64,000 nt of DNA from Nitrosopumilus sp. GTDB taxonomy: Archaea; Thermoproteota; Nitrososphaeria; Nitrososphaerales; Nitrosopumilaceae. The translations under genes were made by a program, and so were the position numbers. Positions 1 through 64,000 of the stretch are shown here, one piece after another. The first letter of the stretch is position 1. Each line of letters opens with the position of its first letter. Location: NCBI GenBank assembly GCA_965205425.1, contig CBDBGZ010000009.1, positions 32,001-96,000 on the forward strand. The letters run 5' to 3'. The notes beneath the pieces are model-generated. The model searched no databases. It saw only the letters and a program-made list of their open reading frames with translations, and had not been told where the DNA came from.

Positions 1-154
1 CAATGTAACGATTGTTATCAGCATCCCAGATGTATGCCCCATTGGCTTTTTTTGTAAAGAATGGATATGGCTCAAAATATCTAACAGGACTATTAACTCC
101 TGATGGGATTACTTTTTTTGCAATATTGAATAATTTCTTGGATTCAGACACCAT
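1..154 (-). CDS. hemL: glutamate-1-semialdehyde 2,1-aminomutase, 5' part (runs off window)
   Basis: Manual translation [51 protein letters not shown]; the PSGVNSPVR motif is typical of the HemL N-terminus. Confidence 0.9.
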
Positions 155-176
155 TGACTGATGTTTTGGGTCATTA

Positions 177-860
177 TTATTCGTAATTTGAGGCTCTTTG
201 TGCTTGGAATTTCTTTCTAAAGAAGAATGCCGCAATAGTAGTTCCCACAAAGGGTGCAGTCCAATAAAGCCAAAGATGTTCAAAAGTTCCAGATAACAAT
301 GCCGGAGCAAGAGCCCTAGCAGGATTCATCGATGCCCCTGAGATAAAAGCCAAAAATAGAATATCCAAACCAACTATTCCTCCAATTGCAACCCCACTAA
401 ATCCTCTCAAACCTTTGGTATAAACAACATAAAAGATAACTCCCATTAACATTGCAGAAGCTAAAACTTCAACTGGAAAAATTACAAACATTGAAAAATC
501 AAGATTAGGGGCATTTGCTCCAAGATTTGCTTTTTCTCCAATAAATGTTAAAACAAAAAGAGAGCCAAGTATTGCACCAATTATCTCGGCTGCAAAATAA
601 TATACCACTTGAATTTTCGATATGTGTCCGGTGACATAGTAGCCTATTGTTACTGCAGGATTAAAATGTGCAAGGGAAATTTTTCCAAAGGAGTAAACAC
701 CAATTAGTAATGCAATAAACGGAGCAAGAGCTGCGAAAGGAATCCCCAATTTACCATCAAATACCTCAGCATCATAAACTATTGAACCAGTTGCAAAAAT
801 TACAAGAATAAAAGTTCCAACTAATTCTACTGTAAAAATCTGCAAATTGGAATAGGCCAT
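177..860 (-). CDS. MIP family aquaporin/aquaglyceroporin, probably arsenite-related
   Basis: Two NPA boxes (AHFNPAV, SMNPAR), multiple TM segments, abuts arsC. Confidence 0.92.
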
Positions 861-1267
861 TAACTTTTTGCCTCAAGGGTTTTGATAAAATTTTGTACTT
901 CTAATTTTATTTTATCACGAATAATCCTTACATCATCGAGGGATTTTTCTTTGGGATCAGGGATGTCCCAATTAACTGTATCTTTTACAAACAGAGAGGG
1001 ACATGATTCTTTATCCATACATCCCATGTTGACAGTTTTAAAAGAATTGTTGATCATTGAATCAGATAACATTTTTGGTTGTTGATTTTCCATAATAATA
1101 CCAACTTCTTTCATTACCTGAATTACAATAGGATTGATTTGAGAAGAAGGAGTTGTACCAGCACTAGAAACGTTGAATGTATCAGAAGCAAATTTTCTAA
1201 AAAAAGCCTCAGCCATTTGACTTCTACCGGCATTTTCTACGCATACAAAGAGCACATTTTCAGGCAT
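860..1267 (-). CDS. arsC: arsenate reductase, LMW-PTP family
   Basis: P-loop VLFVCVENAGRSQMAE, WDIPDP motif. Confidence 0.92.
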   Translation of the reverse strand: MPENVLFVCVENAGRSQMAEAFFRKFASDTFNVSSAGTTPSSQINPIVIQVMKEVGIIMENQQPKMLSDSMINNSFKTVNMGCMDKESCPSLFVKDTVNWDIPDPKEKSLDDVRIIRDKIKLEVQNFIKTLEAKS

Positions 1268-1313
1268 ATTTTCACTATTACATAAATATTAGTTTATATA
1301 AATTTAAATTGAT

Positions 1314-1613
1314 ATGAATGGAGTTAGTCTCCTAAAGTGTATTTGTAACGAAACACGTTTTGAGATTTTAGAGATGTTACAAAAAAATAATGAATTATGT
1401 GTGAATGATTTTGTAGAAAGATTAGAAAAAGATCAACCACTAGTATCGCATCATCTAAAGACATTAAAAAAATGTGGAATAGTCAAATCAAGAGATGAAG
1501 GTAAAAAAGCAATGTATTCAATTTCAAACAATCAACTATCAGAATTAATTTCAAATGTCACAAAAACAAGTAAAAAAATTCCAGTTTTATGTTCAGATGA
1601 TAAGTGCTGTTAA
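1314..1613 (+). CDS. arsR: ArsR/SmtB family transcriptional regulator
   Basis: ELCVNDF and SHHLKTL wHTH motifs, C-terminal CC, divergent from arsC. Confidence 0.88.
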   Translation: MNGVSLLKCICNETRFEILEMLQKNNELCVNDFVERLEKDQPLVSHHLKTLKKCGIVKSRDEGKKAMYSISNNQLSELISNVTKTSKKIPVLCSDDKCC

Positions 1614-1912
1614 AATTTTTCCGTTCGGACTACGCCAACATCACTAACATAGAGAACTATAGCAAAGTTTGCAAATAATGTTCTTGAAATTTCTTCTACA
1701 ACATCTTGTAATTTTTCTTCACGCATAATTACTTCAACTTTAACATTTTTTTCAGTTTTTAATCCTTGCCCACGAATTCCACGTGCACCATTCCCATCAA
1801 CCTCATAGGTTGTATATCCAGTGATATCATGTTTGCTTAAAATTTCAATAATGTTCTTTTGAGTAAGAATCTCACAAGTAATTGTAAGTAATTTTACATT
1901 GTATAATTTCAT
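1610..1912 (-). CDS. sbtB: PII-like regulator SbtB
   Basis: TGYT..V.GNGARG, NVKVEVI, V.VVRTEKF; directly downstream of SbtA-like transporter. Confidence 0.85.
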   Translation of the reverse strand: MKLYNVKLLTITCEILTQKNIIEILSKHDITGYTTYEVDGNGARGIRGQGLKTEKNVKVEVIMREEKLQDVVEEISRTLFANFAIVLYVSDVGVVRTEKF

Positions 1913-2994
1913 ATGAATCCCTTTGTTATGGAATTGAATAAGTCTATCGTTCCTTCTCCAGTATGTAGTAGTGTAGATATTGTAAACAGAATTGGCAATG
2001 TAATAATAATATTAAATGGAAATGTTATTCCCAAGGCAGATGTTATGTATAGACTTGGTTTTGCCTGAGGGATTGCATATCGTAAAATTGCAGGTGCTGC
2101 AATAAATGAAGCACTAGCCATCAATAATCCAAACATTACTGCACCTCCTATACTTAATCCAAGTACAGTTGCAACTAGAACACCAATTATTCCATTGAAT
2201 ACAGGGATAAGTATAGCAAACGACATAAGAAAAATACCTACTTTTTTGATATCATCAAGTCTTTGACCAGCAATGATTCCCATCTCAATCATAAAAATTA
2301 CTATTGCTCCAGTAAACAGATCATCAAATACAATCTTGATAGGTTCAAAACCCTCCTCACCAATAATGTAACCAATCACAATACTACCAAGTAGAATTAC
2401 AATTGCTTTTCCAGTAATGGATTCTTGCAATACTGTTGATAGTTTTGTTTTAGTTTGTTCAAATCCAACATCTATATCAGTGGAGTTATCATCGGTGAAA
2501 GATTGTTTCTTTGCTTTGATTTGTTTTGCTACAGCCATATTTGTCATAAATATTGCCATAATGAATGCAAGAGGTTCTAGTACTGCAAGAATTGCTGCAA
2601 TATATCCTTCTGATGTAACTCCTTGATTTTTCAAAAAGGATAAGCCAACAGAGAAATGAACTGCACCAACAGCACCATATGTAGATGCTAATGCATATGA
2701 GTCAAAAATATTGAACTTTCCAAGTCTTCGTAAAATTTGATAGTGGTTTAAAGTAAACAATAACGATAATCCAATTGCAGCTAGCATTGGAATCAACATA
2801 TTTTCAAATCCAGTATTACGCATTTCAATTCCACCATGCAAACCAATTGCTGCAAGCAGATAGATTGGTAAAAATTCTGAAATTGCTTCAGGAATTTTCA
2901 AATCAGATTTTATTCGAGCTGCAATAATTCCAAACAAGAAGAAAAGAATTATCGGAGTAAGTAAATTAGCTTGAATTAATTGTAATATGTCCAT
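1909..2994 (-). CDS. sbtA: sodium-dependent bicarbonate transporter SbtA (DUF897 family)
   Basis: IKSDLKIPE, IYLLAAIGLHGG, ASASFIAAPA, LGITFPFNI motifs; polytopic. Confidence 0.88.
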   Translation of the reverse strand: MDILQLIQANLLTPIILFFLFGIIAARIKSDLKIPEAISEFLPIYLLAAIGLHGGIEMRNTGFENMLIPMLAAIGLSLLFTLNHYQILRRLGKFNIFDSYALASTYGAVGAVHFSVGLSFLKNQGVTSEGYIAAILAVLEPLAFIMAIFMTNMAVAKQIKAKKQSFTDDNSTDIDVGFEQTKTKLSTVLQESITGKAIVILLGSIVIGYIIGEEGFEPIKIVFDDLFTGAIVIFMIEMGIIAGQRLDDIKKVGIFLMSFAILIPVFNGIIGVLVATVLGLSIGGAVMFGLLMASASFIAAPAILRYAIPQAKPSLYITSALGITFPFNIIITLPILFTISTLLHTGEGTIDLFNSITKGFI

Positions 2995-3048
2995 TTGAAT
3001 ACTTCAAAAAAAAATTTGCTGAAATAAAAACCAAGGTATTATTGAAAA

Positions 3049-4035
3049 TTAAACAAAGAGGTGAATCAGATAAGTAAATCCAATTCCCATTGCTGCAGCA
3101 CCAGGGATTGTAATAATCCATGAGAAAATAATCTGCCTACTAACTTTCCATCTTACTGCACGTTTTCTACGAGCAGCGCCTGAGCCCATAATTGTTCCTG
3201 TAATTGCGTGTGTGGTACTAGCAGGAATACCAAATACAGCAAATATTGCCAGCATCATTCCACCACTTGTTTCTGCAGCAAATCCTTGGTATGGTTTGAG
3301 TCTCGTAATTTTGACTCCAAGAGTTTTGATGACTTTGTATCCACCAAAGAAAGTACCAAGACCCATAGCTGCTGCTGCTGCAAAGATTACCCATAAAGGC
3401 ATTTCAAGATCTGGAACTAGTCCTGCCGAAAACAAAATTAAAACTATAATTCCCATTGTTTTTTGTCCATCGTTTGCTCCATGTGTCAATGCAAACCAAG
3501 CTGAAGAAATAATTTGTAATCTACCAAATGTTTTGTTTACAGGTCCAGGTTTTTTACTTGCAAAAATTGTAATAATTATAGTTGTAACTATAACTCCAAA
3601 AATTATTCCACCAATAGGAGCAATAACTATTCCTGCAAAAACTTTGGTTAAACCACCATAAACTAATTTTTCAAATCCTAATCCTGCAATACCCGCACCC
3701 ATTATTCCTCCAACTAAAGAATGACTGTTAGAAATTGGTAATCCAAAGTAGGTACACAATGTACTCCAACCAATTGCACCTGCAAGACCACCTACAATCA
3801 TGTAAACTGTGATATCATCAGGGCTGACAATTCCTTTTGCAATTGTTGCTGCAACAGCAACACCAAAGACGAATGGGCCAATGAAATTCATTGCTGCAGA
3901 TAAACCTACAGCATGGATTGGTTTTAGAACACGTGTTCCAATTACAGTAGCAACAGAATTTGCTGAATCATTAAATCCATTTACAAAATCAAAGATTAAT
4001 GCAACAATTATTGCACCTATTGCTATTTCTAACAT
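3049..4035 (-). CDS. pit: PiT family inorganic phosphate transporter
   Basis: NGFNDSANSVAT and HGANDGQKTMG signatures. Confidence 0.93.
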   Translation of the reverse strand: MLEIAIGAIIVALIFDFVNGFNDSANSVATVIGTRVLKPIHAVGLSAAMNFIGPFVFGVAVAATIAKGIVSPDDITVYMIVGGLAGAIGWSTLCTYFGLPISNSHSLVGGIMGAGIAGLGFEKLVYGGLTKVFAGIVIAPIGGIIFGVIVTTIIITIFASKKPGPVNKTFGRLQIISSAWFALTHGANDGQKTMGIIVLILFSAGLVPDLEMPLWVIFAAAAAMGLGTFFGGYKVIKTLGVKITRLKPYQGFAAETSGGMMLAIFAVFGIPASTTHAITGTIMGSGAARRKRAVRWKVSRQIIFSWIITIPGAAAMGIGFTYLIHLFV

Positions 4036-4044
4036 TTAATCATC

Positions 4045-4674
4045 TCATGTATATTTTAAAACGATATCTTCGATTACATCTGCAACATCAACGCATCTAT
4101 CAGATGCAGTTTCCATTGTTTCGTAGATATCTTTTAGTTTGATGATTTTAATTGCATCATCACTTTCAAAGAGTTCTTTGATTGCTTCTCTATACAAGTC
4201 ATCAACAGTATGCTCAATATCACCAGTATTTCTACAATGTTCGATCATATCATTTGAATTTTTGATGTTTTGTAGTTTTGAGATCATATATTGTACTTCT
4301 TTTGTAGCTTTGACTAGTTCCTCGGCCATTTGTTGGGTATATGCTGGAGGAGTAGTGATTTTGTAACTGTATACTCTAGCTGCAATTCCATCCATGAAGT
4401 CAATTACATCATCAATTTTTGATGCAATTCTCTGCATATCCTCACGATCCAGAGGAGTGATGAATGTCTTGTTTAGTTCAGAAAAAATATCACGTGTTAA
4501 AACATCGGCCTCTGTTTCAAGTCGATGAATTTTTTGAACTTGTTCTAAATTATCAAGATTTTCGAATAAAACTACTACGGCTTCAGAGGTTTCAACTGCT
4601 TTTATTGCTAAATTGTCAAGAATTGTTAAAAGTTCTTTTTCATTGGATTTTACCCAAGATAACCATTGTCCCAT
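4045..4674 (-). CDS. DUF47 / PhoU-like phosphate transport accessory protein
   Basis: LNKTFITPLDRED motif; upstream of pit. Confidence 0.9.
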   Translation of the reverse strand: MGQWLSWVKSNEKELLTILDNLAIKAVETSEAVVVLFENLDNLEQVQKIHRLETEADVLTRDIFSELNKTFITPLDREDMQRIASKIDDVIDFMDGIAARVYSYKITTPPAYTQQMAEELVKATKEVQYMISKLQNIKNSNDMIEHCRNTGDIEHTVDDLYREAIKELFESDDAIKIIKLKDIYETMETASDRCVDVADVIEDIVLKYT

Positions 4675-5370
4675 GATTCATTGAATGTAAATTTAGAGAT
4701 AAGGCTAGTGAACATAATGTCTATTGTTCTATATAGAGACATGATCAAAATACATATTTTATTTTGATCGAATATACTCAAAATTTATTTTAAAAAAAAT
4801 AAAAATAAGAAAAAAGGTAACTGTCTAGAGTTTTGAAGTAAAATCTCCAAGATATTCTAAAGAATAATCATGAAAGTTTAATCCTCATAATCTGCATGTC
4901 CCCTTTATACTCATCAGTATCTTATGAGAATCAGCACCATGAATGGTTCTATGACCGTTTGTAATTTTACGAATTATCACATTTGGTCTGATTGCCCTCT
5001 CTGCTGTGTTATTGTGTGAATCAGTTCCAGTAATTAGAAATGTAAAAAGCATTTTTCTCTCACGTTTCAATCGTTTTACAAACCTGATACAGTTTTTCTC
5101 TGTATATTTTTTTGATATGATGTGATTAATTCTCCTTTCAAGATTCTTTTTTGCGTGGATTCTTTCTGATTCTGATTTTATTTTTGCCACACCATGAGAG
5201 TCATAAATTATTTTCTTAAGATTCTTGGCAAATGGTACAAATTCTGGTCCGGGATTCTTGTGATTAATGATATCATTAACCTCTCTGAGATAATGGATGT
5301 GACATTTCTGGTGAGTTGTTCCAACATGGTTCCATGCAGGGTACGAATCACTTGTAATGTTGCCATTATA

Positions 5371-5501
5371 TAGCGAAAAGATAAAGTTCGTGAACTAAAA
5401 ATCATCAAAAAACTAGAGATTAGATGATTTTACCTAAGGTAAATACGAATAAACAATCTGAAACACCTTGAAAATAGTTCATGAACATATGCTTCTCGCT
5501 A
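5371..5501. mobile_element. 131-bp MITE type 1 (IS630-related ends)
   Basis: 27-bp imperfect TIR (21/27) TAGCGAAAAGATAAAGTTCGTGAACTA, TA duplication; matching copy at 36007-36137; left end shared with IS630 type A. Confidence 0.9.
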
Positions 5502-6165
5502 TATTCCTTGAGAATTCTCTTGGGAACATCCATTGAACGTGATTTGTCAATCTCGTAAATTACAGTCCATTTACTCACAAATGCCCACAACCAGTGGTTC
5601 TGGCCATCTACCCTCCAACTTGTCTCATCACCATGTATGTTTAGATCTTCTTTTAACTCTACAATCATTGTATCATATCTGCTCCCAAATGCTTTTGATA
5701 CTATTGATACTGCATGATTAATTGCAGATTCTGTAATGTGCAGTGAGAAGAGCATCTGCAAAAGATGAGATATTTTACCATACGATAATCCGATAGTTTT
5801 TAGTGATATGATTAGCACCATGAGCCTAATTCCAAACCTTTCATTTGACAGTACAGTGTGAATGTTACCCGAGATTTGTTTTTTGCAGTTTGTGCAGTAT
5901 CGTCTAACTATCGTATATTTTGTCACAACTGCTTTTGCAGGAATGATGTCTTCTACTATTCTGGTGTATGAATCAGTTGGTTCTGAGAGTAATTTGCCAC
6001 ATGTGTTGCACTCTTTTTGGTCAACTGTAATGGCATCATCAATGTGTGCCCGTCTGCTTCTACTTTTTCTAGGATGTCTTGATGTTTTCTTCTTTTTTGC
6101 AGTTTCAGTCTGGTTTGGTTTTGCTTTGATATTTTCTGCAACAAGTGTAGACACTGTTTGTTTTA

Positions 6166-7249
6166 TAGCGAAAAGATAAAGTTCGTGAACTAAATTATTC
6201 CAAAACAAAAAACTTTTTGATCACTATGTATGGTAAAATTTGATGAACAAGTTAGAATCACTTGAAAGCAGCATACAAAAAAGAAAACTCCAAGGTTGCA
6301 GTAAGGATGCTTGCAGTGTTGATGATTCTAAAGGATGGAAAGGACATACAGTGCACTGCAAAGACATTACACCACTGCACAAGCTGGGTGAGAAAATGGA
6401 CGAGTCGTTGAGATAGATGGCCTCTACGACCACCCAAGAAGTGGCAGGCCAAGAACAATCTCCCAGACTCGAATGGATGCTATCATGTCAAAAGCAATGC
6501 TAACTTTGTTTACCCCCATAATGTTGCAACAAAGTATCTTTTATTCCACTGGAGTAAAATTTCACATAACCCACATCAGAAAGATAATGCACCAATACGG
6601 CATGTCTGCAAAAACTGCACAAAAATATCACATCAACCATGCAAGTATATCTGCTGTGAGAAGCTGGCAACAACGCATCAAAAAGAGAATTTCACGCCTA
6701 AAAAAGAAAGGATTTGTAATTGCAATGGCTGATGAAGCATTCTTTGTAAGGGATACAAAAACAGGAAAAAAGTACTGGTCACCAGTTGCCAAGAGAATAT
6801 TTCTTCCATATACAGGACGACATGAGAGTCTGGCAGTGTATGGTACAATTACAGAAAATGGTAATCAACTATTCAGAGTTTATGACAAATTCAACGCTGT
6901 GACATTTGTAGAGTACCTAAAGGAATTGCATCAGAAATACGGCAAGATTGCAATCATTTTAGATAGAGCATCAGTTCACAAATCAAAGAAGGTAAAGGAA
7001 TACCTTGCAAACAATAGAGATGTCAAACTAATTTGGTTGCCAAATGGATCACCATACTTGAAGAACATGATAGAGCAGTGCTGGAAGATAAGCAAATATG
7101 CATTGTTGGTTTCAGAGTATTATGCAATGTTTACAATAATGAACAAGGCAGTGTCCTAATATTTCAGAGTGACAAAATTCAAGCTTGATGTTGCAAATTA
7201 TATCTTTAGAAATCCTGCAAAGATGTTTGCGAACTTTTGATCGTCGCTA
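6166..7249 (+). mobile_element. IS630-family element type A, transposase frameshifted with premature stop (ORF 6473-7159)
   Basis: TAGCGA...TCGCTA ends, TA duplication, DDE motifs ADEA / ILDRASVH / IEQCW; near-identical to 42522-43607. Confidence 0.9.
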
Positions 7250-7380
7250 TAGTTCTGCAATTTCCCTGTGTAGTGATTCAATATCTTTGCGTAACTGACG
7301 GTTTTCTTGCTCCAACGAGTGACATCTGTTACGATAATATTCCAGCTCATCATATACTGACAATTGTATATTGTAATTAT

Positions 7381-7582
7381 CCATGTGAATTGTTTTTATA
7401 CATTTCCTCTCTTTCCATACATCAGGGCATGGCTTTCGCTAGAGAATGGTTTCAATCAAAAGATGCGGACATGTATCCATACGAGACTATTCTCTCAATG
7501 CTATCTTCATCCTTTCATTAGGATTGTTCGCAGTTATCAAACGAGGCCTTGTCCCTCATAAATTACAACGCGACTTGCAGTC
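7381..7582 (-). ncRNA. candidate bridge/seek RNA region of the IS110 element
   Basis: Non-coding end conserved in 3 copies; two parallel TGAG..CTCGT stem-loops; short matches to target and donor junction. Confidence 0.6.
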
Positions 7583-8674
7583 CTAACTATAATTTTGTAC
7601 AAATTCTCTCCTCTCCTTTAACATCCAATAAATCACCCTCAGGATCTTTGATGCACCAGCTACTGCAGCTTTGGATGATCCTCTTTTCTTTTTAATGCGA
7701 TTGTAAAATTTTGTAATGTCGCTATCTGGTGCGTATCTAACATGTGCATGAATTGCCTCCACTAGCAACCATCTTAGCATGGTGCTTCCTCTCTTTGTAA
7801 TTCTTCCGTGATGTATTGTATCTGCAGAATTTCTCACCGATGGAACAATCCCTGCATATGCACATAACTTGTGAGAATTTGAAAATCTACTAATCTCTGC
7901 AATTTCTGAGAATATGCTCAATGCAGTGTATGGTCCAACTCCAGGTATTGATGTCAAAATACACACATCAGGATTATCATTTACCATGCGACGTATCATG
8001 GAATCTATTTTTGCAACCTCCTTTTTGTGAAATTTTATGCTTTGTAGGTACGAATCTATTCTATAACTCTCCAATTTTCCAAGTGCACGTATGTGTTCTG
8101 AGGAAAATGGTGTTGCTTTGATATGGATTCCCTCCTGTAGTGTAATGCCATGTATGGAATTCTTCATCTTTACAATGATGCGCACAATCTTGTGTCGATG
8201 TCTTACAAGCTGTCTGTATTGCACAATTGTGTGATCTGGCACAAATGATTCTGCAATGTATCCTCCTCGTAGCAAATTTGCAAGATGGTACGCATCAATT
8301 TTATCAGTCTTTTTGAGTGATGATGCTATTATCTTTGTGTTGTATGGATTAGATAGTATAACATCAAGATGTAATTTGTCTGTCATGTGTCTGTACAATC
8401 CATACCAGACAGATGATGACTCTAAAACATATTTTGCGTTCTTTGGAATTTTGGATGTAATTTTGCTAATAGCAGAAAAATCACTGGAAATCTTTTTGTT
8501 AAATAATAATTTGCCAATCTCATCTACTGCTGCCACCTGTACAGAGTTCTTGTGAACATCCAATCCTACAAACATCAAATATTTTTTTTCAGGAAGGGTA
8601 GTGTGTTTGTTTGCATTTCTTACTTTCTTGATACGAATGCAAGTACCATCTAATTTCCTAGCTGATTTTGGCAC
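7583..8674 (-). CDS. IS110 family DEDD recombinase/transposase
   Basis: VGLDVHK, VLESS, KTDKIDA, IPGVG, AYAGIVP.VRNS, GRITKRG; true start may be the Met of MFVGLD. Confidence 0.95.
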   Translation of the reverse strand: MPKSARKLDGTCIRIKKVRNANKHTTLPEKKYLMFVGLDVHKNSVQVAAVDEIGKLLFNKKISSDFSAISKITSKIPKNAKYVLESSSVWYGLYRHMTDKLHLDVILSNPYNTKIIASSLKKTDKIDAYHLANLLRGGYIAESFVPDHTIVQYRQLVRHRHKIVRIIVKMKNSIHGITLQEGIHIKATPFSSEHIRALGKLESYRIDSYLQSIKFHKKEVAKIDSMIRRMVNDNPDVCILTSIPGVGPYTALSIFSEIAEISRFSNSHKLCAYAGIVPSVRNSADTIHHGRITKRGSTMLRWLLVEAIHAHVRYAPDSDITKFYNRIKKKRGSSKAAVAGASKILRVIYWMLKERREFVQNYS

Positions 8675-8765
8675 ATATGGTTATAGTTATCATTGATCAG
8701 AAAAGATATTGATGAAAAATATCAGAGAAACAACTTCAAAACTCTAGACAGTTACGAAAAAAGAT

Positions 8766-10373
8766 TTATTCTGAACTAAAATCAGAACGCCAATCTTGGG
8801 TGTTTCTAAGATCTTTGGAACTTAAAGTATCTGCTTTTACCACTTCAAACATTGCATGATATACAGGATTATTGGGATGATATCCTATACATTCAAAATC
8901 AACAATGCTTGCCAATGCAAAGCCCTTAAAGTAACCATCTTCCTTATCACGATCGGATTCAACAACATAGTCAGTTACTCTACAATCAACATAGTTGAAA
9001 GTACGTATGTGTTTACCATCTACAATTAATTCAACATCTGCTTGGAATAAACTCAAAGTAGGATTTACACCAGATTGACTTTGGATTTTAAGATTTTCAT
9101 CTATTGCAGAATACAACAATGGAGTATTATCAACTAATCCTTCAACTACAAAGGTAGGATTTGATCTAGATAATACATCTCCTTGATCATAGAAGGGAAA
9201 ATCAATTACTTCTTGTCCATCCTCAAACGTAAAGGTAGCTATGGCATGCACATTTCCAGAAGTTGGAAACTCATGTTGTGGAAGTTCATTGGAAACAAAT
9301 GATGTTTTCCAAATAGGAACGTCACTGTCATATAATGATATTAAATTATCATTTATTGGAGTAAGTCCAGAACAAGTAAATCCAATTTGATTTACCATTG
9401 CAAATCCACTTTTTCCAGTAAATCCATCTTCCTTATCGGCCAGTGTAGTGAGTATTGCAGTATCAACAATACAATCTCTATAATCAAGTGCTCGAAGAGT
9501 TTTATCATCTTTGGTAAATTCAACTAATGCATCAAAGTCATTGTTGAATGCTGTAGTGATGCCAGAAACTTGTCTTGATTTATCAATTGCTGCATATAAC
9601 AATGGGTAATCAGCAATCACACTTTCAACATTAAACTGAGCAACAACATTGTCTGCATTCTCCGCAAAGCCAGAAGTTATTTCAAAGAATGGAAATTCGA
9701 TTCTCTCAAAGCCTTCATCAAATTCAAATGTGATAAATGTTCGTACATCATTTGCAAATTTGTAATCAAGTGTGCCAAAATCAGCATGTGTTCTTTCAGA
9801 TGCTCTTACAGGAACAATGTCAGTGCTAATTCCATCTAATCCACCACAATTGAAATCAATTAAATTAACTACAGCAAAACCAGTCTTAGAAGACATGTAA
9901 CTTTCTTGATCATCTCTAAGAGTTTTTACTTCATAGTCTGTAACATCACAATCATGATAATTTAGAGTTTTTATCACTTCGCCATGTTTTACAAAATCAA
10001 CGTCAACTTCAAAATAACGATAGCCATATTCAAAACTTGAACCACCAGTGGTTTGCAGCCTATATTGATATGCTTGATCTAATGCTTCATACAAATGAGG
10101 AGCCTCATCCAATATACCTTCTACTTGAAAGGAGATTCCACTGTTATCAATAAGATCCTCACCCATTTTGAAAATAGGGAAATTATGGATTTCAACACCG
10201 TCTCTGAAAGTAAATGTTAGAATTGCCTCTAGATCATCTGCCATTTTGTATTGGGTTGAGTTTTCAGTTGTTTTTGCATCTTCAGCATATACATTTGAGA
10301 TTCCAAAGGAAATCATCGTGAATAATACAATAAAGCTAAAAATTGCAATGTTTTTTGTATTTTTACAAGTCAT
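8766..10373 (-). CDS. secreted protein with three tandem ~140-aa repeats, Hcp/tail-tube-like motifs
   Basis: Signal peptide; each repeat has F.VE....P.LY.A.D, .Y.DC.V.. and I.F.C.G. Confidence 0.65.
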   Translation of the reverse strand: MTCKNTKNIAIFSFIVLFTMISFGISNVYAEDAKTTENSTQYKMADDLEAILTFTFRDGVEIHNFPIFKMGEDLIDNSGISFQVEGILDEAPHLYEALDQAYQYRLQTTGGSSFEYGYRYFEVDVDFVKHGEVIKTLNYHDCDVTDYEVKTLRDDQESYMSSKTGFAVVNLIDFNCGGLDGISTDIVPVRASERTHADFGTLDYKFANDVRTFITFEFDEGFERIEFPFFEITSGFAENADNVVAQFNVESVIADYPLLYAAIDKSRQVSGITTAFNNDFDALVEFTKDDKTLRALDYRDCIVDTAILTTLADKEDGFTGKSGFAMVNQIGFTCSGLTPINDNLISLYDSDVPIWKTSFVSNELPQHEFPTSGNVHAIATFTFEDGQEVIDFPFYDQGDVLSRSNPTFVVEGLVDNTPLLYSAIDENLKIQSQSGVNPTLSLFQADVELIVDGKHIRTFNYVDCRVTDYVVESDRDKEDGYFKGFALASIVDFECIGYHPNNPVYHAMFEVVKADTLSSKDLRNTQDWRSDFSSE

Positions 10374-10465
10374 TGAATGTTAACTAGCTTTTCACAGTAT
10401 AAGCTGATACAATGTTTTCTATAGTGAAAATATTCTTCTAAACTAAAGAGTTATTCTATATAGTT

Positions 10466-11618
10466 GAGACATGGGCATAACTAATTCTAATTTTTGAGTC
10501 AATTCTCAAATTATTCAAATAGAAAAAGCTAAGGATCTTATCATGTTTTGTTCATTGTAATGTCAAAACAAATGAAAATCCCTAGGGCAAGATTCTATCG
10601 GAATCATTTCTTATTGGTATGTTACATTTGGTGGGAATGTTGTCTTTGTATGAGGAGATACTGAAAACCCGGTAGACCGTACGTATACTCTACAATTCTA
10701 ATGGTGCAACTATTCATCATAAAGTCATGGATGAGAATTCCTAGTAACAATACATTACATTATTTCCTTTTGACTAAAGGTATCAATGATAAATTGCTCA
10801 AGGTTTGCAGACTAACTCAAATTCCAAACAGAAGAACCATTGACAGGAGATTCCAAGTTCTGCCAATTGGTGATATAATCAGTAATATGGAAAGTCTGTT
10901 TGTATCAGAGAAACTAGTCGATGACATATCTGCATCAGTGGATAGTTCCATGCTAAAAGCTGCAGGTCCAGTATGGCACAAATCAGATATGAAAAAGAAT
11001 AGAATTCCAATCTCAGGAATTGACACAGATGCAAAATGGGGTTTTTCAAAATCAAAGGGTTGGGTATTTGGGTACAAACTGCATATGAGTTGTAGTACTG
11101 GCAAACTGGTTGTTCCACTATCTGCTGATGTCTCAACTGCAAATGTTTCTGATGGTAAAATGTATTATACAATAGTTGAATCGCTTTCAGGACTGGTTGG
11201 GAATATTTTATGTGATCCAGCATATGATGATAAATCATTATATCAGTTTAGTGATGGGAGACATTTGAGATTGATTTGTCCTATCAAAATATATCCATCA
11301 ACACCACCAGAGCGAATCAAACTTGCAGATTTTTATAATTCTGTAATTGGTCAAGAGTTGTACTCACAAAGAAAAGTTTCAATTGAACCTTTATTTGAAA
11401 TATTCAAAGATACGTTCAACATTAGAACTGTACATGTGAAAGGATTTGACAACGTGAAATCATTTGTATTGGTTTGTGTTCTTGTGTATCAGTTGATAGT
11501 TTACTACAACTGTATAATTGGAGCAGAAAATCCAAGAACTGTAAAGAGAATGCTTTGCTGTTAGAGAATTTAGAATGAAATTAGATTTTATTTTTGTAAA
11601 TCATTATGCCCAAGTCTC
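10466..11618 (+). mobile_element. IS element with DDE_Tnp_1-type transposase (IS982/IS5-like)
   Basis: TIR GAGAC(A/T)TGGGCATAA (14/15), 8-bp TSD ATATAGTT. Confidence 0.88.
10701..11564 (+). CDS. DDE transposase (IS982-like); N-terminus may be degraded
   Basis: VDSS, GWVFGYKLH, CDPAYD, YSQRKVSIEPLF. Confidence 0.85.
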   Translation: MVQLFIIKSWMRIPSNNTLHYFLLTKGINDKLLKVCRLTQIPNRRTIDRRFQVLPIGDIISNMESLFVSEKLVDDISASVDSSMLKAAGPVWHKSDMKKNRIPISGIDTDAKWGFSKSKGWVFGYKLHMSCSTGKLVVPLSADVSTANVSDGKMYYTIVESLSGLVGNILCDPAYDDKSLYQFSDGRHLRLICPIKIYPSTPPERIKLADFYNSVIGQELYSQRKVSIEPLFEIFKDTFNIRTVHVKGFDNVKSFVLVCVLVYQLIVYYNCIIGAENPRTVKRMLCC

Positions 11619-11675
11619 ATATAGTTAGTCTACATAGTTATTCTAAATAAAAATAATACTCCGAAAAGTAAATTC

Positions 11676-13244
11676 CTATTCTTCACAATTTATCAATAGA
11701 TCTTTGCTTGAATCCATATAACATCTATCAGAGTAAGAACCACCATCAATTACATCTGAACCTGAATTAGCATAAATCAAATCACTTCCAGATTGACCCT
11801 TTAGAATATCATTTCCAGAATTTCCTTTAATTACATCACTACCTTCATTACCAGAAATAATATCATCTCCAGGACCTCCAAAAATACAATCATTTCCTAA
11901 CCCTCCAGATATCAAGTCATTGCCAGCCATTCCAAATATTAGATCATCTCCATCAGTTCCAGAAATTACATCATCCCCGGATGTTCCTTCTATGAGATTG
12001 TAATCAGAATAGTTATGACCACAAGTCATTACAGTAATCCTTTGATTATCAGTAGAACTATGTCCCGCATTATCAAAGGCTATCCAAATTACATTATTAG
12101 ATCCAGGTTTGAACTCCTCAGGGGCATTATTCACAATGGTTTTGATTCCACTTGCATCAGTGGCATTTGCATTTCCAATAAATACATCAGTTAACATATC
12201 TTCTGCCTCGACAACGATCGAATCAGGGGCAATAATTACAGGCTTGGTTTGATCTCTTGATGGAGGTCTAACCTCTGCAGGAGCAACATAGTATGATTCA
12301 GTAGGTAGTTCAAAAAATTCTGTTTCAAAAGATTGTATTGCATGAGTTTGAGAATCAATTACTAGTAATTCACCATTTATTCCAATTGCGATATCAGTAA
12401 TGGTTTCAAAAATATCAGGGTATGGACCAATTTGATCAGCTGAACCAAGTCGTAATTCAGTATTTTCAGACAAGTGTAAAATTCTACTATTACCAGAATT
12501 TACAACAAATATGTCTCCTGAAGGAGTAATAGATATGGCTTCAGGGGCAAAGACATAACTTGGAAAATAAAATGGGAATGAGTCTATTAAATCACCATCA
12601 GAATTAAATTTTTCAATTTTTCCATTTCCTTTATCAGTGACGTAAAGATTTCCATATTTGTCAGAATCAATTCCAATAGCATTTAGAAATTGTCCAGGAC
12701 CTAAACCACTTGAACCAAAGGATGAAACAAATTCTCCATCAGTTGAGAATATTTGAACACGTTGATTTCCAGTATCAACTACATAGAGAAGACCATTGGT
12801 TACAGTTATTCCATTAGGATAGAAAAATTGTCCTTCGGCAATTCCTTTTTTACCCCAAGTTTGAATAAATTCTCCATCCAAAGAAAATTTCTGAATACGG
12901 TTAAGATCACGATCTGCAACAAAAACAGAATCATTAGTTACTGCAATTCCAGAAGGATTGTAAAAATTACCCACGTCTTTTCCGCTATTCCCCCAGTGAG
13001 CTACATATTCACCACTACTAGAAAATTTTTGAATGCGTTTGTTACCAAAATCAGTTACATAGATACTTCCATCATCACCTACTGCAACAAATTGAGGATG
13101 AACAAAATGTCCAGCTTCAGTTGGTCCATATTTGCCCCATTTATGCAATGGATCATAATCGCCATATCCAAATGATGTTTGTACAAAAGAACTAGCTAAA
13201 AGTATTCCAGAAACAATCAGAATTGTAAAAAGTAATTTCAACAA
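11676..13244 (-). CDS. secreted NHL-repeat beta-propeller + HYR-like + RTX-type Ca-binding repeat protein
   Basis: Signal peptide; repeated GQFxxPxGIAV..VYVxDxxNxRIQKF; C-terminal GGxGNDxIxG nonapeptides. Confidence 0.85.
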   Translation of the reverse strand: MLKLLFTILIVSGILLASSFVQTSFGYGDYDPLHKWGKYGPTEAGHFVHPQFVAVGDDGSIYVTDFGNKRIQKFSSSGEYVAHWGNSGKDVGNFYNPSGIAVTNDSVFVADRDLNRIQKFSLDGEFIQTWGKKGIAEGQFFYPNGITVTNGLLYVVDTGNQRVQIFSTDGEFVSSFGSSGLGPGQFLNAIGIDSDKYGNLYVTDKGNGKIEKFNSDGDLIDSFPFYFPSYVFAPEAISITPSGDIFVVNSGNSRILHLSENTELRLGSADQIGPYPDIFETITDIAIGINGELLVIDSQTHAIQSFETEFFELPTESYYVAPAEVRPPSRDQTKPVIIAPDSIVVEAEDMLTDVFIGNANATDASGIKTIVNNAPEEFKPGSNNVIWIAFDNAGHSSTDNQRITVMTCGHNYSDYNLIEGTSGDDVISGTDGDDLIFGMAGNDLISGGLGNDCIFGGPGDDIISGNEGSDVIKGNSGNDILKGQSGSDLIYANSGSDVIDGGSYSDRCYMDSSKDLLINCEE

Positions 13245-13312
13245 ACATTAATGGTAAAATTAGAGAAACATTACCAAGGTTAGTTTATTTTGCAATTATT
13301 GTCAACTTTATG

Positions 13313-14098
13313 TTAAAATGGTTTGTTTACTTCACGCGTAAACACATAGCTTGCCAAACCAATCATAGCAAGTACAAATGCTATCAAAATTCCTAGGCTC
13401 AAAATTATGGGGATTCCACCTTCAGATACACCTGTCATTAATTCTCTGACCAATAAAACAGTGTAAGTCACTGGATTTAGTTTTGCAATAACTGCAAGCC
13501 AATCAGGGAGTAATTCTAGAGGGAATAATGCAGGACTAAGCATGAATAATGGCATTCCAAGGAAATTTATCATGCCCCAAAAAGTTTCCTGAGATTTTGC
13601 AGTTGCTGCAATCATTACAGATATTCCAGAAAATCCTAATGAAAATAAAATAACTATTGCCATTATAGGTGCAATCATTATCGGGTTAGGGAAATTAACA
13701 CCAATAGCTAAAGCAATTCCTAAAATCAAACTAGCTTGTAATGCAGCAATCAAAGAGATTGCAGACATTTTTCCCAATGCAATTGCAGACCGAGATATTG
13801 GAGAGGATAGAGCTTTATTCATAAAACCATAACGTCTATCCCACAAAGTATTGACACCACCAAAAATACTCGTAAAAATTGCAGTTAGAATAATAACTCC
13901 AGGTGCCATAAATTCAATATATTCACCTTCAAATCCAACAGATTGAATCAAGGGTTGAGTTCCAGAAAAAGTATTTCCAATTACTATAATCCAAATTGCA
14001 GGTTGGATTAATCTAATTAAAACTCCACTACGAGATTTTTTGTATCTCTTTAGTTCTCGCCAAAATATTGTGTAAGCATCATATGCTAAGGTGTTCAT
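13313..14098 (-). CDS. ABC-2 type exporter permease
   Basis: About six TM segments, LSPALFPL..LPDWL, NPVTY. Confidence 0.9.
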   Translation of the reverse strand: MNTLAYDAYTIFWRELKRYKKSRSGVLIRLIQPAIWIIVIGNTFSGTQPLIQSVGFEGEYIEFMAPGVIILTAIFTSIFGGVNTLWDRRYGFMNKALSSPISRSAIALGKMSAISLIAALQASLILGIALAIGVNFPNPIMIAPIMAIVILFSLGFSGISVMIAATAKSQETFWGMINFLGMPLFMLSPALFPLELLPDWLAVIAKLNPVTYTVLLVRELMTGVSEGGIPIILSLGILIAFVLAMIGLASYVFTREVNKPF

Positions 14099-15114
14099 GC
14101 ACGTAACCTCTTCATTTTTGCATGTTCACGTTTTCTATTGAATCCAGAATCATCATCTTTAATTTCATGACCAGTATAAGATATGAAAACATCGTCAAGG
14201 GTTGGCTGTGTTAAAGAGATAGATTTTATTTTCATTTCAAGTTCTGAAGAGATTTGAAAAATTTTAGGGATTACTTCAGTACCATTTGAAGCAAATAGAG
14301 TCAGTTTAGAACCATCTTCATTGATTTTTGTTATAAATTCAATTTTTTTTATTTCAGATAAGAAAGAATTACGGTTTTCACTTTCATCAATTACGATAGA
14401 AATCACTTCATTGCCCATTGCATTTTTCATTTTTTCAGGCGAATCTATTATCTGAATTTTCCCACCATCAATGATTCCAATTCTATCACACAACTGATCT
14501 GCTTCTTCCATATAGTGAGTAGATACAAAAATGGTCATATCAAATTCAGTGTGGATTTTTTTGATATATTCCCAAATTTTTCTACGGGTTTGAATATCTA
14601 ATCCAACTGTAGGCTCATCAAGAAATAATACTTTTGGCCTATGCAATAAACCACCTGCAATATCCAATCTTTTTCTCATACCACCAGAGTATGTAACAAC
14701 TGCTTGATCTTGTTTATCAACAAGTTCAATTAAGTCTAAAACTTCATCAATTCTTTTGTTAATTTCATTTTTTGGAATATGATTAAGCTTGGCCTGTAAC
14801 AAAAGATTTTCCCGTCCTGTAAGATATTCATCTACGGTTGATTCTTGTTGAACATATCCAATATTTTCTCGAACTTTTTTAGGATTTGTAGTAACATCAA
14901 ATCCAGAAATTAATGCTTCACCAGAAGTTGGTTTTAGTAAAGTAGTAAGAATCATCATCGTAGTACTTTTCCCGGCACCATTAGGTCCTAGAAAACCAAA
15001 GATCTCACCTTTTTCAACTGTAAATGAAATATCATTTACTGCAGTTACATCTCCAAATGATTTGGTAAGAGATTTTGTCTCTATTGAATACAATACATTG
15101 ATCGCAATTGTCAA
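14095..15114 (-). CDS. ABC exporter ATP-binding protein (DrrA-like)
   Basis: GPNGAGKST, YSGGM, LFLDEPT, STHYMEEA. Confidence 0.93.
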   Translation of the reverse strand: MTIAINVLYSIETKSLTKSFGDVTAVNDISFTVEKGEIFGFLGPNGAGKSTTMMILTTLLKPTSGEALISGFDVTTNPKKVRENIGYVQQESTVDEYLTGRENLLLQAKLNHIPKNEINKRIDEVLDLIELVDKQDQAVVTYSGGMRKRLDIAGGLLHRPKVLFLDEPTVGLDIQTRRKIWEYIKKIHTEFDMTIFVSTHYMEEADQLCDRIGIIDGGKIQIIDSPEKMKNAMGNEVISIVIDESENRNSFLSEIKKIEFITKINEDGSKLTLFASNGTEVIPKIFQISSELEMKIKSISLTQPTLDDVFISYTGHEIKDDDSGFNRKREHAKMKRLRA

Positions 15115-15185
15115 TTATAAATTGCTAAGTATTAGATTAGCCGATCCTCATAAAAAATTTAAAGACGAAATAAAGAGTTCAAAGC

Positions 15186-15284
15186 ATGAAAGGATTATGT
15201 CAAAAATGTCACTCATCAAATGTTGAAGTAACAGTTCATGAAGGAATTCCCGTATGTGAAATTTGTTCTAAAAAAACAGATTAA
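15186..15284 (+). CDS. 32-aa small zinc-finger protein (not in ORF track)
   Basis: MKGLCQKCHSSNVEVTVHEGIPVCEICSKKTD, two CxxC motifs in an intergenic gap. Confidence 0.6.
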   Translation: MKGLCQKCHSSNVEVTVHEGIPVCEICSKKTD

Positions 15285-15321
15285 TCAAAAAGGTATTTTG
15301 AAAAAAGAAAATTAAAAGAAA

Positions 15322-15774
15322 TTATTCAAGATTCTTGAATTCTTCTTTAGTCATTCTTAAAATGACTTTTTCTCCTACTCCCCAAATTTCAGATTTGGAT
15401 AAGATTTTAGAATGCAGTAAACCGTCACTAACTTCTATTGTTTCTAATTCGTTAGTTTCAGAATTTTTGTGCAATCTTTTTACTTTGCCTATTTTGTGAC
15501 TATCAATATCAGTTACTTGGATTCCAGTTCTTACAGGAGGTCGACTAAGTAGTAATGTTTCTTCAGAAAACTTGTCGATATAGTCTTCAGATAGAAAATA
15601 ATCTCTACGGAATCCTTGATGAATAGTTACACCGTTAACAGCAAGTGTATCTTGATTGATATGGATATGTTTGACTTTACCATATTGAATTCCTTCTCTA
15701 TCGATAACTTTTTTTCCAGTAAATGTATCTGCAGTAGCCAAATTGGTAGGCATTCCTTCGAGTTTTACGGACAT
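15322..15774 (-). CDS. tandem PRC-barrel domain protein
   Basis: GKKVIDREGIQYGKV and GIQVTDIDSHKIGKV repeats. Confidence 0.8.
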   Translation of the reverse strand: MSVKLEGMPTNLATADTFTGKKVIDREGIQYGKVKHIHINQDTLAVNGVTIHQGFRRDYFLSEDYIDKFSEETLLLSRPPVRTGIQVTDIDSHKIGKVKRLHKNSETNELETIEVSDGLLHSKILSKSEIWGVGEKVILRMTKEEFKNLE

Positions 15775-15862
15775 GCCACTAAATCAACAGATTTGCTTAT
15801 CACACCGAATATCAGAAATTTCTATCAATGGGGTTAAATTACTTGACAGAAGAAGATTACGC

Positions 15863-16180
15863 ATGGAAATCAAAGAAGAGCGCTTCAGACCAATCCTAAC
15901 TACCAAAGGAAGAAAAACAGGAAAAGAACATTCTGTAATGCTCAGAGCAGTGAATTATAATGGAAAAATCTATTTTTCAAGACACAAACCAGATGGAGAT
16001 TGGTTTCAAAATGCCATTACAAATTCAGAGATTAAAATAGAATATAATGAAAAAATATTCACAGGAAAAGCTCAGTTAGTCCAAGATGAAGAGTTAGATG
16101 AAAAAATTTCAATGTTAAAGTATCCAGGAGAAGAAAGAGCTAAAGAAAAACGAGTTACAATTGAAGTGACATTAGATTAA
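15863..16180 (+). CDS. deazaflavin (F420)-dependent nitroreductase-like split-barrel protein
   Basis: LTTKGRKTG and DWFQNA motifs; ATG at 15863 chosen to avoid overlap with upstream gene. Confidence 0.75.
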   Translation: MEIKEERFRPILTTKGRKTGKEHSVMLRAVNYNGKIYFSRHKPDGDWFQNAITNSEIKIEYNEKIFTGKAQLVQDEELDEKISMLKYPGEERAKEKRVTIEVTLD

Positions 16181-16968
16181 TTTGATTTTTTAAAAAATTT
16201 ATACAAATAGTAAGCTGTCAGTCCACCAAGAATTGAAGTAATTATTAGAAATGGAATAAATAAATCAGATGTAGTTGTAATTAATTCACCAGAAGACAAG
16301 GCTACATCAGTAACGTCTAAAGATTCTTCTTTCAACTTTTCAGATACTTCAAATGCATCTAAATCCATTTCAGATTCAGAAATCGTTGGAGTAGACGCCA
16401 TGGTTGGTTGAGCAGATTCATCAGCAGCAAGAGATTTTGAAGATTCAAAATTTTGTGTGGAATCTTCAATAGATGAAAGTTCTCTACCATACATAGGTTC
16501 AACAATTGGGATTGATGGATTCTTTTGTATTTGAGATAATGAAAATAATCCAGATAATCCAGTTGCCATTCCAAATCCTGCAACTTTGTAAATATGTCTA
16601 AAAGAGCGAACTAGAAGTTTACTTTCTCTAGTTTTATTAGATAATGTGGGAGGGACAATTACAAGACTAAACTTTGATGCAGTGTAAACTTTCATGTCTT
16701 GAGATTTTGAATTTTTTTCAATCTTTGATATTTTTACAATGCCAAGATCTTGTAATTTGTTTAGATGATATTTTACAAGTTGAAGAGAGACAGCACTTTT
16801 TTGAGCAATTTGAGTTGCAGTCAATTCTTCATTAAACAATAATTGTAAGATTTCACGACTAGAATTATTAGTAAATATCTCTCCAAAGGATTTGATTTTT
16901 TCATCATCGGTGGCAAGTATTTTGATATTTTCAGTTAAATCATTATCAGAGTATTCATCAGATGGCAT
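16177..16968 (-). CDS. membrane-anchored ArsR-type wHTH regulator
   Basis: N-terminal wHTH (TATQIAQK..VSLQLVKYHLNKL), C-terminal TM helix. Confidence 0.75.
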   Translation of the reverse strand: MPSDEYSDNDLTENIKILATDDEKIKSFGEIFTNNSSREILQLLFNEELTATQIAQKSAVSLQLVKYHLNKLQDLGIVKISKIEKNSKSQDMKVYTASKFSLVIVPPTLSNKTRESKLLVRSFRHIYKVAGFGMATGLSGLFSLSQIQKNPSIPIVEPMYGRELSSIEDSTQNFESSKSLAADESAQPTMASTPTISESEMDLDAFEVSEKLKEESLDVTDVALSSGELITTTSDLFIPFLIITSILGGLTAYYLYKFFKKSN

Positions 16969-17116
16969 TAGAGATAGTTAGCAAAATCTAGTATATGTAA
17001 ATTGTTTGGTAAAATTTGAATTTCACTAAACCTTTTATCCCAAACTAGGAAACAATAGTAATCACTAAATTGCAGTTTTCAAAAAAATGAATACCTGTGA
17101 AAAGTGAGGAGAAAAA

Positions 17117-19366
17117 ATGAATTCAAAAATAACAATACCAATTGTAATTGCCATTTCGGTAATAGTTACAGCAGGAATTATGTTTTCATTAGGATTTGAT
17201 AATCAACCACAAATTACAGATGTAGGCGGTCTTGAAACTCAAACAGAAATCATCTATGTGGATAAGACAATTTCAGAATTTTTTGAAGGAAGCAATGATA
17301 TTAAAAAAATATCATCACAAGAAGAACTAAAAGAAATTCTTGAAACATCATCGTTACTTGGAGGGAATTTCTATGACAACAGAATGTTCCGAGCAAATAT
17401 GGCAGTAGACGAAAGTATGGGAGGTTTCATGGGGATGGATTCAGATGTAATGATGGCCGTACCAACAATAGAATCTTCCAAAGTAGAATCAGGAGGATCA
17501 GATTATTCAACTACAAATGTTCAAGTTCAAAATGTAGATGAACCAGATTATTTAAAAAATGATTCAAAATATGTATACATTGTATCACAAAATACACTTT
17601 CAATTATAGATGCACATCCTGCAGAATCTGCAAAATTAATTTTAAAAATTGCACTAGACATTGAATCACAATATATTCAAAACATGTTCTTAAATGGTGA
17701 CAGATTAGTGATTTTCTACAACGGGCAAAGTGATGATGAGATTATTCCACAGTATGACTTTGTCCCAAGACGATCATACAGTTCAATTACGCATGCGTTA
17801 ATTGTAGATGTGTCATATAAAGAAAAACCTGCAATAATCAAAGATTACTCTATTGATGGTCATTTTATGGATGCAAGGATGATTGGTGATTATGCATATT
17901 TTGTAACAAATAGCAACGTAGATCATCAATATCCAAAACTTCCAGTAATCATGGAAAATTCAGTTAGAATTATGACACCTGATGCATTCTACTTTGACAA
18001 TGTTGAACAGTTTTCAAACTTTAACACATTAACTGCAATTGACATTTTTGGAGATAAAATAAATTCTGAATCATTCTTGATGGGGCATTCTGGGACATTC
18101 TATGTATCTGAAGATAACTTCTACCTAACATATCAACAAAACATGCCATTTGGATTTTATGAAAATTCATCACGAGATAGATTTTTTGATGTTGTAGTCC
18201 CCCTATTACCAAATAACATTCAAGAACAAATCAAATTAATCCAAAATGATTCTACAATTAATACCACTACACAATGGATGAAAATTTCAGAATTAATGCA
18301 AAAATCTTACAATCAAATGGATAAAGACGATAAAGAGAAATTATTTGAAATAATTAGAGAAGCATTAAATGAATATGATGCAAAAATTCAAGAAGACACA
18401 CGAAAAACTATTATTCATAAAATTTCAATTGATGAAGATAAAATAGAATATGTTGCAAAAGGTTCTGTTCCAGGAAGGCTACTAAACCAATTCTCAATGG
18501 ATGAAAATGAAGATAGATTTAGAATTGCAACAACAACAGAATATTACATTCAACATCAAGGTACAGTAAGAGCTAATGCAGTCTATGTTCTTGATGAACA
18601 ACTAAACATTGTTGGAGAACTAGATGAGATTGCCCCAGATGAAAGCATTTTCTCAGCACGATTTATGGGTGACAGACTATACTTAGTTACATTCCAGCAA
18701 ATTGATCCATTCTTTGTAATTGACCTATCTTCAGATACTCCAAAGATTCTAGGAGAATTAAAGATACCAGGATTTTCAAATTATTTGCACCCATATGATG
18801 AAGAGCATGTCATTGGATTTGGCAGGGATACAAAAGAAGTAGGTAATGGTAGAGTTCAGCAATTAGGAATCAAAATTGCATTGTTTAACGTATCAGATGT
18901 GAATAATCCCAAAGTTGCAGATGATATCATTATAGGAGATAGTTCAACTCATTCAGAAGCACTACATAATCACAAGGCATTTTTCTTTGATAAAAAAAGT
19001 AAAATCTTGTCAGTTCCAATAAGTGGAGATGCTGAGAATCTTAATGGAATTTCAAGTTCCAAAATGTTTGTACCAGAATATAACCGATGGAGTGGATTCT
19101 ATGTGTTTGACTTGGATGGATCTGAAGGATTCAATCTTAAAGGAACAATAACTCACTCTGCTGAAGATTCACGTTATTACGGAATGGGTAATGCAAGAAC
19201 ATTCTACATAGATGATGTTTTGTATACAGCATCTGAAGGATTTTTGAAGATGAACTCCATGAACAGTTTGGAAGAAATTAATTCAATAAAACTTGAAAAC
19301 ACTGGGAAATTTATTGAATATCTAGATGAAGAAGTAATTCGTGAAGCTATACCAGATGAACAATAG
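17117..19366 (+). CDS. membrane-anchored beta-propeller domain protein
   Basis: YSTTNVQVQNVDEPD, GRLLNQFSMDE, LGELKIPGFSNYLHP motifs. Confidence 0.85.
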   Translation: MNSKITIPIVIAISVIVTAGIMFSLGFDNQPQITDVGGLETQTEIIYVDKTISEFFEGSNDIKKISSQEELKEILETSSLLGGNFYDNRMFRANMAVDESMGGFMGMDSDVMMAVPTIESSKVESGGSDYSTTNVQVQNVDEPDYLKNDSKYVYIVSQNTLSIIDAHPAESAKLILKIALDIESQYIQNMFLNGDRLVIFYNGQSDDEIIPQYDFVPRRSYSSITHALIVDVSYKEKPAIIKDYSIDGHFMDARMIGDYAYFVTNSNVDHQYPKLPVIMENSVRIMTPDAFYFDNVEQFSNFNTLTAIDIFGDKINSESFLMGHSGTFYVSEDNFYLTYQQNMPFGFYENSSRDRFFDVVVPLLPNNIQEQIKLIQNDSTINTTTQWMKISELMQKSYNQMDKDDKEKLFEIIREALNEYDAKIQEDTRKTIIHKISIDEDKIEYVAKGSVPGRLLNQFSMDENEDRFRIATTTEYYIQHQGTVRANAVYVLDEQLNIVGELDEIAPDESIFSARFMGDRLYLVTFQQIDPFFVIDLSSDTPKILGELKIPGFSNYLHPYDEEHVIGFGRDTKEVGNGRVQQLGIKIALFNVSDVNNPKVADDIIIGDSSTHSEALHNHKAFFFDKKSKILSVPISGDAENLNGISSSKMFVPEYNRWSGFYVFDLDGSEGFNLKGTITHSAEDSRYYGMGNARTFYIDDVLYTASEGFLKMNSMNSLEEINSIKLENTGKFIEYLDEEVIREAIPDEQ

Positions 19367-20024
19367 TTGAGACACCACGTCTGTCAAACTCTACATCATT
19401 TTCAATTTCGCTTAGAGTTACAGTAAATGAAATAACATCACGTGGTTTTGCATTCTCTGCATGAAGTTTCAAATGAATATCTAACATTTCAGATTCTTGA
19501 GTGGGCAAATTTTCCTCATCCAACAAAGCACCACATGTAGATTCAATTCTAAATCTATCATCTTTAAAATGAAATCCAAGTTTTATTTTTCTTCCTTTTC
19601 TTCCAGAGCCTTTAACATTTACATCAATTATTCCAGGATTTGTTTCAGCATATCCAGATTTTTGATTTACAAAAACCCCAATTTCAAGAGGTTTTCCAGC
19701 AGTGGACTCAGCCATCTTTTGAATTCCATCATTCATTACTACATCTACTGCTTTGATAGAAGTTGCAACTTTGGCTATCCAATCATTGGTTCGGGTGATG
19801 GTAGCACGAATTCCTGCTCGTCTTCGTTTATCTTCATCTTCAGGCAATTTGTAATAATCAACCCAGGCCTCATAATCATGAGAAATATCCTCGATAAAAT
19901 CAATACAAGTTCTCTTGTAATCATCAACATTGTTAGTTCTCAGTGAAGCATCATCTGTTCTCATTCCATCAAAATCCATAGGCATTGCCATATTATGATC
20001 TAATTGAAGTTCTAAAAAAACCAA
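19347..20024 (-). CDS. hypothetical protein (start probably at the internal MAMPM)
   Basis: Long ORF filling a genic gap. Confidence 0.7.
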   Translation of the reverse strand: MVFLELQLDHNMAMPMDFDGMRTDDASLRTNNVDDYKRTCIDFIEDISHDYEAWVDYYKLPEDEDKRRRAGIRATITRTNDWIAKVATSIKAVDVVMNDGIQKMAESTAGKPLEIGVFVNQKSGYAETNPGIIDVNVKGSGRKGRKIKLGFHFKDDRFRIESTCGALLDEENLPTQESEMLDIHLKLHAENAKPRDVISFTVTLSEIENDVEFDRRGVSTIVHLV

Positions 20025-20039
20025 TCTTGAGAGAAATTA

Positions 20040-20552
20040 ATGAATATAATAGGAATTTTTCAAGAATCAATCATGATATTTTCAGAATTGGTAGATGATT
20101 TACAATTACAACTAAAAAAAGACCTTGCACAAATTAGATTTCTTTTGAAGAAAAATCCAGCCATGGCATATACAAGAATTGTAGAAATAGGCAAAGAAGT
20201 TGGCAAAAGATACAATATCAAATTAATAGTAAATTTTCCAAAACAAGGAAAAATTGAAGAATTTGAAAAATATGGAAAAAGAGATTTGAGTTTAATTATT
20301 GATTATGATAGGAAAAGATTTCCCATAGATAGAGAAGTAATCAAACAAAAAGCAATAGAAATGCTCGGAGAAGTTAAAACTGAAGATGCATACATGTATG
20401 AGAATAAAGAAGGGGTTAGAGTATTTACAGAGGATTGGAAGATAGATATCCTACCTCATTCAGTTCACATTTGGACTGATTTTGATGATAATGTTACAGC
20501 ATTTTGTAATTGGTTAATGGAAAATGCATATGAAATGAAAAGGAATAATTAA
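20040..20552 (+). CDS. hypothetical protein
   Basis: 170-aa ORF, normal composition. Confidence 0.75.
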   Translation: MNIIGIFQESIMIFSELVDDLQLQLKKDLAQIRFLLKKNPAMAYTRIVEIGKEVGKRYNIKLIVNFPKQGKIEEFEKYGKRDLSLIIDYDRKRFPIDREVIKQKAIEMLGEVKTEDAYMYENKEGVRVFTEDWKIDILPHSVHIWTDFDDNVTAFCNWLMENAYEMKRNN

Positions 20553-20561
20553 TTTCAAAAA

Positions 20562-20921
20562 TTACAGACTTTCAAGTTTTTCAAGTAAATCTTGGGCTTC
20601 AGTATTTTTTGGTTGAAGTTTAACTACCAGTTTACAGCATTCAATTGCTTCATTTTTTTGTTCTAATGCTAGATGTACATTAGTTTTCAAGGTCAATGTC
20701 TCAACATCATCACTATCTAATGCAAATGCTTTTTCAAAGTATGGCAATGCTCTTTTTGCATCATCTACAATAAAGAAGGCACTTCCTAAAATGAACATAA
20801 AATCATGATCATTAGAATATTGAGATTCTAAATTGAGTCCAAATTTTATTGCTTCATCATATTCTCCATCTCTGAGGAGTTTTTTGATATGACGTTTGGG
20901 TTTCTTGAAAAGGCCTGCCAT
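20562..20921 (-). CDS. TPR repeat protein
   Basis: G.YDEAI, ALPYFEKA, EAIECC..VV.LQPKN.EA helical repeats. Confidence 0.8.
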   Translation of the reverse strand: MAGLFKKPKRHIKKLLRDGEYDEAIKFGLNLESQYSNDHDFMFILGSAFFIVDDAKRALPYFEKAFALDSDDVETLTLKTNVHLALEQKNEAIECCKLVVKLQPKNTEAQDLLEKLESL

Positions 20922-20975
20922 TTCTTAATCAAAAATACATTAATTCACAATAATTTGAATGTAGAAGTTTAGATG

Positions 20976-22481
20976 TTAATCATACCAAGCTGGAGGTTCA
21001 GAACCACTAGAAGTAGAACTAGGAGTGGTAGAAGTAGGAATCCTCAATATTCCTTCTTTAATCAAAAATTGGATTCCCTGAATAAAGTCTGAGTCACCTA
21101 TCGCACCATCAGACCACCATCCTGCATTAGTCTTAATCCAATCAGGGATTTCATTAGAACCAGAACTCGAACCAGGTGTTGTTGGAGGAATCTTCATTAT
21201 TCCTTCTTTAATCAAAAATTGGATTCCCTGAATAAAGTCTGAGTCACCTATCGCACCATCAGACCACCATCCTGCATTAGTCTTAATCCAATCAGGGATT
21301 TTTTGTACAGGAATAGTGCCATCTGAAGCATATATTGGAACAGAGAATTTAAGATAATCTGAAGCACTTGATGGAACAATTCCTTCGGGGGATAATCCAT
21401 AAACCCAAACAACATAATTTGCAGTTCCAGGTTCTTCTTCAACAATTAAATCAAGAATAGCTTGTCCAGATGGAGAATAAAGGAAATTCCTACCTTCTTC
21501 TTGTGCAATCGATCTTAATGAAGTTAAATTGTCATCAACAACTAGAAAATCATATTGAACTTGATTTAGAAATTCGGTATCATCATATTTACTGATAAAT
21601 TTAATTAAAAATTGTATTTCACATCCTTGAACAGGATCTTCAGGTCCATAAAATATGTGGATTTGATAATCAAAATTGTTTGTAGGTTTTTTAACACTAA
21701 CTTCTTTTTCAAAATTAGTATCACAGCCCTTTGCAATTAATGCATCTTCAGTAGGAATGACATTATCAAAGGGACTTTGAAGTACATTTTCTCTATACTC
21801 TAATAATGAAAATACGTATTCTGGTGGAGGTATACCTTCAGATACGTGTGTAAAAGTTTTAGCCTTTATAGGAAATGGAAAATCATCAACTATCCAAACT
21901 TTACTTACAGCACCACCAGTTTTCCATCCAACTTGAACTGTTTCCCAAGTACCAGCTGGAACTGTAACGGTTTCAATTGCCATAGGAACTACTTGTTGAC
22001 CACCTATGTTACCAATTTTTCCCCATGATGCTGCTGAAAATTCTTTTGGGCCTTTTCCTCCAGAGCTTCCATCAGATGTTGCAAATGCAGATAACCAAGA
22101 AATTGATGATTTGAAAGCGCCTCTATAAACACCCAAAGACTCACTGCCACCAGTAGGTTCAGGTGCAATCTTTCCCATTTCCATTTCACCTTTAACAATT
22201 TTTTTACCATCATAAACAACTACTTCAGACAACCATTTAGTTTCAGTACCAACTTGGATGTCACCCTTTATCCAAATATCCATTCCAAATTCAACACACT
22301 CTTTGTAATCCACATGACACATAGAATATGAAAAATAATCACCTTTCTTGAGACCTTCACCAGCAAACCAAGAACCTTCTTTGGCAACTCCTCCTGCTTC
22401 AATCTGTGCAAATGCAGATGTAGGTAATGATAAGCCTAAAAGAAGAACAGGAATAATGGATAGTAACAATAATTGCTTCAA
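20976..22481 (-). CDS. secreted protein with duplicated C-terminal IPDWIKTNAGWW...FIQGIQFLIKEG domain
   Basis: Signal peptide; repeated domain common in thaumarchaeal surface proteins. Confidence 0.8.
   Translation of the reverse strand: MKQLLLLSIIPVLLLGLSLPTSAFAQIEAGGVAKEGSWFAGEGLKKGDYFSYSMCHVDYKECVEFGMDIWIKGDIQVGTETKWLSEVVVYDGKKIVKGEMEMGKIAPEPTGGSESLGVYRGAFKSSISWLSAFATSDGSSGGKGPKEFSAASWGKIGNIGGQQVVPMAIETVTVPAGTWETVQVGWKTGGAVSKVWIVDDFPFPIKAKTFTHVSEGIPPPEYVFSLLEYRENVLQSPFDNVIPTEDALIAKGCDTNFEKEVSVKKPTNNFDYQIHIFYGPEDPVQGCEIQFLIKFISKYDDTEFLNQVQYDFLVVDDNLTSLRSIAQEEGRNFLYSPSGQAILDLIVEEEPGTANYVVWVYGLSPEGIVPSSASDYLKFSVPIYASDGTIPVQKIPDWIKTNAGWWSDGAIGDSDFIQGIQFLIKEGIMKIPPTTPGSSSGSNEIPDWIKTNAGWWSDGAIGDSDFIQGIQFLIKEGILRIPTSTTPSSTSSGSEPPAWYD
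21048..21301. repeat. 104-bp identical direct repeat (21048-21151 and 21198-21301), 150-bp period
   Basis: Direct sequence comparison. Confidence 0.9.
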
Positions 22482-22606
22482 GTCTAAAAAAAATTGGCAA
22501 AACGGATAGTTAAACGTTATTCAAAAATGTAAAAAATGAGAAAAACTAGGAGTAAAATCTTATTCAAATAAGCAAATATAGAGGAATAAGTACAGAAATT
22601 CCAGAA

Positions 22607-22774
22607 ATGTGCGAATGCTCAAAAGTTCACTTGTTCGAAGTAGAATTCAAACTTGATGGGATGACTGTAGTTCCTACTCACAAAAATTGTGGTTTTGGAT
22701 TAGATGAAAAACAAGCAGACAAGTTCCAAAAAGAGTTGGTAAAATCATGGGGCTTTGAGGAAGAAGAAGATTAA
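22607..22774 (+). CDS. 55-aa small protein (not in ORF track)
   Basis: MCECSKVHLFEVEFKLDGMTVVPTHKNCGFGLDEKQADKFQKELVKSWGFEEEED. Confidence 0.7.
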   Translation: MCECSKVHLFEVEFKLDGMTVVPTHKNCGFGLDEKQADKFQKELVKSWGFEEEED

Positions 22775-22810
22775 TCAAAAAATAAAAAATTAGTATTGGA
22801 AAAAATCCAA

Positions 22811-22954
22811 TTACATATCTTTAGTTGCTTCTTTACAAACGTCTGTATTACATTTGCAATCAGAACTGCATATACAATGACCTTGCATTGCACAATCACA
22901 TGAGTAATCTGGATCGCCGCTGTCAGCTTCGCATCCACATGCTTGATCTACCAT
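22811..22954 (-). CDS. 47-aa metallothionein-like Cys-rich protein (not in ORF track)
   Basis: MVDQACGCEADSGDPDYSCDCAMQGHCICSSDCKCNTDVCKEATKDM: 9 Cys, four CxC. Confidence 0.7.
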   Translation of the reverse strand: MVDQACGCEADSGDPDYSCDCAMQGHCICSSDCKCNTDVCKEATKDM

Positions 22955-23007
22955 GGTAAACTAGAGATTTTACTTATTTTAAAAGGTTAGTACATCCAGA
23001 TAGAACA

Positions 23008-23892
23008 TTACGCACTTGAAAGGATCTCAAGAATTTCATTGCAAGATTTTTGCACAAGTTCTGATTGTTGCTGAAGAAAATTTGAATCAGCCTCAACATC
23101 AAAGGCAATTTTCAAGATGTGAATAAGGTCTTGCTCACGATTTAAGGTATCCTTGATTTTTACAAAGTTTTCTTTGTTTACATATCCAAGATAAAAATAA
23201 CAATCAGAAAGCATAGAGTTTTTTACAAAGAAATCATGTTTTTGTTGAATTATTTGAGAGTGATTATTTTTTTCTATCAAATCAGAAAAACCTATTGTGG
23301 ATTTTAACATTCGTTCAAGTAATGTTGGAGTAGCCCGTTCAATACCAACAGTCTGAGTAACAATAGAAATATGTTCATTGATTGTATTTTTTTCTAGTTT
23401 TCGAAGTTGATCAAGCATATGTGAAGGACTTGAACGGTGATGATTAATTGAAGAAATAGCATTTGCTAAATAATAACTTGCACATTTTTGCCAACAAGAT
23501 GCAAATACATCGGAAGACTCTACAGATTCTTTTGTTTTTTGACAACAAAATTGTGACTCTATCAAACAATTTTTTGCAAAATCAGAGTACAATGATGCAT
23601 GCTTTTCACGAATTGCAGAAAGTAACATTCGTAAATCCCAAGATTCATCATGAATAATTTGCATTTGATCATATTGAAGGAGTTTATCAGAATGAGTTTC
23701 AGACAATGATGCATGATGAACCATTATAGAATGTTCACCACATTGGATCATTTTTGATTCCTTAGATTTATCATCAAAAACAAAAAGATCATAATCACAT
23801 GAATCAAAAGATAGATCAGAAGTCCTACAACCACCTATTCCAATAGGAAATGAAGATAATCCATTTTGTGCAATGAATTTTTTAATATCCAT
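23008..23892 (-). CDS. hypothetical protein, possible nucleotidyltransferase-like N-terminus
   Basis: GIGGC...DSCDYDLFV resembles the Pol-beta NTase motif. Confidence 0.6.
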   Translation of the reverse strand: MDIKKFIAQNGLSSFPIGIGGCRTSDLSFDSCDYDLFVFDDKSKESKMIQCGEHSIMVHHASLSETHSDKLLQYDQMQIIHDESWDLRMLLSAIREKHASLYSDFAKNCLIESQFCCQKTKESVESSDVFASCWQKCASYYLANAISSINHHRSSPSHMLDQLRKLEKNTINEHISIVTQTVGIERATPTLLERMLKSTIGFSDLIEKNNHSQIIQQKHDFFVKNSMLSDCYFYLGYVNKENFVKIKDTLNREQDLIHILKIAFDVEADSNFLQQQSELVQKSCNEILEILSSA

Positions 23893-24067
23893 GTTATGTG
23901 CTAATTGTGATTTTTCTATAAAGGAATCAACTCACAAAGTTTTACAAATTCATGCAAAGTCAAAAACATTTCATCTACAGTGTGGTTTCAAAATATCATT
24001 AAATTATATGATTAATTGGTTGTTTTCTAGTTTTTTATTTATTGAAATAATATTTTTTGTGCGTAGA

Positions 24068-24612
24068 TTATCGTCTCTTCAGATAATCAGACAGGATCTC
24101 ACCTGCCATCTCTACCACATCCATCTCCTTTCTTGCAGCCAGACTCTTCAGTTTTTTGGCATTTCCTTTAGTTAACTCAATTGTAACTCTTTGTTGGAGT
24201 AATCCTATCTTTGCCTTTTTTAGTAGTTTGAGATGCGATGACTTTGGGGAACGTGCAAGTGATTTTAGATACTCTTTTCTCAGTTTTTGATCCAGTGGGA
24301 TTATTCTTTGAGCAATCCTTACAGCCTTTGGCACGTTTGGAACGGTTTGGTATAGCTTGACACAGTCATCACGCGATAATTCCCTTGGAACAAATGCTCG
24401 TAATTTGTCTGGAACTGCTGCAAATCTCAGATATTTTTTCAATGTTTGAGAAGAAATCCCTAATGACTTTGCAGCCTTTGATTTTCCTATAGATTCACTC
24501 AAGAACACACAAGCTGCAGTCATATCTTTAGTGTTCATTTTATTGCGGTGTAAATTCTCGACAACTGATGCTGCCTTTGCATCCTCTAAATCATATTTGG
24601 TACTCCTACAGG
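24068..24612 (-). pseudogene. ParB/Spo0J-like protein, N-terminus missing
   Basis: ASVVENLHR followed by HTH (AAKSLGISSQTLKKY); no ParB N-terminal domain upstream. Confidence 0.6.
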
Positions 24613-24655
24613 AGAAAAAAGTTCTTCCCAAAATGTTGATGGAATATCAAGTGAG

Positions 24656-24880
24656 ATGAAACAAGATCTTGCTGCATGTGGAGGAAATCTTGATGCAACT
24701 GCAAAGATAAATTATGAAGCAGGTTCTATGCCGCCATTGGATAATTTGCCTGGAGTAGATATGCCAATAAAACCAACAGTTATGCCAGAAATGAGTAGCG
24801 CACCAATGGATATTCCACCAGGTGCAGTACAACCTCCAGGGCCATTGTACAGTAGAACTATGAGTGCTGATTGGAGCTAG
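24656..24880 (+). pseudogene. probable 3' remnant of a Pro/Met-rich protein gene
   Basis: Short ORF back-to-back with the truncated ParB-like gene, no room for promoters. Confidence 0.35.
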
Positions 24881-24973
24881 AAAAAAATCATAAATTATTA
24901 CAATTTTTAATATTTTGTTTTGATTTATTTTTAGAAAAATTATTGTTTTTGAAAATAATTAAAAAAAGAAATT

Positions 24974-25624
24974 CTAAAAGTCGATACCCACAGCTGCTTC
25001 ACCGAGTGATTGACCAAGCAACCCATAACCGGGATTTGCCATTGTAGATGCTGGAACGTATTGTACTTGTTGTGTTTGCTGTTGTAACATTAGGTTTTGT
25101 TGTTTACGATTGTATTCAATCACTTTGAGACGTGCACGTTCATACATTTTCCCTTCTTGTTCTGTCCACTGACGTGATAATAAAGAACGAGGGTTACCAT
25201 GTTTCATCATATAATTCTCAACATACTCTGCAAATTTCTTATCAGCATCAGAACCATTAAACCTACGTCTGTACGGAGGTATGTGATGACGCAATGATTC
25301 AAAATATTCAGAATATGTGGCATATTCTTCATCATTAAGTTCATCTACAAGTTTTAATGGGGTGATTCCTTCTTTTTCACAATCTGCAAGATATTCTTGA
25401 TACCTTTCATCGCTTAATCCTAATACCAGTACTTGGGAAAGTAAAATTTGATTCTTTGAATTTCGGTTAGTTCATACTGATTTCATGACGATATTTTTGT
25501 CAGTGCTATAATTTGAGCATGATATTTTCATAGGCACAAAATTAACATAAAAAAACTAGTGAAAATCGTACAACTGAAATCTACTTTCCCAAGTACTGAA
25601 TACATGTTGAACGGTCACTCTCAT
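24974..25624 (-). pseudogene. hypothetical gene interrupted near its 5' end by MITE type 2
   Basis: Excising the MITE and one TSD restores MRVTVQHVLGLSDERYQEY... in frame with ORF 24974-25294. Confidence 0.75.
25427..25598. mobile_element. 172-bp MITE type 2 (CAG ends, ISH3/IS4-like)
   Basis: 17-bp perfect TIR CAGTACTTGGGAAAGTA, 5-bp TSD AATAC. Confidence 0.88.
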
Positions 25625-25687
25625 GAGTATAATACGACATTAATCCTTTTAAGGATTTAATCGGATTTCATTAATGTCTAGCGGAAT

Positions 25688-25948
25688 TTGGTTTTCTCTT
25701 TGTTTCATTCGTCCAACATGGATCAGTTTTCTTATAACTCGAATTTAGAGTTAGGTGTAATATTGAGATTATCAGAATTTACCCTATCCACCAACCACTC
25801 AAAAGTACCCAAAAATCATCAAAATTATAAACAAGAGCTTTCTATTTTACTCATGGTATTAGAGAAATCAAAACTCAAAGCAGATGAACCATGGGGCAAA
25901 AAAGACGAAGAAGTATTTGAAAGATATAAAAAATCCCTCAAAAAATAA
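25688..25948 (+). CDS. hypothetical protein
   Basis: Short ORF only. Confidence 0.4.
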   Translation: MVFSLFHSSNMDQFSYNSNLELGVILRLSEFTLSTNHSKVPKNHQNYKQELSILLMVLEKSKLKADEPWGKKDEEVFERYKKSLKK

Positions 25949-25971
25949 ATCAAATTTTTAATTGAAACATC

Positions 25972-26259
25972 ATGACACACGTTCTTCATGTCCAATTCAA
26001 CAAAGACTTTGAAAACGATAAGAAGATGTATGATCTTGATGTCCAATCTGAAATAATTTCTGCAGTATCTGATTGTGCAAGAGATGTCATCAAACAAAAA
26101 TACGCAAATATACGATGCAATGATTTGGTAAATGACAAAATCCGAAGAAGGGTAACGACACAAAACCTGTATGTCTTTGCAGTTTTAAGAAAATATGTTT
26201 TAATTTTTGTCGGCATTAGGGAAATAGGGAAGAGAATTCCAATTTATGACAAATCTTGA
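25972..26259 (+). CDS. hypothetical protein
   Basis: ATG-started 95-aa ORF following the previous one. Confidence 0.45.
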   Translation: MTHVLHVQFNKDFENDKKMYDLDVQSEIISAVSDCARDVIKQKYANIRCNDLVNDKIRRRVTTQNLYVFAVLRKYVLIFVGIREIGKRIPIYDKS

Positions 26260-26389
26260 GACAATTATAGTAATCTATTTTGGAACATCTATAATTTTGT
26301 CAGTCAGAAAAAGGCAACAGTATCATGATGTTGGCTTTGCCAACCAAAAAATCATAACATCTAAATTTTGATAGTATTTTATAGAAATA

Positions 26390-27061
26390 TTGGAGTATCA
26401 AATTCTAAAAAACCCGATGAGTCTAATTGAGTTTACCCTAAATAAGGGTGAAAAGGTAACTGCAGAGGCAGCTGCAATGGCATACATCAGAGGCAATATT
26501 CTAACTGAAACCAAAATGAGAAAGGGGGGATTTCTCAAATCACTCAAAGCAGCAGCATTTGGCGGGGAATCATTTTTTGTAAATGAATTCATTGCACAAG
26601 AAGATAATTGCAAATTAGGATTGACAGGCAACACACTTGGAGATATACAAGTCATTTCAATAAATGAAGAATTTATCATTCAGTCGGGATCTTTTGTCGG
26701 ATCCACTGGAGATTTGACATTGGATACAAAATGGCAAGGATTCACAAAAGGAATATTTGGAACAAACATGTTTATGCTAAAAACAATAGGAACTGGAGAT
26801 ATTTTTGTCAATGCGTGGGGCGGAATTATTAAAACCGAATTAAATCCAGGAGAAAAAATGACAATTGACAACTATCAGCTAGTTGCATTAACCTCTACTG
26901 CAAATTATAAAATAACAAAACACGGTAGTCTCAAAACAACTCTATTTGGAGGAGAGGCACTAGTTATGGAAATTGAAGGGCCTGGAACTGTATACATTCA
27001 GACGAAAAACGTCATGGAATTTGTAAGGTCAATAATTCCATTTTTGCCAAAAAGAAATTAG
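26390..27061 (+). CDS. AIM24 / TIGR00266 family protein
   Basis: AEAAAM, GGESFF.N.F, GGEALV...GPGTVYIQT motifs. Confidence 0.88.
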   Translation: MEYQILKNPMSLIEFTLNKGEKVTAEAAAMAYIRGNILTETKMRKGGFLKSLKAAAFGGESFFVNEFIAQEDNCKLGLTGNTLGDIQVISINEEFIIQSGSFVGSTGDLTLDTKWQGFTKGIFGTNMFMLKTIGTGDIFVNAWGGIIKTELNPGEKMTIDNYQLVALTSTANYKITKHGSLKTTLFGGEALVMEIEGPGTVYIQTKNVMEFVRSIIPFLPKRN

Positions 27062-27460
27062 AATTTGAAACCATAAAATCCTAAATTTTGATTGATGTTA
27101 ATTGGAGATATGTGGTCTATTTTTGAATTTAAAAATTAAAAAGATTAAGAACCATTTTTCAGGTCCCTAATCATAATTACCATCGGGTAATCGACTATCA
27201 ACATAATTTACATTCTAAATATAATTAAAAGTTGTTTTTGTCTTAGACTTGTTTATAATTTACAGATTGTTCTGAACCAAGCTTTTCAAACAATCTAGAA
27301 TATTTATTCAAAAACATTTTTTGGAAGAATATGTCATCTTGACTCATGTTACTTGATACTTTTTGAAATATATAAAATAATCTTATCCATTGTATCTTGA
27401 TTTAGATGTCCTCTTTCTTCTTGAATCTCATATAAAACATCAATCATCAAATCCTCATTA

Positions 27461-28502
27461 TATCTTTTCCGGAAATTATTTCACCCCTTAACTAGGAGAG
27501 CATCATTCCCATACTATCGTATGCGTGGGTATCGTGGCATACCTATGGTAAAGTTAGATGAGAATAAGATCAGGTGGATTATACAATCTAAAAATGAAAA
27601 AGTCAAGAATTTAGATATTTCAGTAATCCTCAAGATAACGCCTAGAAGAGTACAACAAGTCTACTCTCAGTACAAAAAAACCAAAAAGATTCCCACACTC
27701 AAAAGACCAGGGCGTCCAAAAAAGCCAGTCACTGTACACGAGATAGAGCTAGTCAAACAAGTTCAAGAAAAATTTCATACAAACGCACTATACCTTGAGA
27801 AAATCATATCAAAATTGTACAATACCAAGATAAACCACAATCGCATCCACAAGATTATGCTAGATGAAGGATTATCAGTTGAGCAACCACGGAAAAAGAT
27901 GAGAAGAAAGTGGATCAGGTATGAACGTGAATATTCAAATTCACTGTGGCATACTGACTGGCACACAATACATGATTCACGCTGGGCAGGAAAACAACTA
28001 ATTGCATTTGAAGATGATGCCTCACGATTTATCACGGGTTTCGGAGTGTATGATGAGGCAACATCTGTGAATTCTTCTGAAGTACTATCTGATGCAATAA
28101 AGAATCACGGTAGACCAGCATCTGTACTATCTGATAATGGAAAACAGTTCACATCAAATGTCAATACTCTTGATCATAACAAGCCAGTAGACTTTGAGCA
28201 GCAACTAATGAGACATCACGTAAAGCACTCTCGTACAAGAGTGAGACATCCACAAACAAATGGTAAGCTAGAAAAGTTCTGGGATATCTTTGAGTGTAAA
28301 ATAGAATACTTTGAGTCAGTGGAGCAGTTTATGCATTGGTACAATCACATTAGAGTTCATGGCGCACTAGACTTGGATAACATGGAGACACCATCTGATG
28401 CGTATCACTCCAAGATGATAACAAACGAAATACTCATAGACCCAAGCATTCTATGGAGGAATTACTCATGAAAGTGACACGAAATAATTTCTGGAAAGAA
28501 CA
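27461..28502 (+). mobile_element. IS481-family element
   Basis: TIR core TTTCC(G/A)GAAATTATTTC, right end ..ACA, 15-bp flanking direct repeat ATCAAATCCTCATTA. Confidence 0.88.
27521..28471 (+). CDS. IS481 family transposase (integrase core)
   Basis: LWHTDW, DDASR, LSDNGKQF, HPQTNGKLEKF. Confidence 0.93.
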   Translation: MRGYRGIPMVKLDENKIRWIIQSKNEKVKNLDISVILKITPRRVQQVYSQYKKTKKIPTLKRPGRPKKPVTVHEIELVKQVQEKFHTNALYLEKIISKLYNTKINHNRIHKIMLDEGLSVEQPRKKMRRKWIRYEREYSNSLWHTDWHTIHDSRWAGKQLIAFEDDASRFITGFGVYDEATSVNSSEVLSDAIKNHGRPASVLSDNGKQFTSNVNTLDHNKPVDFEQQLMRHHVKHSRTRVRHPQTNGKLEKFWDIFECKIEYFESVEQFMHWYNHIRVHGALDLDNMETPSDAYHSKMITNEILIDPSILWRNYS

Positions 28503-28894
28503 ATCAAATCCTCATTAAAAGGCTCAAAATCTAGGTATTCTTGGTAATGATCATTGTTGTTTACAACATTATTAAATGCATAATATGTGCTCAATTTTGT
28601 AACGCAGCCAACGTTTTCAACATGGCCTTTTGTAACGCCGCTTTCTATCCATTCACCTGTTGTTGTGATTAGCCAACCTGTTGAAACTGCAATGTTGACA
28701 CATTGATTTCTATCAACGTACAAATCTGGAGAATCCAATGTGTATCTGATGCCATCAACAGGTGAGGATCTGCTTGATTGAGATAATGCATAGCAGTGGG
28801 GATCATCACATCCCAGTATTCCAAAGGCATCCTGACCAAGTGATGTCACACCCAACGCAAAAATAATTGCAGATAAAATTAAGAGTCTAATCAT
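28503..28894 (-). pseudogene. secreted protein, truncated; weak neprosin/G-type peptidase resemblance
   Basis: Signal peptide, HCYA and WIESG motifs; ORF runs into the IS481 end. Confidence 0.45.
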
Positions 28895-29874
28895 TATTCC
28901 ATTATGCTGTTAAAAACAGGAATTAGTTCATCCAGTGTGTGGTAATTTGAATGGACGCCTATACTAGTATTTTCATCTGGTAGAAAATAAACTACTGCTT
29001 GATAAGGATTTAGATCATTTCCACCTTCAAATGCCGACACTGTTTTCCCATCACGAGTCATATCACGATAACCGCCATAGTTGCCAGGTTGTTTTTCATC
29101 AATCTCTTTGTGATATTCAATACCATCTTCTACAGAATCAAATGGTAAAGTACTATGTTCTACACGAATTGTAAACCCTTTGGATACTTTTAGGTCATGA
29201 CTGCTCATGCCTTGATTCAAAACAAATGACATTGGAACAAACTGGTAAATTGCTTCATGACTCTCATATGTTCTTTCATTTACCTCAAAAGCGAGATAGT
29301 TGGTATCTGCGTATAGCAACTTTTGACCGTCTGGAATGTGTGTTGGCATCCAGTCTTCTAGATATAGTCCAACTTTGTGATTTAGAGAATATTTCTCGTG
29401 TGTAGTTGTTTGCATACCTAATACTCCGCTAGGTCCTGGAACTATCAAACCTGTGGTACTGTTTATGATTTTATCATATATGGGCCATGGTGCAGGTACT
29501 CGTTGCAGGGTGGAGGTTTTTACTTTTCGTCCATCATCTACAAACTCTGTATCAGATGTGACACTTAGTGTGATGGTTGTAGATTCTATTGGAGTATCGA
29601 TAGTGTCTTTTTCTGATGGAATCATTTCTGGCATGAATTCTGTCTGTATGATGTTCCAGAGCTTTTTCTCTGCAGTTGATGGTGAGACACAGGCCATTTT
29701 ACCATTATCCCTAATTATCAATATTTTGTCTTCATTACACTGTATATCCTCAGGTAATACTCCTGATTCTAGCTGTTTTTTGGGTGAGAGATATTCGGCA
29801 TGTGCAGGGATTGCAACACTTGTAATCAAGACAACTGCAAATATTGTACCTGCAAGGACTGCGCCTAGTTTCAT
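28894..29874 (-). CDS. secreted protein with SPKKQ...C...ACV...W N-terminal domain
   Basis: Signal peptide; same small Cys domain as 36135-36725. Confidence 0.75.
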   Translation of the reverse strand: MKLGAVLAGTIFAVVLITSVAIPAHAEYLSPKKQLESGVLPEDIQCNEDKILIIRDNGKMACVSPSTAEKKLWNIIQTEFMPEMIPSEKDTIDTPIESTTITLSVTSDTEFVDDGRKVKTSTLQRVPAPWPIYDKIINSTTGLIVPGPSGVLGMQTTTHEKYSLNHKVGLYLEDWMPTHIPDGQKLLYADTNYLAFEVNERTYESHEAIYQFVPMSFVLNQGMSSHDLKVSKGFTIRVEHSTLPFDSVEDGIEYHKEIDEKQPGNYGGYRDMTRDGKTVSAFEGGNDLNPYQAVVYFLPDENTSIGVHSNYHTLDELIPVFNSIME

Positions 29875-29947
29875 GTGGCTTTGATATTACCATATCATAA
29901 AAGCATACCTGCTGAATTCTCTGTTGTAACTTTGCACAGGTGACTAA

Positions 29948-30343
29948 TTACGAGTATGTCGCCCTTGGTCTTCTCTTGTCTTTTGTCCTTGACTTTATGA
30001 TTATGGTACCAGCTCTGCAGTCAATGTCTAGTTCGTCATTTTTTTGCAGGTGCAATTCCCTTACGATGTGAATCGGTATGGTAATCCTTGTGGAATGGTA
30101 TTTTTGATTCTTGTACACTTTGGTTAACCTCTGTCTGATTTTGACTGGAGTGGAATCTTTGAGTTCCTTTTTGTAGAGTCGTATCGTACCAGTTTTTTCT
30201 GATGCCGTAGCGTGCAATACCATGCCGTCTTGTACATGCATATCCTCTGCTGTTCTGTAGGGGATTACAACATTATACGAGTCATGTCTTTGTATGCCAT
30301 AGCTTTCCTTTTTTGTTTTACAGAATACCTGGAGTTTTGGCAT
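29948..30343 (-). CDS. AbrB/MraZ-like double swapped-hairpin DNA-binding protein
   Basis: VVIPYRTAEDMHVQDG and ITIPIHIVRELHLQKNDELDI. Confidence 0.65.
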   Translation of the reverse strand: MPKLQVFCKTKKESYGIQRHDSYNVVIPYRTAEDMHVQDGMVLHATASEKTGTIRLYKKELKDSTPVKIRQRLTKVYKNQKYHSTRITIPIHIVRELHLQKNDELDIDCRAGTIIIKSRTKDKRRPRATYS

Positions 30344-30417
30344 ACATTATATCAAGTAAAAATTGGATTTAAAGGAGGAAAAATATGCTGTTTGGTTTTA
30401 GATTTGTATATACTGAG

Positions 30418-30801
30418 TTATTTGTTCATAGATTTTTTACCAAATACAACATAGAGATCTTTGAGATTTAATGGGTCTTGTAATATGTTACGTTTGCTTA
30501 TTCTTACAAATGTATGTAATTTGTTTTTTGTATCCAGTCTGATTCTGTTATCTTCTGTAATGTCAACTGCAGTAAATTTTGGATCAAGATCTTTGTTTGC
30601 TTTGAATATTCTATCATGTTCTTTGTAATTATCAATTGTCTTTTCAAATTTAGATCCTTTGACTATGCGAACTATATCTTCTATCACAGATACATTTACA
30701 AGATTTTTCTCTAAAAATCCCCTGTTTGTTTCAACTAATGAGTCCAATTCTAACAATGCATCAATGCTTAATTTTTTATAATATTCATCAAATCCCAACA
30801 T
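30418..30801 (-). pseudogene. hypothetical C-terminal fragment, weakly DUF4868/KwaB-like
   Basis: GFDEYY and LHTFVRISKRNILQDPL..LYV..K pattern; out of frame with the upstream short ORF. Confidence 0.3.
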
Positions 30802-31005
30802 CTTTTTGATGATTTTTTACAAATTCGTTTGGGATTATTATGTCGCCTTTGTTGAATTTTTCAAAGGTTTTTGCCATCCTAGGCGTGATTTTAGCAGAAT
30901 ATTTCTTGTTTTTCTCATAGTTGGAAATAATTTCATATCGTGAACTTCCACCCGCCATAAATAAAAAAAGATGTGAGGTTATTTAAGATTGGCAAAAATG
31001 GTGAG

Positions 31006-32004
31006 TCACTCTGTGGAATCAGGCCACATCATTTTACGCATTTCTTTACCAACTTTTTCAATTTGGTGTTCATCATATTCTTTCATGTATTTGTCAAATG
31101 CATCTTTGCCGTTTTTCTGATATTCAGAAATCCACTCGCTGTTGAATGTACCATCTTGAATCATGGTAAGAACTTTTTTCATGTTTGCTTTACTTGCAGC
31201 ATCCATGACCATTGGTCCACGAGTTAATCCACCATATCTTGCAGTTTCACTAACACGTCTCCACATTCCATTGATTCCATATCTCTGAATCATATCTACA
31301 ATGAGTTTGAGTTCATGTAAAACTTCAAAGTATGCAATTTCAGGCTGATATCCTGCTTCAACAAGAGTTTCAAATGCATTTGTAACCATAGAAGCTGCTC
31401 CACCACAAAGGTCTGCTTGTTCACCAAACCAATCAGTTTCTACTTCTTCTTTGAATTCAGTTTTGATTAATCCAGCTCTTGCACTTCCAATACCCTTTGC
31501 AATTCCCAATGTTCTATCCCAGGCTTTTCCGGTAAAATCTTGTTCAACTGCAATAATTGCAGGAGTACCAAAATTATCAAGATAGGTTTCTCTAACTTTG
31601 GAACCAGGTCCTTTTGGTGCAATCATGATTAAATCAACATTGCTTGGTGCTTCAATCCATTTCCAATAGATTGCAGCTGCATGAGAAAATGACAATGCTT
31701 TTCCTTCTGAAAGATTTGGTCCGATTTCATCTTTGTATACTTGACCTTGAATCATGTCAGGAATCAATATGTGAACAATGTCTGCTTGTTTTGTTGCATC
31801 TGCAACAGACATTACTTTGTGACCATCAGCTTCTGCCTTTTTCCAGCTATTACCGCCTTCTTTAAGACCAATTATCACATTAAGACCAGAGTCTTTCATG
31901 TTGTTTGCTTGTGCATCACCTTGAATTCCGTAACCAATTACAGCAATTGTTTGATCTTTAATTGGATCAAGACTGATATCGGTATCTTTCCATGTTTTTG
32001 CCAT
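31006..32004 (-). CDS. ilvC: ketol-acid reductoisomerase
   Basis: VIGYGIQG, APKGPG, ETDWFGEQ, AYFEVLHELKLIVD, SETARYG. Confidence 0.97.
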   Translation of the reverse strand: MAKTWKDTDISLDPIKDQTIAVIGYGIQGDAQANNMKDSGLNVIIGLKEGGNSWKKAEADGHKVMSVADATKQADIVHILIPDMIQGQVYKDEIGPNLSEGKALSFSHAAAIYWKWIEAPSNVDLIMIAPKGPGSKVRETYLDNFGTPAIIAVEQDFTGKAWDRTLGIAKGIGSARAGLIKTEFKEEVETDWFGEQADLCGGAASMVTNAFETLVEAGYQPEIAYFEVLHELKLIVDMIQRYGINGMWRRVSETARYGGLTRGPMVMDAASKANMKKVLTMIQDGTFNSEWISEYQKNGKDAFDKYMKEYDEHQIEKVGKEMRKMMWPDSTE

Positions 32005-32040
32005 GACTCTGGCACAAATATTGCAAATATTAACTATGAT

Positions 32041-32163
32041 TTAGATTTCAATTATTTTCTCACAAGAACGGCATTTTACAGTGACCTTCGCACCAGGAAG
32101 TCTAGTGAATCTCTTTGAACCACATTCAGGACAAATTGGACAAGCACGTAGAGGTTCTCCCAT
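32041..32163 (-). CDS. 40-aa zinc-ribbon protein (not in ORF track)
   Basis: MGEPLRACPICPECGSKRFTRLPGAKVTVKCRSCEKIIEI; fills the gap in a same-strand gene run. Confidence 0.7.
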   Translation of the reverse strand: MGEPLRACPICPECGSKRFTRLPGAKVTVKCRSCEKIIEI

Positions 32164-32197
32164 ATGCAACAATCAATTTTGATTTAATTAAATCAGT

Positions 32198-33118
32198 CTA
32201 TTGTATAGTGCCACTGCCAAGGATTCGAATTGTTGTGGATTCAGGTTTTAGAATAACTGCTACTTGTCCTTTTTTACAAACAATTGGTTTCTCAAATGTT
32301 AACTTTAGAGGAGATATTGATGAAAATTTTGCAGCCTTTATTTGTAAACCAATACTAACTAGACATCCTTGATTTTCTGCAATGTCACTTTTGTAAAATG
32401 GGCTCTTTTTAAAATCAAGATCAATCTCAGTTTTTATATCAACGGCGCCTTCTACTGAAATCACGTCACCACGACTAACTTCATCAGGTTTTGCACCTTT
32501 TACAGCCAATCCAACTCTTGCAGGACATATTGATTCAGATACAGGGTCATCATGCATTTGAATTGATTTTATTAAAACATCAATCCCAGCAGGGTATAAT
32601 TTCAAATTATCATATTGTTTCACAGTTCCATTTGTCACCTTACCTAAAATGACAGTTCCAACACCTTTTACATCAAAACAATGATCAATTAGTAATTCAG
32701 AAGGATCATTATTTGTAATAGGTTCTAGTTTATTCATTTCTTCTTTAATTTTATCTTGTTCAACTTTGATGTAATTTTCTACAACTGTTCCTTTGATCAT
32801 CATATCTAATTTAGATTCATCAACATCAAAAGTATGAGACAAAATTCCTTTTTCTTTTTTCAAAGAGTCAAGAGCAATAATTTGCTCCCCAGTGAATTTA
32901 TCTAATTTGTCAACATGTAATATCACATATTCAGCCAAATTAATTGCCTGAAATAGAGGTTGGATTTTGTCGGGAAATCCATTTGGGATTACCCATGTTT
33001 TGATAATGTCAGATTCTTTTCTATCATAAAGAGTAAGATCTGATTCCGTACCTTTCTTTCCAAATTCAGAAGCAAGGTCTTGTTTACCCAAAACTACAAA
33101 ATTAATTGACTGTACCAC
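32198..33118 (-). CDS. EF-Tu/SelB domain-2-containing protein with degenerate GTPase domain
   Basis: IDHCFDVKGVGTVILG, IKSIQMHD, RVGLA; no intact P-loop. Confidence 0.8.
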   Translation of the reverse strand: MVQSINFVVLGKQDLASEFGKKGTESDLTLYDRKESDIIKTWVIPNGFPDKIQPLFQAINLAEYVILHVDKLDKFTGEQIIALDSLKKEKGILSHTFDVDESKLDMMIKGTVVENYIKVEQDKIKEEMNKLEPITNNDPSELLIDHCFDVKGVGTVILGKVTNGTVKQYDNLKLYPAGIDVLIKSIQMHDDPVSESICPARVGLAVKGAKPDEVSRGDVISVEGAVDIKTEIDLDFKKSPFYKSDIAENQGCLVSIGLQIKAAKFSSISPLKLTFEKPIVCKKGQVAVILKPESTTIRILGSGTIQ

Positions 33119-33305
33119 AACAATTTGCTAAGAAATAGACTTTATGAAGTTTTGAAGGATTTCATAATGAGATTAAAAAATTAAATCATTAATTTCAAAA
33201 TACAAAAGATCTTAAAAAAGACCAAAAATACCAGCCTGGAAGCGATCAAAGATTAAATGTTCCCTTGTCGATATAGGTTAGGCTCAATTAAGGAATATAA
33301 GAAAA

Positions 33306-34726
33306 ATGACGATGAAAGAACAACTCAATCTATTTGATAATGAATCAGATACTGCCATGTATAAGCATAAACTTACTCTTGAAAAAATTAAGAATGAGTT
33401 AATTGATTTTGGATTAACAAAGAGTCAAGCCAAAGTTTTCATATATCTTGGAAAATATGGTGCTAAAACAGCTTCAGAGGTTTCAAAAGCATTACAATTA
33501 CCAAGAACTGAAACATATCATTTAGTTAATTCCTTACAAAGTTTAGGATTAGTAGTTGCAGAGCTATCTCATCCAACTAAATATACTGCAATGGAAATGA
33601 GAACAGCAATAACAACTTTAGTTAAACAAGAACAAGATAGAATTGGCCTTGTAGAAACCATAATAAAATAACAAAATCTAATTTTCTAATCCTGTAAGCA
33701 TTGTATGCAATTAACCTGTACAACATCTCATTGTCCTGAGTTGTAACATTTCTTGATGTGACATCTCCTGACATTATCTGTTTGATCACAAAAAAGATTG
33801 TTTCAGATTTGTTTCTCTGATGGTACAATTGTACAGGAAAGTTCCTCTTCATCTCCTTTCTGTGAATTCCACTGGTTCTGTAAATTGGAACTGTTCTATA
33901 TCGAGTTGGAATTATTGCAGCTGTGTTGATCTGTTCTGCACCAACATGGTTATTCTCATCATCAAAACCCATGTCACCTAACACAATATCAACTGGAACA
34001 ATATTGTTGGTTTTGTACAACAATGGCAGAAAATCAAGATTATCATGTTGCATGTTGTGGTGTGTCATGACACAGCAAACAAGCTGTGTATTCATGTCAG
34101 CACAAACAACAACTTTTAGGAAATTCCTGCGTAACTGTACTCTTTTTGTATAATAGTATGATGCTGTACTGTAACTGAATCCGCTACCATCAATTCCAGC
34201 TAGAACCAGTCTGACTTTTTTGTACAAAATGAATTCCTGCAACATTTTATGTAACAGATTTCCTTCCAGTCTTGCAGCTGCCTTTTGTAGTGTGGTGTAA
34301 TGTGGAATGGTAGACAAACCAAGATATTCCTGAATTCCTACACATTCTTCTAAAAATTCTGTAAATCTTCTATAACTCTTTGATTCGTACTGTCGTATTG
34401 CCAAGAGTATGAGATGTGTCCAAACAGAATAGATATGATTTGATTTTGGATGTAAGAACCTGGGAATTCTGCATCTGGTGATTATATTGAGTAGTGTTTT
34501 GCACATTTTGACGTATGATGAGACCATACTGTAATCTGCAAATACAATCCTAATGGATCTAAATTAGCTAAAATGTATCACAATTGGGTTAAAATCAGAT
34601 GGTTTCTACAAGGCCGATAGAATTGATTCTTTAGCAAATAAAGAAGATTCTTTATCAGAGTTATGGAAAGAAATTCCATTTTTTGCAGTTGAAACAGATG
34701 AATCAAAATCTGAAAAAATGCAATTA
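33306..34726 (+). pseudogene. TrmB family regulator, interrupted by an IS5-like element and truncated at an IS630 end
   Basis: FGLTKSQAKVF..L, PRTETYHLV; frame continues DRIDSLANKE after IS excision. Confidence 0.85.
33645..34615 (-). mobile_element. IS5-family (IS903-like) element copy 1, 971 bp; transposase ORF 33622-34527
   Basis: 17-bp TIR GGCCTTGTAGAAACCAT, 9-bp TSD GATAGAATT; IDGSGF, GDMGFD, YHQRNKSET. Confidence 0.92.
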
Positions 34727-34858
34727 TAGCGAAAAGATAAAGTTCGTGAACTAAATTATTCCAAAACAAAAAACTTTTTGATCACTATGTATGGTAAAAT
34801 TTGATGAACAAGTTAGAATCACTTGAAAGCAGCATACAAAAAAGAAAACTCCAAGGTT
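34727..34858 (+). mobile_element. left-end remnant of IS630 type A
   Basis: Matches 6166 onward, cut off at the IS630 type B end. Confidence 0.88.
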
Positions 34859-36004
34859 TAGTTAAGGCATTAAATATTTGAATAATTTCACAACTCGAAC
34901 GTCTCCATTATCTAGTCTCTTCTGCATGTGTTTTCTCATCTCAGTTCCATTTGCAAAGAATGTATTGGCATTACCATTTTTCTCTTCTCTCCACTGTACC
35001 TCAATTGGATTGAGTTCTGGAGTGTATGCAGGAAAATATCTTATGATTACATTTCTTTTTGATACCTTGAGAAATTCTTTTACTCTGACACTTTTGTGGT
35101 ATGATGCATTGTCTGCAAATAATAACAGTTTCTTACCAAATTGTTTCTGCAGTGATTCTAAAAAATCAAGAAATGAGTCTGTGTTTGATTTATCATAGAA
35201 CCTACAAAAAAATACGCCGTCATCCCCCAATGCACCAAATGATTGAAATTTTTCTCGAGTGTAATTAATTGGTGTGGTAATGTTATTGCCTGCAAGATAC
35301 CATCCGCGCTTTATGTTAGGTGCTATCTTGTTTGTTGACTCATCCAGACATAGTGTGGTGTATCCCAATTTGGAATATTTTTTGATACTCCTTTTTGCGT
35401 TTTTTTAAAACGGGTTTGTTCCTCTTTTGAGGCTGATTTGTGATGTGTGGGACGTGGTTTTTTTGATGAGAATCCAATTCTGTGCAGCAATTCACGCATT
35501 CCTCTTGCAGAGTATAGGGTGTTGTATTTTTTATTCACATGTGTAATTACCATTCTTGTACTCCACATGAATTGGTTAAATCCAAACTTTTCTGGACCTG
35601 AAATTAGATCATTTCTTAATGATACTAGCTGTTTTTCATTTAGAAAACATCTAGAACCAGAATATTTCTTGCGGTGTGATGCAGATATTCCCTCTTCATC
35701 CATTCGATTTAGCCAGTAGGACAGAGTTGATGGTATGACATCCAGACTTGCACATATCACAGAATACGGAATATTTTGTTTTCTTAGTATTGCAGCCTTT
35801 AATCTTATCTTTGCTTTTGCATTTTTTTCATTCTTGCATACTTTTCTTAAAAAATTAATGCTTGTACCTTTCATGAATTGATTTCCAGAGGAAACCTTGG
35901 ATTGTCTTGTACTCTTTGACATGGTTTCATGAATTGATTCTACGATCTAGATCTTTTGAGTTAAAATACTTGACAGTTTATTCAAAATTTATATGCCTAA
36001 ACTA
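34859..36004 (-). mobile_element. IS630-family element type B, two ORFs (35323-35922 and 34862-35368) in -1 arrangement
   Basis: Imperfect TIR TAGTT(A/T)AGGCAT..; LDES, ADNASYH, PAYTPELNPIE; A7 run at the FKK junction. Confidence 0.9.
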
Positions 36005-36006
36005 TA

Positions 36007-36137
36007 TAGCGAAAAGATAAAGTTCGTGAACTAAAAATCATCAAAAAACTAGAGATTAGATGATTTTACCTAAGGTAAATACGAATAAACAATCTGAAAC
36101 ACCTTGAAAATAGTTCATGAACATATGCTTCTCGCTA
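36007..36137. mobile_element. 131-bp MITE type 1, second copy
   Basis: Matches 5371-5501; TA on both sides. Confidence 0.9.
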
Positions 36138-36725
36138 TATGTTCAGAGCAGGTTGAAAACGAGAATTTACTCCTTCATTTAATGGGTGTTCTACACCATC
36201 AATAATCACAACATAGGGCGTACTTGGAGGATCTTCCATTCTAGGATCACAATATTTGAAATTTGCAGGAAGCGAACCTGCAGGTAATTGAACGGACAGT
36301 ACCCCATATTCCTTAGTTGGAGTAACTGATACGACCAACATCTGATGGTCATATATCATCTTATCAAGTGTGGCACCAGTAATTTCAAAAGGAACTGAAT
36401 TCACAGTTCCAGGAGAATTTATTGGAACGACACCTTTGATATCAACTACATTTTTGTATTGTATGTACCATCCAGTTTTTTCTGCAGTACTATTTGTAAC
36501 ACATGCAAGTTTTCCACTAGGTCTTTCAGTCAAAACATGATCTTGATTGGGACACACAATGTTTGGCAGTACATAAAACTGAGATTGATATTTCAGTGAA
36601 TGAAACCTTGGATCTCCATAACACTCATGATCAGGCAAGCATTTTGCATATGCATCAGAAAAGATTACGGGAATCAATGCCATTACAAATAGCATAATTA
36701 TACCCAAGATCATAAGTCTTTTCAA
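36135..36725 (-). pseudogene. secreted protein: native start displaced by IS630 type C, 3' end truncated at the MITE
   Basis: Excision restores MRLGLIVIMLFVMAL; ORF now stops inside the MITE. Confidence 0.75.
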
Positions 36726-37796
36726 TTTATTGTTCTTGCAAAATACTGATACATATTCAAATTAAATTTGTGGGTTCTAAAATATTCCATAACTGTATGT
36801 CTCATTTCATGAATAGATTCATAAAATTCTGATTCAACATTAACATGTTTGCACTGTCTCCAAATCTCTTCAATCATACTCAAATGTGGGGAACCTCTTG
36901 GAAGATATGCCAGTTTGACATCTTTGTTTTTACGCAGATATTCTTTTACATCATTAGCTTTGTGTTGCGGTGCCCTATCGACGATAACAAATATTTTCCC
37001 GAATTTTCTACGAGCTGCCTCCAAATAATCCATAAATGCAATTGAATTAAATTTTTCATACGATCTAAAAAAACTTTGATTATCATCAGTCACCATCCCA
37101 TAAACCAAAAATCTTTGGTGTGATCCTCTCCAACGTACAATCATTCGTTGGTGTACATCTGTCCAGTATTTTTTACCAAGACGTACATCGTCTACAAATA
37201 CAGACTCGTCTTGGATGAATACTGTAAAACCTTTCTTTTTTGCCTTTTCTATGCGTGAAATGATGCGGTTTTTCCACTTGCGGCACACATCCTTGGATGC
37301 TGCTCGCACATGTACCTTTTGGGGAACCTTTGGTTTTAGATTCCATTTGTGCATCAAAGGACGCACATGAGTGATATGATATGTAATGCGTGTTCTGTAA
37401 AATATGAATTGTACCAGTTTTTTTGGAGTCATGCCGTTTGAAATTTTCTTAAATGTACGCTCTATTTTTTGTAATTTTTTGTGTGAAATTAATGGCGGAC
37501 GGCCAGAACGAGGGGGGTCCTCCAGGCCCTCTAGTCCGTATTTTTCAAATGAATCAAGCCAGTTCCTTACAGAGTTGTATGTACAAAACATTTGGTTGGC
37601 AGTTTCAGCAATTGTGGATTCGTTGATTTTAATCTTACACATTGCATGCAGTCTTTCCTTTTTCTTACCGTACTTTTCTTTTTTGTAGGCCTGGAGTAAC
37701 TCGTCATTTGTAATGTCCATGAAATTATTTCTAACTACTGATCAAAAAGTATTGCTATTTGTTTTGAAAAATTGCAAAGAATTATGCTCCGAGGTA
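36701..37796 (-). mobile_element. IS630-family element type C, intact transposase 36722-37720
   Basis: 26-bp imperfect TIR TACCCAAGATCATAAGTCTTTTCAAT / TACCTCGGAGCATAATTCTTTGCAAT, TA duplication; QDES, VDRAPQH, IEEIW. Confidence 0.92.
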
Positions 37797-37876
37797 TACA
37801 ATGAGTCCTAGCCTCATATCGAACATTTTGTAGGCTATCTGATAAAGTGTTCTATTGATTTCCAAATTTTAGAAAA

Positions 37877-38896
37877 TCAGATTTTGGATACTAAACTAAG
37901 AGAAAAATGCTTTTTCTCATCTAACCAAGTATGTTTTAATTCAAATCCAACATCATCAAGAAGATCATGAATTTCAGATAAGCGATATTTGTGAGAGTAT
38001 TCTGTATGAATTAATTCATCTTTGTTAAGTTTCAACTCTAAATTAGATTTAGAGACAACTACATATTGTTCAGTCATTGATTTTAGATACATTTCAATTC
38101 GTTGGTCTTTTTCATTGTAAATTGCATGATGTGAAAAATTATCTAGATTAAAATCGGCATCGAGTTCATCATTCATTCTAGACAACACGTTTAGATTAAA
38201 CGCTGCAGTTATTTTTTGTAAATCATTATATGCAGATTCAAGTATTCCTTTTTCTTTAACAAGGTCAAGACCAATTAAAAACAAATCACCGGATTTCATT
38301 GTCGAATAAACTTTTTCTAAAAACTTGTAACCATCAATTGGAGAAAAATTACCAAAGCTAGAACCTAAAAAAATTATCAGGTTTTTCTTTTCATCATATG
38401 TTCTAAGAAATTCTAAACCGCCTTCATAGGTATCAATGATTCCAGTAACTGTAAGATTTTCATAATCAGAAAGTAATTGTTCAGAACTTTCAGCAAGAAT
38501 TTCAGAAATATCAATTGGAAAATATTCTACATTATTTTGAGATGTCAAAACATCTAACAACAATCTTGTTTTAACTGAGGAACCACTTCCTAATTCAACT
38601 AGTCTAAAATCATCATCGAGAAAAGAGGGTAATTCATTTTGTAATTGTTTAAGAATAGAAATTTCGGTTCGAGTAGGATAATATTCTGGAGTTGAGCATA
38701 TTTTCTCAAATAAATCAGAGCCCTTTTTGTCATAGAAGAATTTTGGGGAGATGAACTTGGAATCCCGGTTCAAACTAGAAAAAACCTCTTCTGCAAAGGT
38801 CTTTTTAATTTGTGTTGCATGAGGTTTGAAATACCGTAGCCTAGAATCAACTACATATTTTTTGTAATCAAGGTTTTTTTGAATAATATCGGTCAA
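37877..38896 (-). CDS. egtD: L-histidine N-alpha-methyltransferase (ergothioneine pathway)
   Basis: PKFFYD..GS.LFE.I, PEYYPTRTE, ELGSGS, GSSFGNF, IHTEYSHKY. Confidence 0.92.
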   Translation of the reverse strand: MTDIIQKNLDYKKYVVDSRLRYFKPHATQIKKTFAEEVFSSLNRDSKFISPKFFYDKKGSDLFEKICSTPEYYPTRTEISILKQLQNELPSFLDDDFRLVELGSGSSVKTRLLLDVLTSQNNVEYFPIDISEILAESSEQLLSDYENLTVTGIIDTYEGGLEFLRTYDEKKNLIIFLGSSFGNFSPIDGYKFLEKVYSTMKSGDLFLIGLDLVKEKGILESAYNDLQKITAAFNLNVLSRMNDELDADFNLDNFSHHAIYNEKDQRIEMYLKSMTEQYVVVSKSNLELKLNKDELIHTEYSHKYRLSEIHDLLDDVGFELKHTWLDEKKHFSLSLVSKI

Positions 38897-38949
38897 GTAT
38901 TAACCCAGCCAATATTTGACATAAATGCTTTATCCCATTTTTTTATGTC

Positions 38950-39232
38950 TGTTCTTTCCAAAAATTATTTCGTGTCACTTTCATGAGTAATTCCTCCATA
39001 GAATACTTGGGTCTATGAGTATTTCGTTTGTTATCATCTTGGAGTGATACGCATCAGATGGTGTCTCCATGTTATCCAAGTCTAGTGCGCCATGAACTCT
39101 AATGTGATTGTACCAATGCATAAACTGCTCCACTGACTCAAAGTATTCTATTTTACACTCAAAGATATCCCAGAACTTTTCTAGCTTACCATTTGTTTGT
39201 GGATGTCTCACTCTTGTACGAGAGGTGCTTTA
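38950..39232 (-). mobile_element. 3' remnant of the IS481 element (same type as 27461-28502)
   Basis: Near-identical to the 3' end of the first copy; cut at TA by IS630 type C. Confidence 0.88.
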
Positions 39233-39942
39233 TACCCAAGATCATAAGTCTTTTCAATTTATTGTTCTTGCAAAATACTGATACATATTCAAATTAAATT
39301 TGTGGGTTCTAAAATATTCCATAACTGTATGCCTCATTTCATGAATAGATTCATAAAATTCTGATTCAACATTAACATGTTTGCACTGTCTCCAAATCTC
39401 TTCAATCATACTCAAATGTGGAGAACCTCTTGGAAGATATGCCAGTTTGACATCTTCGTTTTTACGCAGATATTCTTTTACATCATTAGCTTTGTGTTGC
39501 GGTGCTCTATCGACGATAACAAATATTTTTCCAAATTTTCTACGAGCTGCCTCTAAATAATCCATAAATGCAATTGAATTAAATTTTTCATACGATCTAA
39601 AAAAACTTTGATTATCATCAGTCACCATCCCATAAACCAAAAATCTTTGGTGTGATCCTCTCCAACGTACAATCATTCGTTGATGTACATCTGTCCAGTA
39701 TTTTTTACCAAGACGTACATCGTCTACAAATACAGACTCGTCTTGGATGAATACTGTAAAACCTTTCTTTTTTGCCTTTTCTATGCGTGAAATGATGCGG
39801 TTTTTACACTTGCGGCACACATCCTTGGATGCTGCTCGCACATGTACCTTTTGGGGAACCTTTGGTTTTAGATTCCATTTGTGCATCAAACGACGCACGT
39901 GAGTGATATGATATGTAATGCGTGTTCTGTAAAATATGAATT
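39233..39942 (-). mobile_element. IS630 type C, truncated copy
   Basis: Near-identical to the first ~710 bp of 36701-37796; transposase 5' part missing. Confidence 0.9.
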
Positions 39943-42067
39943 TAGTTAAGGCATTAAATATTTGAATATTTTAACAACTCTAACATCACCATTATCTAGT
40001 CTCTTCTGCATGTGTTTTCTCATCTCAGTTCCATTTGCAAAGAATGTGTTGGCATTGCCATTTTTTCTTCTCTCCACTGTACCTCAATTGGATTGAGTTC
40101 TGGAGTGTATGCAGGAAAATATCTGATGATTACTTTATTTTTTGGTGCTTTGAGAAATTCTTTTACTCTGAGACTTTTGTGGTATGATGCATTATCTGCA
40201 AACAATAACAATTTCTTACCAAATTGTTTTTGCAGTGATTCTAAAAAATCAAGAAATGCGTCTGTGTTTGATTTATCATAGAATCTGCAAAAAAACACAC
40301 CATCATCCCCCAATGCGCCAAATGATTGAAACTTTTCTCGAGTATAGTTGATTTTGGTTTGTGTATTTTTTCCTTTTAGATACCAGCCTTTTTTGATATT
40401 TGGAGCTATCTTGTTTGTTGACTCATCCAGACATAGTGTGGTGTATCCCAATTTGGAATATTTTTTGATACTCCTTTTTGCGTTTTTTTAAAACGGGTTT
40501 GTTCCTCTTTTGAGGCTGATTTGTGATGAGTCTGTCTTGGTTTTTTTGATGAGAATCCGATACGGTGTAGTAATTCACGCATTCCTCTTACAGAGTATAG
40601 GATATTGTATTTTTTATTCACATGTGTAATTACCATTCTTGTACTCCACATGAATTGGTTAAATCCAAACTTTTCTGGACCTGAAATTAGATCATTCCTT
40701 AATGACACTAGCTGTTTTTTATCTAAGAAACATCTAGAGCCAGAATATTCCTTACGGTGTGATGCAGATATTCCTTCTCGGTTCATTTGGTTTAACCAAT
40801 TACTAAGAGTTGATGGTATGATATCAAGACTGATGCATATTTGAGAATATGTCGGCCTTGTAGAAACCATAATAAAATAACAAAATCTAATTTTCTAATC
40901 CTGTAAGCATTGTATGCAATTAACCTGTACAACATCTCATTGTCCTGAGTTGTAACATTTCTTGATGTGACATCTCCTGACATTATCTGTTTGATCACAA
41001 AAAAGATTGTTTCAGATTTGTTTCTCTGATGGTACAATTGTACAGGAAAGTTCCTCTTCATCTCCTTTCTGTGAATTCCACTGGTTCTGTAAATTGGAAC
41101 TGTTCTATATCGAGTTGGAATCATTGCAGCTGTGTTGATCTGTTCTGCACCAACATGGTTATTCTCATCATCAAAACCCATGTCACCTAACACAATATCA
41201 ACTGGAACAATATTGTTGGTTTTGTACAACAATGGCAGAAAATCAGGATTATCATGTTGCATGTTGTGGTGTGTCATGACACAGCAAACAAGCTGTGTAT
41301 TCATGTCAGCACAAACAACAACTTTTAGGAAATTCCTGCGTAACTGTACTCTTTTTGTATAATAGTATGATGCTGTACTGTAACTGAATCCGCTACCATC
41401 AATTCCAGCTAGAACCAGTCTGACTTTTTTGTACAAAATGAATTCCTGCAACATTTTATGTAACAGATTTCCTTCCAGTCTTGCAGCTGCCTTTTGTAGT
41501 GTGGTGTAATGTGGAATGGTAGACAAACCAAGATATTCCTGAATTCCTACACATTCTTCTAAAAATTCTGTAAATCTTCTATAACTCTTTGATTCGTACT
41601 GTCGTATTGCCAAGAGTATGAGATGTGTCCAAACAGAATAGATATGATTTGATTTTGGATGTAAGAACCTGGGAATTCTGCATCTGGTGATTATATTGAG
41701 TAGTGTTTTGCACATTTTGACGTATGATGAGACCATACTGTAATCTGCAAATACAATCCTAATGGATCTAAATTAGCTAAAATGTATCACAATTGGGTTA
41801 AAATCAGATGGTTTCTACAAGGCCGAATATGTCATGTCTTGTTTGCGTAGAATTGCAGCCTTTAGTCTTATCTTTGCTTTTGCATTTTTTTCATTCTTGC
41901 ATGTTTTTCTTAAAAAATTAATGCTTGTACCTTTCATGAATTGATTCCCAGAGGAAACCTTGGATTGTCTTGTACTCTTTGACATGGTTTCATGAATTGA
42001 TTCTACGATCTAGATCTTTTGGGTTAAAATACTTGACAGTTTATTCAGAATTTATATGCCTAAACTA
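39943..42067 (-). mobile_element. IS630 type B variant, interrupted by an IS5-like element
   Basis: Same TIRs as 34859-36004; ORF pieces 40020-40451, 40406-40870 and a 5' part at ~41834-41985. Confidence 0.88.
40854..41824 (-). mobile_element. IS5-family (IS903-like) element copy 2; transposase ORF 40792-41736
   Basis: Same 17-bp TIR, 9-bp TSD GAATATGTC. Confidence 0.92.
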
Positions 42068-42222
42068 TAGTATAGATAATCTTTTAAAATATGGTCAATG
42101 GAAAAATCCATGTGTGAATGTTGATTTATACAAAAAAGCAGATCGTATGGATATGATTTTTTATAATGAAAAATTTGATTGTTATTCTACAAAACAATCG
42201 GATTAATAGATCGCAATAACAA

Positions 42223-42521
42223 GGGTGTGTCCTAAAACCATCCTCTAACATGTTTTGTAACCTCCATCAAATTAACAACTCGTATGTTGTAACAAATTAC
42301 ACGCAACGCCAACTCTTTTCTTTGAACCAACTTGTTTTTTGATGACAAGCTATTTCCAAAGATTCCTTTGAGTACTGCAAATACTGATTCAACAAGTGAC
42401 CTCTTGTGATAATGTCTGTCAAATTCATCTTGATTGTCCTGGAATAATGTTATCATTTTTTTCCATGATGCAGAGCCTTTGGGATTTCTAACCGTGTTCT
42501 TCTTTGGTTTGATGTATGGTA
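42223..42521 (-). pseudogene. 3' remnant of a second IS5-type transposase
   Basis: YHKRSLVESVF..LK and LRVICYN; truncated at the IS630 type A end; outer boundary approximate. Confidence 0.75.
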
Positions 42522-43607
42522 TAGCGAAAAGATAAAGTTCGTGAACTAAATTATTCCAAAACAAAAAACTTTTTGATCACTATGTATGGTAAAATTTGAT
42601 GAACAAGTTAGAATCACTTGAAAGCAGCATACAAAAAAAACTCCAAGGTTGCAGTAAGGATGCTTGCAGTGTTGATGATTCTAAAGGATGGAAAGGACAT
42701 ACAGTGCACTGCAAAGACATTACACCACTGCACAAGCTGGATGAGAAAATGGACGAGTCGTTTTGAGATAGATGGCCTCTACGACCACCCAAGAAGTGGC
42801 AGGCCAAGAACAATCTCCCAGACTCGAATGGATGCTATCATGTCAAAAGCAATGCTAACTTTGTTTACCCCCATAATGTTGCAACAAAGTATCTTTTATT
42901 CCACTGGAGTAAAATTTCACATAACCCACATCAGAAAGATAATGCACCAATACGGCATGTCTGCAAAAACTGCACAAAAATATCACATCAACCATGCAAG
43001 TATATCTGCTGTGAGAAGCTGGCAACAACGCACCAAAAAGAGAATTTCACGCCTAAAAAAGAAAGGATTTGTAATTGCAATGGCTGATGAAGCATTCTTT
43101 GTAAGGGATACAAAAACAGGAAAAAAGTACTGGTCACCAGTTGCCAAGAGAATATTTCTTCCATATACAGGACGACATGAGAGTCTGGCAGTGTATGGTA
43201 CAATTACAGAAAATGGCAATCAACTATTCAGAGTTTATGACAAATTCAACGCTGTAACATTTGTAGAGTACCTAAAGGAATTGCATCAGAAATATGGCAA
43301 AATTGCAATCATTTTAGATAGAGCATCAGTTCACAAATCAAAGAAGGTAAAGAAATACCTTGCAAACAATAGAGATGTCAAACTAATCTGGTTGCCAAAG
43401 GGATCACCATACTTGAAGAACATGATAGAGCAGTGCTGGAAGATAAGCAAGTATGCATTGTTGTTGGTTTCAGAGTATTATGCAATGTTTACAATAATGA
43501 ACAAGGCAGTGTCCGAATATTTCAGAGTAACCAAATTCAAGCTTGATGTTGCAAATTATATCTTTAGAAATCCTGCAAAGATGTTTGCGAACTTTTGATC
43601 GTCGCTA
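42522..43607 (+). mobile_element. IS630 type A copy 2, open transposase 42618-43598
   Basis: TAGCGA...TCGCTA ends, TA on both sides; left and right flanks come from different elements. Confidence 0.9.
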
Positions 43608-43735
43608 TAGCATTGAGAGAATAGTCTCGTATGGATACATGTCTGCCATCTTTTGATTGAAACCATTCTCTAGCGAAAGCCATGCCCTGATGTATAGAAA
43701 GAGAGGAAATGTATAAAAACAATTCACATGGATAA
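43608..43735 (+). mobile_element. orphan right-end (non-coding) remnant of the IS110 element
   Basis: Near-identical to the last ~128 bp of 54695-56013, ends at the ATAA core. Confidence 0.88.
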
Positions 43736-43830
43736 TTACATAAAATTAGTTTGGGGGTAATAGGTTTACAATCACCAATATCTATTATGTTTGAATCATG
43801 TTTACTGTGAGAAAGGAAAATCGCGGTCAT
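43736..43830 (-). pseudogene. TIR-like domain gene, N-terminal stub
   Basis: MTAIFLSHSKHD matches the TIR beta-A (F.SHS..D) motif; ATG overlaps the reconstructed Mrr stop. Confidence 0.55.
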
Positions 43831-43836
43831 TGATTT

Positions 43837-43925
43837 TCACCATTAAAATTATCTATTAGCTTCATCACCATTAAAATTATCTATTAGCTTCATCACCATT
43901 AAAATTATCTATTAGCTTCATCACC
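43837..43925. repeat. 28-bp tandem repeat x3.2 (TCACCATTAAAATTATCTATTAGCTTCA)
   Basis: Direct reading; no spacers. Confidence 0.93.
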
Positions 43926-44569
43926 TCTTGTCTATTCCACAATTCAATGCCTATTTTTGCAGCTAATTCTCTTGCCCCATTTGTGTAAACTGAATTTGTA
44001 ATTACTATGCCAACGTCTGTGTCATAATACGCTACTGCTCCATGTGCTTCTTGTACTGCACCGTTTGATACTTTTCTGTCAATAGAGTATCGCTTTGCTT
44101 GAAAAACATATTTGGTCTCATCTTTTGTTGCAAGTACATCTCCTCCTTGATCACCACTTTTTCCTGTAACTACTACGTCTGAAAATCCATTACTTTTTAA
44201 CAACTCCGCCACAAAGTCTTGAAATTCATTCCCATCTAATCTATCAGCCTGAAATATACTTAATTTTTGAATATTTGTTCTAGTTGGTTCATTTCTATTT
44301 TTAATTTGAGGTTTTGCGATATCTGCCTTTTCAATTTCAACATGAATTAATTCCATTAATTTCCTCTTTGATAATTTTTTTCTTATCATTTGATTTTGTA
44401 CAATTACTGTAGCAAAACTTTCTATATATTCTTCATCATCATATGAAAAATTTCGCATGAAATGTTGAATCACATTGGACAAAGTTCTTGTAGATTCAAA
44501 ATTATTCCAAAAGTTATTTTCTAAATCTAATGCTTTTGGAGAATAAGCGTTCCCATCAAAATATTCCAA
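43877..44569 (-). CDS. Mrr-family (type IV-like) restriction endonuclease
   Basis: LDGNEFQDFVAELL, GDQGGDV, QAKRY, VITNS.YT..A, IELW. Confidence 0.9.
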   Translation of the reverse strand: MEYFDGNAYSPKALDLENNFWNNFESTRTLSNVIQHFMRNFSYDDEEYIESFATVIVQNQMIRKKLSKRKLMELIHVEIEKADIAKPQIKNRNEPTRTNIQKLSIFQADRLDGNEFQDFVAELLKSNGFSDVVVTGKSGDQGGDVLATKDETKYVFQAKRYSIDRKVSNGAVQEAHGAVAYYDTDVGIVITNSVYTNGARELAAKIGIELWNRQEVMKLIDNFNGDEANR

Positions 44570-46228
44570 CTATCTCCATCCTCCTTTTTTATGAACTAGA
44601 GTCTGTTTTTTGATTTTATCAAATACTATAATTTTACTTCCAAATAATTTTTTGACTTTAAACACAGAGAATTTACTGTTTGATGAACATTCCCATTTTT
44701 TTATTTTTTCTAGTTCTTTGTATGCTGAAATAACATTTTGGACTTCTTGATGTTCCTTTTCTACTGGTTGTAATTGTTTACACGTATCACAAAGTTTTCC
44801 ACTAACACAACTGTTACTGTAAGATTGTTCGCACAATTCACATTTTCTAGAATCCTTCAAACAATGATTTTTCTCACAAATTCCGCAAATGGTGATATCA
44901 TTTGAGCAAAATTGTGATTTACATTCAATACATTCCGTGGAATCTAACTGGCATAGACGTTTTTCACATTTTTTACAGGCATGAAGTGACTCTTCGCAGA
45001 ATCTTTGGAAACAAATCTGACAGTTATCAGAACAAAGTCCTTCTTGGCACAGATAACATGGATTAAGTTCATTAGTACATGATGCACAAACATCCTTCTC
45101 ACATTTTACACAATGAGTTGTACAAAAATCACAACTTAGATGAGAGTTAATACAAAGATGAGTCTTTTCCATTTGATTTTTACAAATTTCACAATTTACA
45201 ATAAAATTTTTTGAAGGATCAACATATTTTATATGAACTTGTTTATTTGAAACATTATTTTTAAATTCTAAATTACAATCTGTTATACTATACGAATACA
45301 CTTTAGCTGCGACAAGTACAAAATCTACTATTGGACGATATCTTTTTTCTATTTGTTCTATCTGAATTGCTTTATCTTTAGTTACTCTTTGAACTAGTTT
45401 TCCTAATTTTTCTTGTTCTTTTGAAATTTTTTCCTCTTGTTTATTTTTCTGTTCTGCATATTTTACTTGAGTTTTATATGAACGTGCATTAGAAATTTTT
45501 CTATCATATTCATATAATTTGTTTCTCTGTAAGCTAACATCTTGATTATATTCTTTAATCCGTCTTTCATGTGCTTGGTGAACTGAATTGATATCTCTAG
45601 TTTTATTGTTTTCAGTTAAATCTGCATATTTTAGTGCTAAATATTTAATCTCATCATTTAGAAATTCTGTTGCTTTACTATATGCATAATCAATTCTAGA
45701 ATCGTTTTGTTCATACTTTATTTCTCCCAATGATTCATCAACCATTATTTCTGATGGAAATTCAAGAATCTCAAGTGTCTCTAAATCAACATCTACCCAT
45801 CTTAGCATAGCAACTCGTTTGATACTCTTTACATTGATGTTGAAAAAATATCTAACTGCCAGTTTGAATTCTTCTTCAGAATCAACACAGCTAATTTTAC
45901 AGTTATGAGTAGATATTGTGCCTACAGCTTCCTGTGGATTTTGTGTCTGTTTTTGGAGATGTGCGCCTACTACTGGAGCTTGTTTTCGAATCTGATCTAG
46001 AATAATATCTAGAAAATTACTTCCAGGTACCACAAGTTCACATGAATGAGTTTCAGCAATTCCATAATCAAATGTTACTCTTTTAGAAATTGTTCTAAAT
46101 ATTGGTTCAAATTTCTCAGGTATTGTAATAGAATACAATCCGTGGGATTCTTCCACTTCAGCTCCGATTTTCTGTAGATAATCTAGAGAAAGTTCTTTTG
46201 AAAGTTCTAAAATTTCTTTGTCATCCAT
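44570..46228 (-). CDS. YqhG-like N-terminus, coiled coil and CxxC zinc-finger array
   Basis: PGSNFLDIIL motif, long charged helix, many CxxC pairs; coupled to the SNF2 gene. Confidence 0.65.
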   Translation of the reverse strand: MDDKEILELSKELSLDYLQKIGAEVEESHGLYSITIPEKFEPIFRTISKRVTFDYGIAETHSCELVVPGSNFLDIILDQIRKQAPVVGAHLQKQTQNPQEAVGTISTHNCKISCVDSEEEFKLAVRYFFNINVKSIKRVAMLRWVDVDLETLEILEFPSEIMVDESLGEIKYEQNDSRIDYAYSKATEFLNDEIKYLALKYADLTENNKTRDINSVHQAHERRIKEYNQDVSLQRNKLYEYDRKISNARSYKTQVKYAEQKNKQEEKISKEQEKLGKLVQRVTKDKAIQIEQIEKRYRPIVDFVLVAAKVYSYSITDCNLEFKNNVSNKQVHIKYVDPSKNFIVNCEICKNQMEKTHLCINSHLSCDFCTTHCVKCEKDVCASCTNELNPCYLCQEGLCSDNCQICFQRFCEESLHACKKCEKRLCQLDSTECIECKSQFCSNDITICGICEKNHCLKDSRKCELCEQSYSNSCVSGKLCDTCKQLQPVEKEHQEVQNVISAYKELEKIKKWECSSNSKFSVFKVKKLFGSKIIVFDKIKKQTLVHKKGGWR

Positions 46229-46230
46229 TT

Positions 46231-48003
46231 TTATCTACTCGCTGACAAATCAAAATTAGCAAATACTTGATCATCAAAATCCATTATTGTATCATGCAAG
46301 TCTTTTTTGGTATGAGATAACTTATCACCTAGCGCTGAGAATTTATTTTGTGTGTCTTTTCTAGTTGTTGCTGACATGTATGATTCAAAAATTTCCGAAG
46401 GAAGTTTCTCAAATCCCTCATCTTCAAATAATAAATCAAGATCTCCGATTGTCATTTTAAATAAGTTAATTTTATCAAACAATAATTTTAGAACATATTC
46501 TTCAATACTTCCAATGATTGCTAAATTATGAATATGTACATCTTCATCCTGTCCGATTCTATGAACTCGTCCCACTCTTTGTTCTACTCGCATTGGATTC
46601 CATGGTAGATCATAATTGATCACTTTACTACAAAATTGAAAATTTTGACCCTCGCCACCAGCTTCAGTTGCAATCATAATTTGAATATCTCGTTTGAATT
46701 TACTAACTGCAGTATCCCTTTCTCTTGCAGACATTGAACCGTTAAATTTTACTGCTTCAATTCCTTCATCATCAAAATAATCAAAAATATAATCTTGTGT
46801 ATCTCTAAATTCTGTAAAGATTAGATGTTTTTCTTCTGGGTTTTCTTTAATTATATCTCGTAACCTCTGCATTTTAGAATCTACTTTGATTTTGTCAGCT
46901 AACTCCAAAATACTCTCAAGTTCATCTACATACTGAGGGAATTGTTGTTTTTTGTTCTTAATTGCACCTCTCAAAGCAGATGTACTGCTTGAAATTTGCC
47001 TCTGAAGTGTCATTAGAGGTAAAACAAAGTTTCTTCCTCCTTTTTGATCAAGCCATAATTTTCTAACAAATTCCGTAGCATGTTGATACAGTTGACTTTC
47101 ATATTCAGATGGTTCTAAAAGATGGGTTCTTGGGATTCTGTCTGTAAATTCAATGTATTCTTTTACTTCTTCTCTAGTTGTTCTGATAATTACTTGTCTT
47201 AGAATTTCTTGTAATTCAAATCTTCTTTGAGGAATAATCTTTTGTGCCTTTTTATCACTTGTAAAACTTGATGCAAAATCTCTCCAAGACCCAAGATATC
47301 CTGGTTTGATTATTTCAACTAGGTTGTATAATTCTTCTAAATTATTTTGAATGGGTGTTGCAGATAATAAGAAAATAAATTTTTTCTGTAATTCTCTTAC
47401 AAACTGATTGGCTTGTGTAGTTGATTTTTTTAATCTATGAGCTTCATCTACAATCACTACGTCCCATTCAATATATTTTAACAAATTTGCATTTCGTGGT
47501 TGAATTGCTGATGAAATTGAAGAAATTAGCATAGTATGTTTATCATACCCTTCAAATCTAGAATCATCTTTGTTAACTATAAAATCAAGTTCAAATTTCG
47601 ATTTTAGTTCTTCTTGCCATTGACTTCGTAATGAAGGTGGAGTAAGAATTAATGCATTGTGTATCATTCCAGTTACAAAATATTCTTTTAGTAAAATTCC
47701 TGCTTCAACGGTTTTTCCTAAACCTACTTCATCAGCTAAAATCACTCTACCATTAAGATTATTTTTTACAAGTTTAGCTGCCATGATTTGATGATCAAAA
47801 ATTGAGATAGTCGAATTTAGTGAATTTTGAATTGTTAGTCCACGAGATTGCTGTGCATTAATAATTTCATACGCCTTTAGAAGATTTGACAGATCATCAG
47901 ATTTGTTAAAGAGTAATCGTCTTAGTTTATTTTTTACTCCATAGGTATCAAAATACCTCAATTCCACTCTATTACCGCTATTCCAATCTGACAAAATTTC
48001 CAC
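46231..48003 (-). CDS. SNF2-family ATPase/helicase (YqhH/RapA-like)
   Basis: ILADEVGLGKT, DEAH, SATP, GGEGQNFQ, YDLPWNP..EQRVGRVHRIGQ. Confidence 0.93.
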   Translation of the reverse strand: MEILSDWNSGNRVELRYFDTYGVKNKLRRLLFNKSDDLSNLLKAYEIINAQQSRGLTIQNSLNSTISIFDHQIMAAKLVKNNLNGRVILADEVGLGKTVEAGILLKEYFVTGMIHNALILTPPSLRSQWQEELKSKFELDFIVNKDDSRFEGYDKHTMLISSISSAIQPRNANLLKYIEWDVVIVDEAHRLKKSTTQANQFVRELQKKFIFLLSATPIQNNLEELYNLVEIIKPGYLGSWRDFASSFTSDKKAQKIIPQRRFELQEILRQVIIRTTREEVKEYIEFTDRIPRTHLLEPSEYESQLYQHATEFVRKLWLDQKGGRNFVLPLMTLQRQISSSTSALRGAIKNKKQQFPQYVDELESILELADKIKVDSKMQRLRDIIKENPEEKHLIFTEFRDTQDYIFDYFDDEGIEAVKFNGSMSARERDTAVSKFKRDIQIMIATEAGGEGQNFQFCSKVINYDLPWNPMRVEQRVGRVHRIGQDEDVHIHNLAIIGSIEEYVLKLLFDKINLFKMTIGDLDLLFEDEGFEKLPSEIFESYMSATTRKDTQNKFSALGDKLSHTKKDLHDTIMDFDDQVFANFDLSASR

Positions 48004-48061
48004 TTATTGCTAACCTCATCTTCTCATATTTTTGCTTATTTAGTTTAGGCATGCAGTCTAT

Positions 48062-48203
48062 TAGACGTCTTGCGTAATTATTTCTAGGCATGAATTTTGT
48101 TGCAGGATTTTTCAAATTGGTTGAGAAATTTGAATTTTCAGGTATGAATTCTGTTAAAATACAAAATTTGAGAAAAAATTTCTATAATTACGCAAGTGGT
48201 CTA
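48062..48203. mobile_element. 142-bp MITE type 3
   Basis: 20-bp TIR TAGAC(GT/CA)CTTGCGTAATTAT (18/20), non-coding interior. Confidence 0.75.
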
Positions 48204-49242
48204 TTGTACAAAAATTAGGTCGTCCTAAGATTAGACATTGTGTAAAGGAATACTATAGACTATATCGATCTAAAATTATGAGGAAATATCTTACTGAGAA
48301 ATCAATACGTTACATCATTGCACAGTGTAAACAAGGGTCGTAGAACAGCTACAATTGCATATGAAACGAATGTAACACAGAGACATATTCAACGTATTTG
48401 GGCAGAATTTCGTAAAACAGGTGGTACCACATGTACAAAAAACTCCTGGAAGACATTCATCAGCACCATCAGAGACCCAAACCAATCTAGTATTACAAAA
48501 ACACAAAGAACAACCAATAGGTGCAGTACGTCTTACAAAAGAACTCAAAGAAAAAGGTCACATTATAAGTTACCATAAAGTATACCAGATAATGAAGGCG
48601 AATCATCTATCAATTCCATCCCCTGCAAAATCACGTAAACGCAAATGGGTAAGATTTGAACGCAAGTATTCCAATGCAATGTGGCATGTGGATTGGCATA
48701 TGATGAAGGACCCACGCTTTAGAGGGCTGAATCTAGTCACATATCTTGATGATTCTTCAAGGTGTATCATGGCAGCACAAATATTCACTCAAGCTACATC
48801 AGAAAATGCAGCACGAGTCTTGTATAAAGCAGTCAAAAAGTTTGGTGTCCCTGCTACAATACTTTCAGATAACGGATTATGCTTTGTTGGAAGACATCAA
48901 AAAAAACCAAAAGGTTCATGGAGTCCAACACTTTTTGAAGAAGCATTGCTAGACATGGGAATTGAGTTGATAAACTCCAGACCATATCATCCACAGACAA
49001 ATGGCAAGCTAGAACGATTCCACAGAAGTATTGAAGAAGAGATATTTCACTATGATAGTCTGTCTGAATATGTCAAATATTACAATGAACGCAGACTACA
49101 CTTTTCACTAGATATTGATGCAGGTGAACGACCACTAGATGCATTTAAAGCAAGAATTGCCACAAAAACGATCAGAGATGATAACCCCAATTGGGCTGAA
49201 GAGGATACAAATGGATAAGCGACATAATTTCCGTATAGTACA
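48204..49242 (+). mobile_element. IS481-family element (second type), transposase 48278-49218 with two frameshifts
   Basis: MWHVDW, LSDNG, HPQTNGKLERF; right end ..GTACA; left end approximate. Confidence 0.82.
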
Positions 49243-49299
49243 TCCCATTTTTTTATGCGTAAATCATATTTCTTGATATACCTCTTAATGTAACAATAA

Positions 49300-50268
49300 T
49301 TGTTGAGTGAAATCCTAAAAGTTGAACATTTAAAAAAATATTTTACCAAAAAAGGAATGTTTGGAACAAAATCATCAACAGTTAGAGCAACAGATGATGT
49401 TTCATTTTCATTAAAAGAAGGAGAAGTTTTTGTTTTAGCTGGAGAATCTGGCTCTGGAAAATCAACTATTGCAAAATTAATTTTAAAGTCAATTGAATTA
49501 GATTCAGGTAAAATATTTTTTGACGACCAAGAAATTGATAATCAAAAAGAAAACTTGGCAAAAATTAGAATGAACTGTCAAATGATTCACCAAGATCCAT
49601 ATGATTCCATCAATCCAAGAATGAGGATTGGAGACATTGTGTCAGAGCCACTAGAGATTCACAAAATTGGTAATAAAGAAGACAGGTACAAGAGAGTTAT
49701 CGAAGTATTACAAGAAGTAAAGCTTGAACCTGCAGAAGATATTGTAAAAAGATATCCTCACATGTTATCAGGAGGGCAAAGACAAAGAGTTGTTTTAGCA
49801 CGAGCACTTGCATTAAAACCAAAAGTAATTCTTGCTGATGAACCAGTCTCCATGTTAGATGTATCCATCAGAACAGAGATGCTAGAATTGATGCAAGAGT
49901 TACAACAAAAATACAATATTTCATTTATCTACATCACACATGATTTAGCAACTGCAAGATATTTTGGTCAAAGAATAGGTATTTTGTATATGGGGAAAAT
50001 TGTAGAAATGGGTCCAATAGATCAAGTATTAGAAAAACCCAGACATCCATATACACAGGCACTAATTGATGCAATTTCAGAGCCAGATCCAGAAAACTTG
50101 CACCGAGAAAGAAAAATTAGAATTAATGAGCCCAAGGATGTAGATGTCTGCCAAGGATGTAGATTCAGAGCAAGATGTTCCTATGTAATTGAGAAATGTA
50201 CAAGCGAACCTAATCTAGAGAAAATAAACGATGAACATTATTCTGCATGTTTTGTAAAACTAGATTAG
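49300..50268 (+). CDS. oligopeptide/dipeptide ABC transporter ATP-binding protein (OppF/DppF-like)
   Basis: GESGSGKST, LSGGQRQR, HPYTQAL, GCRF..RC. Confidence 0.93.
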   Translation: MLSEILKVEHLKKYFTKKGMFGTKSSTVRATDDVSFSLKEGEVFVLAGESGSGKSTIAKLILKSIELDSGKIFFDDQEIDNQKENLAKIRMNCQMIHQDPYDSINPRMRIGDIVSEPLEIHKIGNKEDRYKRVIEVLQEVKLEPAEDIVKRYPHMLSGGQRQRVVLARALALKPKVILADEPVSMLDVSIRTEMLELMQELQQKYNISFIYITHDLATARYFGQRIGILYMGKIVEMGPIDQVLEKPRHPYTQALIDAISEPDPENLHRERKIRINEPKDVDVCQGCRFRARCSYVIEKCTSEPNLEKINDEHYSACFVKLD

Positions 50269-53200
50269 GAAGTTTTCACAGAAGGCATTCTTTTGTCTTT
50301 GTATGTAACAACATTTGATACACCATTCTTTGGGAATACACCATAGATCAGTTTGGCCTTTTGTATAACAGAATCTTTTAGAGACACCATGATGAATTGG
50401 CTTTCCTTGGATCGTTCTTCTAAAATTTTTGCCAATCTCTCAGAGTTTGGAGCATCAAGATGAGCATCAACTTCATCAAACAAGTAAAACGGCGAAGGTT
50501 TTAGTTTTTGTAAAGCCAAAACAAATACAATGGCAGCTAGAGTTTTTTCACCACCACTAATGGATGTAGATTCTCTTTTTGGTTTGTTTGGGAATTGAAT
50601 CAGATAAGAAATTCCTGAATTAAATATATCATCTTCATTTTGTAATTCCAACCAAGCGTTTCCATCAGTCATTTTATTGAAAATTAAACGAATTTCTTTA
50701 TCGACTTTATCAAAAGCATCCAAGAAAGTTTGGCGTTTGTCTTTCTCAATATCTTCAATGAATTTTACAATTGAATTCCTTTCTTCTTCAAGGGAATTCT
50801 TTCTAGTAGACATTGAACGATAACCATAAGACACTTCAAGATATGTTTCAGGTGCTTTTGCATTTAATGCATTAAGGGAAGTCAATTCAGTAGTTAATCC
50901 ATGTACAATAGATTCAACATCAAATGTCTCCATGTCTTTATCAAATCCAAATGCAGAGAGTAATTGTTGCAATTTAGTCTCTTTTTCAATTAAATCATGT
51001 AAATCACGATTCAAAGAATCAGATTGTCGTTCAATAGTATTGATTTGTTTTGTAAGTTCTTTGTCTTTTTCAGATGCAACTTTTAATTTATCATCATATT
51101 CTTTTAATTCACCAATAGAAGAACCAGATGAAGAAATTAGTTCCTGTTCTCTTTCTCTAAGTTTTACAAGTATTTCATTTTTAGATTCTTTTTGAGTTTC
51201 CAACTCTTTGATCTTTGTTTCTAATTCTTGTTGTTCGGATTTGAGTGAATTTTCTTCATCATGAAGGAGATTAGACTGAGATTTTTCTCGGTTATCTTGC
51301 GTCTCCATAGTTGTAAGCTGAGAGGACTTGTCACGATATTCATTCATTAAAGTAGTATGTAATTTTTCAATCTCTGTTTTTTTAAGATTAATTCTTTGTA
51401 ATTCACTTGCAATTCTAGTTTGTTCTCCACTTGCATAATTTTGTTCAACGATTGAAATTCTATCATTAAGGGAATCAATGTGAGATTCATCAGTGCTAAC
51501 TTGGGATTCAATGAGATTATTTCGAGCAGTCAAATCTGAAATTCTTTTTGTCAATTGTTCTTTCATAACAAATGCAGATGAAAGTCTGGATTTTAAATTA
51601 GAATAATTTTCAGTAGCAGAAGATAAAGATTTTTCAGATAATGAAAGTCTATCAGTGTTTAATTGAATAGCATTATCCAATTTTTTGATTTCTTGTTTTT
51701 TATTTAACATCACTTTTTTGACCAAACTGATAGATTGGAACAAACCTTCAATGTCACTACTTAGAGAAATTAATTTTGTGAGTTTTGAAATTTTGGAATT
51801 ATTATCAATTGTAACAGTGCTACCTTTAGCTTCAAAGAATTCACCATCAATAGTTACTGCTTTGTAACCAGATTGGGATAGATTATAGGCAGATTCTCGA
51901 GTCTCAGTTAAGACAATATTGCCAAATAGGAAGGTTTTGAGAGCAGAATAGGCAGGATTACATCTCACATTATCAGATAAGACCCCCATAACTCCAGGTT
52001 CTTTTGGGAGAGTCAATTTGAATTTTGGAATAGCATCTAATGGAATAATTTTTAGTTTTGGAAGTTTTTTGTTTCTTGCAACCTCAACAATTCCAAGTAG
52101 TGTTGCAAAGTCTTTGACAACAATTGCCTTAATCCAATCAGAACTTGCTGCTAAAACAGAACGCTCATATTTTTTATCCCAAGAAATCATTTCATACACC
52201 AATCCTTCAATGCCAAGCTTTTCTGCATCTTCTTTTAATTTTGCAACGGTGTAATCTTCATGCATGAATCCTTTAACAGTTTTAATTTTAGATTCATAAC
52301 GAGTTGCTTGTTGATCTGATTTTTCAATTATTTGTGCCCATTCATCTAAATCATTAAGAGTATGAGATTTTTTTGTTTGGTATTTTTTTATTCTAGATTT
52401 TAATTCAGTAATTGTAGCAGTATTATTTTGCATTAGAGATTCTAGTTGAGTTTGGGGTTTACTTAGTTCTTCAATTCCAGATTCCATGTCAGATAATTTT
52501 AAAGAATTAGTTTCAATAATCTTTTTAGATTGTTCTTTTTCATGTTGAGCCTTAGAGAATTTTAATTTTGCATTGTTTAATTGTTCATTTAGTGTTTTAA
52601 TTTTTGTGTCAATTTCAGATTTTTTAGCAGCAGCTTCGGATTGTTCAGATAATACTTTTTGTCTTTGAGAGTCTACAATTTCTAATTCTTTACCAATATT
52701 ATTTTTCTGTTCGTTGGTTTCTTGTATAGATTCTTTTATCTTTTGAATTTGAGTATCAATGTCAGTTCGAGCATTATCAATAGAGTCCAATTCTATTTTG
52801 AGTTCTGGAATTCTTGTGGAAATTCTTTCAATTCTTTTTTGAGATGCAGAAATTGCACTGTTATCAATTTCATATTGTTCCATAGCAGTAGAAATTTCAG
52901 AGTCCAATGCAGACTTTGTCTGGTTGTAAGTATTAGCTTCCCCCATTAATTTTGATTTTTCAGTTTCAAGTGATTCAATTTCTGTTCTTAAAAGAGTCCT
53001 TTCTTCTTCAAATTTTGTGACTTCTGCAGTCAAAGCGTGTAAAGTGGTCTCTTTGGAGACTTTTTTACCAGAAATATCCTTCATTTTATTGGCAGCATCA
53101 ATGGCTTTGTACCTGTTTAGTTCACGCTCAAGAATGTCATGTCGTAGTTTTTGATTTCTTTCTTCTTCAAGTTCATCAATTCTTTTTTTGATTTCACCCA

Positions 53201-53789
53201 TTTTGGCTAGAGCAATCTCTAATCTCCTATCTGCCTCATCAAGTTGTTTTACAGATTCAATTTTCTTATCATCAAAGTATGATAGACCGATTAAATCTTC
53301 AATTGTTTTTCTTTTTTCTTCAGAAGTAAATTCAGATATTCTAGTTACAGTTCCTTGTTGTACTGCATTTAATTGTCCCAATCCAGCATTTGCCATATCA
53401 AGCAAATCAAGAACTTGATTTCTTTGTACTTTCTTTTTGTTTAGATAGTATGTATTCTCACCCTCACCATTCATCTCTCTGGTAATTTCAACAATATCAG
53501 AATCTACAGGGATTTTCCTATCAGAATTATCAAAGTGAACACTGGATCGTGCCATTTTTGGTCCACGTCTATTCCCCTCAATATCATGAATTAGTGATCG
53601 TAGTTTATCAACCCTCATAACTTTGGGTTTGTTTTCACCCATTGCAAAAATAATTGCATCTAAAATGTTACTTTTACCAGAACCGTTTGGTCCAGAAATT
53701 GAAACTAGACCAGGTTCAAACTGAACTGTCGTATTCTTAAATCCAAATGACTTGAAACCAAAGATCTCAACTTTTTTAACATGAACCAA
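50265..53789 (-). CDS. smc: chromosome segregation protein SMC
   Basis: GPNGSGKSN, coiled coils with hinge, ISGGEK, LFDEVDAHLD. Confidence 0.96.
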   Translation of the reverse strand: MVHVKKVEIFGFKSFGFKNTTVQFEPGLVSISGPNGSGKSNILDAIIFAMGENKPKVMRVDKLRSLIHDIEGNRRGPKMARSSVHFDNSDRKIPVDSDIVEITREMNGEGENTYYLNKKKVQRNQVLDLLDMANAGLGQLNAVQQGTVTRISEFTSEEKRKTIEDLIGLSYFDDKKIESVKQLDEADRRLEIALAKMGEIKKRIDELEEERNQKLRHDILERELNRYKAIDAANKMKDISGKKVSKETTLHALTAEVTKFEEERTLLRTEIESLETEKSKLMGEANTYNQTKSALDSEISTAMEQYEIDNSAISASQKRIERISTRIPELKIELDSIDNARTDIDTQIQKIKESIQETNEQKNNIGKELEIVDSQRQKVLSEQSEAAAKKSEIDTKIKTLNEQLNNAKLKFSKAQHEKEQSKKIIETNSLKLSDMESGIEELSKPQTQLESLMQNNTATITELKSRIKKYQTKKSHTLNDLDEWAQIIEKSDQQATRYESKIKTVKGFMHEDYTVAKLKEDAEKLGIEGLVYEMISWDKKYERSVLAASSDWIKAIVVKDFATLLGIVEVARNKKLPKLKIIPLDAIPKFKLTLPKEPGVMGVLSDNVRCNPAYSALKTFLFGNIVLTETRESAYNLSQSGYKAVTIDGEFFEAKGSTVTIDNNSKISKLTKLISLSSDIEGLFQSISLVKKVMLNKKQEIKKLDNAIQLNTDRLSLSEKSLSSATENYSNLKSRLSSAFVMKEQLTKRISDLTARNNLIESQVSTDESHIDSLNDRISIVEQNYASGEQTRIASELQRINLKKTEIEKLHTTLMNEYRDKSSQLTTMETQDNREKSQSNLLHDEENSLKSEQQELETKIKELETQKESKNEILVKLREREQELISSSGSSIGELKEYDDKLKVASEKDKELTKQINTIERQSDSLNRDLHDLIEKETKLQQLLSAFGFDKDMETFDVESIVHGLTTELTSLNALNAKAPETYLEVSYGYRSMSTRKNSLEEERNSIVKFIEDIEKDKRQTFLDAFDKVDKEIRLIFNKMTDGNAWLELQNEDDIFNSGISYLIQFPNKPKRESTSISGGEKTLAAIVFVLALQKLKPSPFYLFDEVDAHLDAPNSERLAKILEERSKESQFIMVSLKDSVIQKAKLIYGVFPKNGVSNVVTYKDKRMPSVKTS

Positions 53790-53970
53790 TGATAATAATT
53801 TCTCAACACGTGGGATAATCGATGGTTAACAAGTTTAGTTGACATAATTGCATAATTTTTCTTGTTGTGTTATGATATTTTTCGTAGCGGTACAAATACA
53901 CGGATTATTTTTTTATGAATTGATCGCATATTTACGCCTACTATAATTACTAAGAACCAATTATAAATTC

Positions 53971-54741
53971 ATGGTAAAGCTTGGATTAATTCAAACTACA
54001 TCGCAAAGTACAAATCAAAAAGGAATTGTGCAAGCTTCAAAAATTTTAAAAAAATTAGGAAGGGCAGACACGGACATTGTGTGCCTGCCAGAACAATGGC
54101 TCAAAAATAATGAGATCAGTAATTTTGATGTAGAATTTTCAGAGTTTAAAAAAATAGCAAAAGAATTTTCCATGACCATAATTCCAGGCGCATTTTATGA
54201 AATCATAAAAACCAAGACATCAATAATTTCTCCAATAATAGGGCCAAATGTGGAAATCATAGGTAAGCAAGAAAAAATCCATCCTTTTGACTATGAACGT
54301 GACAATGTCAAGCCTGGGAAAGAGACCAAAATATTCAATACAGCATGTAAGTTCGGAGTAGTAATTTGTTATGACATGGTATTTCCCAAAGTTGCCAATA
54401 CATTTGTGAAAAAAGGAGCCCAAGTACTATTTTCACCAAGTAGAATAGTCAAACGTGGAATTGAGCCATGGCAAATGTATGTTCAAGTACGAGCATTAGA
54501 AAATAGAGTTCCAATTTTAGCCGCAAATGTTGAAAATCATAGATTTGGAGGAAACAGTCTCATCGTAGATTTGACTGAAAATAACAAAGTAGTGACAACC
54601 AAAATTATGAAGTTAAATGGCGAGTACGGAACAAGTAAAGAATTTGACTTGAACAAATATGAAGAGAGTAGAAAAATAAGATTTTCAGATTCAAATAACT
54701 ATAACCATAACCATATGTGCCAAAATCAGCTAGGAAATTAG
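53971..54741 (+). CDS. carbon-nitrogen hydrolase (nitrilase family); C-terminus altered by IS110 insertion
   Basis: LPE, K.HPF, ICYD catalytic triad motifs. Confidence 0.9.
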   Translation: MVKLGLIQTTSQSTNQKGIVQASKILKKLGRADTDIVCLPEQWLKNNEISNFDVEFSEFKKIAKEFSMTIIPGAFYEIIKTKTSIISPIIGPNVEIIGKQEKIHPFDYERDNVKPGKETKIFNTACKFGVVICYDMVFPKVANTFVKKGAQVLFSPSRIVKRGIEPWQMYVQVRALENRVPILAANVENHRFGGNSLIVDLTENNKVVTTKIMKLNGEYGTSKEFDLNKYEESRKIRFSDSNNYNHNHMCQNQLGN

Positions 54742-55808
54742 ATGGTACTTGCATTCGTATCAAGAAAGTAAGAAATGCAAACAAACACACTACCCTTCCT
54801 GAAAAAAAATATTTGATGTTTGTAGGATTGGATGTTCACAAGAACTCTGTACAGGTGGCAGCAGTAGATGAGATTGGCAAATTATTATTTAACAAAAAGA
54901 TTTCCAGTGATTTTTCTGCTATTAGCAAAATTACATCCAAAATTCCAAAGAACGCAAAATATGTTTTAGAGTCATCATCTGTCTGGTATGGCCTTTATAG
55001 ACACATGACAGACAAATTACATCTTGATGTTATACTATCTAATCCATACAACACAAAGATAATAGCATCATCACTCAAAAAGACTGATAAAATTGATGCG
55101 TACCATCTTGCAAATTTGCTACGAGGAGGATACATTGCAGAATCATTCGTGCCAGATCACACAATTGTGCAATACAGACAGCTTGTAAGACATCGACACA
55201 AGATTGTGCGCATCATTGTAAAGATGAAGAATTCCATACATGGTATTACACTACAGGAGGGAATCCATATCAAAGCAACACCATTTTCCTCAGAACACAT
55301 ACGTGCACTTGGAAAATTGGAGAGTTATAGAATAGATTCGTACCTACAAAGCATAAAATTTCACAAAAAGGAGGTTGCAAAAATAGATTCCATGATACGT
55401 CGCATGGTAAATGATAATCCTGACGTGTGTATTTTGACATCAATATCTGGAGTTGGACCATACACTGCATTGAGCATATTCTCAGAAATTGCAGAGATTA
55501 GTAGATTTTCAAATTCTCACAAGTTATGTGCATATGCAGGGATTGTTCCATCGGTGAGAAATTCTGCAGATACAATACATCACGGAAGAATTACAAAGAG
55601 AGGAAGCATGACATTGAGATGGGTTCTAACAGAATGCATACACACTCATGCAATACATGCCAAAGATAGTGACATTACAAAATTTTACAATCGCATTAAG
55701 AAAAAGAGAGGGACCTCAAAGGCTGCAGTTGCTGGCGCATCAAAGATTCTGAGGGTGATTTATTGGATGCTAAAGGAGAGGAGAGAATTTGTACAAAATT
55801 ACAGTTAG
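54717..55808 (+). CDS. IS110 family DEDD recombinase/transposase
   Basis: Near-identical to 7583-8674 except a divergent C-terminal patch. Confidence 0.95.
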   Translation: MPKSARKLDGTCIRIKKVRNANKHTTLPEKKYLMFVGLDVHKNSVQVAAVDEIGKLLFNKKISSDFSAISKITSKIPKNAKYVLESSSVWYGLYRHMTDKLHLDVILSNPYNTKIIASSLKKTDKIDAYHLANLLRGGYIAESFVPDHTIVQYRQLVRHRHKIVRIIVKMKNSIHGITLQEGIHIKATPFSSEHIRALGKLESYRIDSYLQSIKFHKKEVAKIDSMIRRMVNDNPDVCILTSISGVGPYTALSIFSEIAEISRFSNSHKLCAYAGIVPSVRNSADTIHHGRITKRGSMTLRWVLTECIHTHAIHAKDSDITKFYNRIKKKRGTSKAAVAGASKILRVIYWMLKERREFVQNYS

Positions 55809-56009
55809 GACTGCAAGTCGCGTTAAAATGCTTGAGGGACAAGGCCTCGTCTGATAACTGCGAACAATCCTAACTAGGATGAAGATAGCATTGAGAGAAT
55901 AGTCTCGTATGGATACATGTCTGCCATCTTTTGATTGAAACCATTCTCTAGCGAAAGCCATGCCCTGATGTATGAAAAGAGAGGAAATGTATAAAAACAA
56001 TTCACATGG
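55809..56009 (+). ncRNA. candidate bridge/seek RNA region, variant allele
   Basis: Stems shared with copy 1, loop sequences differ. Confidence 0.6.
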
Positions 56010-56022
56010 ATAATTTCAGTGA

Positions 56023-57117
56023 TTAGTCACCTGCAACAAATTCTTCACATGCAGTTTTTGCTTTAACATCAGAAGTTTGTTCAATTGGATGTTTCATCAA
56101 ATAAGCACTAGCAGGTTTAATTGGTCCACCTACACCTCTATCAAGTGCAATTCTTGCCAACCTAATAGCATCAATTACAATTCCTGCAGAATTTGCTTTG
56201 TCATCAACTTCTAATCGTACTTCCATATTGTAAGGAATGTTTGCCCATTGACGTCCTTCAATTCTCATAAACATGAGTTTTGTGTTACCTAAAAATGGAA
56301 TAAAATCTGAAGGGCCAACATAAATTTGATCATCATCTAGTCTTTCGTTTAGTTGACTTTGAACACTTTCAGTTTTAGAAATTTTCTTCGAAACAAGTCT
56401 ATCTTGTTCTTTCATGTTTAAGAAATCAGTGTTACCACCTACATTGATTTGATATGTTTTTTCAATTTTAGTTCCTCTATCATTACATAGTTTAGCTAGA
56501 GTTCTATGAACAATAGTTGCACCTACTTGACCTTTGATATCATCTCCAATACAAGGAATATTTTTTTCTGTGAATTTTTTTGCCCATGTTTCATCAGATG
56601 CGATAAATGACGGAATACAATTTACAAATGCAGTATTAGTATCAAGGCAAATTTGTGCCCAGAATTTAGTTACTTTATCAGAACCTACAGGCAAGTAAGA
56701 AACAATAATTTCTACACCAGTATCTTTGATTACTTGTTTAACTTCTTCAGTTATTTGTTCTACCGATTTTGGATTATCAATTGGCTTAATTCTATTCTCT
56801 ACCCACAATCCAACTCCATCTAAAATTGGACTTTCGTAAATTTTAGCATCAGTCTTTGGTAATTCATCTTTTGGAATCCAATCAACCATGTTTGGGAATG
56901 CATAGATTGCTTCATGTAGTGGCTTTCCAACCTTATTCTCACCAACATCAAAGCCGCAAACAAAATCAATATCATGAATACCATAACCAGATAATTTATC
57001 GTGAATAATTCCAGTAACTTCTTGTGTAGGGTTTTTTCTATAGTATTCAATTCCCTGAATTAGTCCTGAAAAGCAATTACCAATACCAACTAAACCAACT
57101 TTAATTCTATCTGACAT
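56023..57117 (-). CDS. ino1: myo-inositol-1-phosphate synthase
   Basis: GIGNC, YLPVGS, GDDIKGQVGAT, NVGGNTDFLNM, DKANSAG. Confidence 0.95.
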   Translation of the reverse strand: MSDRIKVGLVGIGNCFSGLIQGIEYYRKNPTQEVTGIIHDKLSGYGIHDIDFVCGFDVGENKVGKPLHEAIYAFPNMVDWIPKDELPKTDAKIYESPILDGVGLWVENRIKPIDNPKSVEQITEEVKQVIKDTGVEIIVSYLPVGSDKVTKFWAQICLDTNTAFVNCIPSFIASDETWAKKFTEKNIPCIGDDIKGQVGATIVHRTLAKLCNDRGTKIEKTYQINVGGNTDFLNMKEQDRLVSKKISKTESVQSQLNERLDDDQIYVGPSDFIPFLGNTKLMFMRIEGRQWANIPYNMEVRLEVDDKANSAGIVIDAIRLARIALDRGVGGPIKPASAYLMKHPIEQTSDVKAKTACEEFVAGD

Positions 57118-57200
57118 TCGAAATTTGGTGTTATTAGGCGGGTTTAAAGTTTTCTTAGATAATAGAAAGAAATCATTTCAATGAAGGCAGAATTTTATAC

Positions 57201-58163
57201 TTGACATCAACTCACAAATTCATGGTAGATCCAGGTCGTCCAGTAAAAGACATAGAAATTGATGCTAACACATCATTGGAGAAAATTTTTGAAGAATTAT
57301 CTCAATCAGGAGGATTTGAATCAGTAAATCTATCAGACGGATTAGAAATTTTGTCAGAAATGATTTCAGACAAACAATGTTTAAGATTTGTATCATTTGT
57401 TGGTGCAGTAGTATCTACAGGGCTAAGGGGAATAATCAAAGACATGATAAAAAACAAATGGTTTGATGTGGCAATAACAACTTGCGGAGCGTTAGATCAT
57501 GACATTGCAAGACATTTTTCACATTACAAAGAAGGTTCATTTACAATGGACGATATGGAACTTGCAAATCAAAACATTCACAGACTAGGCAATGTTCTAG
57601 TTCCAATGGATAGTTATGGACCACTAATTGAAGAAAAAATGCAGGCATTTCTAGAAGAGGAGTATCAAAATGGAAATAAAGAAATGAGTACTGCTGAAAT
57701 ATGTAAAATGATTGGAAAGCATCTAGGAGAAGATTCATTTCTTCATTGGGCATACAAAAATGACATTGACGTAGTTGTTCCAGGTATAATGGATGGGGCA
57801 GTAGGAAGTCAGATTTGGTTATTTACACAAAAACATAGTGATTTTAAATTAAACATAGCAGGAGATGCAAACTTACTTTCAGGATTAATTTTCAAAGCTG
57901 AGAAATCAGGAGCATTCATGATAGGTGGAGGAATTTCTAAACATCACACATTATGGTGGAATCAATACAGAGAAGGATTAGATTATGCATTTTACATTAC
58001 TACTGCACAAGAATTTGATGGAAGTTTAAGTGGTGCACTAGTAAGAGAAGCAATTTCATGGGGCAAAGTAACACAAATTGCAAAACAATCAACGCTACAT
58101 GCAGAAGTGACAACAATTTTGCCATTCATCTATGCTGCTTTAATTTCAAAATTACAAAAATAG
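57201..58163 (+). CDS. dys: deoxyhypusine synthase
   Basis: STGLRG, GGGISKHH, DGSLSGA..REAISWGK. Confidence 0.95.
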   Translation: MTSTHKFMVDPGRPVKDIEIDANTSLEKIFEELSQSGGFESVNLSDGLEILSEMISDKQCLRFVSFVGAVVSTGLRGIIKDMIKNKWFDVAITTCGALDHDIARHFSHYKEGSFTMDDMELANQNIHRLGNVLVPMDSYGPLIEEKMQAFLEEEYQNGNKEMSTAEICKMIGKHLGEDSFLHWAYKNDIDVVVPGIMDGAVGSQIWLFTQKHSDFKLNIAGDANLLSGLIFKAEKSGAFMIGGGISKHHTLWWNQYREGLDYAFYITTAQEFDGSLSGALVREAISWGKVTQIAKQSTLHAEVTTILPFIYAALISKLQK

Positions 58164-58206
58164 AATAAGATAAAAGCTATTATTTGATCAATACTGAAAA
58201 TATTCA

Positions 58207-58920
58207 TTGAATCCTAGAATAAGAATCAGAGAACTAAAAGAATTAAATTTAGAAAATGGGTACTTAATTGACGGATTTCCCTCAGTAGGATTTAGTAGTG
58301 CAATTGCAACTGAATCAATGATTCATACATCACAATTTGAATTAGGAGGAGTGATAGATTCAGAAAGTTTTCCTCCAATCAGTGTAATAAAAGATGGAAA
58401 ACCAAATTTTCCAACAAGAATATTTGTTAATGAAGATTTGAAAGTAGGGGTTTTTTTGTCATATATTACACTTGATCAATCATTACATAGAGTTACAGCA
58501 AAAACTATGTTATCGTGGGCAAAAAAACATAAAATTAAATTAATTATTAGCAGTGTTGCCATAAAATCACCTAATGGAAATGAAGAGATGATTGGTATAG
58601 GTAGTACTGAGTCTGCAAGAAACAAAGTAAAAGATGCAGGACTCAAAGTGTTAGAACACGGAACAGTTCCAGGAATTCCAGGAATGTTGTTAAATGAAGG
58701 AAGTATGTCAAATCAAGATGTCATTGTAATAATTTTTCATACAGATGGACAAGGTCCAGATTTTAAATCAAGTGCCGAATTATGCATGGCAATGTCAAAA
58801 TTAATTCCAGGAGCATCATGTGACATACCATCATTACAAAAAGAAGCAGAGAAAGCAGAAATTGTGATTAAAGAGGCACAAGAAGAGTCAAAACATCTCA
58901 AAGATTCTATGTATAGATAG
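58207..58920 (+). CDS. PAC2 family proteasome assembly chaperone
   Basis: LIDGFPSVG..SAIA, FPP, GIPGMLL, PDFKSSA. Confidence 0.85.
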   Translation: MNPRIRIRELKELNLENGYLIDGFPSVGFSSAIATESMIHTSQFELGGVIDSESFPPISVIKDGKPNFPTRIFVNEDLKVGVFLSYITLDQSLHRVTAKTMLSWAKKHKIKLIISSVAIKSPNGNEEMIGIGSTESARNKVKDAGLKVLEHGTVPGIPGMLLNEGSMSNQDVIVIIFHTDGQGPDFKSSAELCMAMSKLIPGASCDIPSLQKEAEKAEIVIKEAQEESKHLKDSMYR

Positions 58921-58966
58921 AATACTCAATCAGATTTATTTTGTTATCGTGTAGAAATAAAAGATA

Positions 58967-59587
58967 ATGAATCAAATTTTTGAGTTTGCAGTCATTGTAA
59001 TTGCTATTTCAGCATCAGGAGTAATGGCACCAGGGCCACTTTTTGCAGCAAATGTATCATACGGATTACGAGATGGTGCGAAATCAGGAATTAAAATGGC
59101 AATAGGTCATTCAATTGTAGAATTTCCACTAGTGGTTTTGTTAGGTTTAGGAGTATTTTCTCTAGAAACATTTCCAGAATTTAGAATTGTAATTTCAATT
59201 TTTGGAGCAATTACACTTTTTGGATTTGCAATATTGCAAATTAAAACAGTTTTGCAAAAAAAAGAAAACACCATATCAAAATTAAAACACGGTCCATTAG
59301 TTACAGGGATTGTATTTAGTGCACTAAATCCATTTTTCATCATATGGTGGTTAACCATAGGTTTCAAGTTAATTTCAGATGCCATGTTGATTTGGGCATT
59401 TTCAGGCATACTAGTGATGTTTTTACTCCACATATGGATGGATTTTGTATGGTTAGGAGGAGTATCATTTCTTGCTTCAAAGAGTTCACGAATTCTTTCA
59501 AATAGGAATTACAAAATATTGATGATAGGATTAAGTCTAATGTTAGTATATTTTGGAATAACATTTGTAATAGATATCATTCCTTAA
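58967..59587 (+). CDS. LysE family translocator
   Basis: SGVMAPGP, GHSIVE, LNPFFIIWW. Confidence 0.9.
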   Translation: MNQIFEFAVIVIAISASGVMAPGPLFAANVSYGLRDGAKSGIKMAIGHSIVEFPLVVLLGLGVFSLETFPEFRIVISIFGAITLFGFAILQIKTVLQKKENTISKLKHGPLVTGIVFSALNPFFIIWWLTIGFKLISDAMLIWAFSGILVMFLLHIWMDFVWLGGVSFLASKSSRILSNRNYKILMIGLSLMLVYFGITFVIDIIP

Positions 59588-59859
59588 CCACAATCTAAAA
59601 TTTCAATCGGATGTTCGCATTGATCATTATACAAATCAATTTCTTCAAGAATATTTTCACAATATTCAGGATCTAAGGATTGCTCATATGTAGAAATATC
59701 ATTAGTGATTATTACATAATCTATACTGCAAGAATTATTATTGTTAAGTACAATTAGTACCATTACAGACAATCCTCCAAGTAATATCAGTGTAAAGTAT
59801 TTTGGATTAGTTTTTTGAAATATCAATTTCCATTGTGGATACGTTACGTTGTTTTCCAT
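59584..59859 (-). CDS. small membrane-anchored hypothetical protein (start uncertain)
   Basis: One TM helix and a Cys-containing C-terminus; the given start overlaps alba. Confidence 0.55.
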   Translation of the reverse strand: MENNVTYPQWKLIFQKTNPKYFTLILLGGLSVMVLIVLNNNNSCSIDYVIITNDISTYEQSLDPEYCENILEEIDLYNDQCEHPIEILDCG

Positions 59860-60514
59860 CTTGAGAAGTTAACGAATCAGATGTAATTCGTACATCACTT
59901 ATCACGTATCCCACAGAATCCATTCGTTTAACAATCATTTGAGAAACGTCAACAGCTTGTGTAATTCTTTTTCCTCTAGCTTTGATTGTAACAGTTGTTC
60001 TAGTTGAGAGTTGAGTCAAAGTTGCAGAAACATATGTCATGATTGGTTTAGTACCAACGAAAATTATATCTCGTTCTTCATGAACTTTGGGTGAATCGGA
60101 TGTATTAGTAGAAGGTTGTTCTGGTGTTGGTTCTGGTGTTGGTTCTGGGGTTGGTTCTGGGGTTGGTTCAGGTTCTGGTGTTGGTTCAGGTGTTGGTTCA
60201 GGTTCAGGTGTTGGTTCAGGTGTTGGTTCAGGTTCAGGTGTTGGTTCAGGTGTTGGTTCAGGTGTTGGTTCAGGTGTTGGTTCAGGTGTTGGTTCAGGTG
60301 TTGGTTCAGGTGTTGGTTCAGGTGTTGGTTCAGGTGTTGGTTCAGGTGTTGGTTCAGGTGTTGGTTCAGGTGTTGGTTCAGGTGTTGGTTCTGGTGTTGG
60401 TTCAGGTGTTGGTTCTGGTGTTGGTTCAGGTTCTGGTGTTAGTTCAGGTTTATTTCTTGAATCAAATTCAGATAAGATATCTTCTGCGTCTTTAGATTTT
60501 TTGTTGCTGCTCAA
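59807..60514 (-). CDS. albA: Alba DNA/RNA-binding protein with long N-terminal (PEPT)n extension
   Basis: IFVGTKPIMTYV, IKARG..I..AVDV, RNVSTMEI. Confidence 0.9.
   Translation of the reverse strand: MSSNKKSKDAEDILSEFDSRNKPELTPEPEPTPEPTPEPTPEPTPEPTPEPTPEPTPEPTPEPTPEPTPEPTPEPTPEPTPEPTPEPTPEPTPEPEPTPEPTPEPEPTPEPTPEPEPTPEPTPEPTPEPTPEQPSTNTSDSPKVHEERDIIFVGTKPIMTYVSATLTQLSTRTTVTIKARGKRITQAVDVSQMIVKRMDSVGYVISDVRITSDSLTSQDGKQRNVSTMEIDISKN
60117..60446. repeat. 12-bp tandem repeat (GGTGTTGGTTCA)n encoding PEPT
   Basis: Direct reading, ~330 bp. Confidence 0.95.
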
Positions 60515-60563
60515 TTTTAAATTCCCGTTATAACAAATTTCTCTCTCGCTTTTATTTAATTTT

Positions 60564-60824
60564 TCAGGTATTTCCTTTCAAATAGTCTTCAAATAATTTT
60601 TCAAGATCGCCATCATTGTTAATTTTCTTAATTTGCTCGACTAGATCTGCTTCTTCAATTTCATAGCAATTTAGAACGTCTTGAGAATCTTTGAAAATTA
60701 GCATCGCTTTATTTTTGAAAATACAATGATAGAGTTTCTCTTTTTCCATTTTTTCAGGTTTAAGATTAACCCCATTTTCATCCACAGACAAAGGATATTC
60801 CATGAAAATACATTCTCGTATCAA
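60564..60824 (-). CDS. hypothetical protein
   Basis: Short ORF in a genic gap; start likely MEYPLS. Confidence 0.65.
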   Translation of the reverse strand: MIRECIFMEYPLSVDENGVNLKPEKMEKEKLYHCIFKNKAMLIFKDSQDVLNCYEIEEADLVEQIKKINNDGDLEKLFEDYLKGNT

Positions 60825-60875
60825 TATTTAGATGAATCCACAATACAGTAATAATCAAAAATATTCAGAGAAACA

Positions 60876-61970
60876 TTGGAAACAAGAATAGTTTTCCACA
60901 TAGATTTTGACTATTTTTATGCCCAGTGTGAAGAAACAAGGGCTCCCGAACTAAAATCCAAACCAGTATGTGTTTGTGTTTTTTCAGATAGAGGTGGAGA
61001 TAGTGGAGCAATTGCAACTGCAAATTATACAGCAAGAAAATATGGAGTAAAATCTGGAATACCAATTGCATTTGCAAAAAAAAGATTGGAAGAGAGAAAT
61101 GATGCAGTGTTTTTACCGGTTGATTTTGATTTGTACTCAGACATTTCTGAAAAAGCAATGGAGATTATGAAAGAAAATGCAGATATTTTTGAATATGTAG
61201 GTCGGGATGAAGCATATTTGGATGTAACAGAAAGAGTGGGAGGAAATTTTGAAAAAGCAAGTCATCTTGCTCAACAAATTAAAAATTCCATAAGGGATAA
61301 AATAAAACTTAGTTGTTCAATTGGGATTTCACCTAACAAGCTTATTTCAAAGATAGCATCTGATTTCCAAAAACCAGATGGATTAACAATAGTTTCGCCT
61401 GAAAAAATTGAAGCTTTTTTAGATCCATTAAAAATTAGAACAATCCCAGGAATAGGTAAAAAAACTGAAGAAAAGTTTTCAGAGATGAAGTTAGAAACAA
61501 TTCAAGATTTAAAAAAAATAGACATTTTTACATTAAACAAATTTTTTGGTAGAAAGACAGGAGCTTACATTCACAATGCAGCAAGAGGAACAGATAATGA
61601 ACCAGTTAAAGAACGTGAAGCTCATATCCAGTACAGTAAAATTATGACATTGAAACAAGATTCAAAAGATTATGTATTTTTATCAGAAAATATTTTAGAA
61701 TTATGTAAAGAAGTCTATAGTGTAGTTAAGAAAAACAATCAAATGTTCAAATCAGTTGGAATACATTTTGTCCAGTCAGACTTATCAAATAAATCAAAAT
61801 CTAGAATGTTAAGAAATCCCATATCAAGCATTGAAGAATTGGAAAGAACAGCTGATCAATTATTAAAAGAAGCACTAGAAAATCAAACCATCACAATCAG
61901 AAGATTAGGAGTAAAGGTATCAGAACTTTCAGATGTACAAGGTCAAAGTGACATCACTTCTTATTTTTAG
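60876..61970 (+). CDS. dinB: DNA polymerase IV (Y family)
   Basis: HIDFDYFYAQ, TANY.AR.YGV, DEAYLD, KIASD..KPDG. Confidence 0.95.
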   Translation: METRIVFHIDFDYFYAQCEETRAPELKSKPVCVCVFSDRGGDSGAIATANYTARKYGVKSGIPIAFAKKRLEERNDAVFLPVDFDLYSDISEKAMEIMKENADIFEYVGRDEAYLDVTERVGGNFEKASHLAQQIKNSIRDKIKLSCSIGISPNKLISKIASDFQKPDGLTIVSPEKIEAFLDPLKIRTIPGIGKKTEEKFSEMKLETIQDLKKIDIFTLNKFFGRKTGAYIHNAARGTDNEPVKEREAHIQYSKIMTLKQDSKDYVFLSENILELCKEVYSVVKKNNQMFKSVGIHFVQSDLSNKSKSRMLRNPISSIEELERTADQLLKEALENQTITIRRLGVKVSELSDVQGQSDITSYF

Positions 61971-61973
61971 AAG

Positions 61974-62894
61974 TTATTTTTCAGATTTTTTGAGTCGTCT
62001 AGATTCAATCAAAATTACTACCAAAATGAATGCAAATAGCCATGGCAAGAACATTATTTCGCCTGCAACTTCATGATATTTTTCCCACGCAACAGGATCA
62101 GTCGTGACTTTAAGAGCATACCAAGATAATGAGAAAATTCGAATTAGATTAACAGTAATTGTTCCAATGATTCCTAAAATAAAATAAACTGCTTTTCTAT
62201 TTCTTGGAATATTTAATTTTAACATAAATGCACCTATGACTAGTGAAAAAATGATTATGCTATGAACACCAGCTGATGGCCAAAATACTTGTAGAGCCAT
62301 TGAACCATGTTCTCCACGCAAAAACATTACATTGTCACGTGCAACTGCAGTTCCAAGATCAAGTACGGTAATTAACCAAACATTTGCTTGAACAAAATAT
62401 GGAACAACATATTGTAATGGTCCAAGTGTATCATATGGGAAAAATGCATCAAGTGAAAGTATGATAGCAGTTCCAGTTAAAAAAATAGGACCAGCAGGAG
62501 CAATTCGAATCCAACGTTTTCCAAAGAAAATACTCAGAGCAGCAACAATAAAGATAGCCATAACAACAAAATCCCACATCCAAGTCCAAGAATCAATTAA
62601 TTGTACATCAAAGGATTCAGCAGATGCAACAATGTATTCTCTTAATCCATATTCTAGTGAAATAAGGAATGCAATAGTGGCCATAGCCATAGGGATTACA
62701 GCAAGAAGTTTTTTCTTTGAAATGACAATTTTTAGACCTATTAATTCAGCAACTACAAAAATAATTGCAAAAATATAGCCACCTCGACCCTCATTCCAGC
62801 TTAAAGATATAGAATCAGGAAATGCAATCATGGCAAAAAGAATTGGACTAGAAATTATGAAAATTCCAAAAATTAAATTCCAATTCTTCATCAA
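61974..62894 (-). CDS. thaumarchaeosortase (archaeosortase/exosortase family)
   Basis: Polytopic; VFWPSAGVHS, NLIRI, YH..AGE. Confidence 0.82.
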   Translation of the reverse strand: MMKNWNLIFGIFIISSPILFAMIAFPDSISLSWNEGRGGYIFAIIFVVAELIGLKIVISKKKLLAVIPMAMATIAFLISLEYGLREYIVASAESFDVQLIDSWTWMWDFVVMAIFIVAALSIFFGKRWIRIAPAGPIFLTGTAIILSLDAFFPYDTLGPLQYVVPYFVQANVWLITVLDLGTAVARDNVMFLRGEHGSMALQVFWPSAGVHSIIIFSLVIGAFMLKLNIPRNRKAVYFILGIIGTITVNLIRIFSLSWYALKVTTDPVAWEKYHEVAGEIMFLPWLFAFILVVILIESRRLKKSEK

Positions 62895-63130
62895 ATTAAA
62901 TCTAAAAAAGGCAAATAAATATCTGGACTTTACTAATTTTTAAAATTCATCAAAATCTAATAGAAATTTGGGATGGATGCTAATCTTCAGCATCTTCAAT
63001 TTCATCAGCTTCTGGATCTCTCCTACTTGGCCTAATTGGTACATAGATGAATGTCACAGTAACTCTTGAAATGACTGAAAGATACATTCCAAGGTTACAA
63101 AAATTTGCCCATTTGGTAATTTCTTATCAA

Positions 63131-63616
63131 TTAGGAATTTGGATCAAATTTGCATTCAATTTTCAAGGATTTTACAGTTGTAAAGTAAGTAATAGTAAGA
63201 ATTCCTATTGCAATTATTCTAATTGGAATTTCATAATTTGTTAGAAATGCCGTAGCAGTGGCTCCAACTGAACCAAATGTAGAGATCACGGCAAATCCTA
63301 TTGGGCCACAGCTACATGCACCAGCAGCAGCACCAATGATTGAACCAAAAATTCCTCCACTCATTTTTTGTTTTGATTTTTTTAGGATATTTATACGAAA
63401 AATGTTCATAGGTAAAACTAATGCAGAAAGTGCAGAGATGGTTAAAATTAATATAAATCCAAATTCAGTTCCCGAAGGAATATGACTAACGACATAAGGT
63501 TCCAAAAAAATGTATTCAGATAAAATTAACAATCCAATCATCATAGATGAAAAAATTACAAATGCCAGAAGAAGGTATTTTGGATTTGAAAATACTAAAC
63601 TAATTACCGATGTCAT
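63131..63616 (-). CDS. membrane protein with ACSCG motif, downstream of the DsbA-like gene
   Basis: About four TM segments. Confidence 0.7.
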   Translation of the reverse strand: MTSVISLVFSNPKYLLLAFVIFSSMMIGLLILSEYIFLEPYVVSHIPSGTEFGFILILTISALSALVLPMNIFRINILKKSKQKMSGGIFGSIIGAAAGACSCGPIGFAVISTFGSVGATATAFLTNYEIPIRIIAIGILTITYFTTVKSLKIECKFDPNS

Positions 63617-64000
63617 CTAGACCATAGAATCCAATACTTGTTTGAACACAGAAAATGGTTGTGCACCTCCAAGTTGTTGTTGTCCATCAGGGCCTACAAT
63701 AAAGAAACCAGGAGTTCCCCTCACACCATGATCTCTTGCTTGTTGAACATTGTACTGGACACGTTTTGAATATTTTCCAGAATCAAGACAACTTTCAAAT
63801 AAATCCATATCAAGTCCCAAGCTAAAAGCAAATGCCTTTAGTCGCTCGTTATTTGCCCATCCACCATCAATTTTTGATTCTTGTGAATTATAAAGTATAT
63901 CATGATATTCCCAATACATTTCTTGATCTTCTGCACAGTATGAAGCTTGAGCAGCTTTTGGAGAATCACGTCCTAAAAATGCCAAATCAACAAAAACTAA
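63617..64000 (-). CDS. DsbA/thioredoxin-fold protein, 3' part
   Basis: AAQASYCA..Q..YWEYHD, GVRGTPGF, GAQPF. Confidence 0.88.
   Translation of the reverse strand, partial: LVFVDLAFLGRDSPKAAQASYCAEDQEMYWEYHDILYNSQESKIDGGWANNERLKAFAFSLGLDMDLFESCLDSGKYSKRVQYNVQQARDHGVRGTPGFFIVGPDGQQQLGGAQPFSVFKQVLDSMV

Follow-up and report, generated by a model that had tools for sequence, protein, structure and literature searches.

A 1,309-bp insertion element of Nitrosopumilus sp. (copy 1) very probably encodes in its tail, downstream of the recombinase gene, a two-loop guide RNA for its insertion site and for its own ends, and the family to which it belongs is in all likelihood a functional RNA-guided one. 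The comparison of related copies showed that all four loop strands of this RNA covary with their matching DNA in dozens of lineages. The window referred to below is the whole stretch of DNA analysed (64,000 nucleotides, GCA_965205425.1 CBDBGZ010000009.1:32001-96000), and positions are counted from its first letter. The features discussed are collected in Table 1.

Copy 1 Is an IS110-Family Element with a Long Non-Coding 3' End

The host genome comprises 2.2 Mb in nine contigs. Its close relatives are Nitrosopumilus genomes, including G187 of the same genus, and the initial annotation was correct in attributing the DNA to a thaumarchaeon, here an ammonia-oxidising one. The assignment of copy 1 to the IS110 family is based on Pfam and NCBIfam models. 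The ORF product matched PF01548 (DEDD_Tnp_IS110, N-terminal) with E = 1e-21 and PF02371 (Transposase_20, C-terminal) with E = 1e-22, and it scored 239.8 bits against NF033542 "IS110 family RNA-guided transposase" (cut-off 140) over residues 35–356. The alignment with PDB chains revealed a distant likeness to ISCro4 (E = 4.4e-8) and IS621 (E = 5.9e-7), with S283 placed opposite the catalytic SG serine. Candidate catalytic residues, assigned by motif position with a weak N-terminal alignment to the solved chains, are D39, E85, D124, D127 and S283. The serine motif of the copy 1 protein is SA and not the usual SG/TG, and the ORF is intact.

About 205 nt (7381–7582) of the element lie beyond the stop codon, whereas upstream there are only 12 nt to the GTG or 111 nt to the ATG. 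The IS110-family identity and the long non-coding region 3' of the gene had both been proposed from the sequence and were confirmed by these data. The description of the recombinase as compact was not upheld, since a protein of 330–363 aa with an RNA of about 140 nt is ordinary for the family. By its architecture, the element is assigned to the IS1111 type within the IS110 family. The sub-terminal repeats of copy 1, CCATATGTG on the left and CACATGG on the right, are inverted with 5 bp perfect or 7/9 with a 2-nt gap, and those of sister elements comprise 8 bp, the criterion for the IS1111 group being 7–17 bp.

A blastn search against the host's own genome revealed six copies with 95–100% identity, namely A (copy 1), B, C, D (copy 2 of the window), E and I, the last of which is truncated at its 3' end. 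Three further copies (F, G and H, "subfamily 2") were about 90–91% identical, another group was about 67% identical, and several fragments were found, among them the remnant in the window. Nine full-length matches in the genome had no internal stop, and the copies were 90–100% identical.

The sequence ATAA was read directly on either side of copy 1 (8687–8690 and 7377–7380) and of copy 2 (54695–54698 and 56010–56013), as well as immediately after the remnant (43732–43735). The suggestion that all element junctions fall on ATAA was therefore valid for both sides of these two copies and for the remnant but not for genomic copy B, the right side of which carries ATAC instead. Independent copies part company just outside the left ATAA and just after the right CACATGG followed by ATAA.

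Table 1. Features of the element and its copies in the window, with the basis or content of each assignment.
Feature	Position	Strand	Remarks
Inserted element, copy 1	7378..8686	-	1,309 bp, with 1-2 nt of ambiguity at the boundary; placed by empty-site contigs and divergence of independent copies
Copy 2	54699..56009	+	95% identical to copy 1; different module 1 5' strand, unfit for its own flank
Remnant	43607..43731	+	Copy reduced to its final ~125 nt, which extend from within module 2 as far as the right-end tip; adjoins the end of a DDE_3-type element
Left-end tip	8672..8686	-	Starts with CTAT, read by the module 2 5' strand; holds the sub-terminal repeat CCATATGTG
Left-end internal 9-mer	8643..8651	-	CCAT-type in copy 1; mismatches copy 1's own loop
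Transposase/recombinase ORF	7583..8674	-	363 aa from GTG at 8674, or 330 aa from ATG at 8575
Two-module RNA core	7447..7586	-	Covariance-model match; begins within the stop codon
Module 1 5' strand	7558..7568	-	TTGTAATTTAT; pairs with the top strand of core and right target
Module 1 hairpin (helix 3)	7542..7558	-	Consensus fold and covariation
Module 1 3' strand	7533..7541	-	Sense of left target and core (TGATAA; 7 nt with the next C)
Module 2 5' strand	7498..7507	-	ATAG, complementary to CTAT of the left-end tip
Module 2 hairpin (helix 5)	7482..7497	-	Consensus fold and covariation
Module 2 3' strand	7472..7481	-	ATGGATAC, equal to right-end tip, 3 nt and first left-end base
T-run directly after module 2	7458..7461	-	Possible archaeal terminator or RNA 3' end; T-rich in most relatives
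A/T box facing out of the right end	7393..7400	-	TATAAAAA; candidate archaeal TATA box across the circle junction
Right-end tip CACATGG	7381..7387	-	Sub-terminal repeat partner

The Empty Site of Copy 1 and the Predicted Circle Junction

Contigs of four public DNA runs (reads at 90% likeness) were aligned to window positions 6900–9200, and joints corresponding to the empty site of copy 1 were present in three of them (X1, X2 and X4). The joints were of two types, one leading from 7377 to 8687 with 1,309 bases skipped and the other from 7378 through two other letters to 8690, and both represent the same empty site, one base apart. The shorter side of the joint comprised only 28–29 letters in two of the three runs and 70 in X4. 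The site of copy 1 is thus polymorphic (present/absent) among related populations.

The empty site carries the 5-nt A(T/C)AAA and the occupied one two ATAA, from which it follows that the insert measures 1,309 bp and that the circle junction probably comprises 3 nt between the tips. A 4-nt ATAA junction had been predicted earlier and is not favoured by the empty site. In the contigs of the same four runs only skip joints were found and none turning back on itself; as contigs drop rare forms, the absence of back-joining contigs says nothing about the circle, either way.

The Region Downstream of the Gene Folds into Two Internal-Loop Modules

The approximately 140 nt that follow the stop codon were shown, by comparison of homologous tails, to have a conserved two-module internal-loop fold, and the two parallel modules are located where the initial annotation had placed them. 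Copy 1 folded alone gave no significant result (z = -1.31, with 21/200 shuffles folding equally well). The Rfam search over the window returned no matches at the gathering score, and that over 7300–8760 at E values up to 10 returned chance-level matches only.

The protein search found relatives in 34/201 genomes of the order, a tally that counts the unpublished G108, on which no other result depends. Downstream of their stop codons, homologues with 48–54% protein identity retain both modules. The RNAalifold consensus of ten such tails comprised 25 pairs in five helices. In module 1, an outer stem and a second stem close internal loop 1 around hairpin 3, and in module 2 one stem closes internal loop 2 around hairpin 5. 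A covariance model derived from this consensus detected the RNA in 12/151 genomes of the order, with 32 matches in 30 loci. In another 56 Nitrosopumilus-type loci it gave 53 matches, all of which begin at the end of the ORF or just beyond it, and the homologous copies from Nitrosopumilus and related genomes thus totalled 85.

Pair counts were taken from model-fitted alignments, which lean to the structure and consist of related sequences and so overstate the case, and they amounted to 95.6% of cells paired in the first set (32 model-aligned copies) versus 32–49% with the 3' partner slid, and to 99.2% in the second set (53 further copies) versus 35–49%. Since the slid controls were far lower, the fold is convincing despite the model-fitted alignments. 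Compensatory changes were observed in 17/25 pairs of the first set and in 11/25 pairs of the second, and in neither set did any of 500 shuffles attain the covariation score. Building a covariance model and looking for stem covariation had been proposed as a check of the two-module reading, and the outcome spoke in its favour.

A competing long stem, in which the module 2 hairpin would pair with the stretch before a GNRA-like hairpin, was rejected as a covarying helix. It showed no covariation, and among 28 distinct sequences the duplex energy was -3.59 kcal/mol for cognate versus -3.99 kcal/mol for non-cognate combinations, with 18024/20000 permutations at least as good as the observed value. 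Such complementarity may reflect generic purine/pyrimidine pairing. The one-base difference in register between the modules, raised as a caveat in the initial annotation, is real but immaterial. In several lineages, a candidate alternative outer stem of module 2, formed by GGATGAAG and a downstream CTTCATC-like stretch, was noticed by eye.

Module 1 Strands Covary with Both Halves of the Target

In copy 1, the 5' strand of module 1 is the reverse complement of the occupied right flank at 8/8 positions. Compared with the reconstructed empty site, the whole 11-nt strand matched at 11/11 positions, which explains the apparent "extra T" of the guide relative to the occupied flank. Along TGATAA, the 3' strand and the left flank run in the same sense, a weak left-half match in copy 1 because only two of these bases lie beyond the core.

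Each guide was then compared with its cognate flank as well as with every other flank. At least seven exact nucleotides of the right flank were matched in 42/72 distinct cognate guide/flank pairs, in comparison with 256/5112 (5.0%) non-cognate ones, and 0/20000 permutations attained the observed sum. With one row per guide, a match of at least 7 nt was found for 18/41 guides versus 1.6%, again with 0/20000 permutations. For the left flank and the 3' strand, 22/42 pairs reached at least 7 nt versus 7.8% of non-cognate pairs (0/20000 permutations), this test having fewer rows because the left ends were not found for many partial copies. The same-sense control, reached by 245/20000 permutations, was much weaker, yet not flat. 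Many rows are related, and the permutation counts are not to be taken as probabilities.

These results indicate that module 1 reads both target halves, on opposite strands and overlapping at the core, as the initial annotation had supposed, and that its loops covary with the targets. The shortness of the matches in AT-rich DNA had been raised as a caveat, but the matches exceed chance, cognate ones being far above non-cognate ones over 72 pairs.

Individual insertions illustrate the correspondence. The G/C-containing guide of L056 matched its flank at 10/10 positions, guide–flank matches of 9 nt were found for L071, L074 and L081, and 7 nt of the G/C-rich guide of L066 were matched. In a 12-copy family of one genome, 11 right flanks bear the guide's (T)GATTCATA beside unrelated DNA. 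Near-identical elements with different guides have different flanks. A copy in G187 has the right flank of window copy 2 next to a different left flank, and its strands fit these flanks at 7/8 and 9/9 positions.

Fewer than seven nucleotides were matched in 30/72 insertions. Among the poor matches were window copy 2, in which the 5' strand and the flank have only 4 exact nt in common, copy B (4 nt) and L003, L053, L060 and L068 (3 nt each); L053 reached 9/10 once G-U pairs were counted by eye. The guide that fits the flank of copy B is the one carried by D and E, whose own flanks fit a guide now found only in G187. Several of these misses look like the outcome of exchange between copies. A handshake-like prolongation of the 3' strands beyond the core was also observed, which fits some copies and not others.

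The misses raise the question of whether the family is RNA-guided while the window copies themselves are decaying mosaics no longer moved by their own guides. Such a state would be compatible with the guide of copy 2 being unfit for its own flank, its right flank fitting the guide of the G187 copy that has the same right flank, with the flank of copy B fitting the guide of D and E, with the left-end internal 9-mer of copy 1 being at odds with its own donor loop and with the presence of the remnant at 43607–43731. It is nevertheless considered unlikely, as the ORF of copy 1 is intact, its guide fits the empty site at 11/11 positions and its polymorphic site in public runs speaks for recent movement.

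Module 2 Strands Covary with the Element Ends

The second module was compared with the tips of the element. On the right, ends in TGG occurred with the loop ATGG and ends in TAG with the loop ATAG, in agreement in 68/74 copies. On the left, 27 copies combined a CTAT tip with an ATAG loop, and 12 combined a CCAT tip with an ATGG loop. Six seeming exceptions are accounted for by the window's own subfamily, the true tip of which is CTAT, and the rarer G-containing tips were mirrored in the module 2 loop. Given a 3-nt junction, the 3' strand of copy 1, ATGGATAC, is identical to a run of eight bases in the predicted circle junction, an 8-nt reading that depends on the empty-site contigs.

The data are in agreement with the earlier proposal that module 2 reads both element ends. 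The diversity of tips is small, with three right-tip types and two main left-tip types, and few independent tip changes make the support for module 2 thinner than that for module 1. Module 1 could accordingly be the sole guide (a seekRNA in the narrow sense), with the protein recognising the ends through the sub-terminal repeats and the likeness between module 2 and the ends resulting from common descent. The high conservation of the tips would suit this explanation, as would the sub-terminal inverted repeats, present here as in IS1111 elements, but the loop follows the tip changes, the rarer G variants included, the architecture of module 2 is that of module 1 and IS621 uses just such a donor loop (PMC11208158), so that it is regarded as improbable, somewhat more so than the decay of the window copies.

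Least probable of the three is that the 3' region is a UTR with another role (terminator, stability or site for an end-recognition protein), the protein alone picking an A/T-rich target and the loop–flank matches being a by-product of A/T-rich sequence: the fold of copy 1 alone, the A/T-rich flanks and loops and the 30/72 poorly matched insertions would allow it, but cognate pairs reached 42/72 versus 5% of non-cognate pairs drawn from the same A/T-rich set, the G/C-containing guides match too (L056, 10/10; L066, 7 nt) and near-identical elements with different guides go with different flanks. The reading as an RNA-guided recombinase, at which the initial annotation had arrived, agrees with the covariation of stems, of loops with flanks and of loops with ends, which held among the 85 related copies.

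Relation to Described RNA-Guided Elements

RNA-guided recombinases of the IS110/IS1111 type were described in 2024, from bacteria. Bridge RNAs were located in the right end of IS1111-group elements and predicted for 93% of the IS1111s in ISfinder (Durrant et al. 2024, PMC11208160). Hiraizumi et al. 2024 (PMC11208158) defined the guides by the strand with which they pair, the bottom one for left guides and the top one for right guides. From archaea, IS110 recombinases have been recorded at the protein level, with a count of 662 (10.1101/2024.06.21.599552). The literature searched, in the accessible parts of the texts and including PMC13343696, describes neither an archaeal guide RNA nor the present Nitrosopumilus family, and the supplements may list predictions. 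The RNA core showed no Rfam or sequence-level match to described RNAs.

The closest parallels are the IS1111 seekRNA elements, such as ISEc11, ISKpn4, ISPa11 and ISPst6, as characterised by Siddiquee et al. 2024 (PMC11187229), whose sub-terminal inverted repeats have probable, shorter counterparts here. Common to both are the long non-coding region downstream of the gene and the short matches to both target strands, which overlap in the target, with the top-strand match 5' of the bottom-strand match. IS1111 transposases have 330–350 aa and a GL-P----S(t)G motif, and the protein studied here has 330 aa when counted from the internal ATG. In contrast to these elements, the present host is an archaeon, the repeats are short (5–8 bp), the serine motif is SA and not SG/TG and the donor matches lie in a simple second internal loop.

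With IS621 and ISCro4, as described in PMC11208160 and PMC11208158, the element shares two internal loops with one strand for each target or donor half (left bottom, right top) and, by prediction, recombination at a short shared core and an active site of DEDD and serine. It differs from them in that the RNA is encoded at the 3' end and not at the left end, in that the strand order within the loops is reversed and in that the core is A/T (ATA/TAA-like) and not CT, and the proteins are only distantly similar (E about 1e-7). On the sequence comparisons made, the view that the element is a new archaeal member of the known IS1111-type seek/bridge RNA recombinases is well supported.

A further parallel concerns insertion into other mobile elements. 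Partridge and Hall are said to have reported in 2003 that IS4321 and IS5075, which belong to the IS1111 family, target the terminal repeats of Tn21-family transposons. A sister sub-lineage of the present family was similarly found in every case within the left tip of a related insertion sequence, a few bases from its edge. The target here is, unlike in the case of IS4321/IS5075, the end of a sister IS110-family element, and the guide loops match that tip, which explains the targeting.

A Proposed Mechanism of Movement

The element is proposed to move by RNA-guided, conservative recombination. It would be excised as a circle with a junction composed of the right tip, 3 nt and the left tip. The RNA carried by the putative DEDD/Ser recombinase would then pair with the circle junction through module 2 and, through module 1, with a target of about 13 nt, in which TGATAA overlaps the 11-nt right guide, and the strands would be exchanged next to the A/T core. 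This RNA probably forms the 3' portion of the transcript of the transposase gene, with a predicted end at the T-run after module 2. The public sequencing runs listed for the element included none of RNA.

An A/T box directed outward in the right end may drive that transcript solely from the circle. An A/T run of at least 6 nt was present 6–13 nt before the right tip in 39/45 distinct right ends, and the gene starts just 12 nt inside the left end.

It may further be speculated, with a good deal of doubt, that the Nitrosopumilus clade carries layers undescribed for bacterial systems, namely a left-end copy of a donor strand, a promoter active only in the circle and the fusion of one element with another. 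In relatives, the left-end internal 9-mer is a duplicate of the module 2 5' strand. This covarying copy of the donor-loop 5' strand, about 30 nt inside the left end, could form a cis hairpin or serve as a decoy gating translation or donor recognition. The outward TATA-like box would fire only across the circle junction, and the resulting transposase mRNA would be leaderless, with the guide RNA forming its 3' portion. The sub-lineage retargeted to the left tip of its sister element may have fused with it to give the chimeric subfamily of the window copies.

Implications for Archaeal Elements and Their Hosts

With dozens of guide variants accompanied by matching flanks, the family provides ample evidence from nature for the operation of the mechanism in archaea, to which the empty site of copy 1 itself adds. 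Such elements would appear to evolve by exchanging 3' RNA modules and repairing tips, and the element-on-element fusion, if true, would show natural modular exchange of RNA and ends.

Ammonia-oxidising archaea are a group not known to have genetic tools. The 41 distinct natural guides found in one genus would, if the reading is true, amount to a ready-made programmable recombinase for these organisms. A small programmable recombinase native to a mesophilic ammonia oxidiser may offer a first handle for their genetics and a further orthologue for genome engineering.

Mobile elements and repeats in the window

Other mobile elements crowd the window, in the regions 5420–7252, 42519–43610 and 33645–41153. 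The second occurrence of the DDE_3/IS630-like element ends directly against the IS110 remnant (the last ~125 nt of a copy). Several more long repeats are also present, and positions 60058–60533 hold a long tandem array of 12- and 18-nt units, for which the repeat finder returned 25 overlapping copies.

Features of the IS110 elements and of neighboring mobile elements
Feature	Location	Remark
Outward-facing A/T box	window 7393–7400	equivalent place examined in 45 distinct right ends
Left-end 9-mer of the module-2 5' strand duplicate type, copy 1	window 8643–8651	
Regions bearing on the apparent chimera	window 8643–8686 and 7447–7586	
Copy B (L044/L075)	G000:C9:483635–484945	further copy in the window's genome
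L073	G092:C1:354285–357443	relative
Subfamily 2 loci	L048 (G000:C9:245786–249000), L049, L047; G187 L031–L039; L092	G000, window's genome; G187, related Nitrosopumilus genome
IS66-like ORF	window 5420–6208	
DDE_3/IS630-like ORF	window 6473–7159	element repeated at 42763–43610

Conserved signals in the element ends

An A/T box with variants such as TATAAAAA and TTTAAAAA follows an AAAT and is located 6–13 nt ahead of the right tip, i.e., the outermost bases of that end. It was conserved and pointed outward in 39 of the 45 right ends. It may act as an archaeal promoter across the circle junction.

The left end contains a 7–9-nt duplicate of the 5' strand of module 2, the half of the predicted guide RNA that reads the element ends, positioned ~27–33 nt from the tip (27 distinct elements). 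The duplicate covaried with the module-2 5' strand across lineages, with a mean of 7.59 for cognate versus 5.94 for non-cognate combinations, and none of 20,000 permutations attained the cognate mean. In read-through transcripts it could pair with the tip as a hairpin; alternatively, it could serve as a decoy.

The right junction of copy B has ATAC in place of ATAA, and the module-2 3' strand was identical to the ten bases spanning this junction, which may be a trace of core resolution or reflect handshake-like pairing. The right end of L073 carried a ~50-nt tandem duplication with two consecutive right tips, and its module 1, the target-reading half, was partly deleted.

Insertion of subfamily 2 into a sister element and possible origin of the window's subfamily

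A sister IS110-type element adjoined subfamily 2 (~90% identical to the window's element) on the right without exception, in each case by its left end (3/3 copies in the window's genome and 8/8 aligned G187 copies). Since the module-1 strands of subfamily 2 match the left tip of this sister, its target, as read from the sequences, is a few bases inside the end of another insertion sequence.

The window's subfamily looks like a chimera of the two. Its initial ~1.1 kb is 96–97% identical to subfamily 2, and the sister type is seen in its 3' RNA and right end. Its left tip, CTATAA plus CCATATGTG, exactly matches the junction formed by insertion of subfamily 2 into the sister tip, which suggests that their fusion gave birth to a new mobile element.

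Follow-up and report, generated by a model that had tools for sequence, protein, structure and literature searches.

In a window of 64,000 nucleotides from a Nitrosopumilus sp. contig, we found a three-gene cassette encoding a SWI2/SNF2 ATPase, a partner protein with a long Cys array and an Mrr-type nuclease, which we read, at a probability of about 0.6, as an Hma/BREX-related helicase-nuclease defence effector that is split over several genes and lacks a methylase; the role in defence is suggested by genomic context. The SNF2 protein and its partner are one RapA/BrxHII/HmaA-type helicase in two chains, where the homology is evident from fold and the binding is predicted, and the cassette is thus a variant of a known helicase-nuclease effector and not a new principle. 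A first-pass annotation of this DNA had proposed an undescribed four-gene combination. In a literature search we found neither the triplet described nor YqhG recognised as part of RapA. The annotation had missed the split helicase and the known effector type to which it belongs.

The features of the locus are listed in Table 1. The four ORFs lie on one strand as the first-pass annotation had described them, with 2 nt between the SNF2 and partner genes and 0 nt between the partner and Mrr genes. An ATGA overlap between the Mrr gene and the TIR-like ORF had been reconstructed; in the window copy, 3.2 units of a 28-bp repeat have widened this junction to a 46-nt gap, and in a close relative (locus L011) there is a single unit and a 4-nt ATGA overlap, so the reconstruction was right. 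The claim that IS debris brackets the operon also held: IS630-, IS5/DDE- and IS481-like transposase genes lie on either side, the IS nest has many copies elsewhere in the genome (85–100% identical), and a 142-bp element sits 58 bp upstream of the SNF2 start.

Table 1. Features of the cassette and its surroundings, in window positions.
Feature	Position	Strand	Remarks
SNF2 ATPase gene	46231-48003	minus	590 aa
YqhG-superfamily partner gene	44570-46228	minus	552 aa
Mrr nuclease gene	43877-44569	minus	230 aa
ORF opening with a TIR-like motif	from 43830	minus	
TIR stub: 18 initial codons of a 211-aa gene (TIR / glycine-rich segment / zinc ribbon)	43777-43830	minus	full gene in L011
Site of 99-bp (33-aa) in-frame deletion, Cys array	45036-45037	minus	between short direct repeats; from alignment to kin
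28-bp tandem triplication, 3.2 units	43837-43925		abolishes Mrr/TIR stop-start overlap
142-bp multi-copy element with 20-bp inverted ends	48062-48203		six other copies, ~97%; inverted repeat I6
Integrase-core (rve) transposase	48421-49218	plus	Pfam rve; presumably IS481-like
Nest of multi-copy insertion sequences and IS ends	38948-43776		Pfam DDE_3, DDE_Tnp_1

Judged by its sequence, the SNF2 gene product is a SWI2/SNF2 ATPase of the YqhH/RapA group. It matches the Pfam models SNF2-rel_dom and Helicase_C, and the motifs DEVGLGKT (residues 91–98), DEAH (186–189) and motif VI (475–482) are invariant among kin, in agreement with the earlier description of an intact ATPase. Residues 25–527 align to positions 110–635 of 959 in the NCBIfam RapA profile. 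The protein is a motor core only: it starts about 25 residues ahead of profile position 110, with neither the N-terminal TUDOR domain of Hma helicases nor the N-terminal domains of RapA, and it has no RapA C-terminal region. The best NCBIfam matches are DrmD, DpdE and RapA, all far under cut-off; the RapA score is 207 bits against a cut-off of 576, and the single chain with N-terminal domains that marks RapA is absent. A Brevibacillus SNF2 gene located upstream of an annotated YqhG gene is 40% identical to the window SNF2 over 505 aa.

In an AlphaFold model, partner residues 1 to about 335 are the counterpart of the RapA C-terminal region, with an alpha+beta domain followed by a beta-sheet with a long coiled-coil insert; residues ~345–485 are a Cys/His array that probably binds several zinc ions, and residues ~490–552 are a small basic domain. 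When we searched with this model in Foldseek, all four matches under E 0.001 were RapA (E 2-17e-5). By VIA, residues 1–316 superpose on RapA 707–968 with Z 9.2–9.6, which equals that of generic coiled coils, and the RapA assignment therefore leans on the aligned length (~235 residues, both domains) and on Foldseek; the comparison was made against RapA structures, not an HmaA model. The top 50 of a wide structural search were coiled-coil matches only, and a PDB sequence search with a broad partner profile (A5) gave only coiled-coil and weak RING matches.

The window partner has no match in Pfam, PADLOC or NCBIfam, and so none to the Pfam YqhG model, PF11079. Among 77 partner relatives, one passes the PF11079 cut-off (P0046, 36 bits) and three more match weakly. 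Profile A5 matches YqhG proteins at E 1e-8 and 2e-21 and alone makes the link; hhalign of a narrow alignment (A3) against Brevibacillus YqhG gave a probability of 1.6%. By these profile comparisons the partner belongs to the YqhG superfamily, through a transitive link that runs via relatives, and together with the Brevibacillus SNF2 likeness this upholds the YqhGH-like core that had been proposed. PF11079 was absent from all 151 genomes of the phylum of G426, with a positive B. subtilis control. We discounted four order-level matches to the Cys array only (G053, G304, G363 and G368), and also L124, because they are probably noise from Cys-rich or coiled-coil sequence.

The folds of the two proteins are complementary, with RapA 110–635 covered by SNF2 and RapA 707–968 by the partner. 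The predicted SNF2-partner complex scored 0.74 and the best of three controls 0.00. The mark set for this score is reached by 116 of 157 solved pairs and by 2 of 215 that are mismatched. Contacts agreed to at least 93%, and partner pLDDT was at least 79. This modelled score could stem from the likeness to RapA.

The third protein is an Mrr-family PD-(D/E)xK nuclease with an N-terminal helical domain. It matches Pfam Mrr_cat at E 3e-28 and the C-terminal profile of ZorD at E 6e-21, and no Pfam Mrr_N domain was matched. The Mrr motif that the first-pass annotation had noted is present, in the D...QxK form of type IV Mrr enzymes; GDQG.D (139–144) and Q.K (157–159) are invariant among kin, so the catalytic motif is intact, and the 28-bp repeat changes only the last residues.

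A lack of co-occurrence elsewhere, or core syntenic status in Nitrosopumilaceae, would have spoken against the first-pass annotation by its own account; neither was seen. We found that the cassette is accessory: it occurs in 5 of 251 family genomes, and its insertion site is empty in five of five congeners. Among loci that are not all independent, SNF2 lies directly upstream of the partner in 33/33 for which that side is covered. Where 700 bp or more is available downstream, the pair is followed by Mrr in 22 of 24 thaumarchaeal loci, and in 21 of these 22 Mrr-bearing loci the junctions measure –10 to +28 nt. Three haloarchaeal plasmids carry the same triplet, an identical order in two archaeal phyla; intact triplets include those of L011, Halocatena (pAD-1 unnamed4; NZ_CP096023 for Halocatena salina) and Halorhabdus pHTIA. 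The conserved unit is three genes, not four, and the fourth gene differs between loci (HNH, HamA, UvrD and others). Near-full-length Mrr matches (E <1e-79) occur in exactly the five family genomes with the long partner, adjoining its gene, and related Mrr domains without the pair are found in 17 others. In a thaumarchaeal sub-clade (L030, L035 and also L034) the pair is present without Mrr and the Cys array is shortened too. A quick SNF2 tree places haloarchaeal triplets apart from thaumarchaeal ones, and the triplets do not form one clade. Elsewhere the SNF2-partner pair has many different companions or none; bacterial array-bearing partners are accompanied by Ser/Thr kinases and lack Mrr, and array-less split pairs adjoin DUF499/DUF1156 genes (in haloarchaea) or Dnd genes. 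Defence genes (type I RM, type IIG, type IV Mrr and Hachiman) lie near 4 of 20 loci, and roughly half of these loci lack any clear neighbour from defence; both are raw counts, uncorrected for background.

No methylase is conserved with the triplet. We found neither the DUF499 ATPase nor the DUF1156 N6-methylase in the window region or, using PADLOC, among 132 neighbour ORFs of the 20 loci; ZorA, ZorB and ZorC had no matches among neighbours in the window and these loci, and DISARM, BREX or Dpd cognate genes together with an above-cut-off helicase were not found. The absence of a methylase or ZorAB partner had been remarked on before, as had the lack of a named system, and PADLOC and NCBIfam likewise matched no named system.

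The part order of the cassette is like that of HmaA and the Type-1 BREX-related (DUF499) helicase-nuclease, as given in PMC11232893 and PMC12839542: a SWI2/SNF2 core, a first alpha+beta (inactive REase-like) domain, a beta-sheet domain with a coiled-coil insert and a PD-(D/E)xK nuclease. In Hma and Type-1 BR, two RapA-like alpha+beta domains come after the SWI2/SNF2 core, and the cassette has this arrangement across two genes. Where those helicases end in an active PD-(D/E)xK nuclease, the cassette has a separate, unfused Mrr with intact motif that is not NOV_C. In contrast to HmaA, which is one polypeptide, the cassette comprises three, lacks TUDOR and adds the long Cys array; the DUF499 ATPase and methylase of the HmaA system are absent, although haloarchaeal split relatives adjoin DUF499 or DUF1156 genes as Hma and Type-1 BR do. 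According to PMC11232893, HmaA alone restricts T4, and motif VI and the nuclease are both needed. E. coli RapA (HepA) shares both regions but is a single core protein with N-terminal domains, whereas the cassette is split, accessory and carries a Cys array and nuclease. Zorya I ZorD likewise joins SWI2/SNF2 to an Mrr-like nuclease, but fused and beside ZorA, ZorB and ZorC; the window SNF2 scores 100 bits against ZorD (cut-off 1500), and DrmD and BrxH profiles score better. DISARM DrmD, BREX-3 BrxHII and DpdE are RapA-group SNF2 helicases and include the best PADLOC/NCBIfam matches, but they measure 870–1050 aa against ~590 aa, the scores lie far below cut-off and their cognate genes are absent nearby.

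The Bacillales yqhH-yqhG pair (PF11079) shows the same two-gene split and order, with an SNF2 protein of ~560–590 aa encoded directly before a YqhG-superfamily gene and 36–40% identity to the window SNF2; unlike the cassette, the Bacillales YqhG proteins examined have neither Cys array nor Mrr. The Brevibacillus pair lies among housekeeping genes, adjoining gcvT. This neighbour, the loci without clear defence genes nearby, the kinase-linked bacterial forms, the Mrr-less sub-clade and the ungrouped triplets on the SNF2 tree speak against a defence reading, as do the DNA-damage phenotypes of the Bacillus pair in PMC7385302 and PMC10054049.

The window copy is damaged, and its function may be impaired. 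The first-pass annotation described the 552-aa CxxC-array protein correctly but missed the loss of 33 residues that are present in 31 of 31 other aligned kin. Residues ~421–431 of a 585-aa partner are missing from the window copy and from the Mrr-less sub-clade alike. One 4193-base contig spans the deletion without differences in two runs of one study, and public contigs from three runs break at the 28-bp triplication. On these read-run contigs we rejected an assembly artefact for deletion and repeat; the assembly itself may, however, derive from runs X1 and X2. A joint of 43778 to 48200 in run X5 was rejected as a cassette-free allele, its side being 27 bases and its end a multi-copy IS end. 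No RNA data sets were listed for the locus. The TIR-like stub is a real TIR start, but only its 18 codons are TIR; the gene is truncated there by an insertion sequence, and the remainder of the ORF is read-through into a multi-copy IS end at 43732–43776. By tblastn, the rest of the gene is nowhere in the assembly. The TIR protein matches Pfam TIR_2 below cut-off and Atlas TIR clusters at 0.96.

Under our preferred reading, the accessory helicase-nuclease module would target invading DNA. The SNF2 core and YqhG-like partner would reassemble into one RapA/BrxHII/HmaA-type dsDNA translocase, the Cys array would bind zinc as a sensor or tether, and the separate Mrr would stand for the nuclease that HmaA/Type-1 BR helicases and ZorD carry as a fusion. 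On engaging a trigger, for which viral or plasmid DNA that is modified, replicating or of abnormal structure is a candidate, the motor would prompt Mrr to nick or cut DNA. With no cognate methylase, self would be spared by activation control or a preference of Mrr for modified DNA, not by a host mark, and the TIR would take no part. A bolder view, which we hold only tentatively, is that the YqhH-YqhG split RapA is a portable archaeal defence motor with interchangeable recognition modules, the array forms being a new methylase-free antiviral system. Array-less forms would then serve systems that mark self (DUF499/DUF1156 methylation in haloarchaea; Dnd phosphorothioation plus a ParB-HTH-MBL effector set in Nitrosopumilaceae), and long-array forms would need no host mark, their length-variable array sensing invader DNA or protein and firing a docked Mrr.

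Genome maintenance is an unlikely role, in which the motor would clear stalled RNA polymerase or protein-DNA blocks, in line with a proposal for Bacillus HepA/YqhH, with Mrr nicking for repair. RapA is the sole significant fold match of the partner, the SNF2 is 40% identical to its YqhG-adjacent Brevibacillus relative, and published sources count B. subtilis HepA (YqhH) among RNAP-interacting translocases, report that B. thuringiensis yqhH influences UV survival and show that RapA minus its N-terminal domain still binds RNAP (PMC8501970); the rarity of the cassette at an otherwise empty site, the plasmid-borne haloarchaeal copies and the tight linkage to a restriction-type nuclease argue against it. 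Equally improbable, in our estimate, is a general-purpose motor pair that merely shares an operon with an independent type IV restriction enzyme. The varied companions, the Mrr domains in 17 genomes without the pair and the scattered triplets would suit it, but the tight junctions, the one-to-one match by genome between this Mrr subfamily and the long partner, and the order shared by two phyla, do not. A four-gene system with a TIR effector, as in the first-pass annotation, where TIR would be a required signalling or NAD-depleting component, is very improbable: a full-length, ATGA-coupled TIR follows the triplet in L011, but in no other related locus, which already contradicts it as a general rule, and of 250 family genomes 10 have the TIR family, never adjoining a partner gene, G306 alone having both, ~235 kb apart. 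The TIR is a real but independent passenger; Mrr and TIR genes near an integrase-like gene in G151 lack SNF2 and partner and are unrelated to the triplet. We give just as little credence to a selfish addiction cassette, in which the zinc-array partner would restrain a toxic Mrr with no antiviral benefit. The lack of a methylase, the translational coupling and the shortened array where Mrr is missing fit such a scheme, but it would not need an ATP-driven motor, and HmaA, the closest tested relative, is antiviral and non-toxic.

Taken together, these data give the YqhG family, whose function was unknown, a structural identity: it is what a RapA-type helicase has as its C-terminal region, here on a chain of its own. 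If the portable-motor view is true, the family would also gain a function. They add to ammonia-oxidising archaea and haloarchaeal plasmids a small module that is a candidate for defence and whose partner protein is covered by no model in PADLOC, Pfam or NCBIfam. Being damaged, the window copy is ill suited to experiments, but intact haloarchaeal copies would allow a direct test in Haloferax. An active cassette would reveal how self can be spared by a BREX-related helicase-nuclease that has no methylase.

We found that the conserved unit is three genes, namely SNF2 ATPase, YqhG-like partner and Mrr nuclease (the triplet). Of 40 loci collected, bacterial L010, L041 and L042 were excluded, leaving 37, of which seven bear a Nitrosopumilaceae or Thaumarchaeota name, the others having been placed by similarity. 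SNF2 lies immediately upstream of the partner in all 33 loci having upstream sequence. Where 700 bp or more are available downstream (24 loci), Mrr comes next in 22; some loci are near-duplicates, L003 has a frameshifted Mrr and L008 has another gene in between. The Mrr-lacking L030 and L035, plus L034, form one sub-clade whose partner is ~60 residues shorter. In the Mrr-less loci L034, L035 and L037, SNF2 is 721–725 aa long with an N-terminal extension bearing CxxC motifs.

The first-pass annotation had proposed a four-gene operon ending in a TIR effector. Its triplet recurs in thaumarchaeal loci and haloarchaeal plasmids; the TIR gene follows the triplet only in the close relative L011, and its family, found in 10/250 family genomes (including unpublished G1124), is beside the partner in none. 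TIR is incidental to the unit, and a TIR-dependent system is very improbable. Proteins of the L011 type combine TIR, a glycine-rich hydrophobic segment and a zinc ribbon; they are scattered in Nitrosopumilaceae, reach other archaea and bacteria by Atlas clusters and have no PADLOC match.

In the window, the genes and their junctions (2 nt for SNF2/partner, 0 nt for partner/Mrr) are as first annotated. The proteins are 98% (SNF2), 89% (partner) and 93% (Mrr) identical to those of L011, which has one copy of a 28-bp unit, a complete 211-aa TIR gene and the Mrr/TIR ATGA overlap that had been reconstructed for the window. Here 3.2 copies of the unit keep Mrr and TIR apart, and TIR runs for 18 codons into a multi-copy IS end, the rest being absent from the assembly. 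The partner lacks 33 residues that all 31 other aligned kin have, through a 99-bp deletion flanked by short direct repeats. The deletion is present without differences in public contigs from two runs of one study, and contigs of three runs end at the 28-bp repeat; both features therefore look real, with the caveat that the assembly may itself derive from the two deletion-bearing runs. The local copy is damaged. In the alignment the deletion overlaps that of the Mrr-less clade at ~421–431 of the 585-aa partner form, which hints at a possible importance of these residues to Mrr and at a possible impairment of the window copy; the loss may also be tolerated, since array length varies widely among kin. 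The SNF2 start is preceded, at a distance of 58 bp, by a 142-bp non-coding element that has 20-bp inverted ends and occurs in six further copies; it may have displaced or replaced the operon promoter. The genome is rich in insertion sequences, and the window holds a 5-kb nest of them in which several elements have at least 10 near-identical copies and some are inserted inside one another.

Features of the window and of related loci (L-numbers)
Feature	Position	Strand	Type
SNF2	46231-48003	-	ORF
Partner, 552 aa	44570-46228	-	ORF
Mrr	43877-44569	-	ORF
TIR-like ORF start	43830	-	ORF
28-bp repeat	43837-43925
142-bp element	48062-48203
IS nest	38948-43776
Flanking 339-aa gene	37877-38896		ORF
Flanking ABC ATPase	49300
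TIR/zinc ribbon	L011:6800-7435
Haloarchaeal fourth gene	L073:13301-14197, L074:13737-14630
Divergent pair	L073:3275-7066, L074:3347-7069
1245-aa partner	L074:8980-12717
SNF2/array-less YqhG-like/ParB/HTH-like/metallo-beta-lactamase cassettes	L059:6512-11836, L060:6137-12849, L061:4858-10185, L062:6107-12864
Kinase-SNF2 or kinase-TPR loci	L113:8299-12815, L114:6118-12942, L121:863-10804, L010

The structure prediction called for in the first-pass annotation gave a confident AlphaFold model of the partner (pLDDT 86–87) with a RapA-like fold. In both searches the only Foldseek matches under E 0.001 (4/4) were E. coli RapA, and partner residues 1–316 align in order with RapA 707–968 (Z 9.2–9.6, ~235 residues; rmsd 6.3–9.6, one row 11.8). 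SNF2 covers RapA profile positions 110–635, then 63 more residues, so by profile span and fold alignment the two proteins together tile RapA minus its N-terminal domains. The predicted complex of SNF2 with partner 1–340 scored 0.74 and the best of three controls 0.00, against a mark reached by 116/157 solved and 2/215 mismatched pairs. Contact agreement between runs was at least 93%, partner pLDDT was at least 79, and partner strand 300–308 pairs with SNF2 residues 14–24. Because split-gene halves can pass by likeness to RapA, the score shows likeness, not binding.

A profile of 32 kin matched 1002 clusters at E ≤ 0.001; cysteine content alone probably accounts for many of the weaker ones. One of 77 scanned proteins, P0046 (E 3e-75 to the partner profile), exceeds the Pfam YqhG cut-off, and the broad family profile A5 matches Pfam-confirmed Bacillus YqhG and annotated Brevibacillus YqhG, both encoded behind an SNF2 gene 36–40% identical to ours. 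Judged by these sequence matches, the partner is a YqhG relative, bearing out the YqhGH-like core first suggested. Among partner-like proteins, P0009 (885 aa) has about eleven perfect repeats of a 30-residue Cys unit, which reflect either an array that expanded recently or a fault of assembly, and P0060 (1046 aa) bears an N-terminal vWA domain.

BrxHII and BREX-related helicases combine TUDOR, SWI2/SNF2, an inactive REase-like domain and a five-stranded sheet with coiled-coil insert otherwise found only in RapA, and Type-1 BR systems end the helicase with an active REase (accessible text of PMC12839542). Compared with the Hma/BR helicase, the operon has the same parts in the same order over three genes; it adds the Cys array and lacks TUDOR, DUF499 ATPase and methylase. 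HmaA restricts T4, and motif VI and the nicking nuclease are both required (accessible text of PMC11232893). The main text of PMC12839542 contains neither 'split' nor 'YqhG', although supplements of these two papers may list split forms; the accessible part of PMC3710099 has nothing on the triplet. Our literature search found no description of it, in agreement with the earlier failure to recognise a named system.

The cassette is accessory. We found the partner in 0/36 sampled congeners and, at full length, in 5/401 genomes of the order and 5/251 of the family (window genome counted). The two flanking genes are 94–218 bp apart in 5/5 single-contig congeners and 10.4 kb apart here, so the core syntenic conservation that would have counted against the first-pass proposal is not seen. 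In GC content the cassette (0.31) matches its flanks (0.30–0.32). The triplet also occurs in a second phylum, on plasmids of Halorhabdus tiamatea (partner 1095 aa, 62 CxxC/H motifs), Haloferax lucentense (1245 aa, 72) and Halocatena salina (676 aa, 23), and in all three an Mrr_cat gene scoring above cut-off comes after the partner. Regions were inspected for 9 of 11 plasmid matches; six have a short partner with 1–2 CxxC/H motifs, neighboured by DUF499 (n=2), DUF1156 (n=1), a large AAA ATPase (n=1) or neither annotation (n=2). L077, L078, L080 and L081, all on haloarchaeal plasmids, are BREX-related: they have a DUF499 ATPase or a DUF1156 methylase, and their helicase is split into SNF2 and a 385–430-aa YqhG-like gene. 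Two haloarchaeal triplets have in common a ~297-aa fourth gene without Pfam match and, in divergent orientation, an unknown 280-aa gene paired with an SF2 helicase gene. The partner gene of H. lucentense pSVX82-3 is absent from the plasmid gene table, which has three short opposite-strand ORFs in its place.

In four Nitrosopumilaceae genomes, an array-less 263–276-aa partner lies near dnd genes, which were identified through Pfam in L059 and L060 and through likeness in L061 and L062. After the partner come ParB-like, HTH-like and metallo-beta-lactamase genes, and in L060 and L062 the cassette is directly downstream of Dnd phosphorothioation genes. We regard it as a candidate effector module that is linked to Dnd and differs from DndFGH and PbeABCD; the accessible text of PMC10853773 has no such module, although its supplement may list split forms. 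In the bacterial phylum of genome G426, A5 matches 19/301 genomes; in the regions inspected (15 matches, 14 genomes), array-bearing partners have no Mrr beside them, so the presence of an array does not predict one. Instead, SNF2 is fused to a Ser/Thr kinase or the pair precedes kinase-TPR genes. Further along L121 are PP2C and a second kinase, a set resembling a TerY-P-like triad. In a quick tree built from 53 of 60 SNF2 cores after removal of 7 near-duplicates, sequences cluster by host, haloarchaeal triplets nest among haloarchaeal short forms (100) and thaumarchaeal triplets are sister to Dnd-linked forms (99); on this picture the triplet would have had two origins or have undergone repeated reduction.

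PADLOC was run on 132 neighbour ORFs (at least 110 aa, within 5 kb) at 20 loci. As raw counts, four loci have clear defence neighbours (L007 type IV Mrr, L014 type I RM, L019 type IIG, L028 Hachiman), four more (L011, L024, L035, L036) have CARF or HNH genes nearby and the rest have nothing clear. Across kin the triplet has no conserved methylase neighbour, extending what was first noted here. A role in repair or RNA polymerase clearance is unlikely. On the side of that role, the Bacillales pair looks housekeeping, yqhH has mild DNA-damage roles (accessible text of PMC7385302, PMC10054049), and an RNA polymerase role could persist because RapA without its N-terminal domain still binds the polymerase (accessible text of PMC8501970). 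It is similarly doubtful that Mrr acts independently of the pair: any Mrr match occurs in 22/251 family genomes (including G1124), and near-full-length matches at E < 1e-79 occur only in the five long-partner genomes, adjoining the partner. None of the conclusions rests on G1124. That the cassette serves addiction is highly improbable.

For the cassette we observed homology, gene linkage, intact motifs and patchy spread, with a predicted SNF2-partner complex. The partner would bind zinc, Mrr would dock, activation would be ATP-dependent and the target would lie in foreign DNA. We put the probability of a defence role at about 0.6. Taken together, these data describe a genuine three-gene variant of the Hma/BR helicase-nuclease effector that is based on the YqhH-YqhG split and apparently has no name yet.
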